Shown here: one piece after another, positions 1-64,000 of the stretch | Numbering within the stretch: position 1 is the stretch's first letter | Layout: each line of letters opens with the position of its first letter | Origin: a virus | Direction: 5' to 3' (one strand) | Virus record (IMG/VR): IMGVR_UViG_3300045988_107203 | Location: 15,075 to 79,074 of that record | DNA: 64,000 bases | Notes under the pieces: model-generated | The model's input: only the letters and a program-made list of their open reading frames with translations | The model's database searches: none | What the model was told of the DNA's origin: nothing | Made by a program: the position numbers and the translations under genes

Positions 1-462
1 GTCAGTGGGTGCACGTCCCGCGTATGCTTTAGACTGAAGCTGACAAAACAGAGAGTTATTTTACATATTGGAGATAGATATACCTTTGCCCTTGCCGTTG
101 GCAATTAAAGGGCTGGTATTACTGCATGTACTACATTGGATAAATGTAGTTATGTTAGGTATGTTAGTACAGTTTGGAAAACATACCGTTGTACGCGGTT
201 TATCTCCAGACCGAAACGTGCCTTACTTGCCTGCACGTAAAATAGGACAAGGCTGTAGATTAAATTACAGGGTATAAACATGTAGCCTAACATGTAGGAA
301 CATGTTGTATCAAAACGCAAGGACACAATCGCCTTTATTTGTGGCTAAGTTGTGTAGCAGACGGAAAATATAATAACAACATAGTACGGGCCTGTACACA
401 AGAACTACGTACTAATTACGGGCTGTTGGTTGTAGCATAAAATTCGTATAGAATAGGAATGC

Positions 463-684
463 GTGTTCGGTCCGATTCCGGAGCAACCTCTAAATTATAA
501 ACAATATAATAACATGGGAAAGAAAGCAATGATCAACGCTTTAACTGAAGCGTTCAATAAATCTAAAAACAGTTGCGTAAAAATAACATTGCGTAACTAT
601 ATCGAGACGGTGGAAACACTTAGTGAAAATGAGTATAAAGAGGCGGAGAGTTTCTATATTGAAGCACTTAATAGATGGAGTTAA
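463..684 (+). CDS. hypothetical small protein (73 aa)
   Basis: ORF in track; lies in a largely non-coding AT-rich region; no recognisable motif. Confidence 0.3.
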   Translation: MFGPIPEQPLNYKQYNNMGKKAMINALTEAFNKSKNSCVKITLRNYIETVETLSENEYKEAESFYIEALNRWS

Positions 685-706
685 TCATAATTAAAGCATA
701 AAGAAA

Positions 707-913
707 ATGGAAAGGAAATTTAAATCTCATATGGTAGACGTCCGCGGTCTGTCCAGGAAAGAAGCTAAAGAAAAGCGAAAAAGAGCGTATCGTGAATTTA
801 TGTTGTATCGTGATCTCAAAGAAGCGTATCATGCCGATACAGGAAAGGACAAATGCAAACGCAAAGTCCATACATCACGAACATACGTGAAAGAAAACAT
901 AAACAGCATTTAA
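707..913 (+). CDS. hypothetical basic protein (68 aa, K/R-rich)
   Basis: ORF in track; followed by hairpin+T-run terminator at 921-957. Confidence 0.4.
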   Translation: MERKFKSHMVDVRGLSRKEAKEKRKRAYREFMLYRDLKEAYHADTGKDKCKRKVHTSRTYVKENINSI

Positions 914-920
914 ATAGGAA

Positions 921-957
921 TAGGGTTGTTTCGAATATCGGAGCAGCCCTATTTTTG
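921..957 (+). terminator. putative intrinsic terminator (AGGGTTG...CAGCCCT hairpin + TTTTTGT)
   Basis: inverted repeat followed by T-run directly after stop of 707-913. Confidence 0.4.
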
Positions 958-1018
958 TATCTTACTCTTTATATTCATGGGTAGGATATTCTGAGAGTGA
1001 ACGTCAGATGTGAGCCAT

Positions 1019-1110
1019 ATTGGTCTAAAACGAAACTAAAATAGGAGCTTTCGGATATAATTCCGGTATTTTGTCTATATCATGTCGTTAAAATTGGTCT
1101 AAAATGAAAC
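1019..1110. repeat. direct repeat ATTGGTCTAAAA(C/T)GAAACT x2 (1019-1037, 1092-1110)
   Basis: two near-identical 19-mers 73 bp apart in non-coding DNA; followed by GGCGG...CCGCC hairpin + T5 (1116-1165). Confidence 0.6.
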
Positions 1111-1443
1111 TTGAGGCGGTTTTCTGACCCAAAATAGGGTGTCGGATGCCGCCTTTTTCATCTCTATGGATTGAAAATTAGGCTTATTGTACTTTTCTTA
1201 AAAATAAGGTATGCTTGATTATCAATTAGTTAGGTTTTATGATACCCGTATTTTCGGGCACACTTATTGTAAATTTTTTATTTTATGTGGTGGTTTTTAT
1301 TAGTAGCTGACCTGTATTTTTTATCGGTTGGAGTAAGGTCTATGTTAGAGTACGGATCAGATCAGTATAATATTGTGATGGTTTTTTGCTTTTCGTTTTT
1401 GGCTTTGATTATAGGTCTGAATATCTATCTTGATAGGAGGAGC

Positions 1444-1578
1444 AGGCGGTAGGGCGTGGGCTGAAGTCTCTCTATTCTCTCTATGGAATGATATTATCTC
1501 CAAATCCCCCATATTCCATGCCAGAGTATAAGCTTGTAGCGCTCTCCGTATGCCGGTAGTGAGGCGGTAGGGCGTGGG
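1444..1578. repeat. 17-bp direct repeat AGGCGGTAGGGCGTGGG x2 (1444-1460, 1562-1578)
   Basis: exact 17-mer repeated 118 bp apart, unusually GC-rich for this genome. Confidence 0.7.
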
Positions 1579-1590
1579 TTCTATGCGGAA

Positions 1591-1688
1591 AGCCGGAGGA
1601 TTAGCGGGAGTTGGAGAGGGGGAGAGGGAGAGGGGGAGAGAGCGGGAGAGGGGGAGAGAGCGGGAGGGAGCGGGAGAGGGGGGAGGGC
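1591..1688. repeat. polypurine (GA/GGGAGA)n tract ~95 nt
   Basis: GGAGAGGGGGAGAGGGAGAGGGGGAGAGAGCGGGAGAGGGGGAGAGAGCGGGAGGGAGCGGGAGAGGGGGGAGGG; almost pure purine on + strand; generates spurious ORFs on both strands. Confidence 0.9.
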
Positions 1689-1696
1689 ACTCCCTT

Positions 1697-1864
1697 CCAA
1701 CAAAATCCAATAACTCCAATCCGACAAAATTTAACAACTCCCTTCCAACAAAATTCAATAGATAAGCGTTTTAAAACAACATTATGTAGTGTTTTCCCAC
1801 AAAATTAAGGATTACAGTGCTTTAAAACAGCAAAATGTGAGTTTATTCTACAAAATTCAATAGG
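1697..1864. repeat. iteron-like direct repeats (C)CAACAAAAT(T/C)CAATA x>=5
   Basis: copies at 1697-1712, 1721-1736, 1745-1760, 1796-1810, 1848-1864; candidate origin/packaging iterons. Confidence 0.6.
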
Positions 1865-2303
1865 TTGAGAGTTGAAAACTATATTCTATAGATTAGTAGT
1901 AATCGGAATGTATAACAATTAAAACATAAACAACATGAACGTATATGACTTTGCGCCTGACTTAGATTTGAGTAAGGAGGGAGAAGGTTCTATTTTTGGG
2001 GTGAAAGGGATAGAAGGCAGTGATGGTATAGTATATGCTAAGGTAGTTAGCTGTGTAGAAATTAGGGATTACAGTTGTGAGAGGTGTATTTTTTTTATGA
2101 TTATTATAAGGATAGATGTTTGTTATCGCGTAGTAATAGTTGTATAGATGGAGACTGGTGTTGTAGGTACGAACAGGCTGCCATAGAGGGGGAGTAGGCG
2201 GCGCCTTGGGCTAAGGCCTGCGGTTGTAGGTGGAACGTAGTTCGGAGCAGAGCCGGAACAGTTTATTGTGGAACTAAAAAAATAAAAAGGAGGAGATAGC
2301 GAT

Positions 2304-2384
2304 ATGAAAAAGGCATTTAAGATATTTTCTATTATGTTTGTCATAGAAATAGTGCTGATAGCTATTTTAGATGCTATGGCGTAA
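2304..2384 (+). CDS. 26-aa hydrophobic peptide MKKAFKIFSIMFVIEIVLIAILDAMA
   Basis: ATG preceded by strong SD AAAGGAGGAG; single TM-like helix; not in ORF track (<60 aa). Confidence 0.35.
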   Translation: MKKAFKIFSIMFVIEIVLIAILDAMA

Positions 2385-2428
2385 GTGAGAAAAATTTCTT
2401 CATTAATTTTCTTATGCTTTAGACAGAA

Positions 2429-2456
2429 TGCTCCCGTCTGCGAAGATCGGAGCATT
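2429..2456 (+). terminator. stable hairpin ATGCTCC(CG)-GUCUGCGAAGAU-(CG)GGAGCAT
   Basis: 7-9 bp stem; loop GTCTGCGAAGAT shared with terminator at 6957-6992; weak U tract after. Confidence 0.4.
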
Positions 2457-2463
2457 TGCTTTA

Positions 2464-2508
2464 TGGGATTCATGGTGCGGTAGGCTGGTTCGATTCCGGC
2501 GATCTCAC
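2464..2508 (+). ncRNA. tRNA-like minihelix A (7-bp acceptor-like stem + T-arm GCTGG-TTCGATT-CCGGC; no D/anticodon arms; no encoded CCA)
   Basis: TGGGATT(2464-2470) pairs with GATCTCA(2501-2507); canonical GGTTCGATTCC T-loop; 13-nt linker instead of D/anticodon arms; 3' tail CACAACATTAAAA shared with element B. Confidence 0.45.
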
Positions 2509-2748
2509 ACAACATTAAAATAGGGAAGAATATGTTAAAAGAAGAATTTGAAGAACTGATTAAAAGGGAGGTAAACGAAAATCAGTATAAAAACATAGAA
2601 ACGGCATACGAGGCTTTGCCAAAGCAAGAGAGATTGCCGTGCGATTAATAGGAGAGAGGGAAACAGTGGCATACACAGTAAAAGAAGGGCTGCCATTGTG
2701 GGAACAAGATAAAAAGTTTATAATAGAATTAATAAAGGAGGATAGAAA

Positions 2749-3090
2749 ATGAAAGACGGTATTGTATTGCATCCAGAGCATGGGTTGAATCCATCCATAG
2801 AACTATGCATAGTATGCGGTGAAGAGATGGGGATTGCTTTATTAGGGAATAACATCAAAGGGCAGGCGCCGCATCATATATGCACGGGAGAAATATGTGA
2901 CAACTGCAAAAAGATAATAGATGACGGAGGTTGTTTTATTATCGAAGTTGAGGATGGATCAGATCAAAAGAATCCGTATCGTACAGGAAGATATTGTGCG
3001 ATAAAGAAAGAGGTGGCAAAGAAGATATTTGGACAGGAGCATAATATTGTGTACATGGAAAAGTCTGCATACAGTCAAATAATACCATAA
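2749..3090 (+). CDS. Cys-rich zinc-ribbon protein (CxxC...CxxC), 113 aa
   Basis: SD AAGGAGG 8 nt upstream; CIVCGEE and CDNCKK motifs. Confidence 0.6.
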   Translation: MKDGIVLHPEHGLNPSIELCIVCGEEMGIALLGNNIKGQAPHHICTGEICDNCKKIIDDGGCFIIEVEDGSDQKNPYRTGRYCAIKKEVAKKIFGQEHNIVYMEKSAYSQIIP

Positions 3091-3104
3091 AAATAAAGAA
3101 GGAT

Positions 3105-3419
3105 ATGTTTACAAAAGAAGAGCGATTATTCATATGGAAAAAGGTATATGAGATGATTGATAGGTTAGAGGATGGGGAATACATATGTGTTGCGTTAAGA
3201 AATGTAGTGTTTATGTATTTCAAAACACATAAAAATATCTATGAGTTTCGTTCAGACGAAATGGTGAGAATATATTTCCCGGAATTGGAGGAGAAGATAA
3301 GTATGGCCACAGAACCAGAGGAAACAAGAACGTTTTATGGGTGGTTTGGTTGTCTTAGTCCAGAAACGAAGGAGGTAAGGCTGAATATTGTGAAAGATAT
3401 TATAAAAGAATTAGAATAG
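3105..3419 (+). CDS. hypothetical protein (104 aa)
   Basis: tiled ORF, no overlap. Confidence 0.55.
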   Translation: MFTKEERLFIWKKVYEMIDRLEDGEYICVALRNVVFMYFKTHKNIYEFRSDEMVRIYFPELEEKISMATEPEETRTFYGWFGCLSPETKEVRLNIVKDIIKELE

Positions 3420-3466
3420 TATTTTTGTTAATCTATTTTATTCATCAAATTAAGTTTTTGGGTTTT

Positions 3467-3496
3467 GGCATGTCGGTTCGTGAGGATAGGCATGCC
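3467..3496 (+). other. hairpin GGCATG-(loop with GGTTCGTGA)-CATGCC preceding tRNA-like element B
   Basis: 6-bp perfect stem; same position relative to minihelix as hairpin 2429-2456. Confidence 0.4.
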
Positions 3497-3514
3497 TATT
3501 TCTGCATCATAGAG

Positions 3515-3574
3515 GGGATGACGCGGCGTGCCGGTGTGTATGTGCCGGTCCTGGTTCGATTCTGGGCATCTCAC
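3515..3574 (+). ncRNA. tRNA-like minihelix B (6-bp acceptor-like stem + CCGG hairpin linker + T-arm CCTGG-TTCGATT-CTGGG)
   Basis: GGGATG(3515-3520) pairs CATCTC(3567-3572); GGTTCGATTC T-loop; tail CACAAACAATAAAA parallels element A; no D/anticodon arm, no CCA. Confidence 0.4.
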
Positions 3575-3599
3575 AAACAATAAAACAAAAAAGTTATGA

Positions 3600-3749
3600 G
3601 AATATATAAGAATGATATTATAAAGGCGTCAGCAATAAGCACCGGAGCCGACAGAGGCGTGTTGCTGTGTTCAATAACAGATTCAGGCTTTACGTCTATA
3701 GCGGGCGTAATATCGGCTGTTAAGAAGACAGGGCAAATATAATGTTTAA
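3600..3749 (+). CDS. possible small protein (49 aa) MRIYKNDIIKASAISTGADRGVLL...
   Basis: ATG-initiated ORF directly after minihelix B; below track threshold. Confidence 0.25.
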
Positions 3750-3810
3750 TTATCATCTGACACATAAATGGGATCAGTATTACCATTAAATAACATAAAA
3801 CAATAATAAT

Positions 3811-4065
3811 ATGACAGAGAATAGTATAGACGTAAATATCGTACCTGTAAAGAATGGTATGAAACGTGTTGTGGTATCATATTACCATTATTCACGCAAG
3901 GAGAAAGATCGCATGAGTTCCCAAACGGATTACGTTTGGGAAACAAAGAATGAAGAAATGTTTAAATACTTTGAGGCCAGGAGGACAAAAGTATTTTATA
4001 GTCAGATTCGTGCCATGTGTAGATTCTATGGCGAGAAAAATGTACGTAAATACAAAAAGTTATGA
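3811..4065 (+). CDS. hypothetical protein (84 aa)
   Basis: tiled ORF; ATGA overlap with next gene. Confidence 0.5.
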   Translation: MTENSIDVNIVPVKNGMKRVVVSYYHYSRKEKDRMSSQTDYVWETKNEEMFKYFEARRTKVFYSQIRAMCRFYGEKNVRKYKKL

Positions 4066-4871
4066 TATTAAAAACGACAACCAACGAGTTTTGTTTCATT
4101 AACGTAAGTTTCTACGAAACAATAGCAGATCCTCGTCATTTCTTTGAACAGGATTATGAAGAGATGCCAGAATATGAGGAGGAATCGGATTTTGATTTTG
4201 ATTCTTATTACAATAAGTTTATTCCTTTTGTACAGGAATGGGCGAATGAGGTGGGCGAACGCCTTTACGGATATGGCGTGAATAGTATAAAGGTAACATC
4301 GGTCGGATATCCGAAAGAATATAATTATGGTACTGATTGGATGAACGTAGAGGTAGAGTTTTGTGATGAATGGAGGCAAAAGATGTTATCTAACATTAGT
4401 AAGATTGTCAATGATGATAAATGCAAGAAGTATGCGGAGACTAATTACCGGTCGGTATCAGGATACATCTTTTTAGGGCCTGAAGATTTAAAGGAATTTG
4501 AAAAGGAAATAATAGAAAGAAAGTCGGATTCCGGATATGATGTAACAATATTATTAAATATGTATCTAACTTTGGCTTTTGTAAAAGAATTTGGATTTAA
4601 AGCCGGAGAAGCATGGAGTGAAATAACAGAATATGCTTACGGATGTTTATCGTATTCCGATTTTGCAACAACAGAGATGCTTATACCGGAAGGTTCGGAG
4701 CATTTATTCAAAGACATTTACACGGCAAAGGCCGACGAATTATATCATCATGTCCTGGATAAATTCGGATGGGCGTGGCGTGATCCGAAATATAAGTCAG
4801 AAACAGAATTATGCGCAATGCTAAAGTGGGCAAAAGAAAAAGGCTTGACCATTGAAGAGTTAAGTATTTAA
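4062..4871 (+). CDS. hypothetical acidic protein (269 aa)
   Basis: long ORF, start coupled to previous stop. Confidence 0.7.
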   Translation: MILKTTTNEFCFINVSFYETIADPRHFFEQDYEEMPEYEEESDFDFDSYYNKFIPFVQEWANEVGERLYGYGVNSIKVTSVGYPKEYNYGTDWMNVEVEFCDEWRQKMLSNISKIVNDDKCKKYAETNYRSVSGYIFLGPEDLKEFEKEIIERKSDSGYDVTILLNMYLTLAFVKEFGFKAGEAWSEITEYAYGCLSYSDFATTEMLIPEGSEHLFKDIYTAKADELYHHVLDKFGWAWRDPKYKSETELCAMLKWAKEKGLTIEELSI

Positions 4872-4931
4872 TTGTTAAACATAAGGCAGTAGTGGTGCGT
4901 GAGTATAGGTGCTGCCGTTAAAATATTTTAT

Positions 4932-5183
4932 AAGATGAAAAAAGAAGAGATTCAAACTATTTTATACACAATCAAAGAAGGAGACAGTATTAAGATCAAA
5001 GTACAAGACAAAAGTGAAGAGATAAGACTGCGGGATCATGTAAGAAGAGTACAGAAATACGGATACAGGTTTTGTTTGTCTCATTTGCATGATGGAATTT
5101 TCTATCTGGAGAAGTTAGAAGAAGGGGATAAGGATAAATACTATAGAGTAATAAACAGAGGAAATGGAAAGACCAGAGTATAA
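4932..5183 (+). CDS. hypothetical protein (~83 aa; track ORF 4899 starts at GTG)
   Basis: first ATG in frame at 4932; hairpin 4875-4907 precedes. Confidence 0.45.
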   Translation, partial: KMKKEEIQTILYTIKEGDSIKIKVQDKSEEIRLRDHVRRVQKYGYRFCLSHLHDGIFYLEKLEEGDKDKYYRVINRGNGKTRV

Positions 5184-5457
5184 CAAGCTACGTAAAATGG
5201 CTAAGACTACTCCAGGTCTGATAGTGGACGAGGCGCAAAACATGATGCGTGTATCGCTATACGATAATGGGGGACTTAAGAAGGTGGTAGTAGTAATGAA
5301 ATGCGATTCTTTTTTACAGTCAAAAAGTAACATAGAAAAGATAATGTTATTATCATCTTCTATAGAAGATAGAAAAAACAAGGAAAAAAATAAAACAAAA
5401 TCAGAAAATGAACAGAATAACAAAAATAAGAGAAGAAATAGGAGGAAAACAGGTTGA
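5164..5457 (+). CDS. hypothetical K/N-rich protein (97 aa)
   Basis: ORF in track; overlaps neighbours by 20-50 nt, start uncertain. Confidence 0.35.
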   Translation: MERPEYNKLRKMAKTTPGLIVDEAQNMMRVSLYDNGGLKKVVVVMKCDSFLQSKSNIEKIMLLSSSIEDRKNKEKNKTKSENEQNNKNKRRNRRKTG

Positions 5458-5791
5458 TTTGACCTTTTACGGGCGCTTTTGCAGCCTTATCGAAGGTGAT
5501 AGAAAGATAATACTAAGGGCGATAAAAAACGGTCATAAAAAAGGCGTAATCGGAGCTATTCAGCCTGGGAGACATGATAGAATTTGGACCACATGGTCTA
5601 TTGCTTTTGATGATCTGAAGGTGGGGAATACGGTAGAGTTCAGTACATCTGGAAAATACAATCCAGGTTTTCATTCTACAGAAAAGTATGTAGGATGTGT
5701 AGAATGGATAAAAGGATCGGAATGTGCGATAAAAACCGGCAATGGAATGGCGGTAGTATTAATTAAACACATAGAAAGGGTAGTAAAATGA
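5408..5791 (+). CDS. hypothetical protein (127 aa)
   Basis: tiled ORF. Confidence 0.5.
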   Translation: MNRITKIREEIGGKQVDLTFYGRFCSLIEGDRKIILRAIKNGHKKGVIGAIQPGRHDRIWTTWSIAFDDLKVGNTVEFSTSGKYNPGFHSTEKYVGCVEWIKGSECAIKTGNGMAVVLIKHIERVVK

Positions 5792-6072
5792 TGGATTTAA
5801 GGATGTTTATAAACCTATTTCAGGAGATTGAGGTAGAAAACTTGTTTAAAGCGTTAGATTTATGTATGGAATATGTAAGATTAGATTTACATGTGTTTAA
5901 TGTAGGAGCTCATGTAACGTGTTCATACAGCAATGATCTTGAATCTCTTTCACAGGCAGAAGGTTGTAATGTGAATATGATAATAGAGGTACCCTACTTA
6001 TTCGAAGCATTCATGGAATATGCTTCACCGGAAATGAAGTTGTATTATGAAAAACTAACAGAGATAGTATAA
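5788..6072 (+). CDS. hypothetical protein (94 aa)
   Basis: ATGA start/stop overlap. Confidence 0.55.
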   Translation: MMDLRMFINLFQEIEVENLFKALDLCMEYVRLDLHVFNVGAHVTCSYSNDLESLSQAEGCNVNMIIEVPYLFEAFMEYASPEMKLYYEKLTEIV

Positions 6073-6073
6073 T

Positions 6074-6547
6074 ATGAAAGAAGAAGTAGAACGGATAAAG
6101 AAGTTGGTAGGCATAGATCATAACAGATGGGAGCAACCTTGTACATGTGATAAATGTAAAAACATGTGTAAAGTTCCTTGTATTGGTACGCCAAAAGACA
6201 TAGAGGCTATCATAGATGCCGGATACGCTGACAGGTTAAAAGAAACAATGTGGATGGTAGGGTATCTTGCAGTGAAAGAAAAACCAATAGCGATGATCCA
6301 GCCAACAGAGAAAGACGGGTGGTGCGCATTCCGCCAGCCGGGCGGTCTCTGCGAGCTGCATGACCTCGGACTAAAGCCGACTGAAGGAGTTCTGGCTTCT
6401 TGTAAGGTGGTTGAAGAAGACGATATTCCGACATACGAAACATCCGTACTTAGAGCAGTAGCTCACGAGTGGGTTAAGGTGGAGAACTTTGGAAATGTAA
6501 TGAAGGTTGTTTTTAAATTTTTGCATGAAAATGAACGTGGAAAATAA
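6074..6547 (+). CDS. Cys-rich protein (CTCDKCKNMCKVPC..., 157 aa), possible metal-cluster protein
   Basis: cluster of 6 Cys in N-terminal 30 aa plus 3 more; no firm family. Confidence 0.55.
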   Translation: MKEEVERIKKLVGIDHNRWEQPCTCDKCKNMCKVPCIGTPKDIEAIIDAGYADRLKETMWMVGYLAVKEKPIAMIQPTEKDGWCAFRQPGGLCELHDLGLKPTEGVLASCKVVEEDDIPTYETSVLRAVAHEWVKVENFGNVMKVVFKFLHENERGK

Positions 6548-6935
6548 ATTAGACAAAGTGGCTAAGATCCTAAAAGAAAAAGGATTCGTAGTATATAGAA
6601 AGGGCGGGAAGGAGCCAGGTGTATTTTATGCCAAAGAAGGTGACAGCCGGATAGGATTCGTTTATCCAAACAACGGATATATATACGACAGGATAAAAAT
6701 GTGGTCTTTTTCAAGGGTGTATAAACCACATAAGAAAACCGGATCTTCGTGTTTAATGTGTGTCAGCGACGAATTTACTATAGAAAATGCGATTAAGAGC
6801 ATAGAAGATAGACTGTGGGTAAATTATATAAAAGACGGTAACAGAAAACGACCAGAAGAATATAAAAATATAAGAGAATTTGTTGGTAGCTTCACTAAAT
6901 TCTACAGCTCTGTAGAATTAGTTGAAGTAAAATAG
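6525..6935 (+). CDS. hypothetical protein (~136 aa)
   Basis: ATG at 6525 in frame with track ORF 6507 (TTG); followed by strong terminator. Confidence 0.6.
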   Translation: MKMNVENKLDKVAKILKEKGFVVYRKGGKEPGVFYAKEGDSRIGFVYPNNGYIYDRIKMWSFSRVYKPHKKTGSSCLMCVSDEFTIENAIKSIEDRLWVNYIKDGNRKRPEEYKNIREFVGSFTKFYSSVELVEVK

Positions 6936-6956
6936 TTTTCCATGTAAGTTAGTTAC

Positions 6957-6992
6957 CGGCACTGGTCTGCGAAGATAGGTGCCGTTTTTTTT
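6957..6992 (+). terminator. intrinsic terminator CGGCAC-UGGUCUGCGAAGAUA-GUGCCG + T8
   Basis: perfect 6-bp stem, GNRA-containing loop identical in core to 2437-2448, then TTTTTTTT. Confidence 0.75.
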
Positions 6993-7013
6993 ATTCAAGA
7001 AAGGAGGACAAAG

Positions 7014-7265
7014 ATGGAGAAAAGAGGCAAGAAGATGCCTTACGAGGTAGTCATACAGGAAAGAAAAAGAGTGGATTTGTACGGTAACGTAGTGTATTAT
7101 ATCCATTGGTTTGATAAATATGGGTACAATATCACAAACGAATGGAAATTCTGGAGCAAGGGTCCGAAAAAGAAATACGATAGAGTTAATCGTTATCTAA
7201 CGGATAGTTGGTTGAAGGAATACTGTGGGAATAACGATTTAAAGATAAGGAGAATAAAGGAATGA
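7014..7265 (+). CDS. hypothetical protein (83 aa)
   Basis: SD AAAGGAGG upstream; tiled. Confidence 0.6.
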   Translation: MEKRGKKMPYEVVIQERKRVDLYGNVVYYIHWFDKYGYNITNEWKFWSKGPKKKYDRVNRYLTDSWLKEYCGNNDLKIRRIKE

Positions 7266-7777
7266 AAAAGATAAAAGTAGACAAAGTGATATTATACTAT
7301 ATGGATCGGGTAGACCCTGACGGGAACCCATACCGGTTCTATGTGTATAAAGGAATGGCATCTGAAATAGAATACTTTTGCACGGAAGAGGCAGGTAATA
7401 TGACTATACCAATCGGAGAAGGAGAGTATGTCAAGATTGTACCAAAAGAAATAGAGAAAATACCGGTAAGGGGATATAGGAAGCTTACTGGAATATGGAA
7501 TCGTGAAACATGTAACGGAAAGGGATGGTATAGGCTTTTTAATTATTTCAAATACAAGCCGACCCTATGTTATTTTAAAAAAGCTGGACATGATGTAAAT
7601 GGGAATACAAGATACGAAATATCATTATTTAACAACATTATAAATGTGACAAGGTATTTCAATCTGTGGAGAATGAAGCCAGGAAAGTATGCTATGGTAA
7701 CAAACGAGTGTGGCGCCTTGGATGTTATAAAAGAAAAATTTGACAACATAAATATAGTGGAATATGGATCTGAATGA
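7262..7777 (+). CDS. hypothetical protein (171 aa)
   Basis: ATGA coupling. Confidence 0.6.
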   Translation: MKKIKVDKVILYYMDRVDPDGNPYRFYVYKGMASEIEYFCTEEAGNMTIPIGEGEYVKIVPKEIEKIPVRGYRKLTGIWNRETCNGKGWYRLFNYFKYKPTLCYFKKAGHDVNGNTRYEISLFNNIINVTRYFNLWRMKPGKYAMVTNECGALDVIKEKFDNINIVEYGSE

Positions 7778-8132
7778 ATTGTACAAAGAAATAGAAAAAG
7801 CGGAGGTTGATCTGAATGCAAAAAGATTAAAGTACATCAAAGAAGCATTAGCAGAAAACAATGGAATTATAAAGCTAAAATTTAAAGAGTTTAAAGAATT
7901 TAAAGAAACTAATGATGTATTTGACTTTGACGATCAGTTTCCGGTGATAATAGAAATTGCTGGGATTCCTATGTATTTAACGGAAGTGTATGTCAAAAAA
8001 AACGATTTTCGTATAGTTCTGCTGGATTATGATGATATGACTTTAGGTGATTATGATAATACAGGGGAAAATGAACAGGTTGCTTATTTTATTAACTATT
8101 GCTTAAATCAAGACAAAGATGGGAAAGAGTAG
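7764..8132 (+). CDS. hypothetical acidic protein (122 aa)
   Basis: tiled ORF. Confidence 0.55.
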   Translation: MDLNELYKEIEKAEVDLNAKRLKYIKEALAENNGIIKLKFKEFKEFKETNDVFDFDDQFPVIIEIAGIPMYLTEVYVKKNDFRIVLLDYDDMTLGDYDNTGENEQVAYFINYCLNQDKDGKE

Positions 8133-8307
8133 AAAAGATTATGAGAAGTATCTTAACTCCATATCTCCAGATAGAGACGATGAAGCATGGATTATTGGAG
8201 GAAGGAACAGATATTGCGGTAGAGAGAATTATGGCACTATGATCAAAAGGTATGATCCTATTGGTTTTAATGTAGGGTACAGGGAGTGGACGGGGCAGCC
8301 AGAGTAA
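8119..8307 (+). CDS. hypothetical protein (62 aa)
   Basis: tiled ORF; C-terminus reads into GC-rich element. Confidence 0.4.
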   Translation: MGKSRKDYEKYLNSISPDRDDEAWIIGGRNRYCGRENYGTMIKRYDPIGFNVGYREWTGQPE

Positions 8308-8360
8308 GGCGGAGCCTGCCATGCCATGAGGCCAGACTGGCTGTTCGTGGCATGGATTAT
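8285..8360. other. GC-rich structured intergenic element (CCATGCCA...TGGCATGG inverted repeat with nested GCCAG-A-CTGGC hairpin)
   Basis: GC content far above flanks; shares 12-mer GGGCAGCCAGAG with 17113-17124. Confidence 0.4.
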
Positions 8361-8390
8361 ACATTAATCAGATAGTGAACAACGAAAACA

Positions 8391-8681
8391 ATGTATAAAA
8401 TGGGAAACGAATTAAAACTTAACAGCGCAGAAGAAGCAGAAGTAATCTTAATAAGATTAACTCCAAAAGAGTATCCTATTGCGTACGCAAATAAGGTGAA
8501 ATGTTTAATGCTTTCAGGTCTTAGCAAGAAAGAAGCTGAGAGGATGGCGATGGAGCCAATAGATCTTGAACTGTATTATGAAGTAGGTGTAGGACTGATG
8601 GCGGTAGAATCTGGAGCGGTGGAAGCCGGAACAATATACAGTCCATATTCAGGGGAATTATATGACAATTCAAAAATTTAA
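8391..8681 (+). CDS. hypothetical protein (96 aa)
   Basis: tiled ORF. Confidence 0.55.
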   Translation: MYKMGNELKLNSAEEAEVILIRLTPKEYPIAYANKVKCLMLSGLSKKEAERMAMEPIDLELYYEVGVGLMAVESGAVEAGTIYSPYSGELYDNSKI

Positions 8682-8712
8682 TGAGGTAATTATATACCTA
8701 AAATAATAGTTT

Positions 8713-9027
8713 ATGACATTCAAAGAATTTATGAAAGAAGTAGGCTATGACCCGATAACTACCTTTTGGGAAGATTTCAGCATAGCCGACAAGTATGGTA
8801 TAGCAGGTGTCAAAGATACCTACAAACGTGCGTTTAGCGAATGGAAAGACGATTATAAGTTCTTTACAGAATTGACGCTGGTATTGAATCATAAAATCTG
8901 GCAGCATTATGAAAGCAATCGTGAACTGGCTGCATTGTATGACCGGTTGTGGCGGGAAGCCGACGAGTACGCTATGAGCAACTTTAAGGGAGAAGAGCTT
9001 GATTATTATTACAGAGTAACAGATTAG
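8713..9027 (+). CDS. hypothetical protein (104 aa)
   Basis: tiled ORF. Confidence 0.55.
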   Translation: MTFKEFMKEVGYDPITTFWEDFSIADKYGIAGVKDTYKRAFSEWKDDYKFFTELTLVLNHKIWQHYESNRELAALYDRLWREADEYAMSNFKGEELDYYYRVTD

Positions 9028-9030
9028 AAA

Positions 9031-9489
9031 GTGATTATGAAAAACACGATTGTAACAGATAACTTGATAATATTCAGCGACGGATTTGTTTGGAAAAGAT
9101 TGTCCAACGAAAAAGCCTATAAGATATGGGTGTCGGCAGAAAATGAAGATTTTGAGTTATACAAGGTGAGAGTAGATGATGAATCCGAGTCATTGATAGA
9201 GAGTCTTGAAGACTTGCAGGATGCCTTTAAACAGGGTCATTATGTATGTATAGAGGTAGGTAAGCTACCATATAGCATAGATTTGAATTATTTACGAAAT
9301 CTGCAAGAGATGTCGGTGATAGCCGTGGATGATCTAATGGGATTAAAAGAATGTAGCAGGGAAGAGGCATTTGCCATCATTCAAGAGTGGGCTAAAGAGT
9401 TTACGGAAAAATATGAAAATTATGATTTTAATGGTTCATACTATGATGTAATAGATGCATTTATTGATGAGAAGTTAAAAACTATTTAA
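9031..9489 (+). CDS. hypothetical acidic protein (152 aa)
   Basis: tiled ORF. Confidence 0.55.
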   Translation: MIMKNTIVTDNLIIFSDGFVWKRLSNEKAYKIWVSAENEDFELYKVRVDDESESLIESLEDLQDAFKQGHYVCIEVGKLPYSIDLNYLRNLQEMSVIAVDDLMGLKECSREEAFAIIQEWAKEFTEKYENYDFNGSYYDVIDAFIDEKLKTI

Positions 9490-9500
9490 AATACAAAGAC

Positions 9501-10301
9501 ATGGAAGACAGACTTATTACAACAAAAGAAGTAGGGAATTATCGTATAAAAATATACTACGATACCGACAGCGTATGTCCTTGCGAAAGTTGGGATATGG
9601 CAGCATGTTTCTTATGGGAATATAGCGATTCATCCCGACTGCAATATGTGTGCGATTGGAGAGAAGTATTTGGTAAATACGGAGATAGTCGACACTCGCT
9701 TATAGATGCGCTACATAAACTTATTAGTGAATATGTTGAATGGAAAGACTTGCTGAATTATTTTAAGAAAGGCAAGATTGACGGTTGTCGACTGAGATAT
9801 GATAACCATGATAAAATGTGGTATTATAAAGAAATTTTTAGCATTTCTCCATCAGATCTTTACACGTATGATTATACGTATGAATTTATAGAAGACTTAG
9901 GATGTGAAGAATTGATTCAGATTCTTTCAGACTTAGGCAAGGATATATTTGTCAAAGAATGGTCCACAACAGGATACAGTCAAGGGGATTATGTTAAAGG
10001 TATAGCTTTCTGTACAAAGGAGAGGTACACAAAAATGGTTAGTAATAATACTTCCGATTGGAAAACCCAAATTGACAAATTGATTGATGATGAAGTGAAA
10101 TCTATAGGTATGTGGATGTGGGGAGATGTAAAGGGGTACGTGCTTGAAAAGAAAGTGAAATTTGTCAAGAAATACAAAGATAAATCCAGGGAGGATGAAG
10201 AGGGAGAAGAATGGGAAGAGGTTGATTCCTGTTGGGGTTATTATATGGAAACAGACGAATTGATAGAAGAAATAATGAAAGAACATAATCTGAAAGAATA
10301 A
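9501..10301 (+). CDS. hypothetical protein (266 aa)
   Basis: long ORF. Confidence 0.65.
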   Translation: MEDRLITTKEVGNYRIKIYYDTDSVCPCESWDMAACFLWEYSDSSRLQYVCDWREVFGKYGDSRHSLIDALHKLISEYVEWKDLLNYFKKGKIDGCRLRYDNHDKMWYYKEIFSISPSDLYTYDYTYEFIEDLGCEELIQILSDLGKDIFVKEWSTTGYSQGDYVKGIAFCTKERYTKMVSNNTSDWKTQIDKLIDDEVKSIGMWMWGDVKGYVLEKKVKFVKKYKDKSREDEEGEEWEEVDSCWGYYMETDELIEEIMKEHNLKE

Positions 10302-10316
10302 GGAGATGGGGGGATC

Positions 10317-10629
10317 ATGAGGGTGTATTATCAGAAAGAACACCAAAGAATTACAAATAATACTGATTCAGGTCAACGGCTGATAGTGACGGACGCCATG
10401 GGAAGAATTTGATAAAGAAGAGATTTCGACGCATTGGTATTTCATTGTTGGCAAACCGGAATCGATAATAGATGAATTGATTAATTTGGAGATAGGGGAC
10501 ACAAACGTATTCTATCCACATACAAAGGAGAATAGACCTTGGGATATTGAAGAAATGGACTGGTATGATCTTAGAGAACATGCCAATACCATGAGTGATT
10601 TTATTCAGAAGTTATATAACTACATTTAA
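10317..10629 (+). CDS. frameshifted gene (~105 aa): MRVYYQKEHQRITNNTDSGQRLIVTDAMGRI* then +1 frame EEFDKEEISTHWYFIVGKPESIIDELINLEIGDTNVFYPHTKENRPWDIEEMDWYDLREHANTMSDFIQKLYNYI
   Basis: SD AAGGAGATGGGGGG before ATG 10317; frame ends UGA 10410-10412; protein-like +1 frame continues 10396-10629 with no start codon; junction AUU-UGA-U. Confidence 0.4.
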
Positions 10630-10638
10630 AAAATGCTT

Positions 10639-11113
10639 TATGAATGGAATAATATTTGAATTAGAAGAAAAGTCGAAATATACAGGGAGATACATGGATG
10701 GGGAAATCTCCTATAATAACACATCTATAGATTACACGAAAGAAATACGAGAATGTGACAGAAAGAGTGAGATCAAGGATTTATTAAATGACCCTTGTCT
10801 TGGTAAAATATTTGAAAAGGGGGAAGTTGATGATGAAATTATATATAATGGTAATATAGAAGATGTAAAAGAGGAATGGATGCGTGCTATACAAAATGGG
10901 GTAGATAAAATGAATGTTAACAAAGATATGAATGGGCATAATCTTATTTATGTAATAAAATATGGGATTTGCAGATACGCGTATCGTATTTGCATTGATT
11001 CATATCCGGGATATGTTGTAAAAGATCCAATAACACTAATAGAATGGGTTCAAGGTTTAAAGCCTGGAACCATCATTAAAATAAGAGGAATATTCATTTA
11101 TCATTTTTTATAA
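10639..11113 (+). CDS. hypothetical protein (~158 aa; track ORF 10595 starts at GTG inside previous gene)
   Basis: first ATG after stop of frameshifted gene. Confidence 0.55.
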
Positions 11114-11121
11114 CATATTTT

Positions 11122-11514
11122 ATGAAAACACAAGAAGAATACGCACTTGAAATTGACGAAATTGTTCGCCGGGATGTAGAGGACTGCCAGAGCGACTGGT
11201 TTAGGATTGACAAGGAAATATTTATGCAACCGGGAAACAAGGATAAGATATTTATTCTGGGAACCAGAAAAACCGGATGTGACTTAATAATATTAGGCGG
11301 TAGTAATTGCAATGAAATAACTATGAATAGAGTTTTCGGATGTCTTGGCAATGAAAACTTCTATGTATGTCAGCCACTTGATTTTTATAAATCGTTGCAT
11401 GAAATTAAGAAGGTAAATCCTTTGTATGCTTTCAAAGTGGCTACCGCTTATTTTAGAGAAAAAGGGATGATTCCGGTATTTGAAGATGCAATTTGTAAAC
11501 TGATAAAGCCATGA
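11122..11514 (+). CDS. hypothetical protein (130 aa)
   Basis: tiled ORF. Confidence 0.55.
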   Translation: MKTQEEYALEIDEIVRRDVEDCQSDWFRIDKEIFMQPGNKDKIFILGTRKTGCDLIILGGSNCNEITMNRVFGCLGNENFYVCQPLDFYKSLHEIKKVNPLYAFKVATAYFREKGMIPVFEDAICKLIKP

Positions 11515-11744
11515 TAGAAGTAATAAGATACAGACTGCCCTCTTATTGGGCTTGCCCGTTAATCAATGATGATTACACTGGATTAACGGATGAAGAATGT
11601 GAGGAAATCCAACGCTTCTTGGAAGCAGCAGAAGGTTATCCGGTAGATGTAGACTGGGGAACGCAGGGGTTTTACCGTTGTAATGACGCAGGAACACTTC
11701 CTGGAGAATGTGCAGATTTTATTTTTCATAAGTGTAATGATTAA
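11511..11744 (+). CDS. hypothetical Cys-containing acidic protein (77 aa)
   Basis: ATGA coupling. Confidence 0.5.
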   Translation: MIEVIRYRLPSYWACPLINDDYTGLTDEECEEIQRFLEAAEGYPVDVDWGTQGFYRCNDAGTLPGECADFIFHKCND

Positions 11745-11784
11745 ATTGAAATAATCAAGTTTGAACTTAAATAAAATACAAGAT

Positions 11785-12075
11785 ATGGAAAGATTGAATT
11801 TTGAAACATTGTTTCGTATCGTAAGATGGGATTACAACCGTTGCTTTAAGGATGAATCATTGGACAAGGATTTGTTCGTAGAAAAATACGGACGGGTAAT
11901 GGGTGAACATTATTATAACAAGTTTGTCCATGAATTTGACGGAAATATCCTGAAGATGGTTGGTTACTTCAGAGGTTCCGAAAAAGAGGGGCAAGTCTTC
12001 TGCGATATGATAACCGAACGTATTGAAAAATACGAAAAGAGAATGTCATATGATAAAGGTAAGTTAAACAATTAA
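11785..12075 (+). CDS. hypothetical protein (~96 aa)
   Basis: ATG at 11785 in frame of track ORF 11761. Confidence 0.5.
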   Translation: MERLNFETLFRIVRWDYNRCFKDESLDKDLFVEKYGRVMGEHYYNKFVHEFDGNILKMVGYFRGSEKEGQVFCDMITERIEKYEKRMSYDKGKLNN

Positions 12076-12087
12076 AAAGATATTTAT

Positions 12088-13149
12088 ATGAACAATTCAA
12101 CGGTCGCTCACTTGTGGGCTCATGAACAAGAAGAATCAGCATCAGGGAGCAATTTCTTCTTTGAAGGTACAAGTATTTATTCTTATGGGTATCACTTTGA
12201 AGTCGGGAGAATAGTAAAAAACAAACAAGGGAAGAAAGCATACCTGATAAATGAAGATTATTATTCTGCTACCACGAGCAAACATCAATGCTATGTTCGT
12301 AATGCGATACCAACTTGGGCAATGGTTTTCAGTGTAGGGGATAATATATCGGATACTGGTAATATGAGGTTTGTTGCCAGCAAACTGGAATCAATTAAGA
12401 AGTCTATTGAAAAATACAAAAGAGCTAAAACAGAATTATCTTATACAGATATTTGGGGCGCTTTTGGGAATATGATGGATTACATTCAGTTCTTTAACAT
12501 GGGAACTGCTAAGAGTATCCTTGAAAAGAGTGCTAATGATTGGCTTGGAACCAATCATGAATTATCCAAGAGCGAAGATAGTATCAAGCGTAAGCACGTA
12601 CATGAATTAAAACGCATCTTTCAAATTTTATTGGATCATCAAGGATTAAAAGTGTTAGGGACCGTAAATGTGATTGTTGATGAAGTTTGCGGGGAAGGTA
12701 CATGGATTAAGTATTCAGAAAGATCTGAAAGATGGAGAAAGGGTGAGGAAGAAAGAGAAAGAATAAAATTAGAGAGATTAAGAAAGGAAGAAGAAGCCCG
12801 TTACAAGGATTTTGATGAAAAACTGGAAGAGTGGAAGTCAGGAGAAATCAATTTCTTGAATACACCTTTCTATATTCCTGGTGAAAAACCTAACGCCTGG
12901 ATCCGTATAAAAGGAAATATTATTGAGACAAGTAAACAGATAAAGATTGGAGTAGCAGAAGCCAGAAAACTGTGGCGGGCTGTGTCGGCAATGCACCGGG
13001 GCGCCGAGTTTCGGCACGGTCTGGTGGAGGACATCACCGGTCACCAGTGGAGTCTAAATCGGTACGAAAACGATTTGCTAACCGCTGGATGTCATAGGAT
13101 AGCATATAACGAAATGGAGAGAATAGCAAAACAACTGGGATGGGTTTAA
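12088..13149 (+). CDS. hypothetical protein with central coiled-coil (353 aa)
   Basis: long ORF; charged ERERIKLERLRKEEEARYK segment. Confidence 0.65.
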   Translation: MNNSTVAHLWAHEQEESASGSNFFFEGTSIYSYGYHFEVGRIVKNKQGKKAYLINEDYYSATTSKHQCYVRNAIPTWAMVFSVGDNISDTGNMRFVASKLESIKKSIEKYKRAKTELSYTDIWGAFGNMMDYIQFFNMGTAKSILEKSANDWLGTNHELSKSEDSIKRKHVHELKRIFQILLDHQGLKVLGTVNVIVDEVCGEGTWIKYSERSERWRKGEEERERIKLERLRKEEEARYKDFDEKLEEWKSGEINFLNTPFYIPGEKPNAWIRIKGNIIETSKQIKIGVAEARKLWRAVSAMHRGAEFRHGLVEDITGHQWSLNRYENDLLTAGCHRIAYNEMERIAKQLGWV

Positions 13150-13928
13150 GTAACCCATCTTATTTTATAACAACTAAAAACAAGAAAAATATGGAAAATC
13201 CAATTATTGTTCCGTTTGATTTAAATACGGCGAGAAAAATTAAAAGCGGAGAAATAGAAGGTTCGGTATTAATTGATAATATTGAAATAGAATTTGTATA
13301 TGAGTCGAAAGACTGTGCAGGTCCTTATAATTTGCTTTTTGTAAAAAAAGATGGATATGGGATAAGTGCTATATATGCCAACACGGAAGGTTGTACTATT
13401 GGCGGCACCACTCTGGAATTGAAAGTAGAGACTGGAGCGTATTTTAAGAAAGGAGATGTATTAACAAGCACTAATGGATATCAATTCATATATGATGGAA
13501 TTATTACCAAAGGGGTAATGGGATGTATATGCGGAATGGCATCATTTGGAGATATTGGGTTTGATTGCAAATTATGGACTGATGTGTATGACGGATATAA
13601 AAAACGGCATGTAAGAAAGGCTATAGAGGAAGAGAAGAAATTTTTAGCAGAAAAGATTATAAAAGCCGAAGACAGTAGAAAGGTAGATATAATAAAACGA
13701 TATTTAAGTGAATATGAGTATCTATTAGATGAGATGCCGAAACACGACCTCAAACCATTTGAACGAGTGCTGGTGAGAAGAACTAACCAAGAGAGGTGGA
13801 AATTGCATCTATTTTCCAGAGAATCAGTAGGAGATAATAAATACGAATGCTTAGGAGGGGTAGGATTTAGTCAGTGTATCCCATACGAAGGGAACGAACA
13901 TCTTTTAGGAACCAATAAAAACAAATAA
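13140..13928 (+). CDS. hypothetical protein, tandem paralog 1 (262 aa)
   Basis: shares N-terminal (I)PFDL(N/E)TA(R/K)KI..GEI.G and C-terminal KPF(E/D)(R/K)VLVR...W(K/H)(L/I)(H/S)LF(S/A)RE...YEC..G...CIP(Y/F)EGN..LL(G/E)T with 13933-14949. Confidence 0.65.
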   Translation: MGLSNPSYFITTKNKKNMENPIIVPFDLNTARKIKSGEIEGSVLIDNIEIEFVYESKDCAGPYNLLFVKKDGYGISAIYANTEGCTIGGTTLELKVETGAYFKKGDVLTSTNGYQFIYDGIITKGVMGCICGMASFGDIGFDCKLWTDVYDGYKKRHVRKAIEEEKKFLAEKIIKAEDSRKVDIIKRYLSEYEYLLDEMPKHDLKPFERVLVRRTNQERWKLHLFSRESVGDNKYECLGGVGFSQCIPYEGNEHLLGTNKNK

Positions 13929-13932
13929 GATT

Positions 13933-14949
13933 ATGGAATATAAAATGGCAACAATCCCGTTTGATTTAGAAACGGCGAAAAAAATAAACATAGGGGAAAT
14001 AGCAGGTCGGATTGTGACAGAGAAAGGACGAAATAGAGCAGAAATAGTATATGAAGACAATTCGTCAAGTTGTCCGTTATTGGTTGTAATTCATTCGATT
14101 ACTGTATCAGCGGATTGGTTTTCTGCTACAGGAAAAGCACTTAGCAGCGAAAATCGCCTCCTTCTTGAAGTTCCAGAATATATTACATTTAAAGATGGAG
14201 AGGTGTTAAGCAACGAAGATGGAAGTTTTATTTTTATTTTAAATATACATGGGAAATATTTAACATCTTTTTATGCGAGTCTTGCAGCGGGAGTAGGTCT
14301 TAATATATCGGATAATTTTTCTGCATGTAATAACGAAATAGAACGCTATAGACTTGCAACAGATTCGGAAAAACAGAAGATGATTAAAGCGTTAAAGAAA
14401 AGTGAAAATCCTAAAGCAAAAGAATATCTGAAACGCTTTTTCGGGATTAAAGAAAGGCCGAAATATGATTTTAAGCCGTTTGACAAAGTGCTGGTAAGAG
14501 ACGAGGACGATAAAGAATGGCATATCAGCTTGTTTGCAAGGGAAATTGTGGACGATTCTGATGGATTGCCTTATAAATATGAATGTTCCAATGGAACATT
14601 ATGGGATTATTGCATTCCTTTTGAGGGCAATGGATGTCTTTTAGAAACTGCTGAAAATCCAGAAAAAGAAGGGGTGCAGCATGGAGACTGGGTGAGATGT
14701 ACTCAATGTGGAGCACAAATGCTTCTTCCACGTGGAGCTGACCAATGTCCAGAATGTTATGGATACGACACGTTGGTGTGGGTAGATGAAGATAGGCAAG
14801 AAATGGACACTAAGCATCTGGATTGCCTTGCTCCAATGCGCAAATTGGAGCTACAAGAATATTTGTCTCAAGATGTTTTGGCGATAGAGCATAGCGAATA
14901 TTATAAACAATTGATAGGGGAGGATGAATGGTGTGAAGAAGAAATATAA
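13933..14949 (+). CDS. hypothetical protein, tandem paralog 2 with C-terminal Zn-ribbon extension (338 aa)
   Basis: paralog of 13140-13928 plus CTQCG...CPECYG tail. Confidence 0.65.
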   Translation: MEYKMATIPFDLETAKKINIGEIAGRIVTEKGRNRAEIVYEDNSSSCPLLVVIHSITVSADWFSATGKALSSENRLLLEVPEYITFKDGEVLSNEDGSFIFILNIHGKYLTSFYASLAAGVGLNISDNFSACNNEIERYRLATDSEKQKMIKALKKSENPKAKEYLKRFFGIKERPKYDFKPFDKVLVRDEDDKEWHISLFAREIVDDSDGLPYKYECSNGTLWDYCIPFEGNGCLLETAENPEKEGVQHGDWVRCTQCGAQMLLPRGADQCPECYGYDTLVWVDEDRQEMDTKHLDCLAPMRKLELQEYLSQDVLAIEHSEYYKQLIGEDEWCEEEI

Positions 14950-14983
14950 TAAAGAGTATCATTATTAAAACAATAGAGAAATT

Positions 14984-15238
14984 ATGAACGAGGATATTTT
15001 AAGCAATATGTTTGGGTGTGATACATATTGCATATGTGACAGTTCTTCAAATAGGTACTGTTTTATTGGGCCTATTGAATGTAACGGGAAGTTAATAGAA
15101 GAGTTTAGGAAGGGAATAATAGTAAAATTGAAATATGTGGAAAAGAGGGTTCTGGATACATTCAAAGAAAATGGGGTTGATCTGGATAACTATACCCACT
15201 GTGTTATAGTAAAGCGGAATTTTTATCTCGCATGGTGA
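14984..15238 (+). CDS. hypothetical Cys-rich protein (84 aa)
   Basis: tiled ORF. Confidence 0.45.
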   Translation: MNEDILSNMFGCDTYCICDSSSNRYCFIGPIECNGKLIEEFRKGIIVKLKYVEKRVLDTFKENGVDLDNYTHCVIVKRNFYLAW

Positions 15239-15247
15239 AAGTAAAAT

Positions 15248-15919
15248 ATGAATGATATGAACAATTTTATAATAGATACTCCAGATAATTTCTGGCAAAT
15301 AAGATGGCTTGACAAATATATGGAAGGTCACAAGGGGTTCATAGCTGGTGGATGTTTTAAGAATATCCTTTCCGGAGAAAGAGTAAAAGATATTGATATT
15401 TTCTTTGAAAGCGAAGACGATTTTCAGGAAGCTGTTGATTTGTTCAATGATGAAAAACATCAGAAAGAAGGATGGAAATTTAAGTACAGGAATGAGAAGG
15501 TATGCGCATTCCAGAAAGAGGGAGAAAAGGTATGGGTAGAGTTCATAGAGTCAGAGTTCGGAAAGCCTGAAGAGATTCTCAGGAGCTTCGACTTTACTGT
15601 GGCAAAAATGGCTTACTACAAGGAGCCTAAATACGAAGAAGAGGAAGATGATTATTTTCCATTCTCATCTGCAAGTATAGTAGCATACGAGTACAAACTA
15701 CTCTACCATGAGAAATTCTTTGAACATCTTCATATGAAGAGGCTGGTCATTGATGAAAATATTCCTTTTCCAGTAAGCACATGGGAGCGCTCATATCGGT
15801 ATAAAGGATATGGTTACAATATGTGCCGGGAGACAAAGAAAAAACTTCTACAGGCTATTAAAGGTGTAAACGTAGAGGAGGAAGATGTATCTTTGTACAC
15901 TACTGGAGGATGGGATTAA
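15248..15919 (+). CDS. minimal nucleotidyltransferase, Pol-beta superfamily; head motif resembles class-II CCA/poly(A) NTases
   Basis: FIAGGCFKNILSGERVKDIDIFF aligns to GGxVRDxLLGxxxxDxD head motif (E. coli CCA: [23 protein letters not shown]); only 223 aa. Confidence 0.45.
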   Translation: MNDMNNFIIDTPDNFWQIRWLDKYMEGHKGFIAGGCFKNILSGERVKDIDIFFESEDDFQEAVDLFNDEKHQKEGWKFKYRNEKVCAFQKEGEKVWVEFIESEFGKPEEILRSFDFTVAKMAYYKEPKYEEEEDDYFPFSSASIVAYEYKLLYHEKFFEHLHMKRLVIDENIPFPVSTWERSYRYKGYGYNMCRETKKKLLQAIKGVNVEEEDVSLYTTGGWD

Positions 15920-16377
15920 CCTATAAAACAAAATTGCTTATGAAAACATTAGAACAACTTAAAGGATTAGCATCAAAATGTTTAGACGGTGGAGATTTTA
16001 ACAGACTGGCTAAATTTATCCCATATAACATGATAAAGGATTTCGGTATGGAGCCGAATGAAGAATATGATAACGAGGAAAAGTGGAACAGTACTGTAGT
16101 TGAATTTACCAGAGAAAATGTCCTGAAACAGCTTGAAGAAGACGTGAGATTCGGTTTTGAAAAGGCATTAAATCAGAGAGGAATATCAGCCAGTTTGATG
16201 TTTGAATGTGTGATGATGTGGAACTACATTCTGGAAGAAGGTCTTGAAGGCTGGGGTGAGGATGATTATGCATTTTATGGACTCCCTCTATTTAAAGCTA
16301 CGGCTGTAAAATATGGATGGGACAATCCGATAGGGGAAGACAGTGGGAGAGAAAGAAAATATGATTCACAATATTAA
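15910..16377 (+). CDS. hypothetical acidic protein (155 aa)
   Basis: overlapping start with previous gene. Confidence 0.5.
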   Translation: MGLTYKTKLLMKTLEQLKGLASKCLDGGDFNRLAKFIPYNMIKDFGMEPNEEYDNEEKWNSTVVEFTRENVLKQLEEDVRFGFEKALNQRGISASLMFECVMMWNYILEEGLEGWGEDDYAFYGLPLFKATAVKYGWDNPIGEDSGRERKYDSQY

Positions 16378-16509
16378 ATCGGTATATTATGAGCACAAGT
16401 AAAGAATACAAGGCAGTAAGGAACTGTATATTGAATGAACTTCACCTTACCAAAGAAGATATAATAAAAAAACATAGAGCCATTATTGGAAAAACTCGTA
16501 AAACAGTGT

Positions 16510-17202
16510 ATGCTTAATACATACGGAGGAAACAATCAGATAGAAAACTGGATCAGATGTATGGTAGCAGATGAGCTTAAACAAAGAGATTATGATTTTG
16601 TAAGAAGAATATGTAAGGAGGTTATAAAAGATCATGTGTTGAATGGGTTGAACATAATTGTAAGTCCCAAAAATGAAAGATGCGTATGTGAAAACAGAGT
16701 ACCATCAAGAAAAGATGGTTTGTATCTAATCTACGGAAATGGACACGCTGAGCCGTTTACCGGCGATAACTCCAAAGATTGTGTACGATACATTGGGTTG
16801 AAGCACAGATACATGTCATTTGCAATCTCACTGACGGAGCATGATATCGTACAATTGCTTGACGATGATAGCCGTGAAGAATCCGGAAGTGGGACATATT
16901 ACGAACGTGAATGTGATGCGCTGTTTGACATTGACGGACGCGGCAATACGGAACGCCTTGTAGCCAGAAATCCAAAATTGAGAAATCTGCTGGAAGATGG
17001 CGAGTATATACCATCTCTTGGTCAATTAAATTTAATGGCCCATTATATGGACGAACTAAACAAAGCATTCGCTTATGTTTCGGCATCTCCCCCTCTCCTC
17101 GTCGTGGTATTGATCCAGTACCGAGGGCAGCCAGAGCTGCGCATGGCACGTGAACTTCTCCAATGGCAGCACGCTCAGCAACAACAAGTACGGCAGTCTT
17201 AG
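16510..17202 (+). CDS. hypothetical protein (~230 aa as ORF; real C-terminus probably near 17090)
   Basis: ATG at 16510; last ~35 codons read into GC-rich low-complexity DNA (SPPLLVVVLIQYRGQPELRMARELLQWQHAQQQQ). Confidence 0.45.
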   Translation: MLNTYGGNNQIENWIRCMVADELKQRDYDFVRRICKEVIKDHVLNGLNIIVSPKNERCVCENRVPSRKDGLYLIYGNGHAEPFTGDNSKDCVRYIGLKHRYMSFAISLTEHDIVQLLDDDSREESGSGTYYERECDALFDIDGRGNTERLVARNPKLRNLLEDGEYIPSLGQLNLMAHYMDELNKAFAYVSASPPLLVVVLIQYRGQPELRMARELLQWQHAQQQQVRQS

Positions 17203-17245
17203 GGTTCGGGCGGTGGCAGCATTCACTTTTAAACTTTAATCTTTT

Positions 17246-17272
17246 GGTGCGCTCCTTTTGGAGCGTGCCTTT
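17246..17272 (+). terminator. hairpin GGTGCGCTCC-TTTT-GGAGCGTGCC + TTTAAAAA
   Basis: near-perfect inverted repeat at end of GC-rich islet. Confidence 0.4.
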
Positions 17273-17318
17273 AAAAATCAACATTACACAGAGAAGGCAA
17301 TAAAAAAAAGAAATCAAG

Positions 17319-17504
17319 ATGGGACAAGTTAAAGGTTTTAATGACATAATTGCTGATTATTTGAAACAACGAGCAGAAGAAGAGAAGAAAATAGCCCGTG
17401 AAGCGGCTATCAAACGGTTAGCCGAAGAGCAATACCAATTGCTCAAAAAGAAGCCGGCGAAAAAGAAAGCAGATACAAATGTCCAACAAATGAGCCTGTT
17501 TTGA
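17319..17504 (+). CDS. small K/E-rich protein (61 aa)
   Basis: immediately precedes PcfJ-like gene. Confidence 0.4.
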   Translation: MGQVKGFNDIIADYLKQRAEEEKKIAREAAIKRLAEEQYQLLKKKPAKKKADTNVQQMSLF

Positions 17505-17505
17505 T

Positions 17506-18825
17506 ATGAAGTCGAGAACGAAATTGGAAAAGCTGGTGACGGAGTTAAGCGGAAAACTGCCTGCCATCACGAAGGAACAGGAAGACTGGGCCAAAGAGCA
17601 TCTGTTTGACCATTTTGCCTACAAATGTAAGGATGAGCTATGGTGTTCCGAATGTGGTAAGATGTGGATCAATACGAGTAAAGATAAATTGGGCGACAAA
17701 ATCGAATGCCCTTATTGCCATCATCAATTGGACGTAAAGGTCAGCCGGAAGCAGAAGATCCGTGAAGAGGCGTATATGTCCATCCTGCAGGTGAAAGGCG
17801 GGTTCCAGGTGATCCGGCATATACTATGTTGGAAAAATATTCGGAAGGAAACTTCTCCGGTGTGTTATGATTTTACAGAAGTGGTTCAAGAGTGGATTCG
17901 TGAAGACGGAAAACGTACGATCATAGCCCGACCGATGAACATGGGAGGTAACGGATGGATATATGGTGAACCTCTCAGTATCAAAGGAGAATATGGAAGT
18001 AGCCCCTATAACTATTACGGTGATTTATATGCGATACATGGAGAGCTTTATCCAAGGAAAGAATTACTGCCGGAATTAAAAAAACGGGGACTGAATCGAC
18101 GGTTCCCAGATGTAACCCCGTCGAAATTGATACGTGATTTATTGAAAGGTGGTAACGATTCGGAATTGTGTCTGAAGACCGGGCAAATCTCCATGCTGAA
18201 GCATATGTATAGAAACGGCTTCTATCACCTTCGCTATAAACCGTCGTTCAACATCTGCAACCGTAACCATTATATTATCAAGGATGCGTCCATGTGGGAA
18301 GATTATATGTCTTTGCTGTCTTACTTTGGTAAGGATATGCGTAACGCCCACTATGTCTGCCCTAAGAACCTGAAAACTGCACATGATAAACTACTAAAGA
18401 TAAAACAGGTACGTGAAGCCAAGTTGAGACAGGAAAGAGATCGAGCACAATCTATCAGTAAGCGTGAAAAGTTAATGAAGGATATAGCCGGCTTCTACGA
18501 GCGGATGGAAAAGTTCTTCGGATTGAGAATCGAAGAAGAGGATATAATCATCCGCCCTTTGGAAAGTGTCACCCAGTTTTATCAGGAAGGTAAGGTCATG
18601 CACCATTGCGTATATCAGAACGGATACTACAGACGGCCGGAATGCCTGATATTATCGGCAAAGGACACGGCTGGAAAACGATTGGAGACGATAGAGGTAA
18701 ACTTGAATACACTGGATATCGTCCAGTCCCGATCCTTCTGTAACGGCGTAAGCGAGTATCACGATCAGATAGTAAAACTGGTGAAAAAGAATATAAATCT
18801 GATTCGTCGTAAAATGATTGCATAA
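17506..18825 (+). CDS. PcfJ-like protein (439 aa)
   Basis: N-terminal CxxC...CPYC zinc ribbon; C-terminal MHHCVYQNGYY...FCNGVSEYH resembling PcfJ-like family (pCF10 PcfJ); local GC content higher than flanks. Confidence 0.45.
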   Translation: MKSRTKLEKLVTELSGKLPAITKEQEDWAKEHLFDHFAYKCKDELWCSECGKMWINTSKDKLGDKIECPYCHHQLDVKVSRKQKIREEAYMSILQVKGGFQVIRHILCWKNIRKETSPVCYDFTEVVQEWIREDGKRTIIARPMNMGGNGWIYGEPLSIKGEYGSSPYNYYGDLYAIHGELYPRKELLPELKKRGLNRRFPDVTPSKLIRDLLKGGNDSELCLKTGQISMLKHMYRNGFYHLRYKPSFNICNRNHYIIKDASMWEDYMSLLSYFGKDMRNAHYVCPKNLKTAHDKLLKIKQVREAKLRQERDRAQSISKREKLMKDIAGFYERMEKFFGLRIEEEDIIIRPLESVTQFYQEGKVMHHCVYQNGYYRRPECLILSAKDTAGKRLETIEVNLNTLDIVQSRSFCNGVSEYHDQIVKLVKKNINLIRRKMIA

Positions 18826-18837
18826 ATAAAGTAAACT

Positions 18838-19122
18838 ATGAGGTACGCATTAAGAAAGCAGGATAAGATTGCGGCTGCAATAGGTGATGATTATTTGAAA
18901 AATCATATCCTCAAAAGTCTTGATAGTTTCTTCCGAAAGAGCAATGATGAATGTATAATCAGTTCTGTTGAATTGGACACCTATCAAACCGAATCAGGAG
19001 AAAGTTATGCCGTGTTAAGAGTTAATGACCTTGCAGATGATAACGCAATGTTGGAGTTTGCGGTAATTGGGAAAGAGTTCGATGTTTTAAAACTTGCCTT
19101 TTTAGGCAGAATGAAAGGATAG
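18838..19122 (+). CDS. hypothetical protein (94 aa)
   Basis: tiled ORF. Confidence 0.5.
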   Translation: MRYALRKQDKIAAAIGDDYLKNHILKSLDSFFRKSNDECIISSVELDTYQTESGESYAVLRVNDLADDNAMLEFAVIGKEFDVLKLAFLGRMKG

Positions 19123-19126
19123 AACA

Positions 19127-19456
19127 ATGAAAATAAGCAAGAAAGTTCTCAAGGGGATTAAGTCAGAGGCACTTCGATTGAAACAGATATACGAAGCCCC
19201 GAACCCCGAAGTTGATAAAATTATTTCCGAATTACGTGAGGAAGCAAAGGGGAAGCCGGAAAACATGAGCAAGGATGAAGAAATTGCCTACATCCTCGGA
19301 AATGCTGACGAAAGGCATTGCAGCGAATGTGTACACTACGAGGCTTGCCCGAACTGTCAGATGTACTGCAAAGCTCTGCAACGGAGAATAACAGCAAGGA
19401 AATCTGCCAAGAACTGCAAGTATTACAAATCATTTATCAAGGAGGTAAAGAAATGA
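19127..19456 (+). CDS. hypothetical Cys-rich protein (109 aa; CSECVHYEACPNCQMYC)
   Basis: tiled ORF. Confidence 0.5.
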   Translation: MKISKKVLKGIKSEALRLKQIYEAPNPEVDKIISELREEAKGKPENMSKDEEIAYILGNADERHCSECVHYEACPNCQMYCKALQRRITARKSAKNCKYYKSFIKEVKK

Positions 19457-19884
19457 CAAAAATAAAATTGAATTGGGCATACGCAAAAGGCGAATTTGAC
19501 ACCGATACATTGAAACTGATATGTATTCCGGCAAGAGGGAAGCGTGTGTTGGGTCCCGATGAATTGGACGCAGAACTTTGTATCAAAGATGGCATGAACT
19601 ACCAAATAGCAGAAATCCATTTGGGAGATGTGGAAAGTTCCAATGTCCTTTGCAATGAGATAGCAAGGCGATGGAATGAGTTTAATTCACGGACTAATAT
19701 TAACTCAGTATGGCATGATGTGAAAGAATGCCCGGAAAGGAAAAGGGAATATCTTACTCAATGTAAGAATGACAGATTTAACGTAATCTCTGATTCAATG
19801 GATTGGGATAATTTTTATAAAAAAGCCGAAATTATCCGTTGGGCATACATTGAAGATTTGATACCGAAAGGAGGCAAGGAATGA
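19455..19884 (+). CDS. hypothetical protein, WHD..E.P / RWAYIEDLIP family member 1 (~143 aa)
   Basis: SD AAGGAGG before ATG 19455 (track ORF 19318 is an upstream extension); shares SVWHDVKECP and IIRWAYIEDLIP with 20162-20497. Confidence 0.55.
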
Positions 19885-20162
19885 TTAAGATAATACTTCA
19901 AATGGCCTGTTCTCTCTTATTTATATCCGCACTTACATCAGGCGTATCAATCCAATTTAAGCCGTTTCATATATCGTTTGCTTATCCATTTTTCGGATTA
20001 GGAATGGTATTGATCACTATAGGCTTTGCCTTGTGTGTTGGGTCGTTTTACTACAAAGGTATTAAGGATAGTGGATATGAAGAAGGTTATAGTAAGGGCT
20101 TTGACACTGGGACCGAATATGTTATTGACTTAATTAAAGACAAAGAGAAAGGAGATGAATAA
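19881..20162 (+). CDS. small membrane protein (2 TM, 93 aa)
   Basis: hydrophobic helices; ATGA coupling. Confidence 0.55.
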   Translation: MIKIILQMACSLLFISALTSGVSIQFKPFHISFAYPFFGLGMVLITIGFALCVGSFYYKGIKDSGYEEGYSKGFDTGTEYVIDLIKDKEKGDE

Positions 20163-20497
20163 TGAAACGAGAAGATATTGAAAAAGCAGCAAAAGATTAT
20201 ACCATAGGTAAAACACATTTTCGGAGAAGCGTTCTCAAAGAAGTGGATGCAGACGATTATGTTTTACGCAAGGATAATTGCTATGAAGACTTCATGGCAG
20301 GTGCAGAATGGAGCATCAGCAGCGCGTGGCATGATGCAAGCGAAACACCACAACACAGTGGAATGTTGATTGCTATTAAACAAGATGGAACTCCTATTGT
20401 CTGTGGGCCAAATAACTCTAATTGGGAAATAGCTGTTAGAATTTTCCATATCGTAAGATGGGCCTACATCGAAAATTTACTGCCTATTACATGTTGA
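20162..20497 (+). CDS. hypothetical protein, RWAYIE(N)LLP family member 2 (111 aa)
   Basis: SAWHDASETP and IVRWAYIENLLP motifs paralogous to 19455-19884. Confidence 0.55.
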   Translation: MKREDIEKAAKDYTIGKTHFRRSVLKEVDADDYVLRKDNCYEDFMAGAEWSISSAWHDASETPQHSGMLIAIKQDGTPIVCGPNNSNWEIAVRIFHIVRWAYIENLLPITC

Positions 20498-20518
20498 ATA
20501 ATATATTTTCACGAGATC

Positions 20519-20734
20519 ATGACCGACAGAGAGTTTCTTGAAGAAAACAATAAAATGCTAAAGGAAATTCTAAGTTTTGTGAGAAAAGTTGATTCTGTTG
20601 AATACAGGGATCATCAAGACTTTATGGAATTTCTGAGAAATGTGGCAGCCGATATATGGGTGGAATATACGGAGCCTAAACAAAGAAGTAAGTTATTTAA
20701 TTTAATGAATAAAAAAAATGAAAACAGTTTTTGA
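20519..20734 (+). CDS. hypothetical protein (71 aa)
   Basis: tiled ORF. Confidence 0.45.
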   Translation: MTDREFLEENNKMLKEILSFVRKVDSVEYRDHQDFMEFLRNVAADIWVEYTEPKQRSKLFNLMNKKNENSF

Positions 20735-20903
20735 TTTAAGCAGAGATGAGATTGTGGCATTGACAGACGAAGAGATAAGTCTGTATATAGACAAAGAGCT
20801 TGTTGGTAAGGGTATTCCAATTGAAGCTAAAAACTGGAATATAAAGAACAAAAAAGAAGTCGTGTATCCAAGAACTGGAGTTCCAGTATTTATGATTATT
20901 TAA
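20718..20903 (+). CDS. hypothetical protein (61 aa)
   Basis: tiled ORF. Confidence 0.4.
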   Translation: MKTVFDLSRDEIVALTDEEISLYIDKELVGKGIPIEAKNWNIKNKKEVVYPRTGVPVFMII

Positions 20904-20929
20904 CCAACAAAACCACCATACTTTAGAAG

Positions 20930-22235
20930 ATGGATGAATTGGTTTGATTAATTTTGAATCAAAATTACAGATAAAAAAATGATTTCATACAAATACAACA
21001 TCTATCATTCCAAGAAAACGAAGTATCTCGACAAAATGCTTCGAGAATGTTGTTTTGTATGGAATCATGCTTTAGCTCTACAACGTAGATACTACAAACT
21101 GTTTGGAAAATATATCTCAGTTAGTAAAATGAAAAAGCATTTTGCAAAAAGGATAAAAAGAAATCTTCTTCATTCCCAAACAGTGCAAGAAATACTTGAA
21201 CGTCTTGATGAATCTTATAATCGTTTCTTCAAGAAATTGGCTAAACGACCTCCTAAGTTTAAATCACCGGAGAAATTCAATTCTTTTGTATTCAAACAAG
21301 GTGGGTTTACCCTGAATGGTAATTGTTTAACAATTAACAAAGGGAAGAAACGATTTAGATTTTCATACAGTAGAGTCTACGAAGGTAATGTTAAACAAAT
21401 TAGAATAGTTAGAGAAACCTGTTCACGTTTTAGTTTGATTATAGTTACAGATCATAATCTAACAAACTCTTATAGAAAGACACATGATGGTGCATCTATC
21501 GGATTGGATTTTGGCCTGAAAACTTATCTAACTAAAAGTGATGGGAACAAAATTGATTCTCCATTATTCTTTAAACAATATCAAAACAAGATTAGAAAAC
21601 TAAACAAACGGCTTTCTAATGCAAAGAAAGGATCCAACAATAGAAGAAGGAGACTGTTTGAACTACAACAAGCGTATCGTAAAATAAACGATCTTCGATC
21701 GGATTTTCAATGGGGATTAGCTCATGATTTGTGTAAACAATATGATTATATTTTTATTGAAGATCTAAACATTGAAGGAATGAAACGTTTGTGGGGAAAG
21801 AAAGTTTCTGATCTCAGTCATTCTTCTTTTATTGATAAACTAATGTATGTTGCCTCAAAGTATGGAGTGATAGTACACAAGATTGACAAATGGTATCCTT
21901 CTTCCAAAACTTGTGAATGTGGCTGCATTAATAAAGGACTGTCGTTACGCGACCGCACGTGGGTATGCCCGGCGTGCGGTCGCGTAACGACCGTGACATT
22001 CTTGCAGCCCGTAATATACTTCGGAAGGGCATTTCCGAATTGGAGAGCAAGAGTAATTCCAGCGATATTAATATCGGGGTTTCTTGCGTTTGTATCCAAG
22101 AATCCCATTTGCTTTAGCGATGGGAGTGTGTCATCTAATAATGAGATGATGATGATGGACGTTTTGCAGTGGTGTTCTGAAAGATTTAAAAATAGTATAG
22201 AGAAAGGAAAGAAATCAACTAATTAAATATTAATA
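20930..22235 (+). mobile_element. IS200/IS605-family (IS1341-like) element carrying tnpB only
   Basis: TnpB ORF; candidate left-end hairpin TTGATTAATTTTGAATCAA at 20944-20962; palindrome CGATATTAATATCG at 22058-22071 near 3' end where an omegaRNA would lie; no Y1 tnpA seen. Confidence 0.6.
20979..22117 (+). pseudogene. tnpB: TnpB (RNA-guided RuvC-like nuclease), near full length but frameshifted between zinc finger and RuvC-III
   Basis: RuvC-I IGLDFGLKTY, RuvC-II FIEDLNIEGM, ZnF CECGC...CPACGR in track frame; RuvC-III NDRDILAARNILRKG only in the -1 frame (MPGVRSRNDRD...LL* ending 22117); track ORF tail 22000-22226 is not TnpB-like. Confidence 0.8.
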
Positions 22236-22237
22236 CA

Positions 22238-22708
22238 ATGAATCGCTGGTTTGAAATTACGGTAAAAGCCGAGATTGATAATATCGAGAACGGCAAAAAA
22301 AAGAAAGTAACTGAAAAGTATTTGGTGGATGCCTTGTCTTATACAGAGGCAGAATCAAGATCGTTGGAGATCTTTAAGGATTTGTACAATTCTTTCGAGG
22401 TTGTAAAAATTAACCCTATTAAAGTGTCAGAAATCTTTTTCAACGGAGAAGCTGAGTACTGGTATAAGTGCAAGGTGAATTACATTACACTGGATGAAAA
22501 GAAAGGTAAAGAAAAGAAAACGCCATGCTATATGTATGTCCAAGCCGGCAATCCTAAAGACGCCGAAGCTGTGTTGACTAAAGGTATGCAGGGTACGTTG
22601 GGAGACTGGAATTGCGAGTCTATTGCTGAAACAAAGATCATTGAAGTGTTTAAATACGATCTGCAAAAAGGTGTAGAAAAATTGGGAGAAAAGAAAACTG
22701 ATGAGTGA
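22238..22708 (+). CDS. DUF4494-like protein (156 aa)
   Basis: MNRWFEITVKAEI...KYLVDALSYTEAESRS...YWYKCKVNYITLDE matches recalled Bacteroidota DUF4494 pattern. Confidence 0.55.
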   Translation: MNRWFEITVKAEIDNIENGKKKKVTEKYLVDALSYTEAESRSLEIFKDLYNSFEVVKINPIKVSEIFFNGEAEYWYKCKVNYITLDEKKGKEKKTPCYMYVQAGNPKDAEAVLTKGMQGTLGDWNCESIAETKIIEVFKYDLQKGVEKLGEKKTDE

Positions 22709-22931
22709 TGTTGTTTCCCGTGTAGCACTTGCGACGGCAATTGTATTATTGGTAGTAGCAGGTGCTACTTTGTTGATAGTGATTAAGACCGAAGAAGTAC
22801 CGAGATGGTTAATGAACTTACCATATACGTTATCTTTAACGGCAGTATCCTTTTCAATTATATCACTTGTATTGAAATATAGAGAGTGGAAAAGAAATTG
22901 TACGTCTGCGAAAGATGCGGACGAAAAGTGA
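22701..22931 (+). CDS. small membrane protein (2 TM, 76 aa)
   Basis: two hydrophobic helices. Confidence 0.5.
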   Translation: MSDVVSRVALATAIVLLVVAGATLLIVIKTEEVPRWLMNLPYTLSLTAVSFSIISLVLKYREWKRNCTSAKDADEK

Positions 22932-23404
22932 TGATAAGAAGTCATGGCTTATGCCAGGCTTGCAGGAGTAAAGAGTTGACTCCGAAGAAAAAAGACAGAA
23001 TTACATCCATTAAAAACAGCAGCAAGAAGAAAAAGTTAGAGAACCCGGATTTATCCGGGTTTTTTCGTCTTATGCTGGAAGAGTTAAATAATAGTCGGAT
23101 GTCTATGACCGGTAAGGCTATTCATTTTCCTACAGTATGTAACGTCTGTCACATACTTCCGAAAAGGATATATAAGTCAGTTGCTACTTGCAGGGATAAT
23201 ATAGTTTTCCTTCATGAATCGGAGCATACGGTATTCGACATGTATCTTGACCGGATGGAATTTGATAAACTTGAAACAGAATTTCCTTTTGTGTGGAAGT
23301 ATGCGGTAAAGAAGGTACTGGATATGGAAAGCAGAGGAATGATCAAGGAAAGAGGTAGGTTGATTATTGAAATAATTGATAGGTATGATAGAAGAAAAGA
23401 TTAA
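22886..23404 (+). CDS. zinc-ribbon protein, possibly HNH-like (172 aa)
   Basis: CERCGR...CQAC and CNVCHILPK...H motifs; GTG start. Confidence 0.45.
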   Translation: MEKKLYVCERCGRKVMIRSHGLCQACRSKELTPKKKDRITSIKNSSKKKKLENPDLSGFFRLMLEELNNSRMSMTGKAIHFPTVCNVCHILPKRIYKSVATCRDNIVFLHESEHTVFDMYLDRMEFDKLETEFPFVWKYAVKKVLDMESRGMIKERGRLIIEIIDRYDRRKD

Positions 23405-24704
23405 AATATTAATAGATTTAGGGTTTGTACCTATGGTGAAAGGAGAGGGAAATACGTTGTTTAGAATGAACGATGTTGTGATGTCGGTGTCAGATCCTAA
23501 CCAAACACCAGAGCAGTTGAAGAAGGAGGTTATGTCTTTAATAAAGAACAGAGACATAGCAGAAAGAGGCGGACAGGTTCCAGTAGTTAAAGAGCCGGCG
23601 CCTGAGCCAGAGCCGGTCCAGGGAGAGGAACCGGAAGCTCCGGCGGAGGAAGCCGCTCCTAACCCTGGAGAAGAAGATTCGAATCCGTTTACAGAAAATC
23701 AGGAAACATTAGAGCCGTTTTATATCTGTGATGAGTTAAAGAAGATTGAGACCCCCAAATTCGTAAGATTGACATTAGACGATAATCGTTTTTATGTAAG
23801 AAAGATGGATGATGGGACGGCTAAGATATATGCTTCGGTAACAACCTTAATCAAAGATGGGTATGTGGACGATAAGACAGCACTTCAGGAATGGAAGCAA
23901 GAGATAAAGATGCTTGGTCGCAATCCAGAAGAGGTGGCGCAGTATGAAGCCGATAAGGGAACGATCATGCACTACTTATACGGATTGTACCTAACAGGTA
24001 GAGATATGGTCTTAAATCGAAGCTTTGTGGTTAAGACAGTGCAAGAAGGTAAGCTGAAGATATCTAAGAAAAATCTTGATCGGTTCTTTAATAGCATAGA
24101 TGATCTTGACGATATGATTGTCAGAGTTATGAAGTTTGCCAAGTTTTGTTCGGAATATAAGGTTAAACCGATGATGATTGAAAGAATATTATCATTAGAA
24201 GATTATTTGGTAGCTACGCCGATAGATGCGATGGTTAAAATGACATTCAAATACAAAGAAGAAGGTTATTTTGGAGCCGTGTATCAAAGGGCCACAGGGC
24301 AGTTTAAGAAAGGTGATCCGAAGAAGGAGGTAAGAGAAGTGGAGAAGGAAGAAGTGGTTATTCTCGACTTTAAATCAGGGGGAATATGGGAATCATACGC
24401 ATTTCAATTAGAAGCTGAAAGAAGAATGGTTAAAGCATGGTATGGGATTGATGCACGTATTATGAACTTTTCTCCAAAAAGCACGAGTAGCAAAGGATAT
24501 ACGCTGAAAGAATGGACAGAAGACAGTATAGCACTTGAAAAGGCGGACTGCGTATTCCAACAAGGTATGTTGAATCACCTTAGAAAAGATAAGAAGTTCA
24601 AAGTGAGAAAAGGAGTATTAAATATCAATAAACCATACAATGAAGAGGATCATACGGTTGTATATGATATTGCAGAGGAAATGTCTAAAAGATTCGTAAT
24701 ATGA
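23376..24704 (+). CDS. hypothetical protein with Pro/Glu-rich linker; possible PD-(D/E)XK nuclease core (442 aa)
   Basis: PEPEPVQGEEPEAPAEEAAP linker; PIDAMV ... VILDFKSGG resembles motif II/III of RecB-like nucleases (weak). Confidence 0.5.
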   Translation: MIGMIEEKIKILIDLGFVPMVKGEGNTLFRMNDVVMSVSDPNQTPEQLKKEVMSLIKNRDIAERGGQVPVVKEPAPEPEPVQGEEPEAPAEEAAPNPGEEDSNPFTENQETLEPFYICDELKKIETPKFVRLTLDDNRFYVRKMDDGTAKIYASVTTLIKDGYVDDKTALQEWKQEIKMLGRNPEEVAQYEADKGTIMHYLYGLYLTGRDMVLNRSFVVKTVQEGKLKISKKNLDRFFNSIDDLDDMIVRVMKFAKFCSEYKVKPMMIERILSLEDYLVATPIDAMVKMTFKYKEEGYFGAVYQRATGQFKKGDPKKEVREVEKEEVVILDFKSGGIWESYAFQLEAERRMVKAWYGIDARIMNFSPKSTSSKGYTLKEWTEDSIALEKADCVFQQGMLNHLRKDKKFKVRKGVLNINKPYNEEDHTVVYDIAEEMSKRFVI

Positions 24705-24934
24705 GTGATATTGTTATTCCTAAAGGAGATTATGTGGAAATTGTAAAACCGATATGTATCAATCCTTTTGGTGGTTATTTTATTAACATCAAAAGGGGGT
24801 CAAGATTAAGATTATCGAAAGATTTGAAAATAGGGGATAAGTATGCAATATGCATACTCATATCTTATGAGAAATATGGCAAGAATGTTAATGTAACAAT
24901 GCCTATACTGGTTAGAAACACAAGAAGAGTATGA
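24701..24934 (+). CDS. hypothetical protein (77 aa)
   Basis: ATGA coupling. Confidence 0.5.
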   Translation: MSDIVIPKGDYVEIVKPICINPFGGYFINIKRGSRLRLSKDLKIGDKYAICILISYEKYGKNVNVTMPILVRNTRRV

Positions 24935-25281
24935 AGAGAAAAATTAGAAGAACAGGAGAGATAATAGACGTAATCACCTTTAGTAGCTCAACTACAAGAA
25001 GCGACCATGACAGAATACAGTTCTATGGTGATAATGGGAATGTGATAAGTGAGAGTTTAAATTTTTATCTCGATACCCTTCCTGTAAATGACGAAAACAA
25101 AGATGTAGACTGGGAACAACGTAGATTCGATCTTGTTAAGGCTTATTCTATTGAGTTTGTTAAAGCACAAAATAGAAAAGGTGAAATAGATTGCGGAGTA
25201 TATGTACCAGATGTGGTGTCATGGTCTATAACTATAGCAGATAGAATAATAGAGGCAATGAGGGGAATTAAAAATGCTTGA
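24931..25281 (+). CDS. hypothetical protein (116 aa)
   Basis: ATGA coupling. Confidence 0.5.
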   Translation: MKRKIRRTGEIIDVITFSSSTTRSDHDRIQFYGDNGNVISESLNFYLDTLPVNDENKDVDWEQRRFDLVKAYSIEFVKAQNRKGEIDCGVYVPDVVSWSITIADRIIEAMRGIKNA

Positions 25282-26287
25282 TTTTAGAAAATACGAAAAC
25301 GTACCTCGGTTTCAACTTGACCGCAGACCTGGCAGGAGCCGACTAAAGCTGACCTGCCCGGCTTGCGGGAAAAGCCGGTGCCTCACTCCTTATATTGATG
25401 TGGCAACAGGTCGGGTAGTTGGAAATGAGTTCGGGAGATGCGATCATGAACGGACTTGCGGTTATGATAAACGACCTACCGGCAAGGATGTAGGTGACAA
25501 AGATCTTTGGATTTCGGGAAATAAGTGTATAAGAGCTTATCGTCCTCCTGTAAATCCTGACGTTGTAAATTACATACCTTTTAGCGAGTTTGAGAGGACT
25601 GTAGTTCCAGATGATAGAAATACTGTATTTAGGTTTTTATCGTCTCTATGGGGAAAAGAAAGGGTATCTGACGTGTTTAGAAGATATCATGTCGGAACAA
25701 TGGACTTATGGGGATGGAAAGGGTGTTGTATATTCTGGCAGATAGATAAAGATTTTGTATGTAGAACCGGCAAGATCATGGACTTTTATATAAAAACCGA
25801 CGGCCAGGGGAATGAGATTGATGTAAAAAGAGTGAAGGAAAAAGACGGTGACAATGAGCGGCCTCATGTTATGTTTTATCACTCGTTGCATGCAAGAGAC
25901 TTCTTGTTTAGACAATGCCTGTTCGGAGAGCATCTTCTAAGCCAGTATCCGGATAAGGTGGTTAATCTGGTGGAATCAGAAAAGACGGCTATTATATGCG
26001 CTGTGAATAAACCAGATGAGTTATTTGTAGCTACCGGTGGGTTGCAGAATCTAAGGCCGGAAGTGATAGATGTCTTAAAAGATAGAAAGACTGTAGCTTT
26101 TCCGGACAAAGGACAAGCATTTGAGACATGGAGTAAAAAGATAGATGGGATGATGATGAAGTCAAGGATAAAAGTATCGGACTATCTTCAAAATGTTGAA
26201 AATGTAGGAGACGGAGATGATGTGGCAGATTTGATAATCAATAACAAGGTAAAAGAAAAACAGTATGAGCCTGGACGTTTATATTAA
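25274..26287 (+). CDS. primase-like protein: N-terminal Zn finger + Toprim-like C-terminal region (337 aa)
   Basis: CPACG...CDHERTCGYDKRP zinc-binding motif; VNLVESEKTAIICAV...VAFPDKG region Toprim-like (acidic motif imperfect); two genes upstream of DnaB-like helicase. Confidence 0.4.
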   Translation: MLDFRKYENVPRFQLDRRPGRSRLKLTCPACGKSRCLTPYIDVATGRVVGNEFGRCDHERTCGYDKRPTGKDVGDKDLWISGNKCIRAYRPPVNPDVVNYIPFSEFERTVVPDDRNTVFRFLSSLWGKERVSDVFRRYHVGTMDLWGWKGCCIFWQIDKDFVCRTGKIMDFYIKTDGQGNEIDVKRVKEKDGDNERPHVMFYHSLHARDFLFRQCLFGEHLLSQYPDKVVNLVESEKTAIICAVNKPDELFVATGGLQNLRPEVIDVLKDRKTVAFPDKGQAFETWSKKIDGMMMKSRIKVSDYLQNVENVGDGDDVADLIINNKVKEKQYEPGRLY

Positions 26288-26618
26288 AAGTAAGAAGAAA
26301 GAAGAGGATCGTGAATGGGTTGCGAACATCACCCACAACATGAACAAGATGGCACAAAGAATATTCGTATCAGAAAATAAAGAAACGCTGTACGATTATG
26401 TTTGGAGACCAGAAGAATTGGGTAGGGAAATAGATACCAATGAGATGAAGAATGTACTTACAAAAGGTATATGTATTATGATCTCCAAGAGAAAAAGTCT
26501 TTTGAAATACGAGCCAGAAAATGGATGGGGGTCTTATGATTCATTTCTTAAGTTTCTTATCAAATACAAAGAGGCGTGTGAAGATCATCCGGGTTATATA
26601 ATTGAAGCAAGTAGATAA
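26265..26618 (+). CDS. hypothetical protein (117 aa)
   Basis: tiled ORF. Confidence 0.5.
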   Translation: MSLDVYIKSKKKEEDREWVANITHNMNKMAQRIFVSENKETLYDYVWRPEELGREIDTNEMKNVLTKGICIMISKRKSLLKYEPENGWGSYDSFLKFLIKYKEACEDHPGYIIEASR

Positions 26619-26880
26619 CAACATGGAAAATTATAAAAATACTTTAAATGAGGTAGTGGTGATCGAATCGTCACCAGAAACGTATTTTGTTTACGCTATT
26701 CGTAATGCTATTCGTATCTCTAAATGTGCGTATCCGACAGCCAAGAAAGTAATTTTCAAAAGAGAGGACGTAGAGGTAGAGATCTCGGAAATGGAAACTG
26801 AAAACAGTTTGTATGAAAAGTTTAAAGAAAAACAAAAGAATAGGGTATGGAACTTAATGAGCGCCAACAACGGGTTTTAA
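26602..26880 (+). CDS. hypothetical protein (92 aa)
   Basis: tiled ORF. Confidence 0.5.
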   Translation: MKQVDNNMENYKNTLNEVVVIESSPETYFVYAIRNAIRISKCAYPTAKKVIFKREDVEVEISEMETENSLYEKFKEKQKNRVWNLMSANNGF

Positions 26881-27413
26881 GAGGCGAAATTTGTCCTTAT
26901 TGCGGAAGAGAGACTGAGCTGGTAAATGCCGATAAAATATATAGCAGAAAAGGCTTAGGGATGGTTATGATGTGTAAACCATGCAACGCTTATGTCGGTG
27001 TTCATGAATCAGGGCCGAATAAGGGAAAAGCTAAAGGCCGGCTTGCGGGGCCATCACTGAGATCTCTTAAGATAAGAGTCCATGCCGAACTTGACAGACT
27101 ATGGTCTACGCCGGAGGAACGGGAAAGGATGTATAAAGATTTATCTGAATTTCTCTCTATACCGGAAGAATACACACATATAGGTATGTTTGGCGAGAAG
27201 ACGATGGGAAAAGTATTTCAATTCTGTCATGTAAACAAAGAGCGATCAGGTTCGAGAATAGAATGGCATAAACCTGGAGATAAGTGCCCTAATAAAAACA
27301 ATCAAATAGTGTCAGGAAGTAGCGCATGTAGAGGATGTCCTGAGTATCTCCATGATGAGAAAGACGGGTATGTCTGGTGTGATCCTGATATGAGTTACGG
27401 CAGGTTGAAATAG
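26847..27413 (+). CDS. DUF3268-like zinc-ribbon protein (188 aa)
   Basis: CPYCG...LVNADKIY...MMCKPCNAYVGVH N-terminal pattern; extra C-terminal Cys cluster. Confidence 0.45.
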   Translation: MELNERQQRVLRGEICPYCGRETELVNADKIYSRKGLGMVMMCKPCNAYVGVHESGPNKGKAKGRLAGPSLRSLKIRVHAELDRLWSTPEERERMYKDLSEFLSIPEEYTHIGMFGEKTMGKVFQFCHVNKERSGSRIEWHKPGDKCPNKNNQIVSGSSACRGCPEYLHDEKDGYVWCDPDMSYGRLK

Positions 27414-27465
27414 GGCGAGAATTGCCTATCTTTGTGCTATTATCAATCAAAAAAAATGTAAGAAG

Positions 27466-27744
27466 ATGGGCAGATCAACAGAGTACTACAGGACTCATCC
27501 CGAAGCCAGGAAGAAAAAGGCTAAAAAAGACAAGGAGATAAATGCCAGACCGGAACAGAAAGCCAAACGCCGGGAGCTTGGTCGTAAAAACTACGAAACG
27601 GACAAGAAGAAGGGCAAGGGCTGGAGGAAAGGCAAGGATTGTTCTCATACCAAGAACGGTCTTAAGTATAAATCAGTAAAAGCTAATAGGGGATCCAAGT
27701 CGGATACGAAAGGTGACAAAAATGCAAGAGGAGATAGCAAATAG
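27466..27744 (+). CDS. highly basic Lys-rich protein (92 aa), possible nucleic-acid binding
   Basis: ~35% K/R. Confidence 0.5.
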   Translation: MGRSTEYYRTHPEARKKKAKKDKEINARPEQKAKRRELGRKNYETDKKKGKGWRKGKDCSHTKNGLKYKSVKANRGSKSDTKGDKNARGDSK

Positions 27745-28846
27745 GATAGATATAAGAAGGATATTCAAGACCTCTAAACAAGTTATGGAAGAGGCGTATG
27801 AGAATATCTTGAAATACAGGCGGGGAGAGCTTATCCCCGCTAAAACCGGATACGATTATATTGATGAGGCTTTGCTTGGAGGTATTTTCCCTCAGCATGC
27901 TATTGCCATAGGAGCCCGGCCATCTGTAGGTAAATCGTATGTGGCCCAAAAGATATTGGAAAATGTGATGAATCCGATGATCAACCCGCAAGCAGAAGAT
28001 TATTTTCTTGTTAATTGCGAGTTCGAAATGAATCCTCAAGATCTTCTTCTTCGTAGAATGAGCCAGGATATGAAAAAGAGGGCTCCTGAAATATTAAGAA
28101 GGCAAGATTCTAATACGGTAGAAGAGATGAGGATGTTTGAAATCCTTCAAGGTGAAATCAGAAATAACATAATATACATCGATGCTCCGTGTACGGTAAA
28201 AGAGTTTGAGGCGGCTGTGTATCATATAGCTACCAAACACAAAGATAAACGTCTTATAATATTTAAAGTCGATCATATTGCTTTGATAAAAAGAATGGGG
28301 TTAGATTCTAAGTCGGCTATAGATGATTTGGTGGCGGTTATGAACGAAGCTAAATTAGTATATAAAAACATATTTTTCCTCATCATATCCCAATTCAACA
28401 GAGAGATAGAAGGAAGGATAAAAAGCCCACAAGAGCAGCCTCCGCGTCTTTCTGATTTTTACCAGTCTGATACGCTGGGTCAGTTATGTACGTTAATGAT
28501 AGGTTTGCACAATCCTCGTAGGTACGGGCTGGATAAGTATATGATATTTGGGAAAGATTGGTATCAGACTCTTGATAGGTTTAAAACTGAAAACAAAACA
28601 TCATTCAGGACAGCCGGACTGGTGTTTCATCATATACTGAAGGTAAGGCAAGTTAGTATGGAAGAGCTTACTAATACAATCCACCCGGAGATCCTGCCAG
28701 GGCATGGATGGATGTACGGGGAGGGCGGGACGAAGTTCGTGAACCCCAACCAGCCGCCGACTCCGCCCAAGCTCTATACCGTGGAAGACGTTACAGACAA
28801 TCAGGAACAAGAACAAGAGACAAAGGAAGAACAGTCATTGTATTAA
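27713..28846 (+). CDS. DnaB-like replicative helicase (C-terminal RecA-fold domain), 377 aa
   Basis: Walker A GARPSVGKS; Walker B-like IIFKVDHIALI; SQFNRE motif. Confidence 0.65.
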   Translation: MTKMQEEIANRIDIRRIFKTSKQVMEEAYENILKYRRGELIPAKTGYDYIDEALLGGIFPQHAIAIGARPSVGKSYVAQKILENVMNPMINPQAEDYFLVNCEFEMNPQDLLLRRMSQDMKKRAPEILRRQDSNTVEEMRMFEILQGEIRNNIIYIDAPCTVKEFEAAVYHIATKHKDKRLIIFKVDHIALIKRMGLDSKSAIDDLVAVMNEAKLVYKNIFFLIISQFNREIEGRIKSPQEQPPRLSDFYQSDTLGQLCTLMIGLHNPRRYGLDKYMIFGKDWYQTLDRFKTENKTSFRTAGLVFHHILKVRQVSMEELTNTIHPEILPGHGWMYGEGGTKFVNPNQPPTPPKLYTVEDVTDNQEQEQETKEEQSLY

Positions 28847-28861
28847 AAAAAAATAAGAACC

Positions 28862-29464
28862 ATGAGACTAACAGTAGAAGAAAACGAATACCTGATAAGT
28901 AAGTTCCTTTTGGTTCTTACTGAGTTTGCAGGGGATAAAAGAGAGATGTTTTTAATCAACTCCATACATGATAAGGCGGTGGCGGATATGAATTATCGTC
29001 TTCCGTCTTTAATAAGCAGAGAACGTAAAAGACGAGTTATTGAGCTCCTTAAAGAAGGAACCAGAATAATCAAGGACTTTTCTGGTTATGCAGGTGATAT
29101 GGGTATGATTAACGAATACGATCGTCTAAAGAAAGAAATAGGAACCGTCCAAGACCAGCTTGGTGACGTAGAAGGTCAACTTCGGGCAGCAGGAGAAGTT
29201 ATTAAAAAAGAACTTGATATGATTGCTGACCGAATAAAAGAAGATCTTCTTGACCGGGAGCTGGCTAAGAGTAATGCCGAAGCTGAAAGAAAAGCCAAAG
29301 TAGATCCGAGATATGAAGTAGCTTTAGGTGATTATAAGGAGATGCTGGAAGTGATTTTTACAACCAGAAACAAGTATTCTACGGTAGATTCTGTACATGA
29401 TGATCTTCGTCAGTCGGTATCTACTGGTAGAAATTCGATTATTAAAGAAGGGTACAACAGTTAA
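28862..29464 (+). CDS. hypothetical coiled-coil protein (200 aa)
   Basis: tiled ORF. Confidence 0.55.
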   Translation: MRLTVEENEYLISKFLLVLTEFAGDKREMFLINSIHDKAVADMNYRLPSLISRERKRRVIELLKEGTRIIKDFSGYAGDMGMINEYDRLKKEIGTVQDQLGDVEGQLRAAGEVIKKELDMIADRIKEDLLDRELAKSNAEAERKAKVDPRYEVALGDYKEMLEVIFTTRNKYSTVDSVHDDLRQSVSTGRNSIIKEGYNS

Positions 29465-29479
29465 AAACAAGGAGGGAAT

Positions 29480-29686
29480 ATGGAAAAGAAGGAATTTAAA
29501 GTAGGAGAAGTGTTTGATGCCGGACTTGTAAGATTAAAATGCGTGGAAGCTACGGCACCGGATTCAGGATGTGAAGGATGTATATTTAATTACTTTACAT
29601 GCGGGGCAGTGGATGTGATTGCAGGTCCGTGTAATCACGCAGAGAGAGAGGATAATAGGGATGTTATTTTTATTAAAGCTGATTAG
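29480..29686 (+). CDS. small Cys-containing protein (68 aa)
   Basis: SD AAGGAGGG upstream. Confidence 0.5.
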   Translation: MEKKEFKVGEVFDAGLVRLKCVEATAPDSGCEGCIFNYFTCGAVDVIAGPCNHAEREDNRDVIFIKAD

Positions 29687-29688
29687 GC

Positions 29689-30402
29689 ATGTACATCAAT
29701 TTCAGACAACTTGCAGCATCAGACATGACGCCTAATGACCTTGCCAATCTTCTTGCCATAAGACAGAAGGACACGGTTATGATCGAAGCCATGCCAGAAG
29801 AAGATGCTGGGAGATATATAGAGCTTGGCTTGGTTGAGAAATTAAAATCAGGCGTGATGAGATTAACCAACAAAGGAACGTCTTTTGTGAATTATATAGA
29901 GACACCGGAAATGACAGACGAGGTTCTGGAAACGTTGAAGATTATGATAGGGATGTACGAATCATATTCAAAAGACATAGGTGTCAGCAGAAAAGAAGCG
30001 GAATCCAGATTGTGTTGGTTTATGGGTAATACTTCATTTAAGAAAGAGGTCATACTTCAGGTAACAGAATCTTATATAGCAGAGTCAGGAGATTACACAA
30101 TGAGCTTATGTAACTTCATATGGAAACCGCCTTCTCAGGCTTTTTCAGTCCATATGAACCTTAAAAATTCAAAGCTCTTTGACTTAATAGCTGAAAAATT
30201 TAAGATCGCTACCGAGCCTTATTTGGAGTCTAAGAAGAATAAGGAAATGGATTGGTTGTTTGCCGTATCTAAATTGCCTACGCCGCCGGCTAAAGGCAAT
30301 CCGGATTATTTGTTTACCGGAAGTTCTGAAACAGACAAAGAGAGATTGAAAAACATAAAAACATACTTATTTAACAAAATTAGAAAGCAATGGAAAAAGT
30401 AG
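29689..30402 (+). CDS. hypothetical protein (237 aa), first gene of ACP-NfeD-flotillin operon
   Basis: stop overlaps ACP start. Confidence 0.6.
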   Translation: MYINFRQLAASDMTPNDLANLLAIRQKDTVMIEAMPEEDAGRYIELGLVEKLKSGVMRLTNKGTSFVNYIETPEMTDEVLETLKIMIGMYESYSKDIGVSRKEAESRLCWFMGNTSFKKEVILQVTESYIAESGDYTMSLCNFIWKPPSQAFSVHMNLKNSKLFDLIAEKFKIATEPYLESKKNKEMDWLFAVSKLPTPPAKGNPDYLFTGSSETDKERLKNIKTYLFNKIRKQWKK

Positions 30403-30641
30403 AAATCAGAAAGATTATAGAGGATATAATTATTACTCAGTTTCTTAATTCGGAAATGGATATAGTTCATGAAGAAGATGTGACGTTTAAAGAACTTGGA
30501 TTAGATTCTCTTGATCAAATTGAACTGGAAATGATGGTGGAACAAAAATTCAATATTGTTATTATTGATTATGATATGGAGACCATCAAAGATATGACTG
30601 ATCTTGTTTACAAAATAATAACAGAAGGATATGGGAAGTGA
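30390..30641 (+). CDS. acyl carrier protein-like (83 aa)
   Basis: LGLDSLDQIELEMMVEQKFNIVI matches ACP phosphopantetheine-attachment motif (DSL); length typical. Confidence 0.7.
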   Translation: MEKVEIRKIIEDIIITQFLNSEMDIVHEEDVTFKELGLDSLDQIELEMMVEQKFNIVIIDYDMETIKDMTDLVYKIITEGYGK

Positions 30642-31125
30642 CATAATTTTATGCATGGCTTTAATAGCGTCATTTGCTTTTGTTATACAGTTTTTGTTGT
30701 CGATATTAGGATCTGATCTGGATACGGATATTGACATTGACAGTGCTTCTGATTTAAGCATGTCTTTGTCGGACATCATATCATTCAAGGGCATAACACA
30801 TTTTATTCTTGGATATAGCTGGACCACATACTTTTCGGGTTCCCATTTAGTAGGGGTTGTGATAGGGTCGTTTTTCTTTATCGTTTTGTTTTACGTATAT
30901 AAGTTACTTCTTAAGTTAAAGCAAGAAATGGTGTACGAATGTCCGGAAGATTTAAATGGCAGAGAAGTGGAGATAGTGTTTAGATCAGGGAAGAATCATT
31001 ATATGGTAAATATTTCGAAAAATGGAAGACAAGAGCAAATGAGAGTAAGATGCTTGTCTGGGAAAACCTACAAAAACGGCGACAAGGCGAATATAAAATA
31101 TGAAGAAGGAGAATTAAGTATCTAA
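30631..31125 (+). CDS. NfeD/YuaF-like membrane protein (N-terminal TM helices + C-terminal OB-fold), 164 aa
   Basis: 3 hydrophobic helices then soluble beta-rich tail; immediately upstream of flotillin as in yuaF-floT operons. Confidence 0.6.
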   Translation: MGSDIILCMALIASFAFVIQFLLSILGSDLDTDIDIDSASDLSMSLSDIISFKGITHFILGYSWTTYFSGSHLVGVVIGSFFFIVLFYVYKLLLKLKQEMVYECPEDLNGREVEIVFRSGKNHYMVNISKNGRQEQMRVRCLSGKTYKNGDKANIKYEEGELSI

Positions 31126-31157
31126 TTCTTTTTATCAACAATTAAATTTTAAAAGTT

Positions 31158-32858
31158 ATGACAACAATCATGTACGTGTCAGCTATCTTAGCTGTAGTGA
31201 TTATTTTGACAATCATCGGAGTCTTATCAAGGTATCGTAGATGTAAGCCTAATCAGGTCTTGGTCGTTTATGGTAAGACAGGTGGGGAAAAGAAATCGGC
31301 GAAATTATATCATGGTGGAGCGGCATTTGTCTTGCCTATTATTCAAAGCTATGATGTTTTGTCAATGGAGCCTATGCAAATAGATTGCAAGCTTACCGGT
31401 GCTTTGTCATCTCAGAATATTAGAGTAGATGTACCTACGACTATTACAGTAGCTATCAGTACAAATCCAGAAATCATGCAAAATGCGGCAGAAAGACTTT
31501 TGGGGATGGATACCGAATCTACTGAAAATCTTATTACGGACATCGTTTACGGTCAGATGCGTTTGATTATTGCTGAAATGACAATCGAAAAACTTAATTC
31601 TGACAGGGATGAGTTTTTGGATAAGGCAAGAAAGAACATTGATAACGAACTTAACAAGTTAGGTCTTTACCTCCTGAACATCAACATCAGTGACATCAGA
31701 GACGAAGCCGGTTATATTATGAACCTTGGTAAGGAAGCTGAAAGTAGGGCTCTGAACGAGGCACAGGCTAATATTGAAGAACAGGAGAAGCTGGGTGCTA
31801 TTAAGATTGCTGTACAGCAGAAGGAGAAAGAAACAGCTGTGGCTAATACCAAAAAAGAACAAGAGATTCAAATTGCTTGTACTGAAAAAGAAAAGGAAAC
31901 GATAGTAGCTGAAACGAAGAAAGAAAAAGAAATAGCCTTGGCTTTAACCGATAAAGAGAAACAGATCGGCGTAGCTCAAGCAGATAGAGACAGGGCTGCG
32001 GTTATCGCAAAAACTTTAACCGACAAGGAATCGGCGATTGTAAGATCTAAGGCAGAACTTGAAGTAAATAAAGCCGAGGCTGAAAGGATGGAAGAAGTCG
32101 GAAAAAATAAGGCTGAAGCTGACAAGGAAGCAGCTATAGCAATACAAGACTCTGAAGCTCAGATTAAGAAGGCTGAGGCTGAGAAAAATGCGTCTATAGG
32201 ATACAACAATGCCCAGAAGGAGGTTGCTGTATCGGTATCAGAATTACAGATCATCAAAGCTCAATCAGAGAAGAAGGCCGGAGAAGAAAAAGTTAAATCG
32301 GAAGCGGCTGTAAAAACGGCAAAAGAACTTGCTGATAAAGAAGTGGAAGAAGCTAAGGCTAAGAAAGTTCAGGCTGCGCTTAAGGCTGAAAAGATTGTGC
32401 CGGCTGAAACCCAGAAGGAAGAGGCTATCTTGCAAGCTGATGCTGAGGCAGAGAAGATCAAACGCCGGGCTGAGGCAGAGGCAGCAGCACATTTGGCAAA
32501 AGCTGAGGCAGAGGCAAAAGCTATTCAGATGAAGCTGGAGGCAGAAGCCGAAGGTAAGAAAAAGTCGTTAATGGCAGAAGCCGACGGATTTAAGGCTATG
32601 GTGGAAGCGGCAGAATCCAATCCTCAGATAGCCATCCAGTACAAGATGGTTAATCAGTGGAAAGAAATTGCTGGAGAACAGGTTAAGGCATTTGAGCACA
32701 TTAACCTCGGAAATATCACGGTATTTGACGGCGGTCAGAACAGTACCGGTAATTTCCTTAACAATGTTGTTAAGACCGTCGCTCCGGCATTGGGAGTCAT
32801 TGATCAGCTTCCGATTGCAGATACTTTAAAGAAGCTAAAAGGAGATGACAAAAAATAA
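31158..32858 (+). CDS. flotillin (FloT/YuaG-like SPFH/band-7 protein), 566 aa
   Basis: N-terminal TM helix; SPFH motifs GGAAFVLPIIQS and ISDIRDEAGYIMNLGK match B. subtilis FloT GGGTFVLPVFQQ / IKDVRDKNGYLESLGK; long EA-rich coiled coil; C-terminal ITVFDGG. Confidence 0.85.
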   Translation: MTTIMYVSAILAVVIILTIIGVLSRYRRCKPNQVLVVYGKTGGEKKSAKLYHGGAAFVLPIIQSYDVLSMEPMQIDCKLTGALSSQNIRVDVPTTITVAISTNPEIMQNAAERLLGMDTESTENLITDIVYGQMRLIIAEMTIEKLNSDRDEFLDKARKNIDNELNKLGLYLLNINISDIRDEAGYIMNLGKEAESRALNEAQANIEEQEKLGAIKIAVQQKEKETAVANTKKEQEIQIACTEKEKETIVAETKKEKEIALALTDKEKQIGVAQADRDRAAVIAKTLTDKESAIVRSKAELEVNKAEAERMEEVGKNKAEADKEAAIAIQDSEAQIKKAEAEKNASIGYNNAQKEVAVSVSELQIIKAQSEKKAGEEKVKSEAAVKTAKELADKEVEEAKAKKVQAALKAEKIVPAETQKEEAILQADAEAEKIKRRAEAEAAAHLAKAEAEAKAIQMKLEAEAEGKKKSLMAEADGFKAMVEAAESNPQIAIQYKMVNQWKEIAGEQVKAFEHINLGNITVFDGGQNSTGNFLNNVVKTVAPALGVIDQLPIADTLKKLKGDDKK

Positions 32859-32865
32859 ATACAAT

Positions 32866-32887
32866 GGCCCAAGGTTACACTTGGGCC
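32866..32887 (+). terminator. hairpin GGCCCAAG-GTTACAC-TTGGGCC after flotillin
   Basis: 7-bp perfect stem 8 nt after stop; U tract weak. Confidence 0.4.
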
Positions 32888-32918
32888 TAATTGAAGAAAT
32901 AAAAGCAGCATTCATAGA

Positions 32919-32934
32919 TTTCCTGCCGGCAGGA
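32919..32934. promoter_or_regulatory. perfect 16-bp palindrome TTCCTGCCGGCAGGAA
   Basis: exact dyad symmetry in 520-bp intergenic region; candidate operator. Confidence 0.35.
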
Positions 32935-33275
32935 ACAGTGCTTTACTAATTACGATATTTTTAACATGGATTTTGGACAAGATTTAGAACCAGAAGAACT
33001 GACCAATCATTATGATCAGTGTTATAACCCCAAATAGTATTAAACCAATATAATTCTATTATAAAAGTTTAATACATCTCTTTAAGAGATCGGGTTATTA
33101 GCCTAAGCCTTGAAACAAAGGCTACGTTATTTAAGAATAGATAGTTACCTACGGATGTTTGCCCAAGTCTGTAGCTCTAAGGTAAGTGATTAAACAGTTC
33201 TGGTATTCAGGAACAGTGTTGCTTATTCAAAACCTCAAATAACATTGGCGATGGGTACTTACAGGAGAAATCCTG

Positions 33276-33337
33276 ACTTATCCCTAACGGGATTTACATC
33301 TACCAAGGAGACCGAAAGGTCTCCGAGGGGATGTATT
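33276..33337 (+). other. structured element: TCCC-TAAC-GGGA, ACATC...GATGT enclosing GGAGACC-GAAA-GGTCTCC GNRA hairpin
   Basis: nested perfect stems; possible terminator or small RNA. Confidence 0.4.
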
Positions 33338-33381
33338 AAAACATACGAATAGCTTTAAATATATTTAATAGAATATGGGAT

Positions 33382-33729
33382 ATGGAATTGATTTTGAAAC
33401 AGAAGAAGAGGAGGATGAAGAGTATGACTGACGAGGAATTTGTATTGGATAATAAGAAAAAGGTTGTTGTAAGAAAAAGAATATCTTATTTAAACAAAGG
33501 TGATAAAGTATGGATCGTGTCTTCCGACGGGTATCTGCTACACACGGACGTAGTTAGAGCCGAACGGGGCCGATCTTATGTGGATATAGACGGGATACTG
33601 TATTGGAAACGAGGATTGGATGGTAAACATCGTAATCGTAATAACTACATGCAGTTTGCCATGACACCAGAAGACGGTAAGAAGTATGTCGTATATTACC
33701 CGGAAGGATTTAAAGACGATAGCTTATGA
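33382..33729 (+). CDS. hypothetical protein (115 aa)
   Basis: tiled ORF. Confidence 0.55.
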   Translation: MELILKQKKRRMKSMTDEEFVLDNKKKVVVRKRISYLNKGDKVWIVSSDGYLLHTDVVRAERGRSYVDIDGILYWKRGLDGKHRNRNNYMQFAMTPEDGKKYVVYYPEGFKDDSL

Positions 33730-34745
33730 TGGTCCCAGAAACGCATTTGCTATATAAGGAGTTTAATGGCGTGAAACGTCTTGCCATATCTTATTCCCAG
33801 ATAGATACGTTTCTTACTTGTCCAATGAAATGGTATAAGACTTACGTAGAGGGTAAAAGGTCTACAGAAAAACAAGAAGCTACGTCTTATGGTACGGTTA
33901 TCCATAAGACACTGGAATACTTCTTCAAAAACGGAAGACAGCCTTCTGGTAAAGACCTTGGAGAAGCAATAAGTTACTATGCTTACCAAGAAGACATACC
34001 TTGGCAATCACCGGAAAATATGATGATAGCCATGAAACAATCTGGGGAGCTTCTTGCTTGGATTGTGGATCTGTTTAAAAAAGACGGGAATGGGTTTATG
34101 ATAGCTGATAGTGATCTTAATCCCTGTGAGAAACTTATCAGGCACGGCGCCATAGTTGGAGTCGAAGAAGATTTTGTGCTGCCGTACCGTCTTCCTAAGC
34201 CTGTTGATATAAATGGAGTAATTCATACTCATGTGTACATAGTAGGATCGGTAGACCTTCATCTGGCTATAAAGAGCAAGAACGTAGTTCACCATTATGT
34301 CATAGATTGGAAATCAGGGAATAAGGTTTTTGATTCTAAGAAACTGGAGACAAATTTACAACATCCTATATATTCGTTTTACATCTATAGAAAATATGGT
34401 GGGGTTCTACCAGATATGAACATCTATTTCTTTACCAGGACCAGGCAGTACCAAAAGGTTAAAGTAGATGAAGATCGTAAAACAAAATCTATAGAGATGC
34501 TAAATAACACTTTATCCAAAATGTATGATTTTGAAGATAATAGTGTAAAAACATTTCAGGCATACATCCAGGGAGTAGAAGGAGCCAGGTATAGCAAGCG
34601 GCGTGCCACTCTAAGCCAGCCTGTTCCGCAAAACAAGCTACCCTGCCCGTCGGCACTGTGTTATTATTGTGACTTTGGATTACATAACAAAAACGAATGC
34701 CCTTTCTCTTCGGATTGGGATCCGTCTAAAAAGATAAAGCGATGA
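33726..34745 (+). CDS. Cas4-like / RecB-family PD-(D/E)XK exonuclease with Cys cluster (339 aa)
   Basis: N-terminal TCPMKWY Cys; motif II GSVDLHL; motif III YVIDWKSGNK; C-terminal CPSALCYYC...ECPF (Fe-S-type triad). Confidence 0.65.
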   Translation: MMVPETHLLYKEFNGVKRLAISYSQIDTFLTCPMKWYKTYVEGKRSTEKQEATSYGTVIHKTLEYFFKNGRQPSGKDLGEAISYYAYQEDIPWQSPENMMIAMKQSGELLAWIVDLFKKDGNGFMIADSDLNPCEKLIRHGAIVGVEEDFVLPYRLPKPVDINGVIHTHVYIVGSVDLHLAIKSKNVVHHYVIDWKSGNKVFDSKKLETNLQHPIYSFYIYRKYGGVLPDMNIYFFTRTRQYQKVKVDEDRKTKSIEMLNNTLSKMYDFEDNSVKTFQAYIQGVEGARYSKRRATLSQPVPQNKLPCPSALCYYCDFGLHNKNECPFSSDWDPSKKIKR

Positions 34746-34915
34746 AATACGAGGACGTTCAAAAGTTAAGAACAAAATACCGGCAAGATCCGGAAGTTAT
34801 AAACGTAGAATACATGAGAGACGTTGCTGTAAGATCCGGGAATTTTAAGAAAGCATTTGAGCTTCAGGAAAGACTGGAGAATATATGGTTTAACTACTTA
34901 AAGGGAGTCCAATGA
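34742..34915 (+). CDS. small protein (57 aa) MKYEDVQKLRTKYRQDPEVINVEYMRDVAVRSGNFKKAFELQERLENIWFNYLKGVQ
   Basis: ATGA overlap at both ends (34742-34745, 34912-34915); below track threshold. Confidence 0.5.
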   Translation: MKYEDVQKLRTKYRQDPEVINVEYMRDVAVRSGNFKKAFELQERLENIWFNYLKGVQ

Positions 34916-35235
34916 AAGAAGATCTAATATGTGGAGTAGCGATCCTTTTGTATTTAGTTTTATTATACTTGCTCACGACAACTTTCATAAAAACATGTAG
35001 AGCAGTAGATCGTTATAAGATGAAGAAGAAAACTGACAAAATCAAAGTAGGTCAAAGATACGAACATAAGAACTACTTTGAGGATCCATTTGAAAGAGGC
35101 AAGCATGTGATTAAGATATTAGACATAAAAGAAGGGTACGCTCTATATGAGTACGAAGAAAAACTATATATACGTTCTTCTGTGAGTCTTGAAGATATTG
35201 TTAAAAAATATATTTTAATTACTGATATAGAATAA
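34912..35235 (+). CDS. small membrane-anchored protein (107 aa)
   Basis: N-terminal TM helix. Confidence 0.5.
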   Translation: MKEDLICGVAILLYLVLLYLLTTTFIKTCRAVDRYKMKKKTDKIKVGQRYEHKNYFEDPFERGKHVIKILDIKEGYALYEYEEKLYIRSSVSLEDIVKKYILITDIE

Positions 35236-35241
35236 GGGGTT

Positions 35242-35628
35242 ATGGAAAAGAAAGTCACAATCAAAGAAGGGATGGGTATTTTTTACAAAAATGCAGGAAA
35301 AGGTATATGGGTCTATATTGGACTTTTTGGAAATAAAGTGCTATCCATTTTAAAAAACAAAGGTGTTATTGCATGCGAAAACGATGCTGAATATTGCGTG
35401 TTGATGGATGGAGAAGATCATTTTATAAGTATAGCAAAAGACATGAGTCACGACTATTGTTGTGAGTACGTTGTAGAAAGAGCAGAAGCCTACAGAGACT
35501 ACCCATCCAAAGGTGCTACATGCAGTGTATGCCTGTTTGAAGATAATGAGAATAAAGCAAGGGAGATGTTGAAAGAGGCGATAATAGAACTTTCAAAAAA
35601 TAATATAATAGATTGTGATGGGCTTTGA
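35242..35628 (+). CDS. hypothetical Cys-rich protein (128 aa)
   Basis: tiled ORF. Confidence 0.5.
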   Translation: MEKKVTIKEGMGIFYKNAGKGIWVYIGLFGNKVLSILKNKGVIACENDAEYCVLMDGEDHFISIAKDMSHDYCCEYVVERAEAYRDYPSKGATCSVCLFEDNENKAREMLKEAIIELSKNNIIDCDGL

Positions 35629-37039
35629 ACTTAGACCTTACCAGAAAGAGGCAGTAGATGCCGGGCTTAAGTTTCTTACAGGAAGATCTGAGAAGCCTGG
35701 CATAATCGTAGCTCCATGCGGATGTGGAAAGAGCCTTCTGATATCCAAGATAGCACATGAAATAAATAGACCGACATTAGTATTACAGCCCTCAAAAGAG
35801 ATTCTGGAGCAGAATTATGCAAAAGCCGTATCATTCGGTTCTAAACCTACTATATATTCTGCTTCATGTGGTATAAAGGAGCTGTCGGCTATGACTTATG
35901 CAACATTAAAGAGCATAAAGAAAGATGTAGCGAGGTTGAAGGATATAGGGATAGATACCTTATTGATAGACGAATGTCATTCAGGATATTCTCCTGAGGA
36001 AGGTTCTGAATTTATGGAGTTTATGAGCGAGTTTCCAGAGGCGAAGGTGCTGGGCTTCACCGCCACCCCCTGCCGCCTCCGAACCTACAGTTCCATGCTG
36101 GAAGGAAACTATAGCAAGCTCAATATGCTGACGAAAGACGAGCATAATTTCTTCAAGAAAATAGTTCATGTGACTCAAATACAAGAACTAACCTCTCAAG
36201 GGTTTTGGTGTCCACTTAAGTACGAACGATGGTCGTTTGATGAATCGGCTCTGATGTTAAACAGTACCGGAGCTGAATACACCAACGAATCTATTAAAGA
36301 AAGTATTGTAAGAAATGGCTTAAACAACTCTATCTACAAGCGCCTTCTTCAACTTATGAACGAACGTAAAGCCATTTTGGTTTGCATGGATTCTATCGAA
36401 TCATGTAATAGAATATCAGAGTTTATGAATGCCAAGATGGGAGCCATAACCGGTGTCGTAACATCGCTAACAACCAAAAAGAAAAGAGAACAAATTATAT
36501 CAGATTTCAAAGAAGGTAAGTTGAAGGTGGTTTTTAATTATTCAACGCTTGCTACCGGATTTGATTTTCCTGAACTTGATTGTGTGATGTTTGGTCGACC
36601 GACTTTCTCATATTCAACGTATTACCAAATATTAGGCCGCGCCGTCCGCATCCATCCTGACAAGAAAGAGGCACTGATAGTTGATTGCTGCGACAACATG
36701 AGGCGTTTCGGTCGGATAGAAGACTTGACAATCGAGCAATTCCCTTCTAAGGGCTGGTGTATGTTTGCCGGAGATCAACTTCTGTCCAATATAAGGATGG
36801 GTGATATTATTACCAAAGACGAGATCCTTCGCCGGGCAGCCTCGCTTAAATCTGTGAACGGAGATGGTAGGAGAGAAGACGATCTTGACAGTATAATAAT
36901 GTGGTTTGGAAAATATGAAGGAATTAGATTCAAGGACATACCAGTGTCGTATTTTAGGTTTTTGGCTGAGAATATGGCGGTAAAACCGGGAGATAGGAAA
37001 GAAAAGATTGTAGAATATTATAATAGGATAAAAGCATGA
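35615..37039 (+). CDS. SF2 DEAD/DEAH-box helicase with C-terminal DUF3820-like domain (474 aa)
   Basis: Q motif YQKEAV; Walker A APCGCGKS; DECH; TAT (GFTATPCR); motif VI QILGRAVR; C-terminal FGKYEGIRFKDIPVSYFRFL. Confidence 0.8.
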   Translation: MMGFELRPYQKEAVDAGLKFLTGRSEKPGIIVAPCGCGKSLLISKIAHEINRPTLVLQPSKEILEQNYAKAVSFGSKPTIYSASCGIKELSAMTYATLKSIKKDVARLKDIGIDTLLIDECHSGYSPEEGSEFMEFMSEFPEAKVLGFTATPCRLRTYSSMLEGNYSKLNMLTKDEHNFFKKIVHVTQIQELTSQGFWCPLKYERWSFDESALMLNSTGAEYTNESIKESIVRNGLNNSIYKRLLQLMNERKAILVCMDSIESCNRISEFMNAKMGAITGVVTSLTTKKKREQIISDFKEGKLKVVFNYSTLATGFDFPELDCVMFGRPTFSYSTYYQILGRAVRIHPDKKEALIVDCCDNMRRFGRIEDLTIEQFPSKGWCMFAGDQLLSNIRMGDIITKDEILRRAASLKSVNGDGRREDDLDSIIMWFGKYEGIRFKDIPVSYFRFLAENMAVKPGDRKEKIVEYYNRIKA

Positions 37040-37392
37040 ACAACAAGAGAAGAAAGAAAATATCAGATGTTATTAACAATGTAAATAAGTATAAAACAGA
37101 TTTTGAATACATCAAATCAAAGTTATCGGAGTTGAAGGACAATATAAATTCAGCCAAGGATGATGTTGATATGATTTTAGACGAAGAGACTGAGGCGAGA
37201 GATAATATACCTGAATCGTTACAAGACTCAGAAAGATATTGGGAATCAGATCAGGCTGTAACTTATATGGAGGAGGTGGTTAATGACATGGAAGGTATTA
37301 TAAATGATTTAGATGATGTGATTTCAACCATAGATGGGAGCATTAAAACTATAAATGGTTCTATTAAAGTAAATTTGGAAGGAATAATATAA
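37036..37392 (+). CDS. hypothetical acidic protein (118 aa)
   Basis: ATGA coupling. Confidence 0.5.
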   Translation: MNNKRRKKISDVINNVNKYKTDFEYIKSKLSELKDNINSAKDDVDMILDEETEARDNIPESLQDSERYWESDQAVTYMEEVVNDMEGIINDLDDVISTIDGSIKTINGSIKVNLEGII

Positions 37393-37698
37393 ATGGAAAC
37401 AAATGAATTAAGGGAAATACTTAAATTGTATGGTCTTCAACATGATGTTGTTATCAACAAGAGTTCAAGAAGGTATTCTATTATCTTAGATAATAACATA
37501 ATAGGAACCAATCACGACAAAGAGAGGGTGGTTGTGTTCCGTTCTATACCGGAAGGGAAAAACACATTCTGCATGGAGCGAGATAGGTTCTACACGGAGT
37601 TTGAAGAAGCTTTTGATGACGATAAAGCCATAGAAGCCGTAAGACAATATTTTGAAAACAATAAAACAGAAAGTCATGAACGAAAACGAAGTATTTAG
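37393..37698 (+). CDS. hypothetical protein (101 aa)
   Basis: tiled ORF. Confidence 0.5.
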   Translation: METNELREILKLYGLQHDVVINKSSRRYSIILDNNIIGTNHDKERVVVFRSIPEGKNTFCMERDRFYTEFEEAFDDDKAIEAVRQYFENNKTESHERKRSI

Positions 37699-38017
37699 AT
37701 TAAAGGGCAGAATAGCTATATCCAACCTATCACGTGAGGACAAGGATATGATAAATAGCATCCTTGATGGTATCAACAAAAAGGATGAAGAGGAAAAAGG
37801 ATATGTCTATACCGTGAGAGTAAAACTAAACAACGGAAAGGTTGTATATGCTACTTTATTTTTTAAAAGCAAGACCGGTCCTACATTTGAAGACTTAAAG
37901 AGGGAGCTTGATGATGTGGGAGTTAAAAATGACGATTATAGCAATAACGGCACAATCATCATTAACCGCATTGTTATGAGCGGAGAAGAATTTGATCGCT
38001 TTATAGGCGAAGAATAA
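37676..38017 (+). CDS. hypothetical protein (~113 aa)
   Basis: ATG 37676 in frame of track ORF 37652. Confidence 0.5.
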   Translation: MNENEVFRLKGRIAISNLSREDKDMINSILDGINKKDEEEKGYVYTVRVKLNNGKVVYATLFFKSKTGPTFEDLKRELDDVGVKNDDYSNNGTIIINRIVMSGEEFDRFIGEE

Positions 38018-38066
38018 AATAATGGGCTATATTATTATACTAATTGATTAAAACAACGATAAAACG

Positions 38067-38633
38067 ATGGAAAAGATGGACAATAATACTAAAAACATCC
38101 TTTATCCAAAAGGATCTATTTTTCGTACATTGAAAGATGATAAAATAGATAAAAGTACTATAATGTACAAAGGATCTATAGTAGTTGCAGTAACAAATAT
38201 AAAAGAAAATGACAAGTTTGCTGAAGTTTGTTACAATGGAAACACAATTATTATAGAAACAGATATTATGGAACTTGTTCTTGTAGGAGATCCAGAAAAA
38301 AGTACTTCAATAAAATCAGTGAAAAATGACATCATTGACGACAAACTACGATGGGATTTGCTTCCGATGGAAGAGATTGAGGACATTGTAAAAGTCTATC
38401 ATGCCGGAGCCAAGAAATATGGGCCTAATAATTGGCAGAATCTTGACAATGGCTTTGAACGGTATCGTGCGGCGGCTGCCAGGCATATAATGGCATACCT
38501 GAAAGGAGAGAGAACGGATAAAGAGACGAACGTGCACCATTTAGCTGCGGCTGCATGGAATGTGATAACTATGTTGTGGTATGATAAACACGGAAAAGGA
38601 TTAATACCATTAAATAAGGAGGAAAAGAAATGA
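38067..38633 (+). CDS. protein with dATP/dGTP pyrophosphohydrolase-like (PF18909-type) domain (188 aa)
   Basis: WDLLPMEEIEDIVKVYHAGAKKYGPNNWQN...RYRAAAARHIMAYLKGERTDKETNVHHLAAAAWNVITMLWY matches recalled W-LP...GA-KY--NW...RH...GE--D-E-G--HL domain pattern. Confidence 0.5.
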   Translation: MEKMDNNTKNILYPKGSIFRTLKDDKIDKSTIMYKGSIVVAVTNIKENDKFAEVCYNGNTIIIETDIMELVLVGDPEKSTSIKSVKNDIIDDKLRWDLLPMEEIEDIVKVYHAGAKKYGPNNWQNLDNGFERYRAAAARHIMAYLKGERTDKETNVHHLAAAAWNVITMLWYDKHGKGLIPLNKEEKK

Positions 38634-38938
38634 CAAAAAAACAAATGATTCAACTGTTAGACGACGAGCTTGATGCAATAAACAAACATAGAAGTAATAT
38701 TGAAAGAATTAAAAAGGAATATTTCGATTCTGTTTATGGGTTAAAGAATGGAGATAAAGTGAGTGTTCTTTACAAACGTTCGAAAGAGCCTCTTGTTGAT
38801 TTCTTTAAGAACGTGCAAATCACAAATACTGGAACAGTTATATTTACAATCCAGAAAGCTAATAAAGAAGGAAGACCTGGAAGAGGATCTTATTTGGTGT
38901 ATGAAGACGATTTGAGCGAAATCAAAAAAGTAGAATAA
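38630..38938 (+). CDS. hypothetical protein (102 aa)
   Basis: ATGA coupling. Confidence 0.5.
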   Translation: MTKKQMIQLLDDELDAINKHRSNIERIKKEYFDSVYGLKNGDKVSVLYKRSKEPLVDFFKNVQITNTGTVIFTIQKANKEGRPGRGSYLVYEDDLSEIKKVE

Positions 38939-38939
38939 C

Positions 38940-39470
38940 ATGATTAGAGCAAGATTTTACATTAGAAAGGATGACTGTGACAATGATTACCGTCCAGTCA
39001 AATGGCCTATAAAATATCCATATTGGTGTAGTGCAGAATCCAGTAATTCATTTGTATTGGTGGCGTATGCTGAAGATGAAGACAGCATAAAAGAACTGTG
39101 GCCGGAGGCGTATGATATTAATGTCTTAGAAAAAGATACCGAGATTAGATTCACATTAAGATTTCCTAAACCAGAATGGTATGAATTGTACGAAAGGGAA
39201 TTAGAAGAATGTGATAGGTTTATATGGATTACAGATGCGTGCATGAGAGACGGTGTAATAAGAAAAGTAAAAGCTAAAATAGAAGAGTATGGTGGTCTTT
39301 TGTTAGCCGACATTCCTGATAGGATCACTCCTTATGAAATAGGAAGGGATGCTTTTGAGAGCAAAGAAGAAGCTTTAAAACATGCAGAGAAACGGAGAAC
39401 GTACCTGATCGAATTGACTAAGAAACAATTGAATGAACTTGAAAATCTAAAATTTAAATGCGATGATTAA
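38940..39470 (+). CDS. hypothetical protein (176 aa)
   Basis: tiled ORF. Confidence 0.55.
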   Translation: MIRARFYIRKDDCDNDYRPVKWPIKYPYWCSAESSNSFVLVAYAEDEDSIKELWPEAYDINVLEKDTEIRFTLRFPKPEWYELYERELEECDRFIWITDACMRDGVIRKVKAKIEEYGGLLLADIPDRITPYEIGRDAFESKEEALKHAEKRRTYLIELTKKQLNELENLKFKCDD

Positions 39471-40176
39471 CTACGCGGCAAAAGCCAGAAAAGCTTATTT
39501 GATAAACAATTTCGATAAGATTCTTAACAGCCTCAACACGCTTCATTCGACGGTTGAAACCATGACGTTGTTCGTAAACGACCAGGCTTATAATTACATT
39601 CTTAAGCTGAAGGAAGTGATTAAGGGTGGTCCTATGTACAAACATAATGTCAAACGATTTTTGAATGATATGGACAAAGAGATAAAGAGGTACAATGCTT
39701 CTATCTACTACATAAATAAAGAGCGTAGTGGGGTTATAGCTGATATAACACAAGCGATGGAAGATTGCCTCATGCCATACATAGACGACCTGGCCGGCGC
39801 TATAAGGGCAGCCGTGTGGTCGAGGGGTGTGTCCGAGGAGCGGACGGAAGCGGCGGTACTGTCCCTAATCGTATCCTCCTTGGCTACGACATCAGGCAGA
39901 CTTATCTCAGGTGGATATCAGATCATGAAAAAAATGGGTGGAGGTCAAGGTGGTAATCCATTTACGTTTATGAGCATTGATAAGATAAGACACTTATCTA
40001 CATCATTGTCTGATGCTATTACCGGTGGAGAAATAGCTCCTGAAGAAAAAGAAGCCAATAACATAACTAAGGCAATGGATGTTTTTATTGAGAAAATGTC
40101 TGATTCGGATATTGTCGATAAGGTGATCAGCATACTCGAAGAGGCAGAATCTAAAAATAAGGAGGAGCGATCGTGA
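39463..40176 (+). CDS. hypothetical protein (237 aa)
   Basis: tiled ORF. Confidence 0.55.
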   Translation: MINYAAKARKAYLINNFDKILNSLNTLHSTVETMTLFVNDQAYNYILKLKEVIKGGPMYKHNVKRFLNDMDKEIKRYNASIYYINKERSGVIADITQAMEDCLMPYIDDLAGAIRAAVWSRGVSEERTEAAVLSLIVSSLATTSGRLISGGYQIMKKMGGGQGGNPFTFMSIDKIRHLSTSLSDAITGGEIAPEEKEANNITKAMDVFIEKMSDSDIVDKVISILEEAESKNKEERS

Positions 40177-40364
40177 ATTATTTGGATGGGTATGTAGAAG
40201 AGATTCTTTCCGAGCCGTACTATGATGATTACGGTTCTGGTATTTTTAGGTGGTGGGTGAAAGTGTCTTACATTTGCGAAGGCATAGGAGCTGTCACTAC
40301 CTTAATGTTTGATACGAGAGAAGAAGCAGAGGCAGTAAAACCAGGTTACAAATTTTTATGTTGA
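40173..40364 (+). CDS. hypothetical protein (63 aa)
   Basis: ATGA coupling. Confidence 0.45.
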   Translation: MNYLDGYVEEILSEPYYDDYGSGIFRWWVKVSYICEGIGAVTTLMFDTREEAEAVKPGYKFLC

Positions 40365-40371
40365 AAATAAT

Positions 40372-40608
40372 ATGAAGTATTTTGTTTTATTGATGGCACT
40401 TGTGTTATCATCATGTTCGCATGATGATAGTCGGGTTAATAACGGATGGGTTATATATGATCTACGTCCTTTAGAAGATGGATGTATAATGTATTATGGT
40501 GAAGACGAAGGAATTTCAATATTTTATAATAATAGGCTTATAAAATTCGTTGGATACCAAGGGGAATACAATATAGGAGATTCTATTAAAATCGTAAAAG
40601 TAAAATAA
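40372..40608 (+). CDS. lipoprotein (78 aa) with Bacteroidota-type signal MKYFVLLMALVLSSC-SHDD
   Basis: signal peptide, lipobox Cys followed by acidic export-signal-like residues. Confidence 0.55.
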   Translation: MKYFVLLMALVLSSCSHDDSRVNNGWVIYDLRPLEDGCIMYYGEDEGISIFYNNRLIKFVGYQGEYNIGDSIKIVKVK

Positions 40609-40609
40609 T

Positions 40610-40807
40610 ATGGAAAAGAATTTAAAACCTGTATGTCCAAAATGTGGCACCCCTCACCAGCCTCATTCTCCGCACACGATGGATGCAGATGGATTTGAAA
40701 GGAGTGAGATAAGAACTGTCATGAAAGACAGGGGATGGTGCTACGAATGCTCTTTTGGCAAAATATGTACGACAAGCACAAAGACGATCCAGGATGGGTT
40801 AGGATAG
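40610..40807 (+). CDS. small zinc-ribbon protein (65 aa)
   Basis: CPKCG...CYEC. Confidence 0.5.
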   Translation: MEKNLKPVCPKCGTPHQPHSPHTMDADGFERSEIRTVMKDRGWCYECSFGKICTTSTKTIQDGLG

Positions 40808-41097
40808 ACGGTGAAAGCTGGGTGCTTAAGCCTATGGTAGAAAACGTACCAAGAGGATGGAATAGCCTTGGATGTGGCGGAAGAAAAATGTATGTCAATA
40901 TCGAAGGAAAAGGCATTGTTGTATCAAATAACTGCTGGTGCCAAGGTGATGTTTCGGACGCATTCAAGGATCTGATGCCTGATAATGCTACTTGGGCTAC
41001 GAAGGAGGAATTTGACAAAGCTCCTGTAGTCGGACATATCATAGAAGGTATTGGTTTAGTTTTCACAGATAGGGGAGATCATGAAGTTAATGCTTAG
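40765..41097 (+). CDS. hypothetical protein (~110 aa)
   Basis: internal ATG of track ORF 40735; last plus-strand gene before strand switch. Confidence 0.45.
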   Translation: MYDKHKDDPGWVRIDGESWVLKPMVENVPRGWNSLGCGGRKMYVNIEGKGIVVSNNCWCQGDVSDAFKDLMPDNATWATKEEFDKAPVVGHIIEGIGLVFTDRGDHEVNA

Positions 41098-41121
41098 AAA
41101 CTTAGGTGATTATATACCAAT

Positions 41122-41565
41122 TTACACCAGTACATTTTGACGCTTCACCGTTCCTACCAACGTAGGCAACTCCACGTCCCCTTCCCGGTTCACCACCGGT
41201 GTCTTGTTAATATTTTCTTGGGTTAGAAGATTCTGTTTTTCTAACCCAAATCTTTTAATGTTATTCGCTGCAAGTAAATCACGATCATTGACGGCGCCAC
41301 ATTCAGGACAAGTCCAAATACGATCCGATAATTTAAGATCACGATGAATATACCCACATCCGCACATCTTAGAACTTGGCTCGAATCTTCCGATCCGAAT
41401 TAAATTAACACCGCGCCAATCTGATTTATATTGCAGCATCCTAAAGAACTCGCTCCATGATGCAGAAGCAATTCTCTTAGCAAGGCAATGATTTTTTTAA
41501 CATGCCTCCTACATTAAGATCTTCGATGATAATAGTTTGGTTCTCACTTATATTCCTCTTAGAAT
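41122..41565 (-). pseudogene. tnpB: TnpB C-terminal remnant (RuvC-II, zinc finger, RuvC-III) with homopolymer frameshift
   Basis: ORF 41122-41439 has ...RFEPSSKMCGCG...CPECGAVNDRDLLAANNI; upstream in a different frame IEDLNVGGM (RuvC-II, 41501-41527) and KNHCLAKRIASASWSEF; frames joined across T7 run at 41492-41498 (6 or 9 would be in frame); no N-terminal half. Confidence 0.75.
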
Positions 41566-41830
41566 AGTTGAAAGGAAATTAACTAATGGAGAGGTAGAAT
41601 ATTGGTGCCAATATCAAAACATTTTTGGGAAATGGAAAAACAGGATAAAATACGATATGTTTGGCATGGTGTGTTGAGGCTGTTTTTTTTATTCATTCGA
41701 AGATGCGTATGAATTTAATTATGGTAAGAACAAAGAAGAAAAGGTAAAGGTAGTGGACTCTTGTTACAAGAAAAGATGGTAACTACAACAGTCCCCAACC
41801 ATACAATAGGCGTACGGTTGGGGACTGTTG

Positions 41831-42421
41831 TCATATCGTAAAATTAAGTGTTTTTTTTAATATCAGATATTCAGTATGAACTTTACTTCCGCCATCATCT
41901 ATCAAGTCCAAATTAATATAAGCTGTATATGATACATGATGATCACCAGAAGCAAGACGTTTCATTTCTGATAAGAACATAGAATTTAAACCTTGGCCAG
42001 ACCATGATTCTGGATATGGCAAAGGTGTAAAGTCGGCATCTGTACATCTTATAGTCCAAGTAAGATTAGGATCTGCCCTAACTATTCTATCATGAGGTCC
42101 ATCAATTACAAGGTCTGGCATCTCATATTGGTAACTATCATAATTAAGGACAATAGGATCACCAAAGTTTACACCGTATATAGCAGCAGGTGGAGTAAAG
42201 CTTGTTATTAAAAAGGTTCTATTAATCCTATTGGTTGTTCTTAGCGTAAACCCATCAGGTGCTATCACACTTACTCTAAATCCATAATAAGGAGAGGTTG
42301 TTAAAGCAATAGCAAGAGCTACCGAATCCTGTTCAAGCAATTCCTCTGTCGTATCAACCCTATTATCGATCTCTTGCCTATCTTCCATTGGAACACCGCC
42401 TTGGACACTTATGGAATCCAA
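41831..42421 (-). CDS. hypothetical protein (196 aa), probably virion-associated
   Basis: long ORF in minus-strand block. Confidence 0.55.
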   Translation of the reverse strand: MDSISVQGGVPMEDRQEIDNRVDTTEELLEQDSVALAIALTTSPYYGFRVSVIAPDGFTLRTTNRINRTFLITSFTPPAAIYGVNFGDPIVLNYDSYQYEMPDLVIDGPHDRIVRADPNLTWTIRCTDADFTPLPYPESWSGQGLNSMFLSEMKRLASGDHHVSYTAYINLDLIDDGGSKVHTEYLILKKTLNFTI

Positions 42422-42571
42422 CCGTTCTTTTTTAGACAGAAAGATAAATTGCCCGCCCTGTGGAATGGTGCCTACTTTCTTTCCTTCTACGATTACCCCC
42501 CCCCTATACAGTTACTAACTATTTTATACTCATATAGTTTAGCATTATTTTCAAATCTTCTTCTCATAATT

Positions 42572-43276
42572 TCATAAAATTAATTCAGTAAAAGGACGGA
42601 CATAACGTGAACTACCCCTTGAACCTGTATCCAAATGATCTCCTTGGATGTTTATATCATAATACCACGAATAGGTAAATTGTGTAGATTGAGTGGATGT
42701 CCACATTTTATTACTCATTATCGTACCTCCTACCATTAAAAGGCATTCGTTTATTTCATTCGCATACAATGATATCAAAAAAAACTCTCCGGCGCCACCT
42801 ACATATCCATTTTGACCATTTTTAAATAAATAGCTATTAGCTTTATTAAAAGCGTAATCTGTATTACTGGTATCATATTCAAGATACGCATTCTGATTTT
42901 CACGCCCCCAATAATCCTTTTTAATAGTTCCCATATGAGAACTATCTTGTGCAAATATATTGTCTATTTTTCCATCCTTACCCCAACGAAATGTGCCAAT
43001 ATATTCGGTGGCTATAACAAAACACACTTTATCTACAAGAGCTATTCCATTGCATAGATCATTGGAATATCCTCTATTAGACCAATTTTCTTTTGTATAT
43101 AATCCTCCATCTACATGTTGGATGTATATGCCTTTATTGATTATAAGCGAGGGATTTACCCCCATCCCTATTTGAAATCTTCGTCTCATGATTTTTGTTT
43201 GCAAGATAGCAATAATTGACAACATAAAAGAAACCGGTTCCCTATCATCTCTGACTGAGAACCGGTAAGAAAACAA
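42572..43276 (-). CDS. DUF1566 (Lcl C-terminal)-like domain protein, putative tail fibre/receptor-binding (234 aa)
   Basis: EFFLISLYANE...MWTSTQ...SRYVRPF resembles DUF1566 E-L--L / WSST / vRcVR pattern. Confidence 0.45.
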   Translation of the reverse strand: MFSYRFSVRDDREPVSFMLSIIAILQTKIMRRRFQIGMGVNPSLIINKGIYIQHVDGGLYTKENWSNRGYSNDLCNGIALVDKVCFVIATEYIGTFRWGKDGKIDNIFAQDSSHMGTIKKDYWGRENQNAYLEYDTSNTDYAFNKANSYLFKNGQNGYVGGAGEFFLISLYANEINECLLMVGGTIMSNKMWTSTQSTQFTYSWYYDINIQGDHLDTGSRGSSRYVRPFTELIL

Positions 43277-43402
43277 TTTCAGAAAAAATTAAACCTACAT
43301 AATCTTTCAAGTAAGAACAAAAAACGTACAATCTACTCTTTGACGATGCTAATATAACATATTGGAATCATACAAAAACAATGCAAGTCCGATATTCTTC
43401 GT

Positions 43403-46400
43403 CTACTTGTAGCTAACATCATCGTCCCCTTCCGAATCAGGAGTAGCGCCGATGAAGAACATCATTGACTTGTTGTTCGTCTGCTGCCACCAATTATAGG
43501 CGCGCGCTACGTCTTCCGGCGTCTTGATATTATACCATTGTTTGATAAACGTCTGTTTGGCGAGTTGCCTAAATAACTTAGACTCTCCCTTGTATGTACC
43601 GGATGTTACTTTATCAAGTGAATAATTCCTAAGATCGGTAAGATCCTTCAGCTTCCGTCCCATAACAAACGGGTCGTTAATGATATCTACAACGTTAAGC
43701 TCCATAATAAACGGCATCTGTGAAGCTATTTCGTTTATGGTTCTGAATCCTACATAGGATCCGAATTGAGTAAGCCAACTTTCTTCGTTTTCATCATCAT
43801 CACGCCATCCGGCAAGAAGCATAGATACGGCTTGCATGATAAGAAACGTGCCGGCATAGACACTGAGACGTTTGAGATTGGTTTTCTCTACCTCATTCAT
43901 ATTGTCTTTATTTTCGTTCCAGGCATCTATGATGTTTTTCATACCAGACTCGGAAGCTAAGCTAAATGTTTTGGCTATCATATTCTTTAACGTAATTGAC
44001 AACCCTTCCTCTTCTTGCATTGTCTGGAAATTGAAGCCACGTCTTTTCCACAGACGTTGAGCCGCCAGCACCAACCATCCTCGGTGGGCGGTCATGAACC
44101 TGGCTATCCAGTTGCGCGATGCGGCAGTTCGGTTTTCTTCATTCAAAGATCCGTTACATATCTGCGACAAGCTACGAACTTGATTTCTGGTTATAGCCAT
44201 CTGGGTTTCAACTTCCTCAACAGTAACACCCGATCCTGGCTTTACAACCACCTTCCCATCCACGACGTCTACTATACTCCATAAAGTACGATCTTTTAAT
44301 GCATTCCATTCTCTTTTTATGGTACTCTGTTCTTTATTACGTTCTTTTTCCATCTTGAAATCTTGGAACGTGTAGAACCGGCCTTTGTAATAACGAACAT
44401 TGTCCATAGTAGCAATCATAACCTGCGGATCAAGAGGGTAGTTCAGGATTTCCATAAAAGCATACATAGGCGAACGCATTAAGGTCCTGGCCACTCTATT
44501 ATATCCGGCACCATACATACGATTTCGGATATTGAATATCCCCATTCTCTCACCTATGACATATAATTTGCTTTTCCTATCTATGTCTCCGGTTTCTGCT
44601 ATACAAGATGGAGCAAGGCGTGAAAATTCAGCCGATGCGTATTTAAGGGAGTCTTTGCTTATATACTGTCCTACGGCAGATTCCATGATGAGGTTGATAT
44701 GACCTGTCAGGGCGCCGGTAGCTGCCACAAACGGGGACAGCGCCAGGTTCATGACCGACATAAATCTTTCAACGGCCATCATTATCCTGGTAAGGTCTAC
44801 TGTGTATCCACCGATGTTTACCGTCAGTTTTTTGGTGTTCATCCTAATGCCATAATAATGATCGTTGAAGAAGTCCCTGAACATCTGATATGCTTGGGTT
44901 GCTTCAGCCTTCTTACCGCCTTCAAATTGTTTATTCAGTAACATCTGCTCCAGTCCTTGGGCAAGCTCTATAGACTTCTGCTTTTCGTTATATAACGATG
45001 ACTGCATCATAAGCATCGAATAAGAGTAGCCAAAATCGTGAGATACATCATCTTGGTTCTCCAACTCATATATGTAGTATTTAGGTATAGACCTAAGCCT
45101 GTCTTCCGGATCATACACTTCTCCTTGCCTGGTTTTACCATATAGAGAATCGTCTACTCTGTCCAGGCACAGATCTGATACAAAATTACGAACCGTATTT
45201 TTGAAGTTAATACCCAATCCTTCTATACGTTCTATATCTTGTTTTGATATCTGTGGAATAGCATACAAATTGGGACTCTGCTCTTTGTATAGATCAAGGG
45301 ATTGTCTTTTTATTTCCTTGAGTTTTTGAATCATATTCCACTGCTCTACGTTTTTAGTAGCAACTTCATTACCGTCAGCATCATACTTGATACCAAAGTC
45401 ATTGAAATAAGATTCATCACGATACAGGCTTTTCTTAGGCATTCGATGACCATACCCATGATCTTTTACATAATCAGGATTACGGCCGTTATTTTCGGCT
45501 TCAGATTCAGCCACCCATGCCCTTGCAGGATCGAAAGACAGGTACGATATGTTCATGCCATAATCTTGGGTGGATGTACCGTTTTGCACGTCCTTAACCA
45601 TCTGCGCCACATCTATCTCACCTCGACCTATTTTGTCGATCATAGCCGCATATCCGGTAGGCGCCATGCGTTTATAGTAGGAAAAGACCTGGCCCCTGGC
45701 AAATTCATTAACAATAGCATTAGCTTCTTCTACACCCTCTTCTCTTGTATTATTTAAAAACAAGCTGGCCATCTTAGCATTAACAGCATTCCTAAAATCT
45801 CTACCGTCTAATTCTTTGCTTATACCAAGCTTTTCTGACAGGTAGTTGGTTTCAGATACGGTAAACAGATATCGGTTATCAGCAGCCTTAAACAGCTTAT
45901 CCCTTAAAGCCTGAATCCTTTTTGCTTTCTTCGCCGTAGTATGACGTTGTACGAACTTCCATTCCACTTCCTTGGAGTCAGCAAGAGCATTTAAATAAGA
46001 CTGATTTACTTCGTTTTCGGCCTTACTGCTTTTAGTAAGGTACTTATCAATATCTTCAAGACCCACCATCTTAGCATAATCTATTAAGATAGCGTAATCG
46101 GCTTCAATAGCTTCAGATGCGGCCCTAAAAGCATCTCTTTCAGATGAGGTAAATGTTGCTTCGTTAATCTCTCCGATATCAGCCACATCGCGATTGTTTC
46201 CGATTATTTCCTTGATAATGGCCTTATTTTTTTCTATATCTTTCACAATCGAATCCACGTCAGTCGCATCTCTATCGCTTGTCGTAGAACTAATGATATC
46301 ATGCGCCATTTTAAGATACGAAGCCTTGTTATTTGATTCGGTACGTGCCGACTGTTCTGATTCTACGTCATTCCAAAACCGATCATTAAATGACAGGTGA

Positions 46401-49400
46401 CCTCCCAACATAAGTGTCTTCAGCGCAGCTTCTCCTCCAGACTCGCTCTGAATCGTTCTTAATTTTTGCAAAAACGATTCTGATACGGCATTAGTGGCAT
46501 TATTTGATTCTTTTCTCCAAACTTCATTTATAGCTTGTATTTCTTTGGCCATCTTAAGTTGGTCGCCGGTTTTTTCCACTCTCCTGGTTCCTACATATAT
46601 GTATTCTGAAGCTGCTTCTTTACGTTGTTTACGAAGCAGTCCTTCTTCTTCGTAATTGCTGCTTTTAAAATAGGCAACTTCATCAAAATTACCACCGCTA
46701 TCAATAAAAGGCTGCCTCAGTATCCGTTTTTGCCTGGATAGAGCATTAAGGTATTCTTTGGTTGTTTGAGAAACTGGATGCCCTAATTCTTCTTCAGCCT
46801 TTTTGTATATGGATTCCATTCTTGTGGCATAACTTTCACTAAATTCCAGTTCCGAATTTTCAGCATCCCACTTTTCCATCTGTTCCGTATAGATCTTTTC
46901 CTGCTCGATGGTAAAAATATCGGTATTAACCCTATCAGACGATGGTTTGAATTTAGCGTTTTCAGTAACCGTATTTCCATCCTTGTCAACTACTTCTCTT
47001 TTAAATACGTAATTACGGTTATTGTCAACCACATCACCAATTTCTTCTTCTGATATCTCTATGTTCATGGCAGTCGCAAACGCTCGCATCTGCGCCAGCT
47101 TCTTATTACGATCGTATTTAGCCATATCAAGAGCACTACGAAGGTAATTAGAAGTTTTGCCGTCTACTTTCTGAAGCAGTTTTTCAAATTCAGATTTGTT
47201 AAAACCATGCTTTTTAGCATATGCCAGGAAGTCGGATATGGCGGGCTGGGCATTCACCATCGCATTGTAATTGTCTTTGGCAATCATAGCTCCAAGAGCG
47301 TTATTGAACGGGCTGGAGGAATGTTCTAATATACCGAACCACCTACTTATCCAAGAAACATCGTGTTGAACCTTGTCGAAAAATTCTTTTACTCTCTTTA
47401 CCTTATCTGCCGGCACATGAAGTTCGTTCATTAACTTATCAAGCAACGTACTTTCATCAAGGTCTTGTACTGATTTAATATCAGACTGAATACCATTGAT
47501 GTCGGCAATGACGGTATTGATCCTATTTGTATAATCCTGCTTTTCACGTTCATCAAATTCGGTACTTCTGTTACGGATATATCCTCGAAGATCGTTCATG
47601 ATCGGAAGAACCTGATTGTTGATAATATCTACGTTCTTTCGATCATTGGTATTGAAGTGAAGCTTACCGTCTTTGGTATCACCATGAAGGATGGTGTTCA
47701 CCGCATTACTTAAGTATCTGACCTGAGCTTCGGCTGTGGAGATCATGCTGTTCATGGCAGCCGCCATCTCATTCTTGTCTATTTCGGTCTCTACCTTATT
47801 TATCTTATCTTCTATGGTCTTAAGCTGAGCAAGGGTCATAGACGTAGTTACAGCCCTATCAGAGCTTATCTGACGTAAGTCTCTTAATGTTTTTCTTAGT
47901 GATCTGATCTTGGACTCAAGAAACTTGTTCTTGTTCATAGAAGAAAGGGAGTATAATGTAAAGTCATTATCCTTTAACAGAGAAGTGTCAAATCCTTTAT
48001 CTATGTCAGTAATGGCAAGATCACGAATGTTTTTAATAACGTTATTCAAATCTTGTCTTTGGGTTGATAAAGCTGATTTAAGCCAGCTTACGATTCCAGA
48101 GAAAAGCTGCCGGACGCGCCCCAGGAAGGAGGTGGGCTCTACCGGAGCCTGTGCTGTGCCGGTCTGCATCTCCCTGGCGAGGATCTTTCCAAGAATTTCT
48201 CTCCTAACAGCATTATCAAGCTCAGCTCCTTCATATACCTTACCGTATGTATTATAATACTGACCTGCATACTGGTTCCACTCTTCCGTACCTTCCACAT
48301 CTTGCAGAACAGCCTCAACAGCATTCTGATCTCTGTATGCCTCTACAAGGAAGTGGGCTGTTTCTTCTACTAAATCAGATAAAGTAGCATCTTCACCAAC
48401 TGCTATTACGTTATTAGCAATATCCGCCAATGCCTTAGCAGAAGGTTCGTGCCCGTATTTGGCTTGGTACTTCTCTATATAGTCGGTCATACCTATGACA
48501 CTAACGCCAAGCGTTTTCAGTATCTCGACAATAGAATTTCGTTGGTCACGTTCCTGCCTGCTATAATCTGATACGATCTTAGCTTTAGTATCAGCATAAA
48601 GATCGTTATCTTCTAATATGAATGAAACTACAAGCGCATCAAAATGATCGTACTTGGCGTCCAATTCATTGTATCTTCCTGACTTAAGATCGTTCTTTAT
48701 CTGTTCCCTACTAACCCTTTCCGTTCCTCCGGTGGCGAGTCTCATAGTTACCTTACTGTTATCCGACGAGCTTATGGTTATCATACCTTGGTCGTTCATG
48801 GAAACATCGGAACCAAAATGATTACGGAGCTCGGTGTATGATAAGGCTGAATTGAAAAGTCTAATTTGTCCTGTATAACCTTCTCCTGTAAGATAATAGC
48901 TTCTTGTTTCAGAATCGAATATCTTAGATCCTGATAAAAGACCTTTCTTTATAAGGTAGTTAATTATCCCGCCTTTTGTTGATAAAGAAGTAGAAGCAGA
49001 AGCGGTCATGACCGGTATAAAAGACTTGGGATTATTAAGAACATACTTTCCAGCCTTGTAAGTAATGTCTGCCACTCCATCCACGGTAGATTCTTGAACG
49101 ATGCCTGATAAGAATCCTATTCTGATATCATTCCCGCCAGAGCGAAGAGCTTCTCCGTAATCTTCAAATAATTGATTACGATCATTCATAAAAAACAAAC
49201 GAGGTTCTCCAGTCTGATACGTTACACCCACAGGATTAGAATCTGTTTCTGGTAGCTCTTCTGGACTAAATATCTTAAGACCGTCTTTTATAACCATATA
49301 ATTAACATCATTATCCTGTACCATAGATACGGGAGTGAAGTCCGAAGATATAGCATCTTGTAGATACTGCCCTGAGTCTATTCCTGGTTCTTCCGGCACG

Positions 49401-49825
49401 GAGATACTTGACGGAACCATAGCATCCACCAACATAATATTATCACCCAGATCTTGGCTATAAAATCCAAAGCCTGATTCTTGAATCCCATAAGGTGCAT
49501 CTGATTTCGACACAAGAATAGGGTTGCTCATCTTAGAAGCCTTATCCAGCACCCTTTCTCTATAGGTCTCTGGAATAAGGCCGATGTTAGATTTTACCTT
49601 ATTGTAAGCCTGTTTGTTGATAGGCACATTCCTTCTCCAGTCACCAAAAGCCTTTAAGAACTTGTTGGAAAATACGGTTTTAAAAACAGTAGTAGCCCGT
49701 TCCCTGTTCTCCATAAGAGGAATAGATGCTATTTTATCAAATAACATAGACCTATCCCCTGATCTGGTAGAGACAGAAACAACTTTCTTTTTATTATCTC
49801 TTTTAATAATACACGTTGATGCCAT
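43403..49825 (-). CDS. giant virion-type protein (2140 aa), function unknown
   Basis: single uninterrupted ORF of 6.4 kb; no RNAP DxDGD or other catalytic motif recognised by eye. Confidence 0.85.
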   Translation of the reverse strand: MASTCIIKRDNKKKVVSVSTRSGDRSMLFDKIASIPLMENRERATTVFKTVFSNKFLKAFGDWRRNVPINKQAYNKVKSNIGLIPETYRERVLDKASKMSNPILVSKSDAPYGIQESGFGFYSQDLGDNIMLVDAMVPSSISVPEEPGIDSGQYLQDAISSDFTPVSMVQDNDVNYMVIKDGLKIFSPEELPETDSNPVGVTYQTGEPRLFFMNDRNQLFEDYGEALRSGGNDIRIGFLSGIVQESTVDGVADITYKAGKYVLNNPKSFIPVMTASASTSLSTKGGIINYLIKKGLLSGSKIFDSETRSYYLTGEGYTGQIRLFNSALSYTELRNHFGSDVSMNDQGMITISSSDNSKVTMRLATGGTERVSREQIKNDLKSGRYNELDAKYDHFDALVVSFILEDNDLYADTKAKIVSDYSRQERDQRNSIVEILKTLGVSVIGMTDYIEKYQAKYGHEPSAKALADIANNVIAVGEDATLSDLVEETAHFLVEAYRDQNAVEAVLQDVEGTEEWNQYAGQYYNTYGKVYEGAELDNAVRREILGKILAREMQTGTAQAPVEPTSFLGRVRQLFSGIVSWLKSALSTQRQDLNNVIKNIRDLAITDIDKGFDTSLLKDNDFTLYSLSSMNKNKFLESKIRSLRKTLRDLRQISSDRAVTTSMTLAQLKTIEDKINKVETEIDKNEMAAAMNSMISTAEAQVRYLSNAVNTILHGDTKDGKLHFNTNDRKNVDIINNQVLPIMNDLRGYIRNRSTEFDEREKQDYTNRINTVIADINGIQSDIKSVQDLDESTLLDKLMNELHVPADKVKRVKEFFDKVQHDVSWISRWFGILEHSSSPFNNALGAMIAKDNYNAMVNAQPAISDFLAYAKKHGFNKSEFEKLLQKVDGKTSNYLRSALDMAKYDRNKKLAQMRAFATAMNIEISEEEIGDVVDNNRNYVFKREVVDKDGNTVTENAKFKPSSDRVNTDIFTIEQEKIYTEQMEKWDAENSELEFSESYATRMESIYKKAEEELGHPVSQTTKEYLNALSRQKRILRQPFIDSGGNFDEVAYFKSSNYEEEGLLRKQRKEAASEYIYVGTRRVEKTGDQLKMAKEIQAINEVWRKESNNATNAVSESFLQKLRTIQSESGGEAALKTLMLGGHLSFNDRFWNDVESEQSARTESNNKASYLKMAHDIISSTTSDRDATDVDSIVKDIEKNKAIIKEIIGNNRDVADIGEINEATFTSSERDAFRAASEAIEADYAILIDYAKMVGLEDIDKYLTKSSKAENEVNQSYLNALADSKEVEWKFVQRHTTAKKAKRIQALRDKLFKAADNRYLFTVSETNYLSEKLGISKELDGRDFRNAVNAKMASLFLNNTREEGVEEANAIVNEFARGQVFSYYKRMAPTGYAAMIDKIGRGEIDVAQMVKDVQNGTSTQDYGMNISYLSFDPARAWVAESEAENNGRNPDYVKDHGYGHRMPKKSLYRDESYFNDFGIKYDADGNEVATKNVEQWNMIQKLKEIKRQSLDLYKEQSPNLYAIPQISKQDIERIEGLGINFKNTVRNFVSDLCLDRVDDSLYGKTRQGEVYDPEDRLRSIPKYYIYELENQDDVSHDFGYSYSMLMMQSSLYNEKQKSIELAQGLEQMLLNKQFEGGKKAEATQAYQMFRDFFNDHYYGIRMNTKKLTVNIGGYTVDLTRIMMAVERFMSVMNLALSPFVAATGALTGHINLIMESAVGQYISKDSLKYASAEFSRLAPSCIAETGDIDRKSKLYVIGERMGIFNIRNRMYGAGYNRVARTLMRSPMYAFMEILNYPLDPQVMIATMDNVRYYKGRFYTFQDFKMEKERNKEQSTIKREWNALKDRTLWSIVDVVDGKVVVKPGSGVTVEEVETQMAITRNQVRSLSQICNGSLNEENRTAASRNWIARFMTAHRGWLVLAAQRLWKRRGFNFQTMQEEEGLSITLKNMIAKTFSLASESGMKNIIDAWNENKDNMNEVEKTNLKRLSVYAGTFLIMQAVSMLLAGWRDDDENEESWLTQFGSYVGFRTINEIASQMPFIMELNVVDIINDPFVMGRKLKDLTDLRNYSLDKVTSGTYKGESKLFRQLAKQTFIKQWYNIKTPEDVARAYNWWQQTNNKSMMFFIGATPDSEGDDDVSYK

Positions 49826-49883
49826 AATAAAACATTTTTGTTATGTGACAAAGGTAGCTAAAAATCAAGCATGTCATAAAAAA

Positions 49884-49917
49884 TTAAGCCATCTAACTTC
49901 TCAGTCTGATGGCTTAA
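49884..49917 (-). terminator. intrinsic terminator (10-bp perfect stem TTAAGCCATC/GATGGCTTAA + T6 on minus strand)
   Basis: perfect inverted repeat followed on minus strand by TTTTTTATGA; sits between small-gene islet and giant gene start. Confidence 0.65.
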
Positions 49918-49966
49918 AAATAATATGAAAAAAAATTATAATCTGACGCAAATCGTCAAGTTCAAC

Positions 49967-50287
49967 TTATGTATGTATGTAACCATCTCGGTGAATATAC
50001 CTTCCCGATTCAAAGCGCTCAATATCTTCAGGGCAAATAGGGCCCGAATCTTCTCTCCTGGCTTCAAACCAAAGCCCCGGCTTACGGAGCCGGCAGGTTA
50101 TGACGTATTTAAAGCAGTTGTGAGTAAAATGGAATACGGAGCCTACTGGGAAATACCTGGTAGTTTGAAACACTATTCTTTTTCGTTTAGTATCAAACAC
50201 TATATCTCCTACTACCTTAGTCACGTAATAGCTTATGCCATTTAACGTTTCATCTGTCTGCGGTATCCAATAATAACCTCGTGCCAT
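49967..50287 (-). CDS. hypothetical protein (106 aa)
   Basis: tiled minus-strand ORF. Confidence 0.5.
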   Translation of the reverse strand: MARGYYWIPQTDETLNGISYYVTKVVGDIVFDTKRKRIVFQTTRYFPVGSVFHFTHNCFKYVITCRLRKPGLWFEARREDSGPICPEDIERFESGRYIHRDGYIHT

Positions 50288-50315
50288 GCCACAAATATAA
50301 AAAAAATCGGATAAC

Positions 50316-50627
50316 TTACGTACCCGACTTTATTATTTGTTTAAATAGTCCAATTTCATCTATTTTTACATGACCGCTTTGCATACGACCATTATTAGGA
50401 TTGTAAAGAAAATTGAAACTACTTTCTTTTTCCTGTCTTTCAAAAGAACTGATATCCTTTCCTCTACGGGCTCTTTCAAAAGCTTTCTTGAACAACTTAC
50501 CTCTAAAGGTATTGACGAGGATCTTGGTAGCGTTATTGCCGGCTTTTACCATTGTTTTCCTTGTCTGGTCCTCCGAGACAAGGAAAACATACGATGCTGC
50601 TGCTTGTATGTCTTGTTTAGTAATCAT
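50316..50627 (-). CDS. hypothetical protein (103 aa)
   Basis: tiled minus-strand ORF. Confidence 0.5.
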   Translation of the reverse strand: MITKQDIQAAASYVFLVSEDQTRKTMVKAGNNATKILVNTFRGKLFKKAFERARRGKDISSFERQEKESSFNFLYNPNNGRMQSGHVKIDEIGLFKQIIKSGT

Positions 50628-50974
50628 ATGATAAACATTTCTTTCAGAATACTGATCTTTATTCCGTATATCAATTTCATCTCATCTCTATCATATACGT
50701 CAAAAAAGGATTCACTGGGGTCCTTTGGATTTACGTTCAATTGAATTATGCAATTACCAGTATAAACCTTAAGCCTATAATTATCGGAGTATATATTCTG
50801 CATGATTTCAAATGTCTCAATTAAATTTTCAACAAGTGCTCTGTTAAATGAAAAAGATTCTTTACCATCACCTTTAAATGTGATATGATCTAAATCCCTG
50901 TTGTCAAATTCATACTCTAATTGATTGCCGTCCATCATATCATAAAATATTGACTTTCTGATTATAAATCCCAT
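50624..50974 (-). CDS. hypothetical protein (116 aa)
   Basis: ATGA coupling. Confidence 0.5.
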   Translation of the reverse strand: MGFIIRKSIFYDMMDGNQLEYEFDNRDLDHITFKGDGKESFSFNRALVENLIETFEIMQNIYSDNYRLKVYTGNCIIQLNVNPKDPSESFFDVYDRDEMKLIYGIKISILKEMFII

Positions 50975-50991
50975 ATTGTTTTATTTTTTAG

Positions 50992-51297
50992 TTAATACAA
51001 ATCTTCTGAATACAACTGTTCTCTAATGGCATTCCTATCTACCACCATCTCCTGATTATTGTTTCTAACAAGTTCAGACGCTTCCTCTCTTGTTAAAAAC
51101 CGGTTCTTGCTTGTCAAAAATCCTTGAACACTGCGGTTTTTATGAGCTATACCGTATGCCGCAAGTTGCGATATTATGGAACAGTGTCTCAATCCACAAA
51201 ATACGGTTCCAGATGGTATATTTACTGGACCGTGAGGCTTGTTCTTGTAATCTTGAACCCAGATAGCTGCGCATATAACAATTTCCTTATCACACAT
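50992..51297 (-). CDS. hypothetical protein (101 aa)
   Basis: tiled ORF. Confidence 0.5.
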   Translation of the reverse strand: MCDKEIVICAAIWVQDYKNKPHGPVNIPSGTVFCGLRHCSIISQLAAYGIAHKNRSVQGFLTSKNRFLTREEASELVRNNNQEMVVDRNAIREQLYSEDLY

Positions 51298-51300
51298 AAA

Positions 51301-51591
51301 TCAATAATTTAAAATACCATTTTTACCAATATGCTTCTTTTCTTCTTCAGTAGGCCATTCCTTCTTGAAATTACCATGCCACGTTCCAGGAACTACCACC
51401 AATTCGTCCCCCTTACTATATTCAATAGCGGCACATTCAGAACAAAGAGGCTTGCCTTCATATCCCTTTAGCGACTTATCGTAAATACGATTCTTACAAG
51501 GTCTTATAAGAGCCCAGTAATATGATGTGGCTGTATTATCTATACAGCCACACTTTGAACATACAAACAAACTCATTTCGTAATCTCCCAA
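51301..51591 (-). CDS. zinc-ribbon protein (96 aa; CSKCGC...CSEC)
   Basis: two CxxC pairs. Confidence 0.5.
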   Translation of the reverse strand: MGDYEMSLFVCSKCGCIDNTATSYYWALIRPCKNRIYDKSLKGYEGKPLCSECAAIEYSKGDELVVVPGTWHGNFKKEWPTEEEKKHIGKNGILNY

Positions 51592-52337
51592 TCATTCGAC
51601 GATATATCTTCTATACTTGGGTTCCACGATGTCAGCCTCCGTGTTTCTTCATTTATAATTATGATCAATGACTTTTCCATATGAATTGAGCTAACACCAC
51701 TTCTTCTAAAAGCATCAAGATGTTCATTTTTCCATCCACGTCTTTTGATCATATTACCACCTTTCAGGAATTTAAAAGCTTCTTCAAATGTTAAACCTGA
51801 CTTCTTTTGATTAAGATACTGTTCAAGTCTGTCGGCAGCTTCATTTGGTGTATGGCCATCGTATTCGAAAGCGGTTTCTCTTTCAGGAACATCAAACAAA
51901 TCCCAGTATTTGCTTTCATAGTGATTAGATACCTGACCGGTAGGTAGGATCGCCATCACAATAAACCAATCATCAGAACCGAAGCATTTTTCTCCGTCAC
52001 TGTGCTTTCTTGATTTGCAAACTTCAACCTGTCCGTTTCTGGCTAATAGATTAAAGAAGGCGGCGTTATACAACATGCGGTACCGATACAATTCATTGAA
52101 AGTATGGTATCCATCAGAAACCTCTCCCATGTCTCCAGGTTCTGCTTCAGGTTCAGGATGATTCGGGTAGTGGTAGTCTACTGATGCCTCTAACACGGAC
52201 TTTACGTGTTCCATTACCCTCGTAGCATCATCATGTTTAAAAAAATGCTTAATTCCTTCAACGAATTTAATATCTTCGTTGATTGCTGATTCGAACTCTT
52301 CTTTAGTCATTACCCTGACTGAATCTTTTAATTCCAT
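51573..52337 (-). CDS. protein with C-terminal DUF2829 (Tad2-like) domain (254 aa)
   Basis: C-terminus LTFEEAFKFLKGGNMIKRRGWKNEHL...SWNPSIEDISSNDWEI matches DUF2829 pattern FGEAlealKqGkkvaRkGW...W-pSq-D-la-DWEiv. Confidence 0.55.
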   Translation of the reverse strand: MELKDSVRVMTKEEFESAINEDIKFVEGIKHFFKHDDATRVMEHVKSVLEASVDYHYPNHPEPEAEPGDMGEVSDGYHTFNELYRYRMLYNAAFFNLLARNGQVEVCKSRKHSDGEKCFGSDDWFIVMAILPTGQVSNHYESKYWDLFDVPERETAFEYDGHTPNEAADRLEQYLNQKKSGLTFEEAFKFLKGGNMIKRRGWKNEHLDAFRRSGVSSIHMEKSLIIIINEETRRLTSWNPSIEDISSNDWEITK

Positions 52338-52567
52338 TATTTGTAATATTTTAATTGTTCTGAAATCCTATATTTACTTATATCATCGCACAAGTTACAC
52401 CCTCCTGTACATCCACAAATCAAACAATACGAGTCTCTTTCTGTCTTCGATTTGGATTGAAAATCTCTTACGGCTTTAATCCAGATAGGAGAAATAATCT
52501 TACCGGAAAATACAGGTACATCTAAGATTAATGTTTCCATTATTTTGGCAAAATATTCATATAACAT
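52337..52567 (-). CDS. small Cys-rich protein (76 aa; CLICGCTGGCNLC)
   Basis: tiled ORF. Confidence 0.45.
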   Translation of the reverse strand: MLYEYFAKIMETLILDVPVFSGKIISPIWIKAVRDFQSKSKTERDSYCLICGCTGGCNLCDDISKYRISEQLKYYK

Positions 52568-52755
52568 GGCACATCTACCACATCTCTTCTACGAAGTTCC
52601 TTATCAAAATAAGAAACTATATAAGTGTTTTTACCTTCGTGATCAGGTCTGGGATCAAAGCATTCAAAAACGAATCTTGTTCTACCTTCAAGATGACCAA
52701 ACATGAAAACAAATTCGCCACCGTATCTTTTATTAGCCAATTCTTCTACAGTCAT
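52540..52755 (-). CDS. hypothetical protein (71 aa)
   Basis: tiled ORF. Confidence 0.45.
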   Translation of the reverse strand: MTVEELANKRYGGEFVFMFGHLEGRTRFVFECFDPRPDHEGKNTYIVSYFDKELRRRDVVDVPCYMNILPK

Positions 52756-52979
52756 AACCTATCCCCTCCTAATCCTGAATTGATGCTAACATACTTAACA
52801 CGGACATCATTTCCACGTCCAAGCTGACCCCATCCGGGCGATGGCGTTCCCTTAGCCGGAGCAGGGACAGCCCTAAGCCGAGACCAGTCCTGCTTTTGCC
52901 TCATGGCTTCAGCCTCTTTATAATACCGGTTGCACAGTTCTTGATCTTCGTAACCAACGTAATCTTCCTTATTTTCCAT
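52752..52979 (-). CDS. hypothetical protein (75 aa)
   Basis: ATGA coupling. Confidence 0.45.
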   Translation of the reverse strand: MENKEDYVGYEDQELCNRYYKEAEAMRQKQDWSRLRAVPAPAKGTPSPGWGQLGRGNDVRVKYVSINSGLGGDRL

Positions 52980-53048
52980 ATAGAATAGTTTTTCAACAAA
53001 TGTACGACATTCATAAATTAATTAGATTTAAAATAAAACAATATGAAT

Positions 53049-53084
53049 TAAAATAAAAACCCGATACGTTAAAATCGCATCGGG
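53049..53084 (-). terminator. hairpin CCCGATGCG...CGTATCGGG + T-rich tail on minus strand
   Basis: inverted repeat followed (minus strand) by TTTTTATTTTA. Confidence 0.5.
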
Positions 53085-53447
53085 CCTGGTATTGAAAAAA
53101 AATAGGTTCAGATCTTGGGTAAAGATTCGAGCCAATTTTTAACATCTTTATATTTAGGGTCTTTGTCTATTCTATCTTTCAGTTCATGCAATGCTGAGTC
53201 CATAACCGTATTCGGTACGCCAATCAACTCTCCTATTAAATACAATGGGGTTTTATTCGATTTAGATTCGTGTGCTATATTCATGTCAAAAAAAAGTTAT
53301 GTGAAACAAACCGGCCACGGGTATTCTATTGCCCGCCGACCGGTATAATATTTTTATTCCTTTTTTTCCAAACGGGAAAAACGGGAATGCGGGAATCATA
53401 TTTTTTACTATGGCTCCCGCACCACCGGAAGGACCTGGATCTGGATC

Positions 53448-53741
53448 TCAGGTCAGATCCTTCCAGTTTATTTTTTCGCCGAGGTAATCTTGCACGGCAA
53501 GCCATCTTATAAAGGCTACTCCTTCGGGAGCATCCGGATCATCCAAATACATTAACGTAGCTTTCACCAACTCGTTCTCACATTTGAAGACCTTCGGAAA
53601 ACCATCCGAATAGTACATTGCAAAGACATATTGGACATCGCCCCATGTCGCTTTATCCGGCTTCTTCGCTCCGCACTTTTCAAAAATATCTTTTATTTCC
53701 GGCTGCTTCCAGATCCTCTTGGATCCATCGACGTTGACCAT
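53448..53741 (-). CDS. hypothetical protein (97 aa)
   Basis: ORF in track. Confidence 0.45.
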   Translation of the reverse strand: MVNVDGSKRIWKQPEIKDIFEKCGAKKPDKATWGDVQYVFAMYYSDGFPKVFKCENELVKATLMYLDDPDAPEGVAFIRWLAVQDYLGEKINWKDLT

Positions 53742-53819
53742 CTTCTTTACCGCCTCATCAGCGAGAGCATTAGAAAAATGGTAGCCGTAAGTATCTACAT
53801 ATTTCTGATAAGCTGGATC

Positions 53820-54558
53820 CTCTGCGTCTGCTCCTCAATAAGAACGACCTCTGCCACGTCCGCGACCTCTACGCATCTGAGGTCCGTCACCGTAGTATCT
53901 GTCGTCTCCATTTGTACCACTGATTTACTGATTTCATAACCCGTCCGTTTATAATGAAAGAATTAACTACATTACTAATACATGAACATAAATTATTCAA
54001 TCCTAAATCAATCGAAAGAAAATTGTCTTTATCTAAACCAAGATCAGCTTCCTTTCTTTCATAAACTACCTCTACTACATAACAGGTAGCTTGAGGTATG
54101 ATTCTAACTTGTTTTAATTCATCTTTCTTTACATTTGTTTTGATTGATTCGATCACGTTTTTAACAAAATGAATATGATTATCATCTTTTATCCTGCAAT
54201 CACAGTTAGTAAAAACAACCATGTTTTGTTTCTTACCTCGTTTGTATGAAGGTAGATGAGGACGATGATTACCATATTTTGAAGGATTCTTTTCAAAATC
54301 TTTCTTTAATCTCATCCAGGATTTTATATTTTTAAATACCTGTTTAATCACCTGCTGTGAAACATGATTAGGCAAATTCCTGAAATCGAATTGGTTTTCT
54401 TTGCAAAGTTTGTTTGATAAATCAAATTCCTTTAAATAGTTACCAGAAAATATTTCTTGACGGATATTGTAAAGAACATAATTGTACAACAAACCTGATT
54501 TGAGGCAAATATCCTCAAAACGGTTGTCTTTAACTATATGTCTTTCAACTAATCTCAT
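53820..54558 (-). pseudogene. tnpB: TnpB N-terminal remnant (HTH-like region + RuvC-I), truncated/frameshifted
   Basis: ORF 53887-54558: NRFEDICLKSGLLYNYVLYNIRQ, RuvC-I LSIDLGLNNL; after stop a +1 frame gives GPQMRRGRGRGRGRSY (cf. GSNNRRRR of intact TnpB) then ends; RuvC-II/ZnF/RuvC-III absent here. Confidence 0.7.
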
Positions 54559-55221
54559 TTGAATGATTTATGATATGAATATAATCATTTTTAATAAGAT
54601 GAGCAAAATATTACACCATCTCGTCGTTCATTGTTTCTGGAACAAAAATAGGAACAGGATCTTAAATAGCAAATATTTTAATACTTCTTAAAACAAACCA
54701 GAGCCCGCATCACTGCGAGCCCTGATCTCTAAACTAATACCATGAAAAACTTAAATCTAAAAACTAAAGAACACACAAATGTATGAAAATGTATGGTTTT
54801 CACAAAGAATCTGTATCCTGTTCTTTTGTGTGATTCAAGACATGGGATATAGTTCTGATACTTAATCCGGTTTGATTTTGTATCAGATTATAAATATAGG
54901 ATTTTGAAACTACAGTTCTTAATTGACCTAAATCATTCATAATGTTTTTATACATAAGATGAATGCTGTTGTTACGTTTGATGGTACTGATTCTCATTTC
55001 CTACTGTTATTAGTTACGTTCGGTTCTTACTTTTTCCTTATTTCCATAATCCCTTCCTGAAACTAATATTGCAAACTTAATAAAAATAATTCATAAACAA
55101 TGAAAATCTAACTTTTCTTGTATGTTATTGATATACGTACATATATGAGAAAAGTGAGACTTTCACAAGCCTCACTTCCCAAATTATAACTATGAAAAAA
55201 CTATATATATGTATACAAAAA

Positions 55222-57480
55222 TTACCTGCATTCCAATTTATTAAGATCATCCAATTCAGACTTGCTTACGGTTATATCTTGCGTCAAGCCAGATCTGTTT
55301 TGGTATGGAGCGTAATCAGTTTCTACCGTCTTAGCCTTCTGAGTAGAATCGTATTTCACCTCCGATTCGGTTCCTGTCAGATTTTGGTAGATAGAGCCGG
55401 AACTACTCTCGCTTACTTTAGACCATATCTTATTACCTACTCTTATAAAATTATCATAAATACCTTCGGCTGTTATAACACCATCTTGCTCTACGATATT
55501 AGGGCCCGATTTTTCTTTTAACAGATACGGGTGCCTGGTGTAAAAATAGTGTTCAAAATCATTCCCGGCATACGAAGAGTCATACTTCTCCAAATAAAAC
55601 AATTCTGATAAAGAAGGGTCGGTACTGGTCATGCTATAATCAAACAACATCAACCTGTCTTTTCCAGATAAAGATAATTCTATTGATTTCAAAATATCAG
55701 GATCATCAGAAATAAGGCCCAAAGATGGACCAGGTTTGAAGTCAAGATACTTATAGGCATTATCATATAATTTTGTTTTATGGAGTTTGTTGTCAAGGTA
55801 AGATTGGTATAAATCGAATAAGGATAATGGGTTTTCGCTATCTTGTTTTTTGTTCATGTATCGACTATACTCCCGATCCACATCCACGTAAGGAACGTCA
55901 AGTACCTCCGGGTGCCCAAACGCCATCCTGGTCATTATCATGTCCTCTGTGTTCTGAGAATCCATGAACGATCTGACGTATTTTTTAATGGAATCCATGA
56001 GCGTATTATTATCTACGTTCCGTACTTTCTCTTTATCCAAAACGCCGTTCTTAAAACAAGATTCAGGATATATTTTAGTAGAAAAATGAGTTAGGTTGTG
56101 CTTGGCTAACACTGTTGATATTTGATACATCTCGTTAAGATCATCTTTGCTGATCCTTTGATATAGATTATCTCCTACCTTAAGCAATGAATGTTTCTCA
56201 AATGCCTCTACTGGGTCTATATCGGATTCAGAATAAACGATATTCAAATTATTCATATACTCCGGTAATAATCCAAAATAATAATCTGTGCTATCACCAA
56301 GAACATCATCTATAGAAGATGCCAGCGTTGGAGCATAATTTACATCATTATGCCTGGCCACATAAATATCAAGATCCAGCATCAAATTATCTATCTTATT
56401 CAAAGATTCTTCTGTGCCATCATAAGTTTCCGATGTCCCTATTATATCTATGCCAAACCACGTACAAGCCTCTTCTATATCCCATATCATGCTTCTTAAA
56501 TCGGATTCGGTGTCGGCATTAACCCTATGTAAATAAGCTGATATACGAGCTCTTAGGAACTCTATTTTGCCAGGATTGTAATAAGACAGATCTTGTAGCT
56601 TAGACAAGGATCTTCTCTTGCCTTCTACCACATCATCCCCTTCTATGTTTATTACCGGAATCTTATTCGTAGATGAAAACTCATCAAACATAGATTCGGC
56701 AAATTCTTTATCAGAAACGAATTTCTCAACCAGTTCAGGATATGAGTTTCTCAACGATTCAAAAGCAGATGAAAATTCAGAAAAGTTTTTTATGCCAGCT
56801 ACTGTTTTACGCATAGCATAATAAAGCTCAGAAGGATTATATGGTACTTTTTTACCAAATTGGTTAAACACTCCCTCCTTGTAAACAATAGGACCATACT
56901 GATAGTCAATAGACATAAAATAATTATCTTTTTCCCTATCATGTTCGTTAATAGAAGAATCTATTAACTTTCTCATGGAAGTCGAAACCTCGTTTAAAAC
57001 AGAAGGATCGGATAAAATACGACTTATTTCTGTTTCATCATACAAACCGGATCTCCTTAATTTCTGCTCATTCAGTATCAAACTGCCATCTACATAAAAA
57101 TCGAAGAGAATAGCATTAGACAATGAAGACGCATTGAAAAAATAATGAGTAGACAAAAGGAAATCCCTTACATCCTTAACATCCTGAGCCGTTAAAGGAT
57201 CAGCAAAATAAGTCTGACGCTTCATATACGACAGCACATCTTCTAAAAGAGGTTCGCCATTGGGATCGGTGTTAAATATCTCCCCTGGAGCCGGGTTATT
57301 CCAATGACCGTAATACGACAAAAAACCAGGAGTGTAAGCCTTAGCCCATACCTGAAGAGCCCGCTCGCTGTTTCCTAATACTTTTAAAGCACTTTCGTAA
57401 AGAACGGAAGGCTCCCCGTTAGGAGCCTTAACCCGTTTTATTTCATTTTCCTTTTTTTCTATCTGACATTTGACACCCAT
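55222..57480 (-). CDS. large virion-type protein (752-759 aa), unknown function
   Basis: track ORF begins at TTG 57501; first ATG at 57480. Confidence 0.75.
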   Translation of the reverse strand: MGVKCQIEKKENEIKRVKAPNGEPSVLYESALKVLGNSERALQVWAKAYTPGFLSYYGHWNNPAPGEIFNTDPNGEPLLEDVLSYMKRQTYFADPLTAQDVKDVRDFLLSTHYFFNASSLSNAILFDFYVDGSLILNEQKLRRSGLYDETEISRILSDPSVLNEVSTSMRKLIDSSINEHDREKDNYFMSIDYQYGPIVYKEGVFNQFGKKVPYNPSELYYAMRKTVAGIKNFSEFSSAFESLRNSYPELVEKFVSDKEFAESMFDEFSSTNKIPVINIEGDDVVEGKRRSLSKLQDLSYYNPGKIEFLRARISAYLHRVNADTESDLRSMIWDIEEACTWFGIDIIGTSETYDGTEESLNKIDNLMLDLDIYVARHNDVNYAPTLASSIDDVLGDSTDYYFGLLPEYMNNLNIVYSESDIDPVEAFEKHSLLKVGDNLYQRISKDDLNEMYQISTVLAKHNLTHFSTKIYPESCFKNGVLDKEKVRNVDNNTLMDSIKKYVRSFMDSQNTEDMIMTRMAFGHPEVLDVPYVDVDREYSRYMNKKQDSENPLSLFDLYQSYLDNKLHKTKLYDNAYKYLDFKPGPSLGLISDDPDILKSIELSLSGKDRLMLFDYSMTSTDPSLSELFYLEKYDSSYAGNDFEHYFYTRHPYLLKEKSGPNIVEQDGVITAEGIYDNFIRVGNKIWSKVSESSSGSIYQNLTGTESEVKYDSTQKAKTVETDYAPYQNRSGLTQDITVSKSELDDLNKLECR

Positions 57481-57507
57481 AGTGATTAACTTTTTTTGCA
57501 AAGTTAA

Positions 57508-58047
57508 TTATAAAACCGACTTATACAATGACGGATCCCAAACTCCTTCTATATAAATCTCTGGGAAACTCAAACTGCCATCACGAAGAGTGGTAACTTT
57601 CAAACTGGGAATGTTAAAAACAGTGCTAACATCACTAAACTCACCATTCAACTTAATAGCATTTCCACTATTATCAGCTTCATAATAATAATAACAATAA
57701 TTTTCATTAAGACTCGGATCATATTCGTACCAATATGTTAGATCTTGCATATGGTCTTCTATATTACCAATTTTATTTCCACCTAATATAAAAATACCAT
57801 TATTGCTATGATGATAAACCGTAGATTCATAACTACCATAATTCCAGTCACTATTAAACACTATATCACTGACATCGGAATCATGATCTTTTAATACAGG
57901 CCCTATATGTATATGAATTTTATTAAACTGACATACATAAGGTCTTTTTCCTCCAAGCCTTTTTATATCCTCATTAGATAACTTATTATAACATCCTCCC
58001 ACGAAATTATCCGCAGCATTAAAAAATCTCCTTCTCATACTCAACAC
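57508..58047 (-). CDS. hypothetical protein (179 aa)
   Basis: stop overlaps... start overlaps end of upstream giant gene (58041-58047). Confidence 0.6.
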   Translation of the reverse strand: MLSMRRRFFNAADNFVGGCYNKLSNEDIKRLGGKRPYVCQFNKIHIHIGPVLKDHDSDVSDIVFNSDWNYGSYESTVYHHSNNGIFILGGNKIGNIEDHMQDLTYWYEYDPSLNENYCYYYYEADNSGNAIKLNGEFSDVSTVFNIPSLKVTTLRDGSLSFPEIYIEGVWDPSLYKSVL

Positions 58048-61000
58048 TCCTTATTTAACTCATTTATCGAATCCGAATTATCAGAACCTTCTACGAGATT
58101 CTTATTCCTATCTATCTCTTCCTGGCTCATATTACTTATCATATTTTGTATTTTTCTACCAGATTGAGATAAAGAGCGGATGAATGCACTGGAACTTATC
58201 TTAACTCCAAGATCCGGTTTTGCCCTAAACGCTTCACCGGTACTGATATTATACAAATCATACACACCTGAGTTCATATAGAATTTATATATCCAGTTTC
58301 CACCAGCTTTTTTGTACCCTAATTTGGTTAACTCGACTACACTCATACCAAATTTAATGCCATTACGACCCATTATCTTCTCCGGTATAGGTTCTACCTT
58401 AGCCGGAACAGATGTATATGCTTCATCGCCGCCGTACAGGAAATAAGGGGTTGTCACCCTTGATATGTGAGTAAGCGACTCTTCGGATATACGAGGTTCG
58501 TCTTTTTCTATTTCTCCTTTTGTAGATCCAGGTAATTCGACATTTCTTTCAACTTCGACATTTGTTCTGGATTGTCCTTTGCCTTCTCCATCTCCCTTTT
58601 TATCGCCATCTTCCTCAGTGCGTACTGCACCGCCTTCTGCACTTCCTTCTTTTCCATCATTTAAAATATTATCTGATTCTGACTCTATAGACTCCACGAC
58701 AGCATCATACTCTGGTATGCCGCTAAGGAAATCTGCTACGTTATTCAAAAACTCTATTTTTTCCTCGTTTGTCATATCAAGGCTTTCCACTGGCTCCCAT
58801 ATGGCAGGCAAGTTGTTTGATTTTATTGCAGTAGAAACATCTTCTATAGTTTGGTTATCCACCGTAGGCAAAACTTTAGAAACCAAACTATTGATATCAG
58901 ATTCCATTTTTTCTACTTCCTCTTTTGTGCCATATTCTTTTAGGGTATCCATGCCATTGACTCTAAGAGAATAATTCAAAGCCTTGCTCGGAACAAAATT
59001 AATATATTTCAAAAAGTTTTTCAACTCTGATATAATTTGTTCGTCAGATCTTGGCCCAACATAATCAACCACCACCTGATCTGTTTGAGAACGAAGCCAA
59101 GAAACGTATTCTTCTAAAGTCTTACCACCTTTACTGGAAGGAGTGGATATTTTATCACCTACTGTTCCTTTAGGTTCTAATCCCATTTCCTCCTTAAGGC
59201 TTTTAGGATTACCTCTCTCACGAAGAAACCTCAAATCACCTCCTACAATCTTCCTTGCTATAAAATCAAAAATATTAGCATAAGACGGCAATCCTTCTTT
59301 TTCTATATGAGATTCTATTTCGTTTAACATAAGAGAGAAGTTTTTCCTGGAGGTACGCTTCTTGCCAGGTAAAGACTGCGTAGCTTGTGCCGCAGGAGCT
59401 GGTTGAGCCGGTGGCGCCGGCTGAGTCCCCCGGACAGCTCCTTCCTCTGGCATTTCCTCTTCATAAACATCCACATCTTCTTTAGAAGTAACGGTCTTAC
59501 CCTCATCAGAGAAAGGAAGATCATCCTCTATAAGTGATTTAGGCCTGGAAGATGATTTACCAAACTGGATCCTGATCTTAGGAGCAACAAACATCTCACC
59601 TTCGAAATCTATTCCAGATTCTACTTCAGACGTCACAATGTCTTTCACGCTCCTACTTCCATCTTCTACCCACTTAACAACATCAGGAACCGTAGATAAT
59701 TTCTCTATAGCCTCACGAGCTTTTCTAAGCCCTGAAATAGGATTCAAATACGATACTTGATACGAAGCCGGATCAAGGTCTAACTTGGTTAGATACGCAT
59801 TAAGATCTTGTATATCATCTTGACCCATCTGTAGCAATTCAGAATCACCAGATTCAAGCAGCATATCTATAAAAGACATCCATTTCTGCCCTTCCTCTGA
59901 TTCTACAGAACGTAGGCTAACTGGGAAAAGATAATTAAGACCGTTTTTACCTTTGATGACAACTACCGGAACTCTTACATTTTTGTAATTATTCCCCTTG
60001 TCATTTAATATAGAATAAGCAAATGGGAAGCCTGTGTATTTAGATCCGTTCTTAAGCACGACTTTGCCATTTAATACATATCCGACATCAGATACTTTTT
60101 CAGCACCTTTTTCGGTAATAGGGAGATTTTCTACCTGGCCATATCCTTGACCGTTCACCTTCATGTTAAACACCGGTCTTCCGGGAAGGGTCTGGGCAAC
60201 AACATGCGTGCCGACGCCGATGGTAGCCGACCGGCCGGCGTCCTTCTTCCACTTGTTGAAAGCCGTTCTTCTTATCTTACTTATACCATCTATGCCTCCT
60301 GTATCAGCTTTTACAACAGAAACGAATCTGTTCCCACTCATAACCTTAATAACCATATTGGATACCAGCTTATTTTCAGCAGATTCTATTTTATTTCTAT
60401 CGCCGGACTGAACAGCGTTATTGTATTCGGTAAAAAGAGACTGATTATAGGTATCATTTACATCTATTTCGAGATTCACCTTATCTCCTTTTTTCAAAGA
60501 AGATAATGCTTCCTGATCTATTTTATCTACTTCATTCTCTCCGAATCCGACACCTGTTCTGTACGGAACCAACTCATCTGAATCAAGACGCTTATAAACC
60601 AAAGAATATGAATTACCCACGTCCTGAATAGACACGTCTGTGTAGCGATTAAGAACACGAGCCGATTCTTTATCTATAGACCATCTCGCATGATAAGGTA
60701 ATTCCATTATAGTAGCCGTTTCTCCACCTATGTTAAGAGAATACCTTTTAGTACCATTAGCGTTCGTTTCAGAGCTTATTTGAATAGGAACCAATGATTT
60801 TATAGAAGATATAAATTTATCGGCTCTAAGACCCGCAATTTCATACCTTTCGTTGCCATCGTTGGATATTCTTCTAACCATCAACGTCTCTGGATTCTGG
60901 GCACTATCTATGTTAGCTCCCGGCGTATTATCGGATTCGTCTAACTCATTTACAAGAGAATCTATATTAGCATCATCCTCCCCAAAATTACTTAACGTAG

Positions 61001-64000
61001 ATTCGGAAATACGACCTTTATCAATAATCCTGTTTTGTTCGATATAAGGAAGGAGATCTGTGATGTTTCCAACTTGGCCAAGATCTTCTATGGTAAATAC
61101 CGAATCAGCAAGCTTATCTTCATCAACTTTCTCCCCTTTGTCCCGTCTGTTCATTATATCCACATACGAAGAAATAGCATCATCAAGTTCCTGCCTTTGA
61201 TCTGGTTCCAAATTTGATTTAGCCATATCAATAATGATATTATTATCCTCATACACAGATCGAGGTTCAGTAAGTCTCTTAACTTTATCTGATAAATCTT
61301 TTATCATCTTAGCCGGACTATCACCAAGATTTGATATATAATCATCAATATCCTGTTTATACTTTTCATATATCTCCTTCTCCCTTGGAGATAAAAGATC
61401 TTGATTACCTGTATATATCTTATCTACGATACGTTCTTTAACCTCTATAGGTGCAGACAAAAGATCTTCCATTGCCGACTCATAATCAAAATCAGACAAT
61501 ATATCTTCTTTCGGCTTCTGAGTTATACCATCGTTTAGATGACCAAATACTTTCATGGTAAATGCTTCATCTGAATTTATTTCTCCATTATTCAGAAGCT
61601 CATCTATTTTTTCATCCAAACTGATATTATTATCCTCTGTCTGGTAAAAACGATCACTTTCTATAGATTTAGTATTAGAAGATACCATATCATTTAAGAA
61701 CTTAGAAAATAAAGAAAAATCATGTCTCATGAATTTCTTATCCTGTATGGAGTTCATAAATGACCGTAAAACCTTATATTGGGTAATGGCTTGCTGGTAT
61801 TTCACCACCATATTTCTTAAATCCTCTGCTTCTTTCTTCCCTTTATTATTCTCAATATAAGTACTTAAAGAAGCTACAGAGTCATAAGCTTTCAATATAT
61901 CTTCAGCAGTTATTGTTTCGGATTTAAACAACTCAAAAGCTAATACTCCAGGATCAAAAGAATAAAATACTTCTTTATAACTACTAAGAAGATCTTCTGA
62001 CAACCTTCTATATTCCTTATTAAGATTATCGTATTTAATAGTTTTTTGTTTTATAGCCTCTGCTTCGATATCATTGCCATCCTCTACTCTTCTTGGAGTT
62101 GTAGCCAACCTTTCTATTTCAGCATTCAGATCATTGATCTCATTACGCAATTCCCTTAACTGATTAGCTGTATCAAAAGCTTGACTTGATAATGAATAAA
62201 ACGTATTTATATCATCAAACAAATTATTGTCATTTACATAATCAGCAATATCATTTGATGCTTCCATTGCCATATCCTCTGCATCCAACCCCTTAAACAC
62301 AGCATTAGCAACATTAGATCGATAAAGATCAGATGAAGTCTCAGCAGTAATAGCCTCAGCAAAAGAAGAAGCTTTTTTATAATTGGCTAACTTCTTATCA
62401 AAATCTTTTATAATATCTTCCTTGTATTTTTTAACAGTTTCTTCATCTACTTTCATTTCAGAAGCCAACTCACTTTCGTCAAGGCTTTTAACCATTGACC
62501 TGAAATTGTTAGCCGTATCCTCTAACATTCCCATTCTGTCAGATAATTCAAATTTAGAATAATAATCTGATTCAGGATCATTCATTTGAGCATTAAATTC
62601 GGCTAAATTTCGCATAGAGTCTTTTACAGATTGAGAAGTAAAAGCATTATTACTATTAAATTTCTCAACATCAGTATTAATAGTACGCTCTTTATTTCTC
62701 CTTTCATATAAACCAAAAGCACCATTTCTGGCTCCAAATAAACCACCAATCAGGGCTCCTATGCCAATCTCTTTCAATCCTTCTTTGGTTGTAAATTGTT
62801 CAGCTATGGCCTTAGAAAAAGAATCAACTATAGAAGACGTAGCATCAAGATACGTCTTATCATATCTTGATCTAATAAAATCTTCCCCCATGCGCTGAGC
62901 AACACCTTGCATGCCTTCCTCCCATACACCTTCAGATATGGGTCTTTTAGATACATTCCAAACAGTAGCTAAGGATTTCTGGAATAAATTTGCTTTTATC
63001 GTCTGTAATCTTCCAGCATCACCCGCTACCTTCTTAGTCCCTAATCCAAACAAATAGCGATCTACAAAACTCTTTGATCCCCTATATGTGTTTGATACAC
63101 CCTTTAATCCAGGTATGTATTTAGAAGCAAAACCAGTGTCTACTCCAAGATATTTTCCCAGAAGAAGATAATTGGATAATCCAACTATACCCATATTAGC
63201 TAAAAATATGCTATTTGCCGTATCGGAAATAGAACTCTTAAATTCAGCCATCTCAGACTGATTAGGATTCCGACCATACATATTTTTAAAATATTCCTTG
63301 TATTTACTTTCAGAGTCTTTCATGAAGGACTGAGCCTCCACGGCAGACTCCCAGCCGGCGCCCACGAACGTATTTACTCCTACCTTGGCCATATTACCTA
63401 TAGCCCTGCCGTACATCGCTCCTGCTCTATACGCTCCAAAAGCTGATTTTACAGCACTTGTCGCAATCTTAGACGCCGCCATCTTTCCGGCCACTCTCAT
63501 CCCTACTTTAGCGCCAACAGCTCCAAGACTTGACACGCCCATCCCACCTGTAAGGTAGGCAGACAGAATAGCTCCTGTCGTAAACGATAGACCATTTCCA
63601 ATAACATCATTAAAAATAAAATTTGCAGTTCCAAGACTCTGCAAAAATCCCATATCACGCTCTTCTCTTGTATAATAATGAGGAAGAGAGTGGTTTATTC
63701 TTTCATCTATATCATTTATGGTCCGTGTAAAATCATTGTCAAATGCAGAAGATAACGTACCAGTCTTTATAAGATTATACGCAGCCGGGATAATACCTAC
63801 TACTCCTGATACACCATATAATGCTGTTTTTGTGACAAGTTTCCCTATACCATTAACAGCCTTATTCCAAGTAGTTTGCCTTCTTCCGTAATAATCTTCA
63901 TTATCCCTTCCTGGCATATAACTTTTAAACTTTGCAAGACCGATGTTCCCATCGGATAAAAAGTCATATGCTTCATCTAACTTAATAGTTCTTCCTTTAC
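58041..64000 (-). CDS. giant virion-type protein (>1958 aa; reading frame still open at window edge, 5'-partial possible)
   Basis: frame has no stop between ATG at 63917 and position 64000; Gly/Ala-rich N-terminal region, acidic coiled-coil middle, Pro/Ala/Gln linker. Confidence 0.85.
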   Translation of the reverse strand, partial: KGRTIKLDEAYDFLSDGNIGLAKFKSYMPGRDNEDYYGRRQTTWNKAVNGIGKLVTKTALYGVSGVVGIIPAAYNLIKTGTLSSAFDNDFTRTINDIDERINHSLPHYYTREERDMGFLQSLGTANFIFNDVIGNGLSFTTGAILSAYLTGGMGVSSLGAVGAKVGMRVAGKMAASKIATSAVKSAFGAYRAGAMYGRAIGNMAKVGVNTFVGAGWESAVEAQSFMKDSESKYKEYFKNMYGRNPNQSEMAEFKSSISDTANSIFLANMGIVGLSNYLLLGKYLGVDTGFASKYIPGLKGVSNTYRGSKSFVDRYLFGLGTKKVAGDAGRLQTIKANLFQKSLATVWNVSKRPISEGVWEEGMQGVAQRMGEDFIRSRYDKTYLDATSSIVDSFSKAIAEQFTTKEGLKEIGIGALIGGLFGARNGAFGLYERRNKERTINTDVEKFNSNNAFTSQSVKDSMRNLAEFNAQMNDPESDYYSKFELSDRMGMLEDTANNFRSMVKSLDESELASEMKVDEETVKKYKEDIIKDFDKKLANYKKASSFAEAITAETSSDLYRSNVANAVFKGLDAEDMAMEASNDIADYVNDNNLFDDINTFYSLSSQAFDTANQLRELRNEINDLNAEIERLATTPRRVEDGNDIEAEAIKQKTIKYDNLNKEYRRLSEDLLSSYKEVFYSFDPGVLAFELFKSETITAEDILKAYDSVASLSTYIENNKGKKEAEDLRNMVVKYQQAITQYKVLRSFMNSIQDKKFMRHDFSLFSKFLNDMVSSNTKSIESDRFYQTEDNNISLDEKIDELLNNGEINSDEAFTMKVFGHLNDGITQKPKEDILSDFDYESAMEDLLSAPIEVKERIVDKIYTGNQDLLSPREKEIYEKYKQDIDDYISNLGDSPAKMIKDLSDKVKRLTEPRSVYEDNNIIIDMAKSNLEPDQRQELDDAISSYVDIMNRRDKGEKVDEDKLADSVFTIEDLGQVGNITDLLPYIEQNRIIDKGRISESTLSNFGEDDANIDSLVNELDESDNTPGANIDSAQNPETLMVRRISNDGNERYEIAGLRADKFISSIKSLVPIQISSETNANGTKRYSLNIGGETATIMELPYHARWSIDKESARVLNRYTDVSIQDVGNSYSLVYKRLDSDELVPYRTGVGFGENEVDKIDQEALSSLKKGDKVNLEIDVNDTYNQSLFTEYNNAVQSGDRNKIESAENKLVSNMVIKVMSGNRFVSVVKADTGGIDGISKIRRTAFNKWKKDAGRSATIGVGTHVVAQTLPGRPVFNMKVNGQGYGQVENLPITEKGAEKVSDVGYVLNGKVVLKNGSKYTGFPFAYSILNDKGNNYKNVRVPVVVIKGKNGLNYLFPVSLRSVESEEGQKWMSFIDMLLESGDSELLQMGQDDIQDLNAYLTKLDLDPASYQVSYLNPISGLRKAREAIEKLSTVPDVVKWVEDGSRSVKDIVTSEVESGIDFEGEMFVAPKIRIQFGKSSSRPKSLIEDDLPFSDEGKTVTSKEDVDVYEEEMPEEGAVRGTQPAPPAQPAPAAQATQSLPGKKRTSRKNFSLMLNEIESHIEKEGLPSYANIFDFIARKIVGGDLRFLRERGNPKSLKEEMGLEPKGTVGDKISTPSSKGGKTLEEYVSWLRSQTDQVVVDYVGPRSDEQIISELKNFLKYINFVPSKALNYSLRVNGMDTLKEYGTKEEVEKMESDINSLVSKVLPTVDNQTIEDVSTAIKSNNLPAIWEPVESLDMTNEEKIEFLNNVADFLSGIPEYDAVVESIESESDNILNDGKEGSAEGGAVRTEEDGDKKGDGEGKGQSRTNVEVERNVELPGSTKGEIEKDEPRISEESLTHISRVTTPYFLYGGDEAYTSVPAKVEPIPEKIMGRNGIKFGMSVVELTKLGYKKAGGNWIYKFYMNSGVYDLYNISTGEAFRAKPDLGVKISSSAFIRSLSQSGRKIQNMISNMSQEEIDRNKNLVEGSDNSDSINELNKEC

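Follow-up and report, generated by a model that had tools for sequence, protein, structure and literature searches.

The human-gut phage represented by this DNA (genome of approximately 150 kb) carries three tRNA-like minihelices, here termed A, B and C, each of which sits between a terminator-type hairpin and the next gene, on the same strand as the genes. In A and B a canonical T-arm is stacked on an acceptor-like helix of 6–7 bp, and D-arm, anticodon arm and encoded CCA are all absent; the T-arm on an acceptor-like helix and the lack of CCA agree in sequence and coordinates with the earlier note on this region. That note recognized two elements, both of which are real, but the count was too low, as C is a third paralog. 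The reading tentatively favoured here is that A, B and C are tRNA-derived processing signals, similar to t-elements, at which RNase P and RNase Z would cleave read-through transcripts.

ARAGORN found no tRNA or tmRNA in the window (the whole 64,000 nt stretch analysed), in L001 or in the distant loci, and the Rfam tRNA model had no match in the window even at E≤10. The sole Rfam match in searches at gathering and permissive thresholds was that of a 17 nt T-arm to beta_tmRNA (E=1.9). With no cloverleaf detected by either program, the view that these are not ordinary tRNA genes stands. A minihelix scan of the 64 kb under strict criteria returned A, B and C and no other structure (three hits), whereas 500 shuffles gave 0.01 hits on average; C was also assigned to a repeat family by repeat search. 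The 10-mer GGTTCGATTC by itself is not significant against chance; the 23-mer common to A and B is significant (0 expected). RNA folding, suggested previously as a check, supports hairpin A; the folding z-scores are unremarkable and thermodynamic folding alone misses the acceptor helix of A, the tRNA-like fold of which is not the minimum in nearest-neighbour folding (−10.7 versus −13.0 kcal/mol). The alternative helix preferred by folding for A was rejected because it is broken in most natural variants.

The acceptor pairing, earlier described as perfect in both elements, is unbroken in A, with 7 pairs including two that are G·U or U·G, whereas in B it comprises six pairs (GGGATG/CATCTC) and a G/A mismatch. 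Likewise, the description ‘acceptor stem and T-arm only’ fits A, where only 13 nt separate the acceptor 5′ strand from the T-arm, but not B; both B and C have an extra inner hairpin at this position that is absent from A. The T-arm motif GGTTCRANYCC is present as GGTTCGATTCC in A and GGTTCGATTCT in B. The universal T-arm features are all found: the G53–C61 pair is invariant across 34 variants, and the loop reads U54 U55 C56 R57 A58, with U55 changed to C in the window's copy of C alone. Across copies the acceptor helix is effectively 6 bp long, pair 1–72 being unpaired in 24 of 34 variants, and most copies would thus form an 11 bp rather than a 12 bp stack. A C nucleotide follows the helix in 32 of the 34 variants, on which no inference is built because of exceptions in L132 and ambiguity of register. 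Coordinates are collected in Table 1.

Table 1. Minihelices, flanking features and related loci (window positions unless a locus is named)
Feature	Position	Strand	Details or basis
Hairpin upstream of C	383–413	+	Stem AGTACG/CGTACT
Element C minihelix	427–490	+	Own scan, repeat-family search
C acceptor 5′ strand	427–433	+	TGGTTGT; inner hairpin 435–462
C T-stem	466–470/478–482		T-loop 471–477, TCCGATT here, TTCGATT in relatives
C acceptor 3′ strand	483–489		GCAACCT, then C
Hairpin upstream of A	2426–2457	+	9 bp outer stem, 1×1 internal loop, 4 bp inner stem
Element A minihelix	2464–2508	+	Own pairing scan, sequence check, relatives
A acceptor 5′ strand	2464–2470	+	TGGGATT
A linker	2471–2483	+	Variable, 13 nt
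A T-arm	2484–2500		T-stem GCTGG/CCGGC 2484–2488/2496–2500; T-loop TTCGATT 2489–2495
A acceptor 3′ strand	2501–2507	+	GATCTCA; C at 2508
A tail, A/C-rich	2508–2531	+	CACAACATTAAAA; then ribosome-binding site, ATG at 2532
Ultra-conserved intergenic stretch upstream of hairpin B	3420–3466	+	47 nt; diversity
Hairpin upstream of B	3467–3496	+	8 bp, 1×1 loop, 4 bp, GUGA tetraloop
Element B minihelix	3514–3574	+	Own pairing scan, sequence check, relatives
B acceptor 5′ strand	3514–3520	+	GGGGATG
B linker with inner hairpin	3531–3535/3544–3548		5 bp and 8 nt loop
B T-arm	3550–3566		T-stem CCTGG/CTGGG; T-loop 3555–3561
B acceptor 3′ strand	3567–3573	+	CATCTCA; C at 3574
B tail	3574–3595	+	CACAAACAATAAAAC; ATG of next gene at 3596
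Reference hairpin, same design, then T8	6957–6984	+	Plain intrinsic terminator; comparison only, no minihelix
Nucleotidyltransferase gene, 223 aa	15248–15919	+	Class-II CCA-adding/poly(A)-polymerase head motifs GGCFKNILSGERVKDIDIFF; RSFDFTVAKMAY
A ortholog	L132 7429–7480		Compensated stems GGGACT/AGTCTC, TCCGG/CCGGA
B-type orthologs	L130 7997–8057; L132 9912–9975		Different stems, same tail

Conservation in related phages, which the earlier note had named as a check, is strong: A, B and C are conserved among >100 related gut-phage contigs, with C in 47 loci. The T-loop is nearly invariant, including in copies that were not selected by the search pattern, and change within it in related phages is limited to positions 59/60. 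These positions vary in real tRNAs too. Nucleotide diversity is 0–0.004 in the T-loop, whereas linkers and stems have 0.07–0.12 and third codon positions nearby 0.10; in A, neither the T-loop nor either acceptor strand shows any diversity (0), versus 0.12 in the linker. In B, diversity is highest (0.11) in the loop of the inner hairpin, two relatives have lost this hairpin altogether, and the 5′ G-run differs in length among copies. The D/anticodon region of these elements is lost, or is free to vary or be deleted.

Within the clade the stems are kept by compensatory substitutions, 6 pairs of C having changed on both sides. Over greater distances, L130 and L132 have counterparts of these elements, similarly placed and with stems of wholly different sequence, beside an ORF that is only 51–55 % identical. 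Covariation was assessed on a gap-free alignment of spliced 34 nt cores with the linker removed (34 variants). In this alignment, which spans paralogs and distant lineages, pairing holds in 92.9 % of cells, versus 71.8 % in shuffles and 34–59 % when the partner strand is slid, in a sample of which part (L130 and L132) came from a scan requiring pairing; 11 of the 12 pairs change on both sides. MAFFT misaligned the 5′ strands of the paralogs owing to differences in linker length. The minihelix is nevertheless dispensable in some lineages. L133 retains the hairpin and tail and lacks the minihelix, L128 has a degenerate 6 nt loop in place of the T-loop, and several close relatives have lost B along with its cassette.

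The hairpins reported earlier before A and B are present, placed as in Table 1, but are not special to the minihelices; they follow a general terminator-type design of the phage, and its true tRNA genes are preceded by this hairpin too. The inner part GTCTGCGAAGAT is identical in hairpin A and in the hairpin at 6957–6984. Hairpin A is capped by a GCGA tetraloop and is followed by GCUUUAU; it is 98.6 % paired in relatives, with 3 pairs changed on both sides. Hairpin B is 99.8 % paired in relatives, and for the hairpin before C pairing is complete (100 %) in 29 variants, two of its pairs having changed on both sides (AGTACG/CGTACT to ATCACG/CGTGAT). The related tails CACAACATTAAAA and CACAAACAATAAAA noted after A and B are present, and the B tail CAAACAATAAAAC recurs unchanged in the distant L132 ortholog. 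The next ATG lies 24–25 nt away for A and C and 22 nt away for B. Beyond the tail of A, relatives carry alternative sequence classes, and diversity reaches 0.51 at 2521–2531. By comparison, the intergenic stretch before hairpin B has a diversity of 0.002, versus 0.10 for third positions of codons in the ORF beside it, and is possibly a promoter. A sigma-70 scan at the elements and at this stretch was at background level with no convincing match. Three candidate motifs shared by the upstream regions (ATTAAGTTTTTG, TATGCTTTAGAC and ATTTNWTTCATYAAWTT) showed no enrichment either, and the idea that the elements contain, or closely follow, a promoter was dropped on these grounds.

The phage family has its own tRNA cluster (tRNA-Met/Gln/Arg/Cys), and its arrangement parallels that of the minihelices. 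A GNRA-capped hairpin of the same design is located 4–6 nt before tRNA-Met and tRNA-Arg, the true tRNAs are without encoded CCA, a C follows N73 in all four, and a gene starts approximately 20 nt after tRNA-Cys. The acceptor and trailer of C resemble those of tRNA-Cys. The window also encodes a 223 aa protein that is 96 % identical to WOZ57379.1, annotated as polyA polymerase/CCA-adding enzyme, and that matches the phrog_1614 nucleotidyltransferase (E 3.5e-9); its match to the Pfam PolyA_pol head is below threshold (E 0.06). The best PDB matches of its AlphaFold model (pLDDT 72) are A-adding, CCA-adding and PAP enzymes (E 8e-5 to 1e-3, TM approximately 0.43). A close relative carries a polynucleotide kinase/phosphatase and an NrnA-like phosphodiesterase.

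RNase P, RNase Z and CCA-adding enzymes need no more of their substrate than an acceptor helix with a T-arm, and this is the part retained in A, B and C, which favours a processing role. On such a model the elements would reside inside the phage's long same-strand early transcripts, the minihelix keeping only the part of a tRNA that processing enzymes read. With the hairpin one gene cassette would end; the next would begin with an unstructured A/C-rich leader, followed by its ribosome-binding site and ATG. Where RNA polymerase reads through the weak terminator, as we infer that it does, the minihelix could fold; host RNase P would then cleave on its 5′ side, so that a protective hairpin would close the 3′ end of the upstream mRNA, and RNase Z or another 3′ pathway would cut just past the helix, giving the downstream mRNA a short leader. 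The excised stub of 45–65 nt may gain CCA from the host enzyme or from the phage CCA-adding-like nucleotidyltransferase.

Several lines of evidence point this way: the failure of tRNA and tmRNA searches despite the presence of universal T-arm features; the near-invariant T-loop beside compensated stems, with equivalents in L130 and L132; the true-tRNA context of shared hairpin, absent CCA, C after N73 and nearby gene start; and the t-element precedent (PMC1920247). The reading is weakened by the 6 bp acceptor, by the fold of A not being the minimum and the unremarkable z-scores, by dispensability and by the pairing-selected part of the covariation sample. Of the functions listed previously (processing signals, degenerate tRNAs, primers, and mimic or decoy RNAs), the evidence thus favours the first, and a role as primers is without support.

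It is less likely that the elements are decayed tRNA genes within repeated intergenic cassettes of hairpin, stub and leader, acting at the DNA level as homology patches for recombination that reshuffles small gene cassettes, with a functionless RNA fold. The gene content between and after the elements does vary, the A-to-B spacing ranging from 490 to 2190 nt; the sequence right after the tails switches among a few classes common to A and B; L046 and L095 are deletions joining A to sequence normally found after B; and C resembles a duplicated tRNA-Cys with its trailer. There is also precedent in the PeSLs (PMC2839356, PMC4122927). Homology for recombination, however, leaves unexplained both the invariant T-loop beside compensated stems and the fold kept in distant lineages with unrelated stems. 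The two readings are compatible, as a functional RNA signal can double as a recombination patch.

A similarly low probability attaches to the minihelices being excised, CCA-tailed and stable small RNAs that mimic the acceptor/T-arm half of a tRNA, so as to titrate or occupy a toxin or defence nuclease acting at tRNA 3′ ends, a CCA-adding enzyme, EF-Tu or an aminoacyl-tRNA synthetase. The structural conservation argues for such mimicry as it does for processing, and the phage has a toolkit for tRNA maturation and repair (the nucleotidyltransferase and its own tRNAs, with the kinase/phosphatase and NrnA-like protein in the close relative). The third-position G·U pair is invariant in A: in a 7 nt register that is itself uncertain, G3·U70 is present in 34 of 34 copies of A and in most copies of B. 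It is replaced by A-U in some B copies and by G-C in C and is absent from the L130 and L132 orthologs, however, and so in this register appears not to be conserved across the family. Loss of the elements in some lineages and the lack of a dedicated promoter in the sigma-70 scan also stand against mimicry; the invariable placement between hairpin and next leader suggests a role in cis, and a mimic of one particular tRNA would hardly be expected to have three different acceptor sequences. A more elaborate form appears less probable still, namely that CCA-tailed minihelices are made deliberately, by excision through host RNase P and RNase Z and finishing by the phage nucleotidyltransferase, and then serve as trans decoys or sponges or as chargeable minihelices. 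At that same low level of confidence, the target in trans might be a host factor of tRNA 3′ ends (a toxin or defence nuclease), and the chargeable form might disturb translation quality control.

The T-arm and 3′ acceptor region of tRNA genes are frequent integrase targets, and A and B are direct repeats around a variable segment. Even so, an origin of the elements as attP-like copies of a host tRNA gene's 3′ end, or as attL/attR scars of an element integrated into a tRNA gene, is very improbable. When 185,579 species-representative genomes were scanned for the exact pattern, no tRNA gene proved to have this 3′ half; the scan gave only four chance matches without a tRNA and a 3.9 kb copy of this phage binned as a Veillonella MAG, and an att-site origin was rejected on this result. 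Each element moreover brings its own matching 5′ acceptor strand, needless for an att fragment, and no integrase is annotated in the inspected parts of the close relative, which lie outside 50–101 kb. The least credible proposals are that decoding tRNAs were missed (D-armless, or with an 8 nt anticodon loop) or that the region is protein-coding: the inner hairpin of B (5 bp with an 8 nt loop) lies where an anticodon arm would be and GenBank OR575929 annotates a 52 aa CDS (WOZ57404.1) over B, but neither ARAGORN nor Rfam detects anything, A lacks this arm altogether, the anticodon-arm reading of the hairpin is rejected because its loop is hypervariable and it is deleted in two relatives, and indels of 1–3 nt and 14 nt inside B would put any reading frame out of register.

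Processing signals that resemble tRNAs are well documented in plant mitochondria and in a few lncRNAs of eukaryotes, and RNase P is known to cut a handful of bacterial and phage RNAs. To our knowledge, conserved paralogous anticodon-less tRNA stubs between phage terminator hairpins and downstream cistrons have not been described; a search of the literature on minihelix and tRNA-like elements in phages found nothing specific on such stubs, and nothing on this phage. If the cleavage model is correct, phages reuse decayed tRNA genes to punctuate and stabilize polycistronic mRNAs, a T-arm motif with acceptor pairing in the absence of a tRNA call becomes a signature for other viral genomes, and spurious CDS annotations such as WOZ57404.1 over B can be corrected. 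Together, the CCA-less phage tRNAs and the minimal CCA-adding-like enzyme make a role in trans directly testable; were the minihelices decoys in trans, they would be a new class of phage counter-defence RNA.

Among phage tRNA clusters co-transcribed with mRNAs, that of this phage family shares with A, B and C the preceding hairpin, the lack of CCA and a gene start approximately 20 nt on, but consists of full cloverleafs with anticodons, whereas the minihelices cannot decode. The tRNA-like domain of tmRNA likewise has an acceptor stem and T-arm and no anticodon arm, and the inner helix of B and C emerges where the P2 helix of tmRNA does, between the acceptor 5′ strand and the T-arm. Unlike tmRNA, the elements have no tag reading frame and no pseudoknots and are only 45–65 nt long, and in the 7 nt register its alanine identity pair G3·U70 does not seem to be conserved across the family. 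In MALAT1/mascRNA a stabilizing RNA structure is followed by a tRNA-like element, and the RNase P cut makes the 3′ end of the upstream RNA. The upstream structure directly before the tRNA-like element is common to both systems; MALAT1/mascRNA, however, is a eukaryotic nuclear lncRNA with a fuller cloverleaf mimic and a triple-helix stabilizer instead of a GNRA hairpin, and has no sequence relationship to A, B and C.

The PeSLs of T4-type phages are repeated intergenic stem-loop motifs flanking small variable ORFs, where recombination leads to cassette gain and loss (PMC2839356, PMC4122927). The repeats described here similarly flank variable ORFs, with A×B deletions in L046 and L095. PeSLs have an early promoter and no tRNA-like structure, whereas no promoter was identified in the A/B/C repeats by the sigma-70-type scan, and these include a structurally constrained minihelix. 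The t-elements of plant mitochondria (Forner et al. 2007) were found via GGTTCRANYCC, are non-cloverleaf and lie at mRNA boundaries; RNase P and RNase Z are proposed, and in part shown, to cleave them and thereby generate mRNA 3′ and 5′ ends, and the excised stubs gain non-encoded C, CC or CCA (PMC1920247). A, B and C have the same kind of non-cloverleaf tRNA-like fold, with this motif in A and B and the fold here backed by covariation, but in a bacteriophage rather than an organelle, where the corresponding cleavages are those that we infer. Unlike t-elements, they systematically follow a terminator-type hairpin and precede a conserved A/C-rich leader, and they form a small paralogous family conserved across phage lineages.

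The earlier note had placed two tRNA-like minihelices here, A and B; a sequence check bears out both positions (2464–2508 and 3514–3574) but not the count, as a third, element C, is located at 427–490. 'Acceptor and T-arm only' describes A with its 13 nt linker, but not B, whose linker contains a small inner hairpin, as does that of C. At the 3′ side of A and B there is a C and an A/C-rich tail, with the ribosome-binding site and ATG of the next gene 22–24 nt past the element (ATG 2532 and 3596). The T-loop of this copy of C (471–477) is TCCGATT, with C in place of U55. Each of the other 28 distinct C variants, among the matches listed from related phages, has TTCGA at loop positions 1–5; the copy in the window may be slightly degenerate.

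Minihelix elements, terminator-type hairpins and repeats in the window
Feature	Position	Strand	Detail
A, acceptor 5′ strand	2464–2470	+	TGGGATT
A, linker	between 2470 and 2484	+	13 nt
A, T-arm	2484–2500	+	GCTGG-TTCGATT-CCGGC
A, acceptor 3′ strand	2501–2507	+	GATCTCA
B, acceptor 5′ strand	3514–3520	+	GGGGATG
B, linker		+	29 nt; own small hairpin 3531–3535/3544–3548
B, T-arm	3550–3566	+	CCTGG-TTCGATT-CTGGG
B, acceptor 3′ strand	3567–3573	+	CATCTCA
C	427–490	+	inner hairpin 435–462; preceding hairpin 383–413
Hairpin of A/B design with T-run	6957–6984	+	
Hairpin of A/B design with T-run	49917–49884	−	
Hairpin of A/B design with T-run	43266–43233	−	
AGGCGGTAGGGCGTGGG, two copies	1444, 1562		repeat region 1440–1900
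Purine-rich (GGGAGA)n-like repeats	1603–1690		repeat region 1440–1900
24 nt repeat, three copies	1689–1760		repeat region 1440–1900
51 nt repeat, three copies	1748–1891		repeat region 1440–1900

The window is part of a human-gut phage of ~150 kb, and positions 2200–3800 share 95 % identity with phage csAssE-Sib (OR575929). Over the first ~40 kb the + strand carries a long run of genes that have strong Shine–Dalgarno sites and are often small; A and B both occupy intergenic gaps of this array. Given these sites, a Firmicutes/Negativicutes host fits better than Bacteroidota. Hairpin A and element A also occur on a contig of 3.9 kb (NZ_DXLG01000138.1; locus L126) that is assigned to a Veillonella sp. 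MAG; the assignment either hints weakly at the host or is an artefact of binning. The window also encodes a PcfJ-like protein (17506–18825, +; Pfam E 5e-37) and a 415 aa ORF (20979–22226, +) with OrfB_IS605, Cas12f1-like TNB and HTH_OrfB_IS605 domains, a predicted TnpB-type RNA-guided nuclease gene within the phage. In csAssE-Sib, a diversity-generating retroelement with annotated VR/TR and reverse transcriptase adjoins a tail-fibre gene (L122 45751–47816). Dense repeats without a long ORF fill 1440–1900; since the linear GenBank record of a close relative ends near the equivalent of about window 1070, this region may lie close to an origin, a packaging site or the end of the genome.

ARAGORN called no tRNA or tmRNA in the whole window. 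At the gathering threshold Rfam returned only a HEARO RNA, unrelated to the minihelices, and at E≤10 the sole relevant match was the bare 17 nt T-arm of A. Missed tRNA genes are thereby rejected, in agreement with the earlier note. HEARO is the HNH endonuclease-associated RNA, the guide-RNA scaffold of IscB-type nucleases; the copy here (33024–33262, +) is full-length and scores 111 bits, where the gathering score is 83, with a 339 aa ORF downstream (33726–34745). A scan of the 64 kb on both strands for a T-loop, a 5 bp T-stem and an adjoining 3′ strand pairing with an upstream segment gave exactly three sites, A, B and C, all on the + strand and none beyond the first 3.6 kb; an independent repeat search also puts these three into one family (D5). 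With strict criteria, the mean over 500 shuffles that preserved dinucleotides was 0.01 sites, and no shuffle contained three.

An exact-pattern scan of viral contigs yielded at least 119 loci, most with two copies. Among these listed loci BLAST recovered A in at least 109, B in at least 99 and C in at least 48, so the expected conservation in related phages is borne out. To avoid bias from the search pattern, A was measured only in loci captured by B, and B only in those captured by A; C was never pattern-selected. Nucleotide diversity is 0 to 0.004 in the T-loops and 0 in both acceptor strands of A, against 0.12 in its linker, 0.08 in its hairpin stems, 0.11 in the inner hairpin of B and 0.10 at third codon positions of the adjacent 104 aa ORF. 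In related phages the T-loop varies only at positions 59/60 (TTCGAGT, TTCGAAT, TTCGACT, TTCGAGC), also variable in real tRNAs, the sole exception being the window's own C. Within each paralog the proposed helices are 96–99 % paired, with four (alignment of A), one (of B) and six (of C) pairs changed on both sides. A 52 aa hypothetical protein (WOZ57404.1 in OR575929; window 3425–3583, +; L001 2541–2699) is annotated across hairpin B and element B. Indels in B among relatives (5′-edge G-runs of 3–6, and a 14 nt deletion removing the inner hairpin) are incompatible with any reading frame; this gene call is therefore probably spurious, and coding sequence is rejected. The most conserved segment of the region is the 47 nt intergenic stretch directly upstream of hairpin B (3420–3466, +), where diversity is 0.002 compared with 0.10 for third codon positions nearby. 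Nothing in it matches sigma-70 well, and it could be a phage-specific promoter or protein-binding site. A 16-mer, TATGCTTTAGAC[T/A]GAA, has just two exact copies (23–38 and 2413–2428, +), the second adjoining hairpin A.

More distant phages were reached through homologs of the neighbouring 269 aa ORF (4062–4871). Two minihelices occur in L130 (51 % protein identity); one of them, which has a hairpin, the T-loop TTCGAGT and the tail CAACAATTTAAAAC, immediately precedes the ORF homolog. Of the three in L132 (55 %), one is orthologous to A, its stems compensated (GGGACT/AGTCTC; TCCGG/CCGGA), another is a B-type element whose acceptor (TTTCGTT/AACGGAG) is unrelated to that of B yet whose tail, CAAACAATAAAAC, is identical, and the third has a perfectly paired 7 bp acceptor. 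ARAGORN called none of the L130 and L132 minihelices. In L128 (57 %) the hairpin occurs together with a Y-shaped element that has a degenerate 6 nt loop in its 3′ hairpin, and in L133 (56 %) hairpin and tail are present and the minihelix is absent. In a gap-free alignment of 34 distinct cores, with linkers spliced out, pairing along the continuous 12-pair helix reaches 92.9 %, compared with 71.8 % in shuffles and 34–59 % with the partner slid, five of the rows (L130, L132) having come from a scan that required pairing. Both partners have changed in eleven of the 12 pairs, giving a covariation score of 0.72 against 0.28. Pair 1–72 is unpaired in 24 of 34 rows, making the acceptor helix effectively 6 bp.

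The hairpins reported before each element are present, but a special link to minihelices does not hold. Hairpins A (2426–2457) and B (3467–3496) share a 7–10 bp outer stem, 1×1 internal loop, 4 bp inner stem and GNRA tetraloop, which the scan identifies as the phage's general terminator design. Relatives that cover it have, some 9 kb upstream and with the same orientation, a tRNA cluster (Met, Gln, Arg-CCT, Cys) in which this hairpin precedes tRNA-Met by 6 nt and tRNA-Arg by 4 nt; copies preceding tRNAs and minihelices have weak or absent U-tracts. The true tRNAs likewise lack an encoded CCA and carry a C after N73, and a gene start lies about 20 nt after tRNA-Cys. A hairpin with a tRNA and a hairpin with a minihelix thus seem to be alternative forms of a single module that can stand in for each other. 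The acceptor and trailer of C resemble tRNA-Cys, and the 5′ part of A is tRNA-like as far as the D-loop; most simply, the stubs would be tRNA genes minus the D/anticodon region.

At a minimum, RNase P, RNase Z and CCA-adding enzymes need an acceptor helix, T-stem and T-loop in their substrate. Selection has retained exactly these parts, and what varies or can be deleted is the region these enzymes do not require. Of the roles offered in the earlier note (processing signal, degenerate tRNA, primer, mimic or decoy), the retained substrate and the position of the elements favour a cis-acting processing signal, a tentative reading to which we give slightly less than an even chance. In read-through transcripts the minihelix would be the site of cleavage, leaving the upstream mRNA with a protective hairpin as its end and a downstream mRNA starting at the A/C-rich leader.

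A trans-acting decoy or mimic RNA is less favoured and appears unlikely. The structure would allow it, as would the phage's tRNA toolkit: a 223 aa nucleotidyltransferase (15248–15919) with class-II CCA-adding/poly(A)-polymerase head motifs, whose model (pLDDT 72) is most similar, at modest TM, to structures of A-adding, CCA-adding and PAP enzymes, and, in csAssE-Sib, a polynucleotide kinase/phosphatase and an NrnA-like enzyme. However, the elements share no conserved identity element, their three acceptor sequences are mutually unrelated and they have been lost repeatedly. That the phage's own minimal nucleotidyltransferase helps to make CCA-tailed decoys from the stubs is more doubtful still. 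A role at the DNA level only, as recombination patches, is similarly improbable, since an invariant T-loop beside compensatory stem evolution would be left unexplained. In its favour are real A × B deletions: the tail of A is fused directly to sequence normally after B in L046, and in L095 to an internal part of the gene that follows B. In both, recombination between the paralogous elements has removed the entire A-to-B cassette. The promoter/stem-loop (PeSL) cassettes of T4-type phages are a supporting precedent (PMC2839356, PMC4122927), and a patch role may well exist alongside an RNA role. An att-site origin is rejected, as no bacterial tRNA gene with this 3′ half was found in 185,579 species genomes scanned for the exact pattern.

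Processing signals resembling tRNAs are already known in organelles and eukaryotic lncRNAs. To our knowledge no such minihelix family has been described in phages, and a literature search for one found none. The closest likeness to the proposed cis-acting signals is with the t-elements of plant mitochondria, which have the same GGTTCRANYCC motif, through which they were discovered, and the same role as that proposed here; their excised stubs carry non-encoded C, CC or CCA (PMC1920247).

Follow-up and report, generated by a model that had tools for sequence, protein, structure and literature searches.

The window analysed here is a 64,000-nt stretch of viral DNA (IMG/VR record IMGVR_UViG_3300045988_107203, positions 15,075 to 79,074) in which a 415-aa open reading frame (20979..22226, + strand) resembles the transposon nuclease TnpB over most of its length and then departs from it. 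Is this one protein read from two frames, a fault of sequencing, or a nuclease gene broken in nature, and if broken, by what event? A first-pass annotation had read the locus as an IS200/IS605-family TnpB in a phage, frameshifted shortly before RuvC-III. That core reading is supported, and we favour inactivation of tnpB in this IS200/IS605 copy by one quasi-palindrome template switch, to which we give a probability of about 0.8.

One nuclease gene in two frames

The 415-aa open reading frame is TnpB by descent. It matched the profiles Pfam OrfB_IS605 (3.5e-18), HTH_OrfB_IS605 and Cas12f1-like_TNB (8e-13), the last over profile positions 1-49 of 60 only. Pfam and NCBIfam profiles and alignment to ISDra2 TnpB agree with the annotation that the TnpB hallmarks share a single frame as far as CPACGR, and translation places the RuvC-III motif in the -1 frame, which reads MGMPGVRSRNDRDILAARNILRKG...LL* from 21959 and stops at 22117. 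The gene is thus divided as follows.

20979..21983 (+ strand): tnpB codons 1-335, frame 0, with HTH, WED/REC, D177, E261 and a CxxC...CxxC zinc finger, ending ...CPACGR
21986..22117 (+ strand): tnpB codons 337-379 and the TAG stop, -1 frame, NDRDILAARNILRKG..., with the RuvC-III Asp at 21995-21997

Joining frame 0 up to CPACGR (codon 335 = 21981-21983) to the -1 frame from AAC at 21986 restores a protein of 379 aa. The restored protein scores 69.3 bits against Cas12f1-like_TNB over positions 1-60/60, against 48.8 bits unrestored, and 247 bits against NCBIfam NF040570 guided_TnpB (cut-off 100 bits) over 1-389/389, against 223 bits over 1-375/389 as annotated. The TnpB profiles are therefore fully covered only after frame restoration. 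Residues 11-352 align with ISDra2 TnpB (8bf8/8ex9/8h1j), with the same domain order, D-E-D RuvC triad and CxxC...CxxC zinc finger. RuvC-I D177 (21507-21509) and RuvC-II E261 (21759-21761) both lie in frame 0; RuvC-III D340 (21995-21997; NDRDILAARNI), which matches ISDra2 D361, lies only in the -1 frame. Unlike ISDra2 TnpB, the window copy is frameshifted with its RuvC-III Asp out of frame, so that no one polypeptide of this gene carries the triad, and a catalytic residue that defines the family is missing from the encoded product. Given the missing Asp, that product should be nuclease-dead.

Element borders, omegaRNA and phage setting

Positions 20894-22134 of the window form a tnpB-only IS200/IS605 element of IS1341-type organisation. 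It sits in a gut phage of ~149 kb that is similar to phage csAssE-Sib (identity about 94%), in keeping with the annotated phage context. A literature search on 'csAssE' found nothing relevant. The element and its flanks comprise the following features.

20718..20903 (+ strand): truncated phage gene, first 59 codons of a homologue of csAssE-Sib WOZ57363.1 (222 aa)
20890..20893 (+ strand): TTAT target and putative transposon-adjacent motif, immediately 5' of the left end
20894..20978 (+ strand): left end, 85 nt, with CCACC/GATGG (20913-20917 / 20929-20933) and a TTGATT/AATCAA hairpin (20944-20962)
22008..22134 (+ strand): predicted omegaRNA scaffold core of five helices, from covariation; covariance model 152.7 bits
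22020-27/22032-39, 22040-44/22095-99, 22047-52/22082-87, 22059-67/22072-79 and 22103-12/22117-25 (+ strand): the predicted omegaRNA helices, from covariation
22135..22154 (+ strand): predicted omegaRNA guide, the first ~16-20 nt of the right flank (a presumed length), CTAATAATGAGATGATGATG
22135..22226 (+ strand): phage-gene remnant, last ~30 codons of a homologue of csAssE-Sib WOZ57362.1 (86 aa), frame 0

Borders were set by comparing copies. Among copies with unrelated flanks, similarity reaches 89-93 nt upstream of the ATG, and on the right it stops at 22134. Two comparisons of empty with filled sites (window 34987-35278 on the - strand versus the relative L012; csAssE-Sib L084:1877 versus L004-L006) both give TTAT, then the junction, then G..., without target duplication. 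TTAT precedes every copy, and these insertion sites suggest that it is the transposon-adjacent motif; the corresponding target 5' of ISDra2 is TTGAT. The element thus has the fixed short target, absent duplication and defined ends of IS200/IS605 elements. Its terminal stems are CCACC/GGTGG and TTGATT/AATCAA at the left end, the latter at 20944-20962 as annotated, and right-end stems that coincide with the omegaRNA helices. In the window copy the CCACC/GGTGG stem is disrupted by a private A at 20930, where 53/53 relatives with this type of left end have G; a different left end is found in about a third of copies. As the annotation had said, tnpA is absent: tblastn with the TnpA of MT839900 found no match, whether in the window or up to 3 kb from each of 80 relatives. 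A tnpB gene without tnpA is the known tnpB-only (IS1341-type) arrangement, and the element would be mobilised in trans.

The 3' part of the element is predicted to encode a structured omegaRNA that overlaps the end of the gene and finishes at the right end, as in tnpB-only (IS1341-type) elements, for which ISDra2 TnpB is the prototype nuclease. As in these elements, tnpA is lacking in cis and the empty sites compared show no target duplication. Across the 34 pairs of the model, compensatory changes occur in 22 and 98.7% of cells are paired; 0/500 shuffles reached the observed covariation and slid controls reached at most 53%. Both the scaffold and the element terminate in ...GTGTCAT (...TGTCAA in relatives), and PF672P1 and MT835674 carry the module alone. 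The annotation had expected an omegaRNA at about 22000-22235, to be checked with covariance models; the model (152.7 bits at 22008-22134) bears out the scaffold, but the element ends at 22134 and 22135-22226 is phage-gene remnant. The palindrome CGATATTAATATCG, taken there for an IS200/605 subterminal structure at 22058-22071, is present at 22063-22076 and corresponds to helix 4 of the omegaRNA, of which 6/7 pairs covary. The scaffold of the window copy looks intact. For IS200/IS605 TnpB, it is an established rule that the right-end flank serves as the guide.

The flanks record both the insertion and a loss of phage DNA. Window 20519-20894 matches csAssE-Sib L084 1501-1877 at 95%, and the truncated gene and WOZ57363.1 encode identical proteins until ...TGVPVFM and divergent ones after, the last codons and stop of the truncated gene coming from the transposon left end. 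On the other side, 720 nt of csAssE-Sib (L084 1878-~2605) adjoining the right end are missing from the window, and what follows is the tail of the WOZ57362.1 homologue (SNNEMMMMDVLQWCSERFKNSIEKGKKSTN in the window versus SNNNMMMMDVLQWCSARLQTEIEKGKKSTN in csAssE-Sib). L004-L006 share the left junction of the window and retain, beside the right end, the phage DNA that is missing there. The 415-aa open reading frame fuses TnpB to omegaRNA sequence read out of frame and then to the tail of a truncated phage gene, a chimera that accounts for the annotated run-on of this frame past TnpB. With its left-end stem mismatch and the 720-nt deletion next to its right end, the window copy shows decay beyond the frameshift.

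The lesion and the inverted repeat around it

None of the 80 closest IMG/VR relatives shares the frameshift of the window copy. We found 322 relatives in IMG/VR, and each of the best 80 gave a single unbroken 1-379 tblastn match; a clean 379-aa open reading frame was present in 68/73 translated copies, and 12 of the 15 members listed for the 90% protein cluster (927 members) are 379 aa long. The closest relative compared still differs at ~4% of positions, and the sequence of the immediate ancestor of the window copy is accordingly a probable reconstruction.

The alignment of orthologues that had been proposed for locating the indel, suspected near 21978-21985, puts the lesion at 21980-21985 and shows a substitution of tracts. 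All relatives read GTGCGG-N-GCN-RTN-AACGAC, and the window reads GTGCGG-T-CGCGT-AACGAC. Within 21930-22000, the window allele across the lesion is GGTCGCGTAACGAC, versus the alternative form GGTGCGATCAACGAC; a k-mer of the mutant allele is CGTGCGGTCGCGTAACGACCGTGA. Two features define the site.

21938..21994 (+ strand): inverted repeat with 22-nt arms (21938-21959 / 21973-21994), 19 bp perfect, and a 13-nt loop
21981..21985 (+ strand): converted tract CGCGT, standing for the 6-nt GCNRTN (codons Ala-Val/Ile) of relatives

The replacement of 6 nt by 5 nt is a net loss of 1 nt, which causes the frameshift. Reverse-complemented, CGCGT (21981-21985) matches ACGCG (21947-21951) of the opposite arm exactly. 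Relatives have an imperfect version of the same repeat, with stems GTCGTT/AACGAC and ACCGCACG/CGTGCGGT (6 and 7-8 bp in close relatives) flanking an internal loop of 5 x 6 nt. Folded as single-stranded DNA, the window hairpin reaches -29.9 kcal/mol (z -8.1) and those of relatives -18 to -21 kcal/mol. Of the three options that the annotation had listed, a recent inactivating indel is the one supported, the lesion being private among 80 close relatives, but a plain indel does not fit what appears to be a complex template switch. The hairpin straddling the frameshift, the most telling feature of the locus, had been overlooked at first reading.

Two simpler accounts of the site were rejected. The hairpin is no inserted mobile element, because the residues coded by its two arms (LSLRDRTW / CG..NDR) are canonical for TnpB and can be aligned with homologues. 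Slippage in a homopolymer from A3 to A2 (GTAAAC to GTAAC) fails as the whole story, since the adjacent bases also became CGC.

Considered as a possible conserved omegaRNA helix, the hairpin (21938-21994) has pairs that are near-invariant in the close family, with only 1-2 compensatory changes contributed by distant members, and it lies upstream of the omegaRNA module that stands alone in PF672P1 and MT835674. An Rfam scan of 20500-22800 (E up to 10) returned no omegaRNA family, only chance miRNA-like matches on the hairpin. In one relative, L076, the same arm of the repeat carries a 12-nt deletion, which marks the site as fragile.

Origin of the lesion

Template switching at quasi-palindromes is an established source of mutations (PMC7202029), and the locus has its signature: an imperfect repeat in relatives, and clustered changes that are the reverse complement of the opposite arm and confined to the mismatched part. 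The ancestral state would be the imperfect inverted repeat across the junction of zinc finger and RuvC-III. During DNA synthesis, the nascent strand would have folded back and copied the opposite arm, turning GCNRTN into CGCGT and leaving a perfect hairpin with one base fewer. Frame 0 now lacks the RuvC-III Asp and reads on, across the omegaRNA and past the right end, through the phage-gene remnant. Reporter systems in E. coli and yeast likewise show an imperfect repeat, a clustered change that perfects the arms and a frameshift as by-product (PMC7202029); the window, by contrast, would record a switch that happened in nature, in a transposon gene carried by a phage. It offers a clean natural case of quasi-palindrome template switching inactivating a transposon nuclease.

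The strongest rival, though unlikely, is that the switch happened in vitro, by template switching in library PCR or amplification or by some other error at the inverted repeat, and that the real phage carries an intact 379-aa tnpB. Polymerases have trouble at inverted repeats. Exact searches of IMG/VR and of JGI metagenome contigs found neither the mutant allele nor the window-specific right-end junction, so no independent sample shows the allele as inherited; moreover, only 2-3 contigs carry the open reading frame, possibly all from one sample. Against an artefact, an in-vitro switch hits a minority of molecules and should lose in a deep metagenome consensus, and the identical 415-aa open reading frame was recovered by two assembly pipelines (ENA and Logan, 2-3 contigs). 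The other private or lineage-specific lesions, at 20930 in the left-end stem and in the 720-nt adjacent deletion, fit genuine decay. A simple sequencing error, one of the options of the first-pass annotation, is unlikely as well, given a 6-nt to 5-nt replacement and the same open reading frame in ENA and Logan. The ENA and Logan contigs may share the same reads.

Stepwise accumulation of ordinary mutations, a one-base deletion with 2-3 substitutions whose complementarity arose by chance, seems less probable still. Three third-codon positions of the tract vary freely in relatives and a pseudogene can drift freely, but the window copy has only 4 private positions in a 1245-nt element, and 3/4 lie at 21980-21984. 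The single private change elsewhere indicates minimal drift since inactivation. Two changes in the tract (R to C and T to G) are of types seen in 0/77 relatives, and the chance that a 5-mer matches a given complement is ~1 in 1024.

That the broken gene still works, as a nuclease-dead DNA-binder or as a split nuclease completed by a 50-aa -1-frame peptide from ATG 21965, we consider slightly less credible again. The apparently intact omegaRNA scaffold and the possible starts in the -1 frame, GTG 21959 and ATG 21965, speak for it. TldRs are TnpB-like nuclease-dead repressors (PMC10705468), and the window copy resembles them in being TnpB-derived, without RuvC-III and phage-borne, with the guide RNA kept. 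However, TldRs are conserved across clades and associated with cargo genes (fliC or oppF, for instance), whereas the window allele is a singleton without clade conservation or a link to a regulated cargo gene or target promoter; it lies beside a truncated hypothetical gene and a DUF4494 gene. Its C-terminus has been replaced by 51 out-of-frame and 30 foreign residues, and the internal start would be buried in the very stable hairpin (-29.9 kcal/mol as single-stranded DNA). A TldR-like repressor 'at birth', acting on TTAT plus CTAATAATGAG...-like sites, or a two-piece nuclease would accordingly be a long shot, as would, separately, RNA-guided homing across the whole family.

Recoding, by programmed -1 ribosomal frameshifting or transcriptional slippage yielding full-length TnpB, is effectively refuted. 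In its favour, a strong RNA hairpin is present at the site and -1 frameshifting is known from other IS families. But 21900-22000 lacks both an X XXY YYZ heptamer and any homopolymer of at least 5 nt; the shift would have to take place at 21981-21986, within the 3' arm, although a stimulatory structure belongs 3' of its slip site; and 80/80 relatives have a single continuous frame, so that the two-frame layout envisaged in the first-pass annotation is unconserved.

The intact family and its possible spread

With a template switch as the preferred origin of the lesion, the window element is one decayed copy of a common TnpB element, and nothing changes in what is known of TnpB. For annotation, the 415-aa open reading frame should be treated as a pseudogene and kept out of sets of TnpB variants, such as those used in nuclease mining. 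For the TnpB family of large human-gut phages, the locus supplies borders, a TTAT target and a covariation-supported omegaRNA.

Intact 379-aa homologues with 78-97% protein identity to the window copy include csAssE-Sib WOZ57285.1, the IMG/VR copies L004-L083 and WP_288877906.1. WOZ57285.1 and the IMG/VR copies have the omegaRNA and right end of the window, with the frame continuous and the hairpin imperfect. WP_288877906.1 is annotated as an 'RNA-guided endonuclease InsQ/TnpB family protein'. The family is almost confined to phage contigs and abundant in ~150-kb csAssE-Sib-related gut phages; it is nearly missing from bacterial reference genomes, the restored protein finding one distant match (58%, a Candidatus Cryptobacteroides MAG) among 185,579 species genomes.

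Intact copies would produce a 379-aa RNA-guided nuclease and an omegaRNA overlapping the last ~110 nt of the gene. By analogy with the TnpB family, their ribonucleoprotein would recognise TTAT followed by the right-end flanking sequence, and cutting of IS-free alleles would promote retention or copying of the element. More speculatively, RNA-guided homing of this kind could carry the family from one co-infecting ~150-kb gut phage to another, in a process that would often replace phage DNA between two TTAT sites. Phage DNA of 720, 487 and 195 nt was lost in three independent cases, a hint that elements of this family repeatedly delete adjacent phage DNA.

The tnpB gene and its phage setting

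The annotated ORF had been described in the first-pass annotation as a TnpB frameshifted ahead of RuvC-III, and profile matches, alignment to ISDra2 and a −1 frame ending at 22117 all confirmed this. The coding features are:

20979..22226, + strand: 415-aa annotated ORF with Pfam OrfB_IS605, HTH_OrfB_IS605 and Cas12f1-like_TNB matches
21507-21509, frame 0: D177, first RuvC residue in the ISDra2 alignment
21759-21761, frame 0: E261, second RuvC residue in the ISDra2 alignment
21995-21997, −1 frame only: D340, equivalent to ISDra2 D361

The annotated ORF matches only positions 1-49 of 60 of the Cas12f1-like_TNB profile, and the −1 frame reads ...RSRNDRDILAARNILRKG... to its stop. Joining frame 0 up to CPACGR (21981-21983), one restored codon and the −1 frame from AAC 21986 gave a 379-aa product that matches the TNB profile over 1-60/60 (69.3 bits versus 48.8 bits as annotated) and NCBIfam guided_TnpB over 1-389/389 (247 bits versus 223 bits), with residues 11-352 aligning to ISDra2 TnpB (8bf8/8ex9/8h1j). 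In frame 0, the 415-aa ORF instead comprises TnpB residues 1-335, 50 out-of-frame omegaRNA codons and a foreign tail, running on because a phage gene remnant lies in that frame by chance. The window copy is by descent a tnpB-only IS200/IS605 element; its encoded product lacks the full D-E-D set, and the gene is therefore a pseudogene.

ENA ERZ28663571 scaffold_46 (a 148,836-bp contig) carries the identical sequence in the region of the gene, and csAssE-Sib, a 151-kb human-gut phage, matches the window in blocks at ~94% identity; given these matches, the phage context is real. At the DNA level, the element shares 64-76% identity with its counterparts in csAssE-Sib, MT839900 and Parabacteroides phage PF672P2. 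There are 322 relatives in IMG/VR; the best 80 show 89-97% protein identity and lie mostly on contigs of 60-157 kb, some with two copies. Clustered at 90% identity, the protein falls in a group of 927 members (379 aa in 12 of the 15 listed). Across 185,579 species genomes, the sole relative was distant, in a Candidatus Cryptobacteroides MAG at 58%. No tnpA was found in the window, as noted at first pass, or within 3 kb of any of 80 relatives; the 75%-identical element of MT839900 does carry one, and is the only relative with an adjacent tnpA. Its tnpB (L002:826-1966) is broken elsewhere, with a 285-aa ORF to 1683 and the remainder in another frame from ~1643, although the record is flagged UNVERIFIED and the break may be a sequencing error.

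Origin of the frameshift

Comparison with relatives places the frameshift as private to the window copy. Using tblastn, residues 1-379 gave one unbroken match in all 80 of the best of 322 relatives (slightly shorter where a contig stops or a few residues are lost to an in-frame deletion), and 68 of 73 translated copies have a clean 379-aa ORF, with premature stops in four and an in-frame 12-nt deletion in one. A four-way alignment showed exactly one base missing from the window at GGTCGCGT-AACGAC. Against 77 relatives, the 1245-nt element has four private positions, three within 21980-21984; the closest copies differ from the window at ~4% of positions, in scattered patches. The frameshift site named at first pass was thus borne out, but an inverted repeat across it had been overlooked:

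21938-21959 and 21973-21994: arms of an inverted repeat with a 13-nt loop, 19 bp perfect, spanning the frameshift

This repeat is G+C-rich inside an A+T-rich gene. All close relatives have GTGCGG-N-GCN-RTN-AACGACCGTGA (Cys-Gly-Ala-Val/Ile-Asn-Asp-Arg-Asp), with three freely variable third codon positions, and their arms already pair through GTCGTT/AACGAC and ACCGCACG/CGTGCGGT, with ACGCG and GCNRTN facing each other in an internal loop. The window has GTGCGG-T-CGCGT-AACGACCGTGA, in which the 6-nt side has given way to CGCGT; this sequence is exactly reverse-complementary to ACGCG at 21947-21951. Folded as single-stranded DNA, the repeat reaches −29.9 kcal/mol (z −8.1) in the window versus −18 to −21 kcal/mol in relatives. 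The lesion alters several bases, all of them in the mismatched part of an existing quasi-palindrome; it makes the arms perfectly complementary and changes the length by one base. On this pattern, it carries the textbook signature of template-switch mutation (PMC7202029).

The same switch might have occurred in vitro, and neither the exact mutant allele nor the window-specific right junction was found in IMG/VR or JGI metagenome contigs, but we consider such an origin improbable. A sequencing error, as first suggested, is unlikely: a miscall does not give six bases replaced by five complementary ones, and the same 415-aa ORF is on record from ENA and Logan assemblies. Stepwise drift is also unlikely, because the rest of the element has a single private change. 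Programmed frameshifting, another of the initial suggestions, was rejected because 80 of 80 best relatives use a single frame; there is no in-frame X XXY YYZ heptamer in 21930-21995 and no homopolymer of ≥5 in 21900-22000. Before 21935 the −1 frame is closed, slippage at C CCG GCG (21968), the sole weakly slippery sequence, would cost the zinc finger its fourth cysteine, and the hairpin overlaps the required shift point rather than lying downstream of it.

The 12-nt deletion in L076 (IMGVR_UViG_3300039314_000054) removes ACCGCACGTGGG and with it Asp-Arg-Thr-Trp, equivalent to window 21952-21963. It is a second independent rearrangement in this quasi-palindrome, and its position inside the 5' arm suggests that the site is fragile.

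Element borders and adjacent deletions

Two empty sites fix the borders and target: that of L012 (an IMG/VR copy) at window 34987-35278 (minus strand), TTTTAT|GTCTAATATC, and that of L004-L006, the closest copies, at csAssE-Sib L084:1877. Among copies with unrelated flanks, similarity begins 89-93 nt before the ATG, and conservation ends at ...GAGTRTGTCA(A), ~100 nt before the end first proposed.

20890-20893, + strand: target TTAT, with insertion after it and no duplication
20894 (G) to 22134, + strand: element, from two empty sites and copy comparison
20894-20978, + strand: left end, with CCACC/GGTGG and TTGATT/AATCAA stems
20718..20903, + strand: 61-aa ORF that stops within the left end; opening part of a 222-aa phage gene homologous to WOZ57363.1
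22135-22226, + strand: phage gene remnant, ~30 codons from the 3' end of a gene for 86 aa homologous to WOZ57362.1, in frame 0 by chance

A window-only A at 20930 breaks the CCACC/GGTGG stem. About a third of near-identical tnpB copies have a wholly different, A+T-rich end over the 90 nt that precede the ATG (L013, L023, L030-L032, L037, L042, L044, L045, L051, L055, L056, L060, L063, L068-L078). It occurs as three related variants, each with several different right flanks, so left ends appear, on this comparison, to be exchanged between elements. At position 22134, the final base of the right end, most copies carry A; the window shares a T with three other lineages, and one lineage has C (equivalent positions in L013, L017, L038 and L052). 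The T of the window may just as well be the closing base of the second TTAT site, which would shift the junction by one base.

The left flank (20519-20894) matches csAssE-Sib L084 1501-1877 and the right flank, from ~22135, matches it from ~2606, with the intervening 720 nt missing from the window. Since L004-L006 share the left junction and continue the 222-aa gene after the right end, this deletion is secondary, as read from these copies. In three independent cases, the element joins sites that are non-adjacent in an IS-free genome:

window 4063 / 4551: 487 nt missing
window 50962 / 50766, minus strand: 195 nt missing
window 20893 / 22135 versus csAssE-Sib L084 1877 / ~2606: 720 nt missing

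In all three, each of the two sites ends in TTAT, the right end being joined to the base after the second TTAT; simple insertions account for only two of ~6 mappable sites. Such deletions fit TnpA-type intramolecular strand transfer or recombination between two direct copies. Intact family copies are already annotated publicly (WOZ57285.1 from csAssE-Sib; WP_288877906.1), and the present analysis adds modest points only: the mechanism of the mutation, a map of the borders, target and omegaRNA for this phage-borne family, and recurrent deletions beside the element.

The omegaRNA and predicted activity

The first-pass proposal of an omegaRNA at the 3' end gained support from a covariance model, R1, and compensatory pairs:

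22008-22134, + strand: omegaRNA scaffold, the last 127 nt, five helices

Among the 21 diverse sequences used to build R1, 98.7% of cells are paired and compensatory changes occur at 22 of 34 pairs, equalled by 0 of 500 shuffles; sliding partners by 1-3 columns left ≤53% paired. R1 scores 152.7 bits at 22008-22134 and found no second copy in the window; Rfam has no matching family. The palindrome CGATATTAATATCG reported earlier is present at 22063-22076, 5 nt from its first placement, and forms helix 4, in which six of seven pairs covary. Single-sequence folding of the window gives the same stems independently of the upstream hairpin, so the scaffold looks unaffected by the lesion. RNAalifold also pairs TGACA (21883-21887, ~250 nt upstream) with TGTCA (22129-22133) at the right end, a pairing that might close a longer omegaRNA over a long range; both are invariant, and covariation neither supports nor opposes the pairing.

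It is established for ISDra2-type TnpB that the omegaRNA-protein complex cuts IS-free alleles and so helps the element to be kept or copied (for example PMC10278001, PMC10705468), and intact members should by analogy behave likewise. Their complex would recognise TTAT plus right-flank sequence. In the window, the predicted guide is the flank that begins at 22135, with its length inferred. With the RuvC-III Asp missing and a junk C-terminus, the window copy should be nuclease-dead, and its omegaRNA could serve at most a TnpB supplied in trans. It may alternatively be TldR-like, a reading favoured only by analogy.

A C-terminal fragment of a different TnpB, a 105-aa ORF (41122-41439, minus strand), is 46% identical to residues 273-354 and retains CGCG...CPECG and NDRDLLAANNI; it covers guided_TnpB positions 325-388/389, with no N-terminal part upstream and no R1 match at the fragment. 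R1 also detects orphan omegaRNA/right-end modules (112 bits, no tnpB upstream) in Parabacteroides phage PF672P1 (L087:1596-1713) and MT835674 (L088:450-570 and 1596-1716, two in one 24-kb contig); these could represent stand-alone guide-RNA genes or mere remnants.

Follow-up and report, generated by a model that had tools for sequence, protein, structure and literature searches.

Operons that pair a flotillin gene with an NfeD gene are near-universal in bacteria, and their physiological role is still debated. The yuaF-floT genes of B. subtilis, yqiJ-yqiK of E. coli and nfeD-floA of S. aureus make up the SPFH2/NfeD2 class of such operons. Epsilon crAss-like phages are, in turn, widespread in human gut metagenomes. 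Flotillins of the SPFH2 type are encoded in operons with weakly conserved NfeD homologues and have been transferred laterally together with them (PMC2636767). The OB-like domain of NfeD binds the flotillin coiled coil and stabilizes its oligomers, which act as ATP-independent holdases for unfolded membrane proteins (PMC11222466). SPFH proteins with no known role are also encoded by tailed phages, examples being the flotillin family protein of Vibrio phage KIT04 and phrog_200, an SPFH “lipoprotein” found in GIB1 and other T4-like phages (PMC13239085).

The window analyzed here, a 64,000-nt stretch of viral DNA, comes from an abundant human-gut crAss-like phage that belongs to a sub-lineage of epsilon crAss-like phages, and carries an NfeD-like gene followed by a flotillin gene. 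The explanation that best accounts for these genes (30631-32858) as a whole is that they are a two-gene operon captured from Bacteroidales that provides an accessory membrane-scaffold function; we put its probability at about 0.75. A search for other phage-encoded SPFH proteins returned only 11 phage records out of 50,697 that matched at all. The KIT04 protein (473 aa) is 29% identical to the flotillin studied here over half of the length, and its upstream gene codes for an 82-aa hydrophobic protein in which two hydrophobic stretches can be recognized by eye and the OB domain is absent. The match to phrog_200 is weak (E 7e-5). Neither of the two has a recognizable recent host-derived NfeD and flotillin pair.

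Two genes homologous to a Bacteroidales operon

Four ORFs follow each other on the + strand: 29689-30402 (ORF1, 237 aa), 30390-30641 (an acyl carrier protein (ACP)-like gene, 83 aa), 30631-31125 (NfeD-like, 164 aa) and 31158-32858 (flotillin, 566 aa). A previous reading of the locus, made from the sequence only, had placed the genes at these same positions and considered all four to be translationally coupled. Both overlaps on which that view relied are present, one of 13 nt between ORF1 and the ACP-like gene (30390-30402) and one of 11 nt between the ACP-like and NfeD-like genes (30631-30641). The flotillin gene, however, is preceded by a 32-nt gap with no overlap, so there are three overlapping genes, not four.

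The product of the last gene was called a full-length flotillin by the sequence-only reading, and profile searches agree. The protein matches PF01145 (Band_7), the SPFH profile suggested at that time, at residues 30-211 (91.7 bits, cut-off 23.6) and PF15975 (Flot) at residues 450-559 (38 bits, cut-off 27), both scores exceeding the gathering scores. The complete SPFH2-type layout can be traced in the translation: a hydrophobic N-terminal membrane anchor (residues 5-24), the SPFH domain, a coiled coil (residues 212-449; 55% A+E+K, with 11 EA and 13 AE dipeptides) and the Flot C-terminal domain; the ITVFDGG motif noted earlier is found there as NITVFDGG. Human flotillin-1/2 are matched with E values of 7e-23 to 5e-19. 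The score against the NCBIfam FloT equivalog NF058507, on the other hand, is 144.5 bits, below the cut-off of 700. Judged by these profiles, the 566-aa protein is a member of the flotillin family but not a FloT equivalog, which, together with its being virus-encoded, sets it apart from the yuaF-floT class.

The first gene of the cassette encodes a 164-aa protein in which an acidic DxDxD loop is conserved and the C-terminal part (residues ~112-163) is predicted to form an OB-like beta barrel. The AF2 model of this protein contains helices at residues 2-25, 52-69 and 72-101 and strands at 112-163, the barrel having pLDDT values of 80-87. The predicted layout fits the description of NfeD in PMC2636767 and corresponds to that of NfeD2-type (YuaF/YqiJ-type) flotillin partners, i.e., about three N-terminal helices and an all-beta OB-like domain in 140-170 aa. 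PF01957 (NfeD), which the sequence-only reading had named as the check for 30631-31125, matched neither the phage protein nor the partner protein of B. xylanisolvens even at E ≤ 10; only 2 of the 65 family members match it, with a best E value of 6e-5. Likewise, Pfam and NCBIfam profiles run on the phage protein and its bacterial homologues produced no usable NfeD or YqiJ match. Among PDB sequences, the family profile retrieved only YuaF, with a marginal E value of 0.84, which is a further difference from the yuaF-floT class. Thus, from the original NfeD/YuaF-like designation, the three transmembrane helices and the OB-like barrel (as a predicted fold) and the synteny are retained, while the link to the Pfam NfeD profile is lost; drawn solely from predicted fold and synteny, the NfeD-like assignment is supported. 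The search has at the same time identified a family of Bacteroidales flotillin partners for which Pfam and NCBIfam have no model at present.

Flotillins encoded on the chromosomes of Bacteroides, Parabacteroides, Phocaeicola and Prevotella share 62-67% identity with the phage protein. When the pair was compared with that of B. xylanisolvens XB1A (locus L029, 4471-4968 and 4992-6641), identity was 35% for the NfeD-like protein (165 aa in the bacterium) and 64% for the flotillin. The NfeD-like gene lies directly upstream of the SPFH gene and is co-inherited with it in the phage and in all 29 Bacteroidales loci, at a distance of 21-145 bp in the bacteria versus 32 bp in the phage. Homology to the Bacteroidales pair, together with the same gene order and similar spacing, identifies the phage genes as a host-derived cassette; orientation and domain layout are also shared, and homology extends over the full length.

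The phage genes differ from the Bacteroidales operon in three respects. First, neighbor-joining (NJ) trees of both genes group the two phage copies on a single long branch that lies outside every genus sampled; these are simple NJ trees without support values, in which the donor genus cannot be placed. Bacteroidales flotillins are 84-94% identical to each other in four of five pairs (74% with P. vulgatus), whereas the phage protein is ~65% identical to all of them. Second, relative to the six host homologues compared, the phage flotillin has 33 additional residues in its coiled coil. The coiled coil is also the most diverged part (55-59% identity to the host, against 75-81% in the SPFH and C-terminal oligomerization regions). 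Third, the 11-nt overlap with the ACP-like gene joins the genes to a phage operon. The closest complete genome carries BACON and Bacteroides-type GH5 genes, which fits a Bacteroidales host, and the host-type NfeD-flotillin cassette is an independent pointer in the same direction; the crAssE-Sib paper names no cultured host.

Variation at the cassette slot and the proposed role of the cassette

The cassette occupies a slot between ORF1, with or without the ACP-like gene, and a PD-(D/E)XK nuclease gene. The corresponding slot of sister phages is organized as ORF1-ACP-DNA methylase-two radical SAM genes-nuclease, while other sisters have ORF1-small ORF-nuclease or ORF1-two unknown ORFs-nuclease. 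The cassette is also carried by a clade with 77% ORF1 identity. The ORF1 scan of IMG/VR yielded only loci that are at least 99% identical, and the divergent relatives were obtained through a search for encoding contigs.

The dN/dS ratios of the flotillin (0.031) and NfeD-like (0.046) genes are similar to that of DnaB (0.043), and when the two clades that bear the cassette are compared, no gene of the block has a lower dN than the flotillin. These substitution rates point to strong purifying selection on the cassette. Yet an intact flotillin gene is missing in 19 of 78 near-identical IMG/VR loci (24%; 16 clean deletions and 3 partial ones). The missing segment (31128-32960, ~1.83 kb) extends from the spacer through the entire flotillin gene to ~100 bp beyond it. 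In six of the seven variants aligned, the junction runs from 31127-31130 to 32957-32960, and in the seventh, L124, the left-hand alignment reached 31152; the junction microhomology is ~5 nt. In-frame length variants of the coiled coil and remnants of NfeD::flotillin fusions also occur. A single recent clonal deletion behind the flotillin-less genomes is unsupported, the allele being scattered on flank trees (NJ, poorly resolved). Since about a quarter of the sampled genomes have no intact copy, the cassette is dispensable, and any benefit from it is conditional at best.

Location between conserved backbone genes, alternative cargo in relatives and presence/absence polymorphism are features shared with phage morons and other auxiliary host-derived genes, and the NfeD-flotillin pair is a further case of a host-derived accessory cassette. 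What sets it apart is the nature of the cargo: a structural membrane scaffold and its dedicated partner in place of an enzyme, a toxin or a known defence gene.

Most probably, one epsilon crAss-like sub-lineage captured the nfeD-like/flotillin operon from a Bacteroidales bacterium, the cassette having been inserted in the variable accessory slot of the early/replication block and fused by the 11-nt overlap to the phage gene upstream. By analogy with the behaviour of the family in bacteria, the N-terminal helix of the phage flotillin would anchor the protein in the inner membrane of the host, oligomerization would take place through the coiled coil and C-terminal domain, and the co-inherited NfeD-like partner would stabilize the oligomer through its OB-like domain. 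An infected cell would then gain flotillin scaffold and holdase capacity, either additional to its own or specific to the phage, and its membrane and membrane proteins might remain functional throughout a prolonged infection, whether productive or carrier-state. The cassette would thus serve an accessory, moron-type function, strongly conserved where present but dispensable. We infer that the genes are co-expressed with the replication genes and that their products assemble in the membrane; the proposed benefit to the phage is purely conjectural. As a complete and strongly constrained viral copy, with flotillin-plus and flotillin-minus variants coexisting in the human gut, the cassette constitutes a natural perturbation experiment.

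The longer, 55-59% identical coiled coil could also mean that function has become changed or antagonistic, rather than one of simple supplementation. A role of the cassette in conflict, i.e., superinfection exclusion, action against host defence at the membrane or dominant-negative poisoning of host flotillin cages, would agree with a coiled coil that has lengthened and diverged while the SPFH and C-terminal regions stayed close to those of the host. It would also agree with the presence/absence pattern, whose scatter over flank phylogenies is typical of conflict genes, and with the alternative cargo of the slot, where the DNA methylase and radical SAM genes look like counter-defence. However, PADLOC-DB defence models match none of the four proteins, a dN/dS of 0.03 is unlike that of an arms-race gene and retention of the cognate NfeD partner argues for a working complex over mere poisoning, which leaves a conflict role unlikely. 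We give a similarly small chance to a flotillin cage of the phage's own, distinguished by its longer coiled coil and diverged NfeD partner, that would do more than add to the host system and would reorganize the Bacteroidales inner membrane, either in support of the persistent or carrier-state lifestyle of crAss-like phages or to exclude competitors; such a cage, if real, would make this the first flotillin scaffold of a virus for which a role in infection has been demonstrated.

The ACP-like gene and ORF1

ORF1 (29689-30402, + strand) is a conserved backbone gene of the lineage, and its product combines a MarR-like winged-helix N-terminal domain with a helical C-terminal domain; a fold search of BFVD returned a single weak match for it. 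The adjacent gene (30390-30641, + strand) codes for an orphan ACP-fold protein. As claimed earlier, it carries the LGLDSLDQIEL motif with the DSL serine (Ser40), and it matches PF00550 (PP-binding) with 27.7 bits at a cut-off of 20.8, and also phrog_5934. All NCBIfam ACP equivalogs scored below their cut-offs, the best reaching 37.2 bits versus 71.

The sequence-only reading had combined ORF1, the ACP, NfeD-like protein and flotillin in one four-gene unit with a lipid or acyl-transfer component. In such a unit, the ACP would deliver an acyl group or lipid to or through a flotillin microdomain, for example, for raft remodelling. What speaks for it is that the ACP-like gene overlaps both neighbours, that the same overlaps are found in sister clade L165 and that LGLDS40LD is conserved in all ACP alleles of the two flotillin-bearing clades. 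The distribution of the genes, however, speaks against it. The bacterial locus inspected has no ACP next to the flotillin pair and no recognizable host counterpart of the phage ACP. Sister phages L162, L163 and L168 have the ACP paired with ORF1 but not the NfeD-flotillin cassette, the serine being replaced with Asp in L162 and L168, and the L166 backbone has neither the ACP nor the cassette. Natural variants with the flotillin deleted keep the ACP. The ACP also evolves ~10 times faster (dN/dS 0.42 versus 0.03-0.05 for the cassette genes), and its identity to the sister-clade homologue is just 39%, compared with 83% for the flotillin. Finally, no PPTase, acyltransferase or lipid/fatty-acid enzyme is annotated in the 151-kb closest complete genome, many genes of which are hypothetical. 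A functional unit of all four genes is therefore improbable, and the attractive but unsupported link between the ACP and a membrane scaffold has to be corrected: the ACP-like and 237-aa genes belong to the backbone/accessory layer of the phage, separate from the host-derived cassette.

A DGR was considered as the cause of ACP hypervariability and rejected, as the window contains no template-repeat-like copy and there is no adenine bias at variable sites, whose count in this check is inflated by a few indel-containing alleles. Independently of the cassette, the conserved ORF1-ACP pair might work in the manner of FabT, the MarR-type winged-helix protein being the switch and (acyl-)ACP its co-regulator.

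Genomic context of the cassette

The locus is flanked by phage replication genes encoding a DnaB-like helicase, the PD-(D/E)XK nuclease and an SF2 helicase, just as had been read from the sequence. The position of the cassette among these genes, and its co-orientation with them, could suggest that a flotillin-NfeD complex scaffolds a membrane-bound compartment for phage replication or virion assembly, and flotillins do form large membrane-attached cages (PMC13000311). But replication proceeds in the absence of the cassette in about a quarter of near-identical genomes and in whole sister clades, so the cassette is not a core part of replication or assembly, and a compartment scaffold appears highly improbable. 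A chimeric joining of host DNA to a phage contig, which the earlier reading had named as a possible source of error and which the clearly Bacteroidales-type genes could bring to mind, can be dismissed, since the arrangement recurs in an identical context in one GenBank complete genome and 59 independent IMG/VR contigs of up to ~155 kb, identity to sampled host genes is only 64% (flotillin) and 35% (NfeD-like), the NfeD-like start codon overlaps the upstream phage gene and GC content equals that of the flanks.

The GenBank record already labels the genes “acyl carrier protein”, “transmembrane protein” and “flotillin family protein”, and JGI also names the last product flotillin, so the presence of the genes is not new; the paper of that GenBank record contains no discussion of the three annotated genes. 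A scan for sigma-70 promoters, with a tool that does not cover Bacteroidales or crAss-like promoters, found 19 sites versus 18.2 expected, i.e., no enrichment.

A solo HEARO mini-element (IscB-type omega RNA; 33026-33380, + strand) is inserted in a small ORF downstream of the cassette. It is recognized by Rfam RF02033 at 33024-33262 (111 bits versus a gathering score of 83, E 7e-24), is absent from crAssE-Sib and most relatives and occupies two different sites across the population; it is a neighbour that lies outside the cassette. Closer to the flotillin gene, 8 nt past its stop codon, is a GC-rich hairpin (32866-32887, + strand) with an 8-bp stem that includes 6 GC pairs. The hairpin was scored as terminator-like on the - strand, and no T run follows it on the + strand; it may be an element of the cassette that ends or stabilizes the transcript.

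Gene layout and identity of the products

The block consists of four genes of the plus strand found by ORF translation: ORF1 (29689-30402, 237 aa), an ACP-like gene (30390-30641, 83 aa), an NfeD-like gene (30631-31125, 164 aa) and a flotillin gene (31158-32858, 566 aa). It is flanked by a DnaB-like helicase gene (27713-28846) and, on the other side, by a PD-(D/E)XK nuclease gene (33726-34745) followed by an SF2 helicase, which confirms the phage context proposed for these genes. The base composition is uniform throughout the block. The sequence-only reading had described one unit of four coupled genes; its coordinates match exactly and genes 1-3 do overlap, by 13 nt (ORF1/ACP) and 11 nt (ACP/NfeD-like), but the flotillin gene is set apart from the NfeD-like gene by an AT-rich 32-nt spacer. 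Positions 27000-37000 of the window are 96.9% identical to GenBank OR575929.1, “phage csAssE-Sib” (crAssE-Sib), a 151-kb human-gut phage in which the four genes are annotated, in order, as hypothetical protein, acyl carrier protein, transmembrane protein and flotillin family protein. The crAssE-Sib genome paper, which deals with epsilon crAss-like phages of the genus Epsilonunovirus, makes no mention of flotillin, acyl carrier or transmembrane proteins (PMC11054128).

By its sequence, the 566-aa protein is a flotillin, as had been claimed. It matched the Band_7 (91.7 bits) and Flot C-terminal (38 bits) domains above their gathering scores, as well as human flotillin-1/2 chains (E 7e-23 to 5e-19); its N-terminus is hydrophobic, and a 238-residue segment is 55% A+E+K. 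By the NCBI criterion it does not qualify as a FloT equivalog, scoring 144 bits where the cut-off is 700. Protein databases contain length variants, through in-frame coiled-coil deletions, among close relatives of the phage flotillin (~408-659 aa; alignment A4, P0097-P0120), as well as NfeD::flotillin fusion remnants. If the length variants work, the height of the flotillin cage would differ. Two members of the set, P0110 and P0120, are bacterial-type sequences, one with an internal duplication resembling an assembly artefact.

The 164-aa protein had no Pfam or NCBIfam match, and NfeD (PF01957) was absent even at E<=10. Its AlphaFold model contains three helices followed by a small beta barrel (pLDDT 71 overall, 80-87 in the C-terminal part); in fold comparisons, generic OB folds such as ribosomal protein uS17 gave similar scores. 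An exhaustive profile search (E<=0.001) retrieved 404 representatives of its family, mostly 160-180 aa long; two of the 65 members sampled touched PF01957 and none matched an NCBIfam model. The family resembles the flotillin-associated NfeD2 group (YuaF/YqiJ), where sequence similarity is very weak and architecture and operon position are conserved (PMC2636767). The putative NfeD partner is NfeD-like in predicted fold, architecture and operon position, though not by profile.

Bacterial counterparts and distribution of the NfeD-flotillin cassette

When one genome of each bacterial species was scanned, the phage flotillin aligned along its whole length, at 62-67% identity, with chromosomal flotillins of Bacteroides, Parabacteroides, Phocaeicola, Prevotella and relatives (64% with that of B. 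xylanisolvens XB1A). Directly upstream of the B. xylanisolvens flotillin lies a 165-aa gene whose product is 35% identical (E 2e-29), end to end, to the phage 164-aa protein and shares its acidic DxDxD loop; the other neighbour of this 165-aa gene is a 249-aa ORF in divergent orientation, and no ACP was present at this one bacterial locus inspected. This partner gene was located 21-145 bp upstream of flotillin in all 29 Bacteroidales loci parsed. Across families, Bacteroidales flotillins share 84-94% identity (74% for P. vulgatus), and the phage protein is ~65% identical to all of them: 79-81% in the SPFH domain, 75-81% in the C-terminal region and 55-59% in the coiled coil, which is 33 residues longer than the Bacteroidales counterpart. 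In neighbour-joining trees of both genes, the two phage clades formed one group on a single long branch, which lies outside the genera sampled. The simplest reading of these comparisons is a single capture of an intact two-gene operon from a Bacteroidales-type donor, followed by divergence.

The Bacteroidales partner family (~165 aa; alignment A5; 4471-4968 of the B. xylanisolvens XB1A locus L029) has invariant G61 and G79, the acidic DxDxD loop and near-invariant S51, K53, G54, H57, F58, Y90, G110 and G150; no Pfam or NCBIfam model covers it.

IMG/VR contained 151 contigs with a Bacteroides-type flotillin and 195 with ORF1 relatives. Among the best 80 of the 151, 79 were at 65-67% identity, with all those cross-checked belonging to this phage lineage, and one, probably host DNA, was at 94%. 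The flotillin of one 25-kb “viral” contig (L171, IMGVR_UViG_3300045988_141550) is 94% identical to its B. xylanisolvens counterpart; this contig is in the viral catalogue probably as host DNA or the flank of a prophage, not as a second case of capture by a virus. Any flotillin match was found in just 11 of 50,697 deposited phage records. Besides crAssE-Sib, the sole cultured, annotated example is Vibrio phage KIT04, whose flotillin is only 29% identical and lacks an OB-domain partner. The cassette, labelled in public annotation and not discussed in the literature searched, is not categorically new; it is uncommon, and a good experimental subject, since natural plus and minus variants exist.

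A variable slot and the fate of its genes

We compared the segment from ORF1 to the nuclease in relatives with progressively more divergent ORF1. Locus L165 (ORF1 77% identical to that of the window) carries ACP, the NfeD-like gene and flotillin with identical overlaps; L166 (63%), only a homologue of window ORF 33382-33729; L162, L163 and L168 (58-60%), ACP, a DNA methylase and two radical-SAM genes; L167 (57%), two unknown ORFs. In L164 (37%), a 65-aa ORF and a DPBB protein are followed directly by the helicase, the nuclease being missing. The segment is a variable slot, and its contents indicate that ORF1 is backbone, ACP an accessory of some clades and NfeD-flotillin a clade-specific insert. 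Both the cassette, an accessory operon derived from the host, and its slot belong to kinds already known, from bacteria and from phage genomes respectively. In L162, L163 and L168 (6941-9946), the methylase, two small ORFs and two radical-SAM proteins come directly after the ACP homologue; this set is a candidate cassette for DNA modification or counter-defence.

Within the near-identical IMG/VR population, dN/dS relative to the window was 0.012 for ORF1, 0.031 for flotillin, 0.043 for DnaB, 0.046 for the NfeD-like gene, 0.055 for the nuclease and 0.42 for ACP. Between the two cassette-bearing clades, dN was lowest in the block for flotillin (0.12) and highest for ACP (0.56). Loss of the cassette is nevertheless frequent: both genes are intact in 59 of 78 assessable loci, 16 retain the NfeD-like gene and lack flotillin, and three have other partial deletions. 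Six of the seven flotillin-less junctions mapped (out of 16) have an identical ~1.83-kb deletion from window ~31128 to ~32960 with ~5 nt of microhomology (in L124 the left alignment ends at 31152). On trees of both flanks, which are weakly resolved, the flotillin-less allele required 10-11 state changes over 16 taxa (shuffle mean 14.7), which suggests a recombining presence/absence polymorphism and not one recent clone.

The claim of an ACP fold holds for the 83-aa protein (PP-binding 27.7 bits against 20.8, DSL serine present), which falls under every NCBIfam ACP cut-off. The proposed functional coupling of ACP to the flotillin scaffold is not borne out: ACP is absent beside the operon at the one bacterial locus inspected and occurs without the cassette in L162, L163 and L168, methylase/radical-SAM phages that have Asp (GFDDLD) in place of the phosphopantetheine serine; flotillin-deleted genomes retain it; it evolves ~10 times faster than the cassette genes; and no phosphopantetheinyl transferase, acyltransferase or fatty-acid enzyme is annotated in crAssE-Sib. 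The ACP/NfeD-like stop-start overlap shows that the insert is tightly integrated in the phage transcription unit; it does not imply shared function. No other gene of the block evolves nearly as fast as ACP, which shows 82-100% identity where ORF1 is 99-100% identical and 39-41% amino acid identity to the sister clade. Its changes concentrate in two places, the helix that follows the DSL serine and the “IIDYDMETIK / VNDDNIKSIK” segment (loci L082-L168). A DGR was rejected as the source of this variability: the window has no copy of a template, and the variable sites show no bias towards adenine.

Possible role and neighbouring selfish elements

In bacteria, NfeD and flotillin are the first and second genes of a near-universal operon; the OB-like domain of NfeD, bound to the flotillin coiled coil, stabilises oligomers, and the complex holds unfolded membrane proteins ATP-independently and protects stressed cells (PMC11222466). 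Flotillins are described as forming large membrane-attached cages (PMC13000311). The phage pair would be expressed together with replication genes and its products would assemble in the host inner membrane, where the added or altered scaffold would help the envelope and the membrane proteome to go on working in the infected cell. Such a scaffold plausibly bears on the reported ability of crAss-like phages to persist for long periods (PMC11054128). With its longer, more diverged coiled coil and its equally host-unlike partner, the phage complex may be insulated from, or antagonistic to, that of the host. The cassette may instead act in conflict, through exclusion or anti-defence, as the variable slot and the presence/absence polymorphism would allow; very low dN/dS is at odds with such a role, and no PADLOC match was found among the proteins. 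Many genomes lack the cassette, which rules out its being central to replication or assembly.

The phage lineage is rich in selfish elements. A 355-bp insertion on the plus strand (window 33024-33380) interrupts a small ORF (MDFGQDLEPEELTNHYDQCY|GIDFETEE...) that crAssE-Sib and most relatives have in one piece. It starts with a complete HEARO RNA (Rfam RF02033, IscB-type omega RNA; 111 bits against a gathering score of 83, E 7e-24), the sole Rfam match within the 64-kb window, and contains no IscB ORF; nor is IscB annotated in crAssE-Sib. Copies 89-100% identical are present at this site in ~17 of the related loci retrieved (19 when counted by spacing classes), and others, L095, L098, L110, L116, L150 and L155, carry them at a second site that lies ~6.8 kb upstream of ORF1; given the two sites, the insertion is a mobile solo omega-RNA mini-element. 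TnpB (OrfB_IS605/Cas12f-like) elements occupy varied places in the replication blocks of L163 (1592-2812), L166 (8044-9628) and L167 (1-687), and crAssE-Sib has two TnpB genes (58986-60125 and 64190-65413); one element of this set carries a Y1 transposase. The SF2 helicase of L163 and L167 is interrupted by intein/homing-endonuclease signatures (Hom_end_hint, LAGLIDADG).
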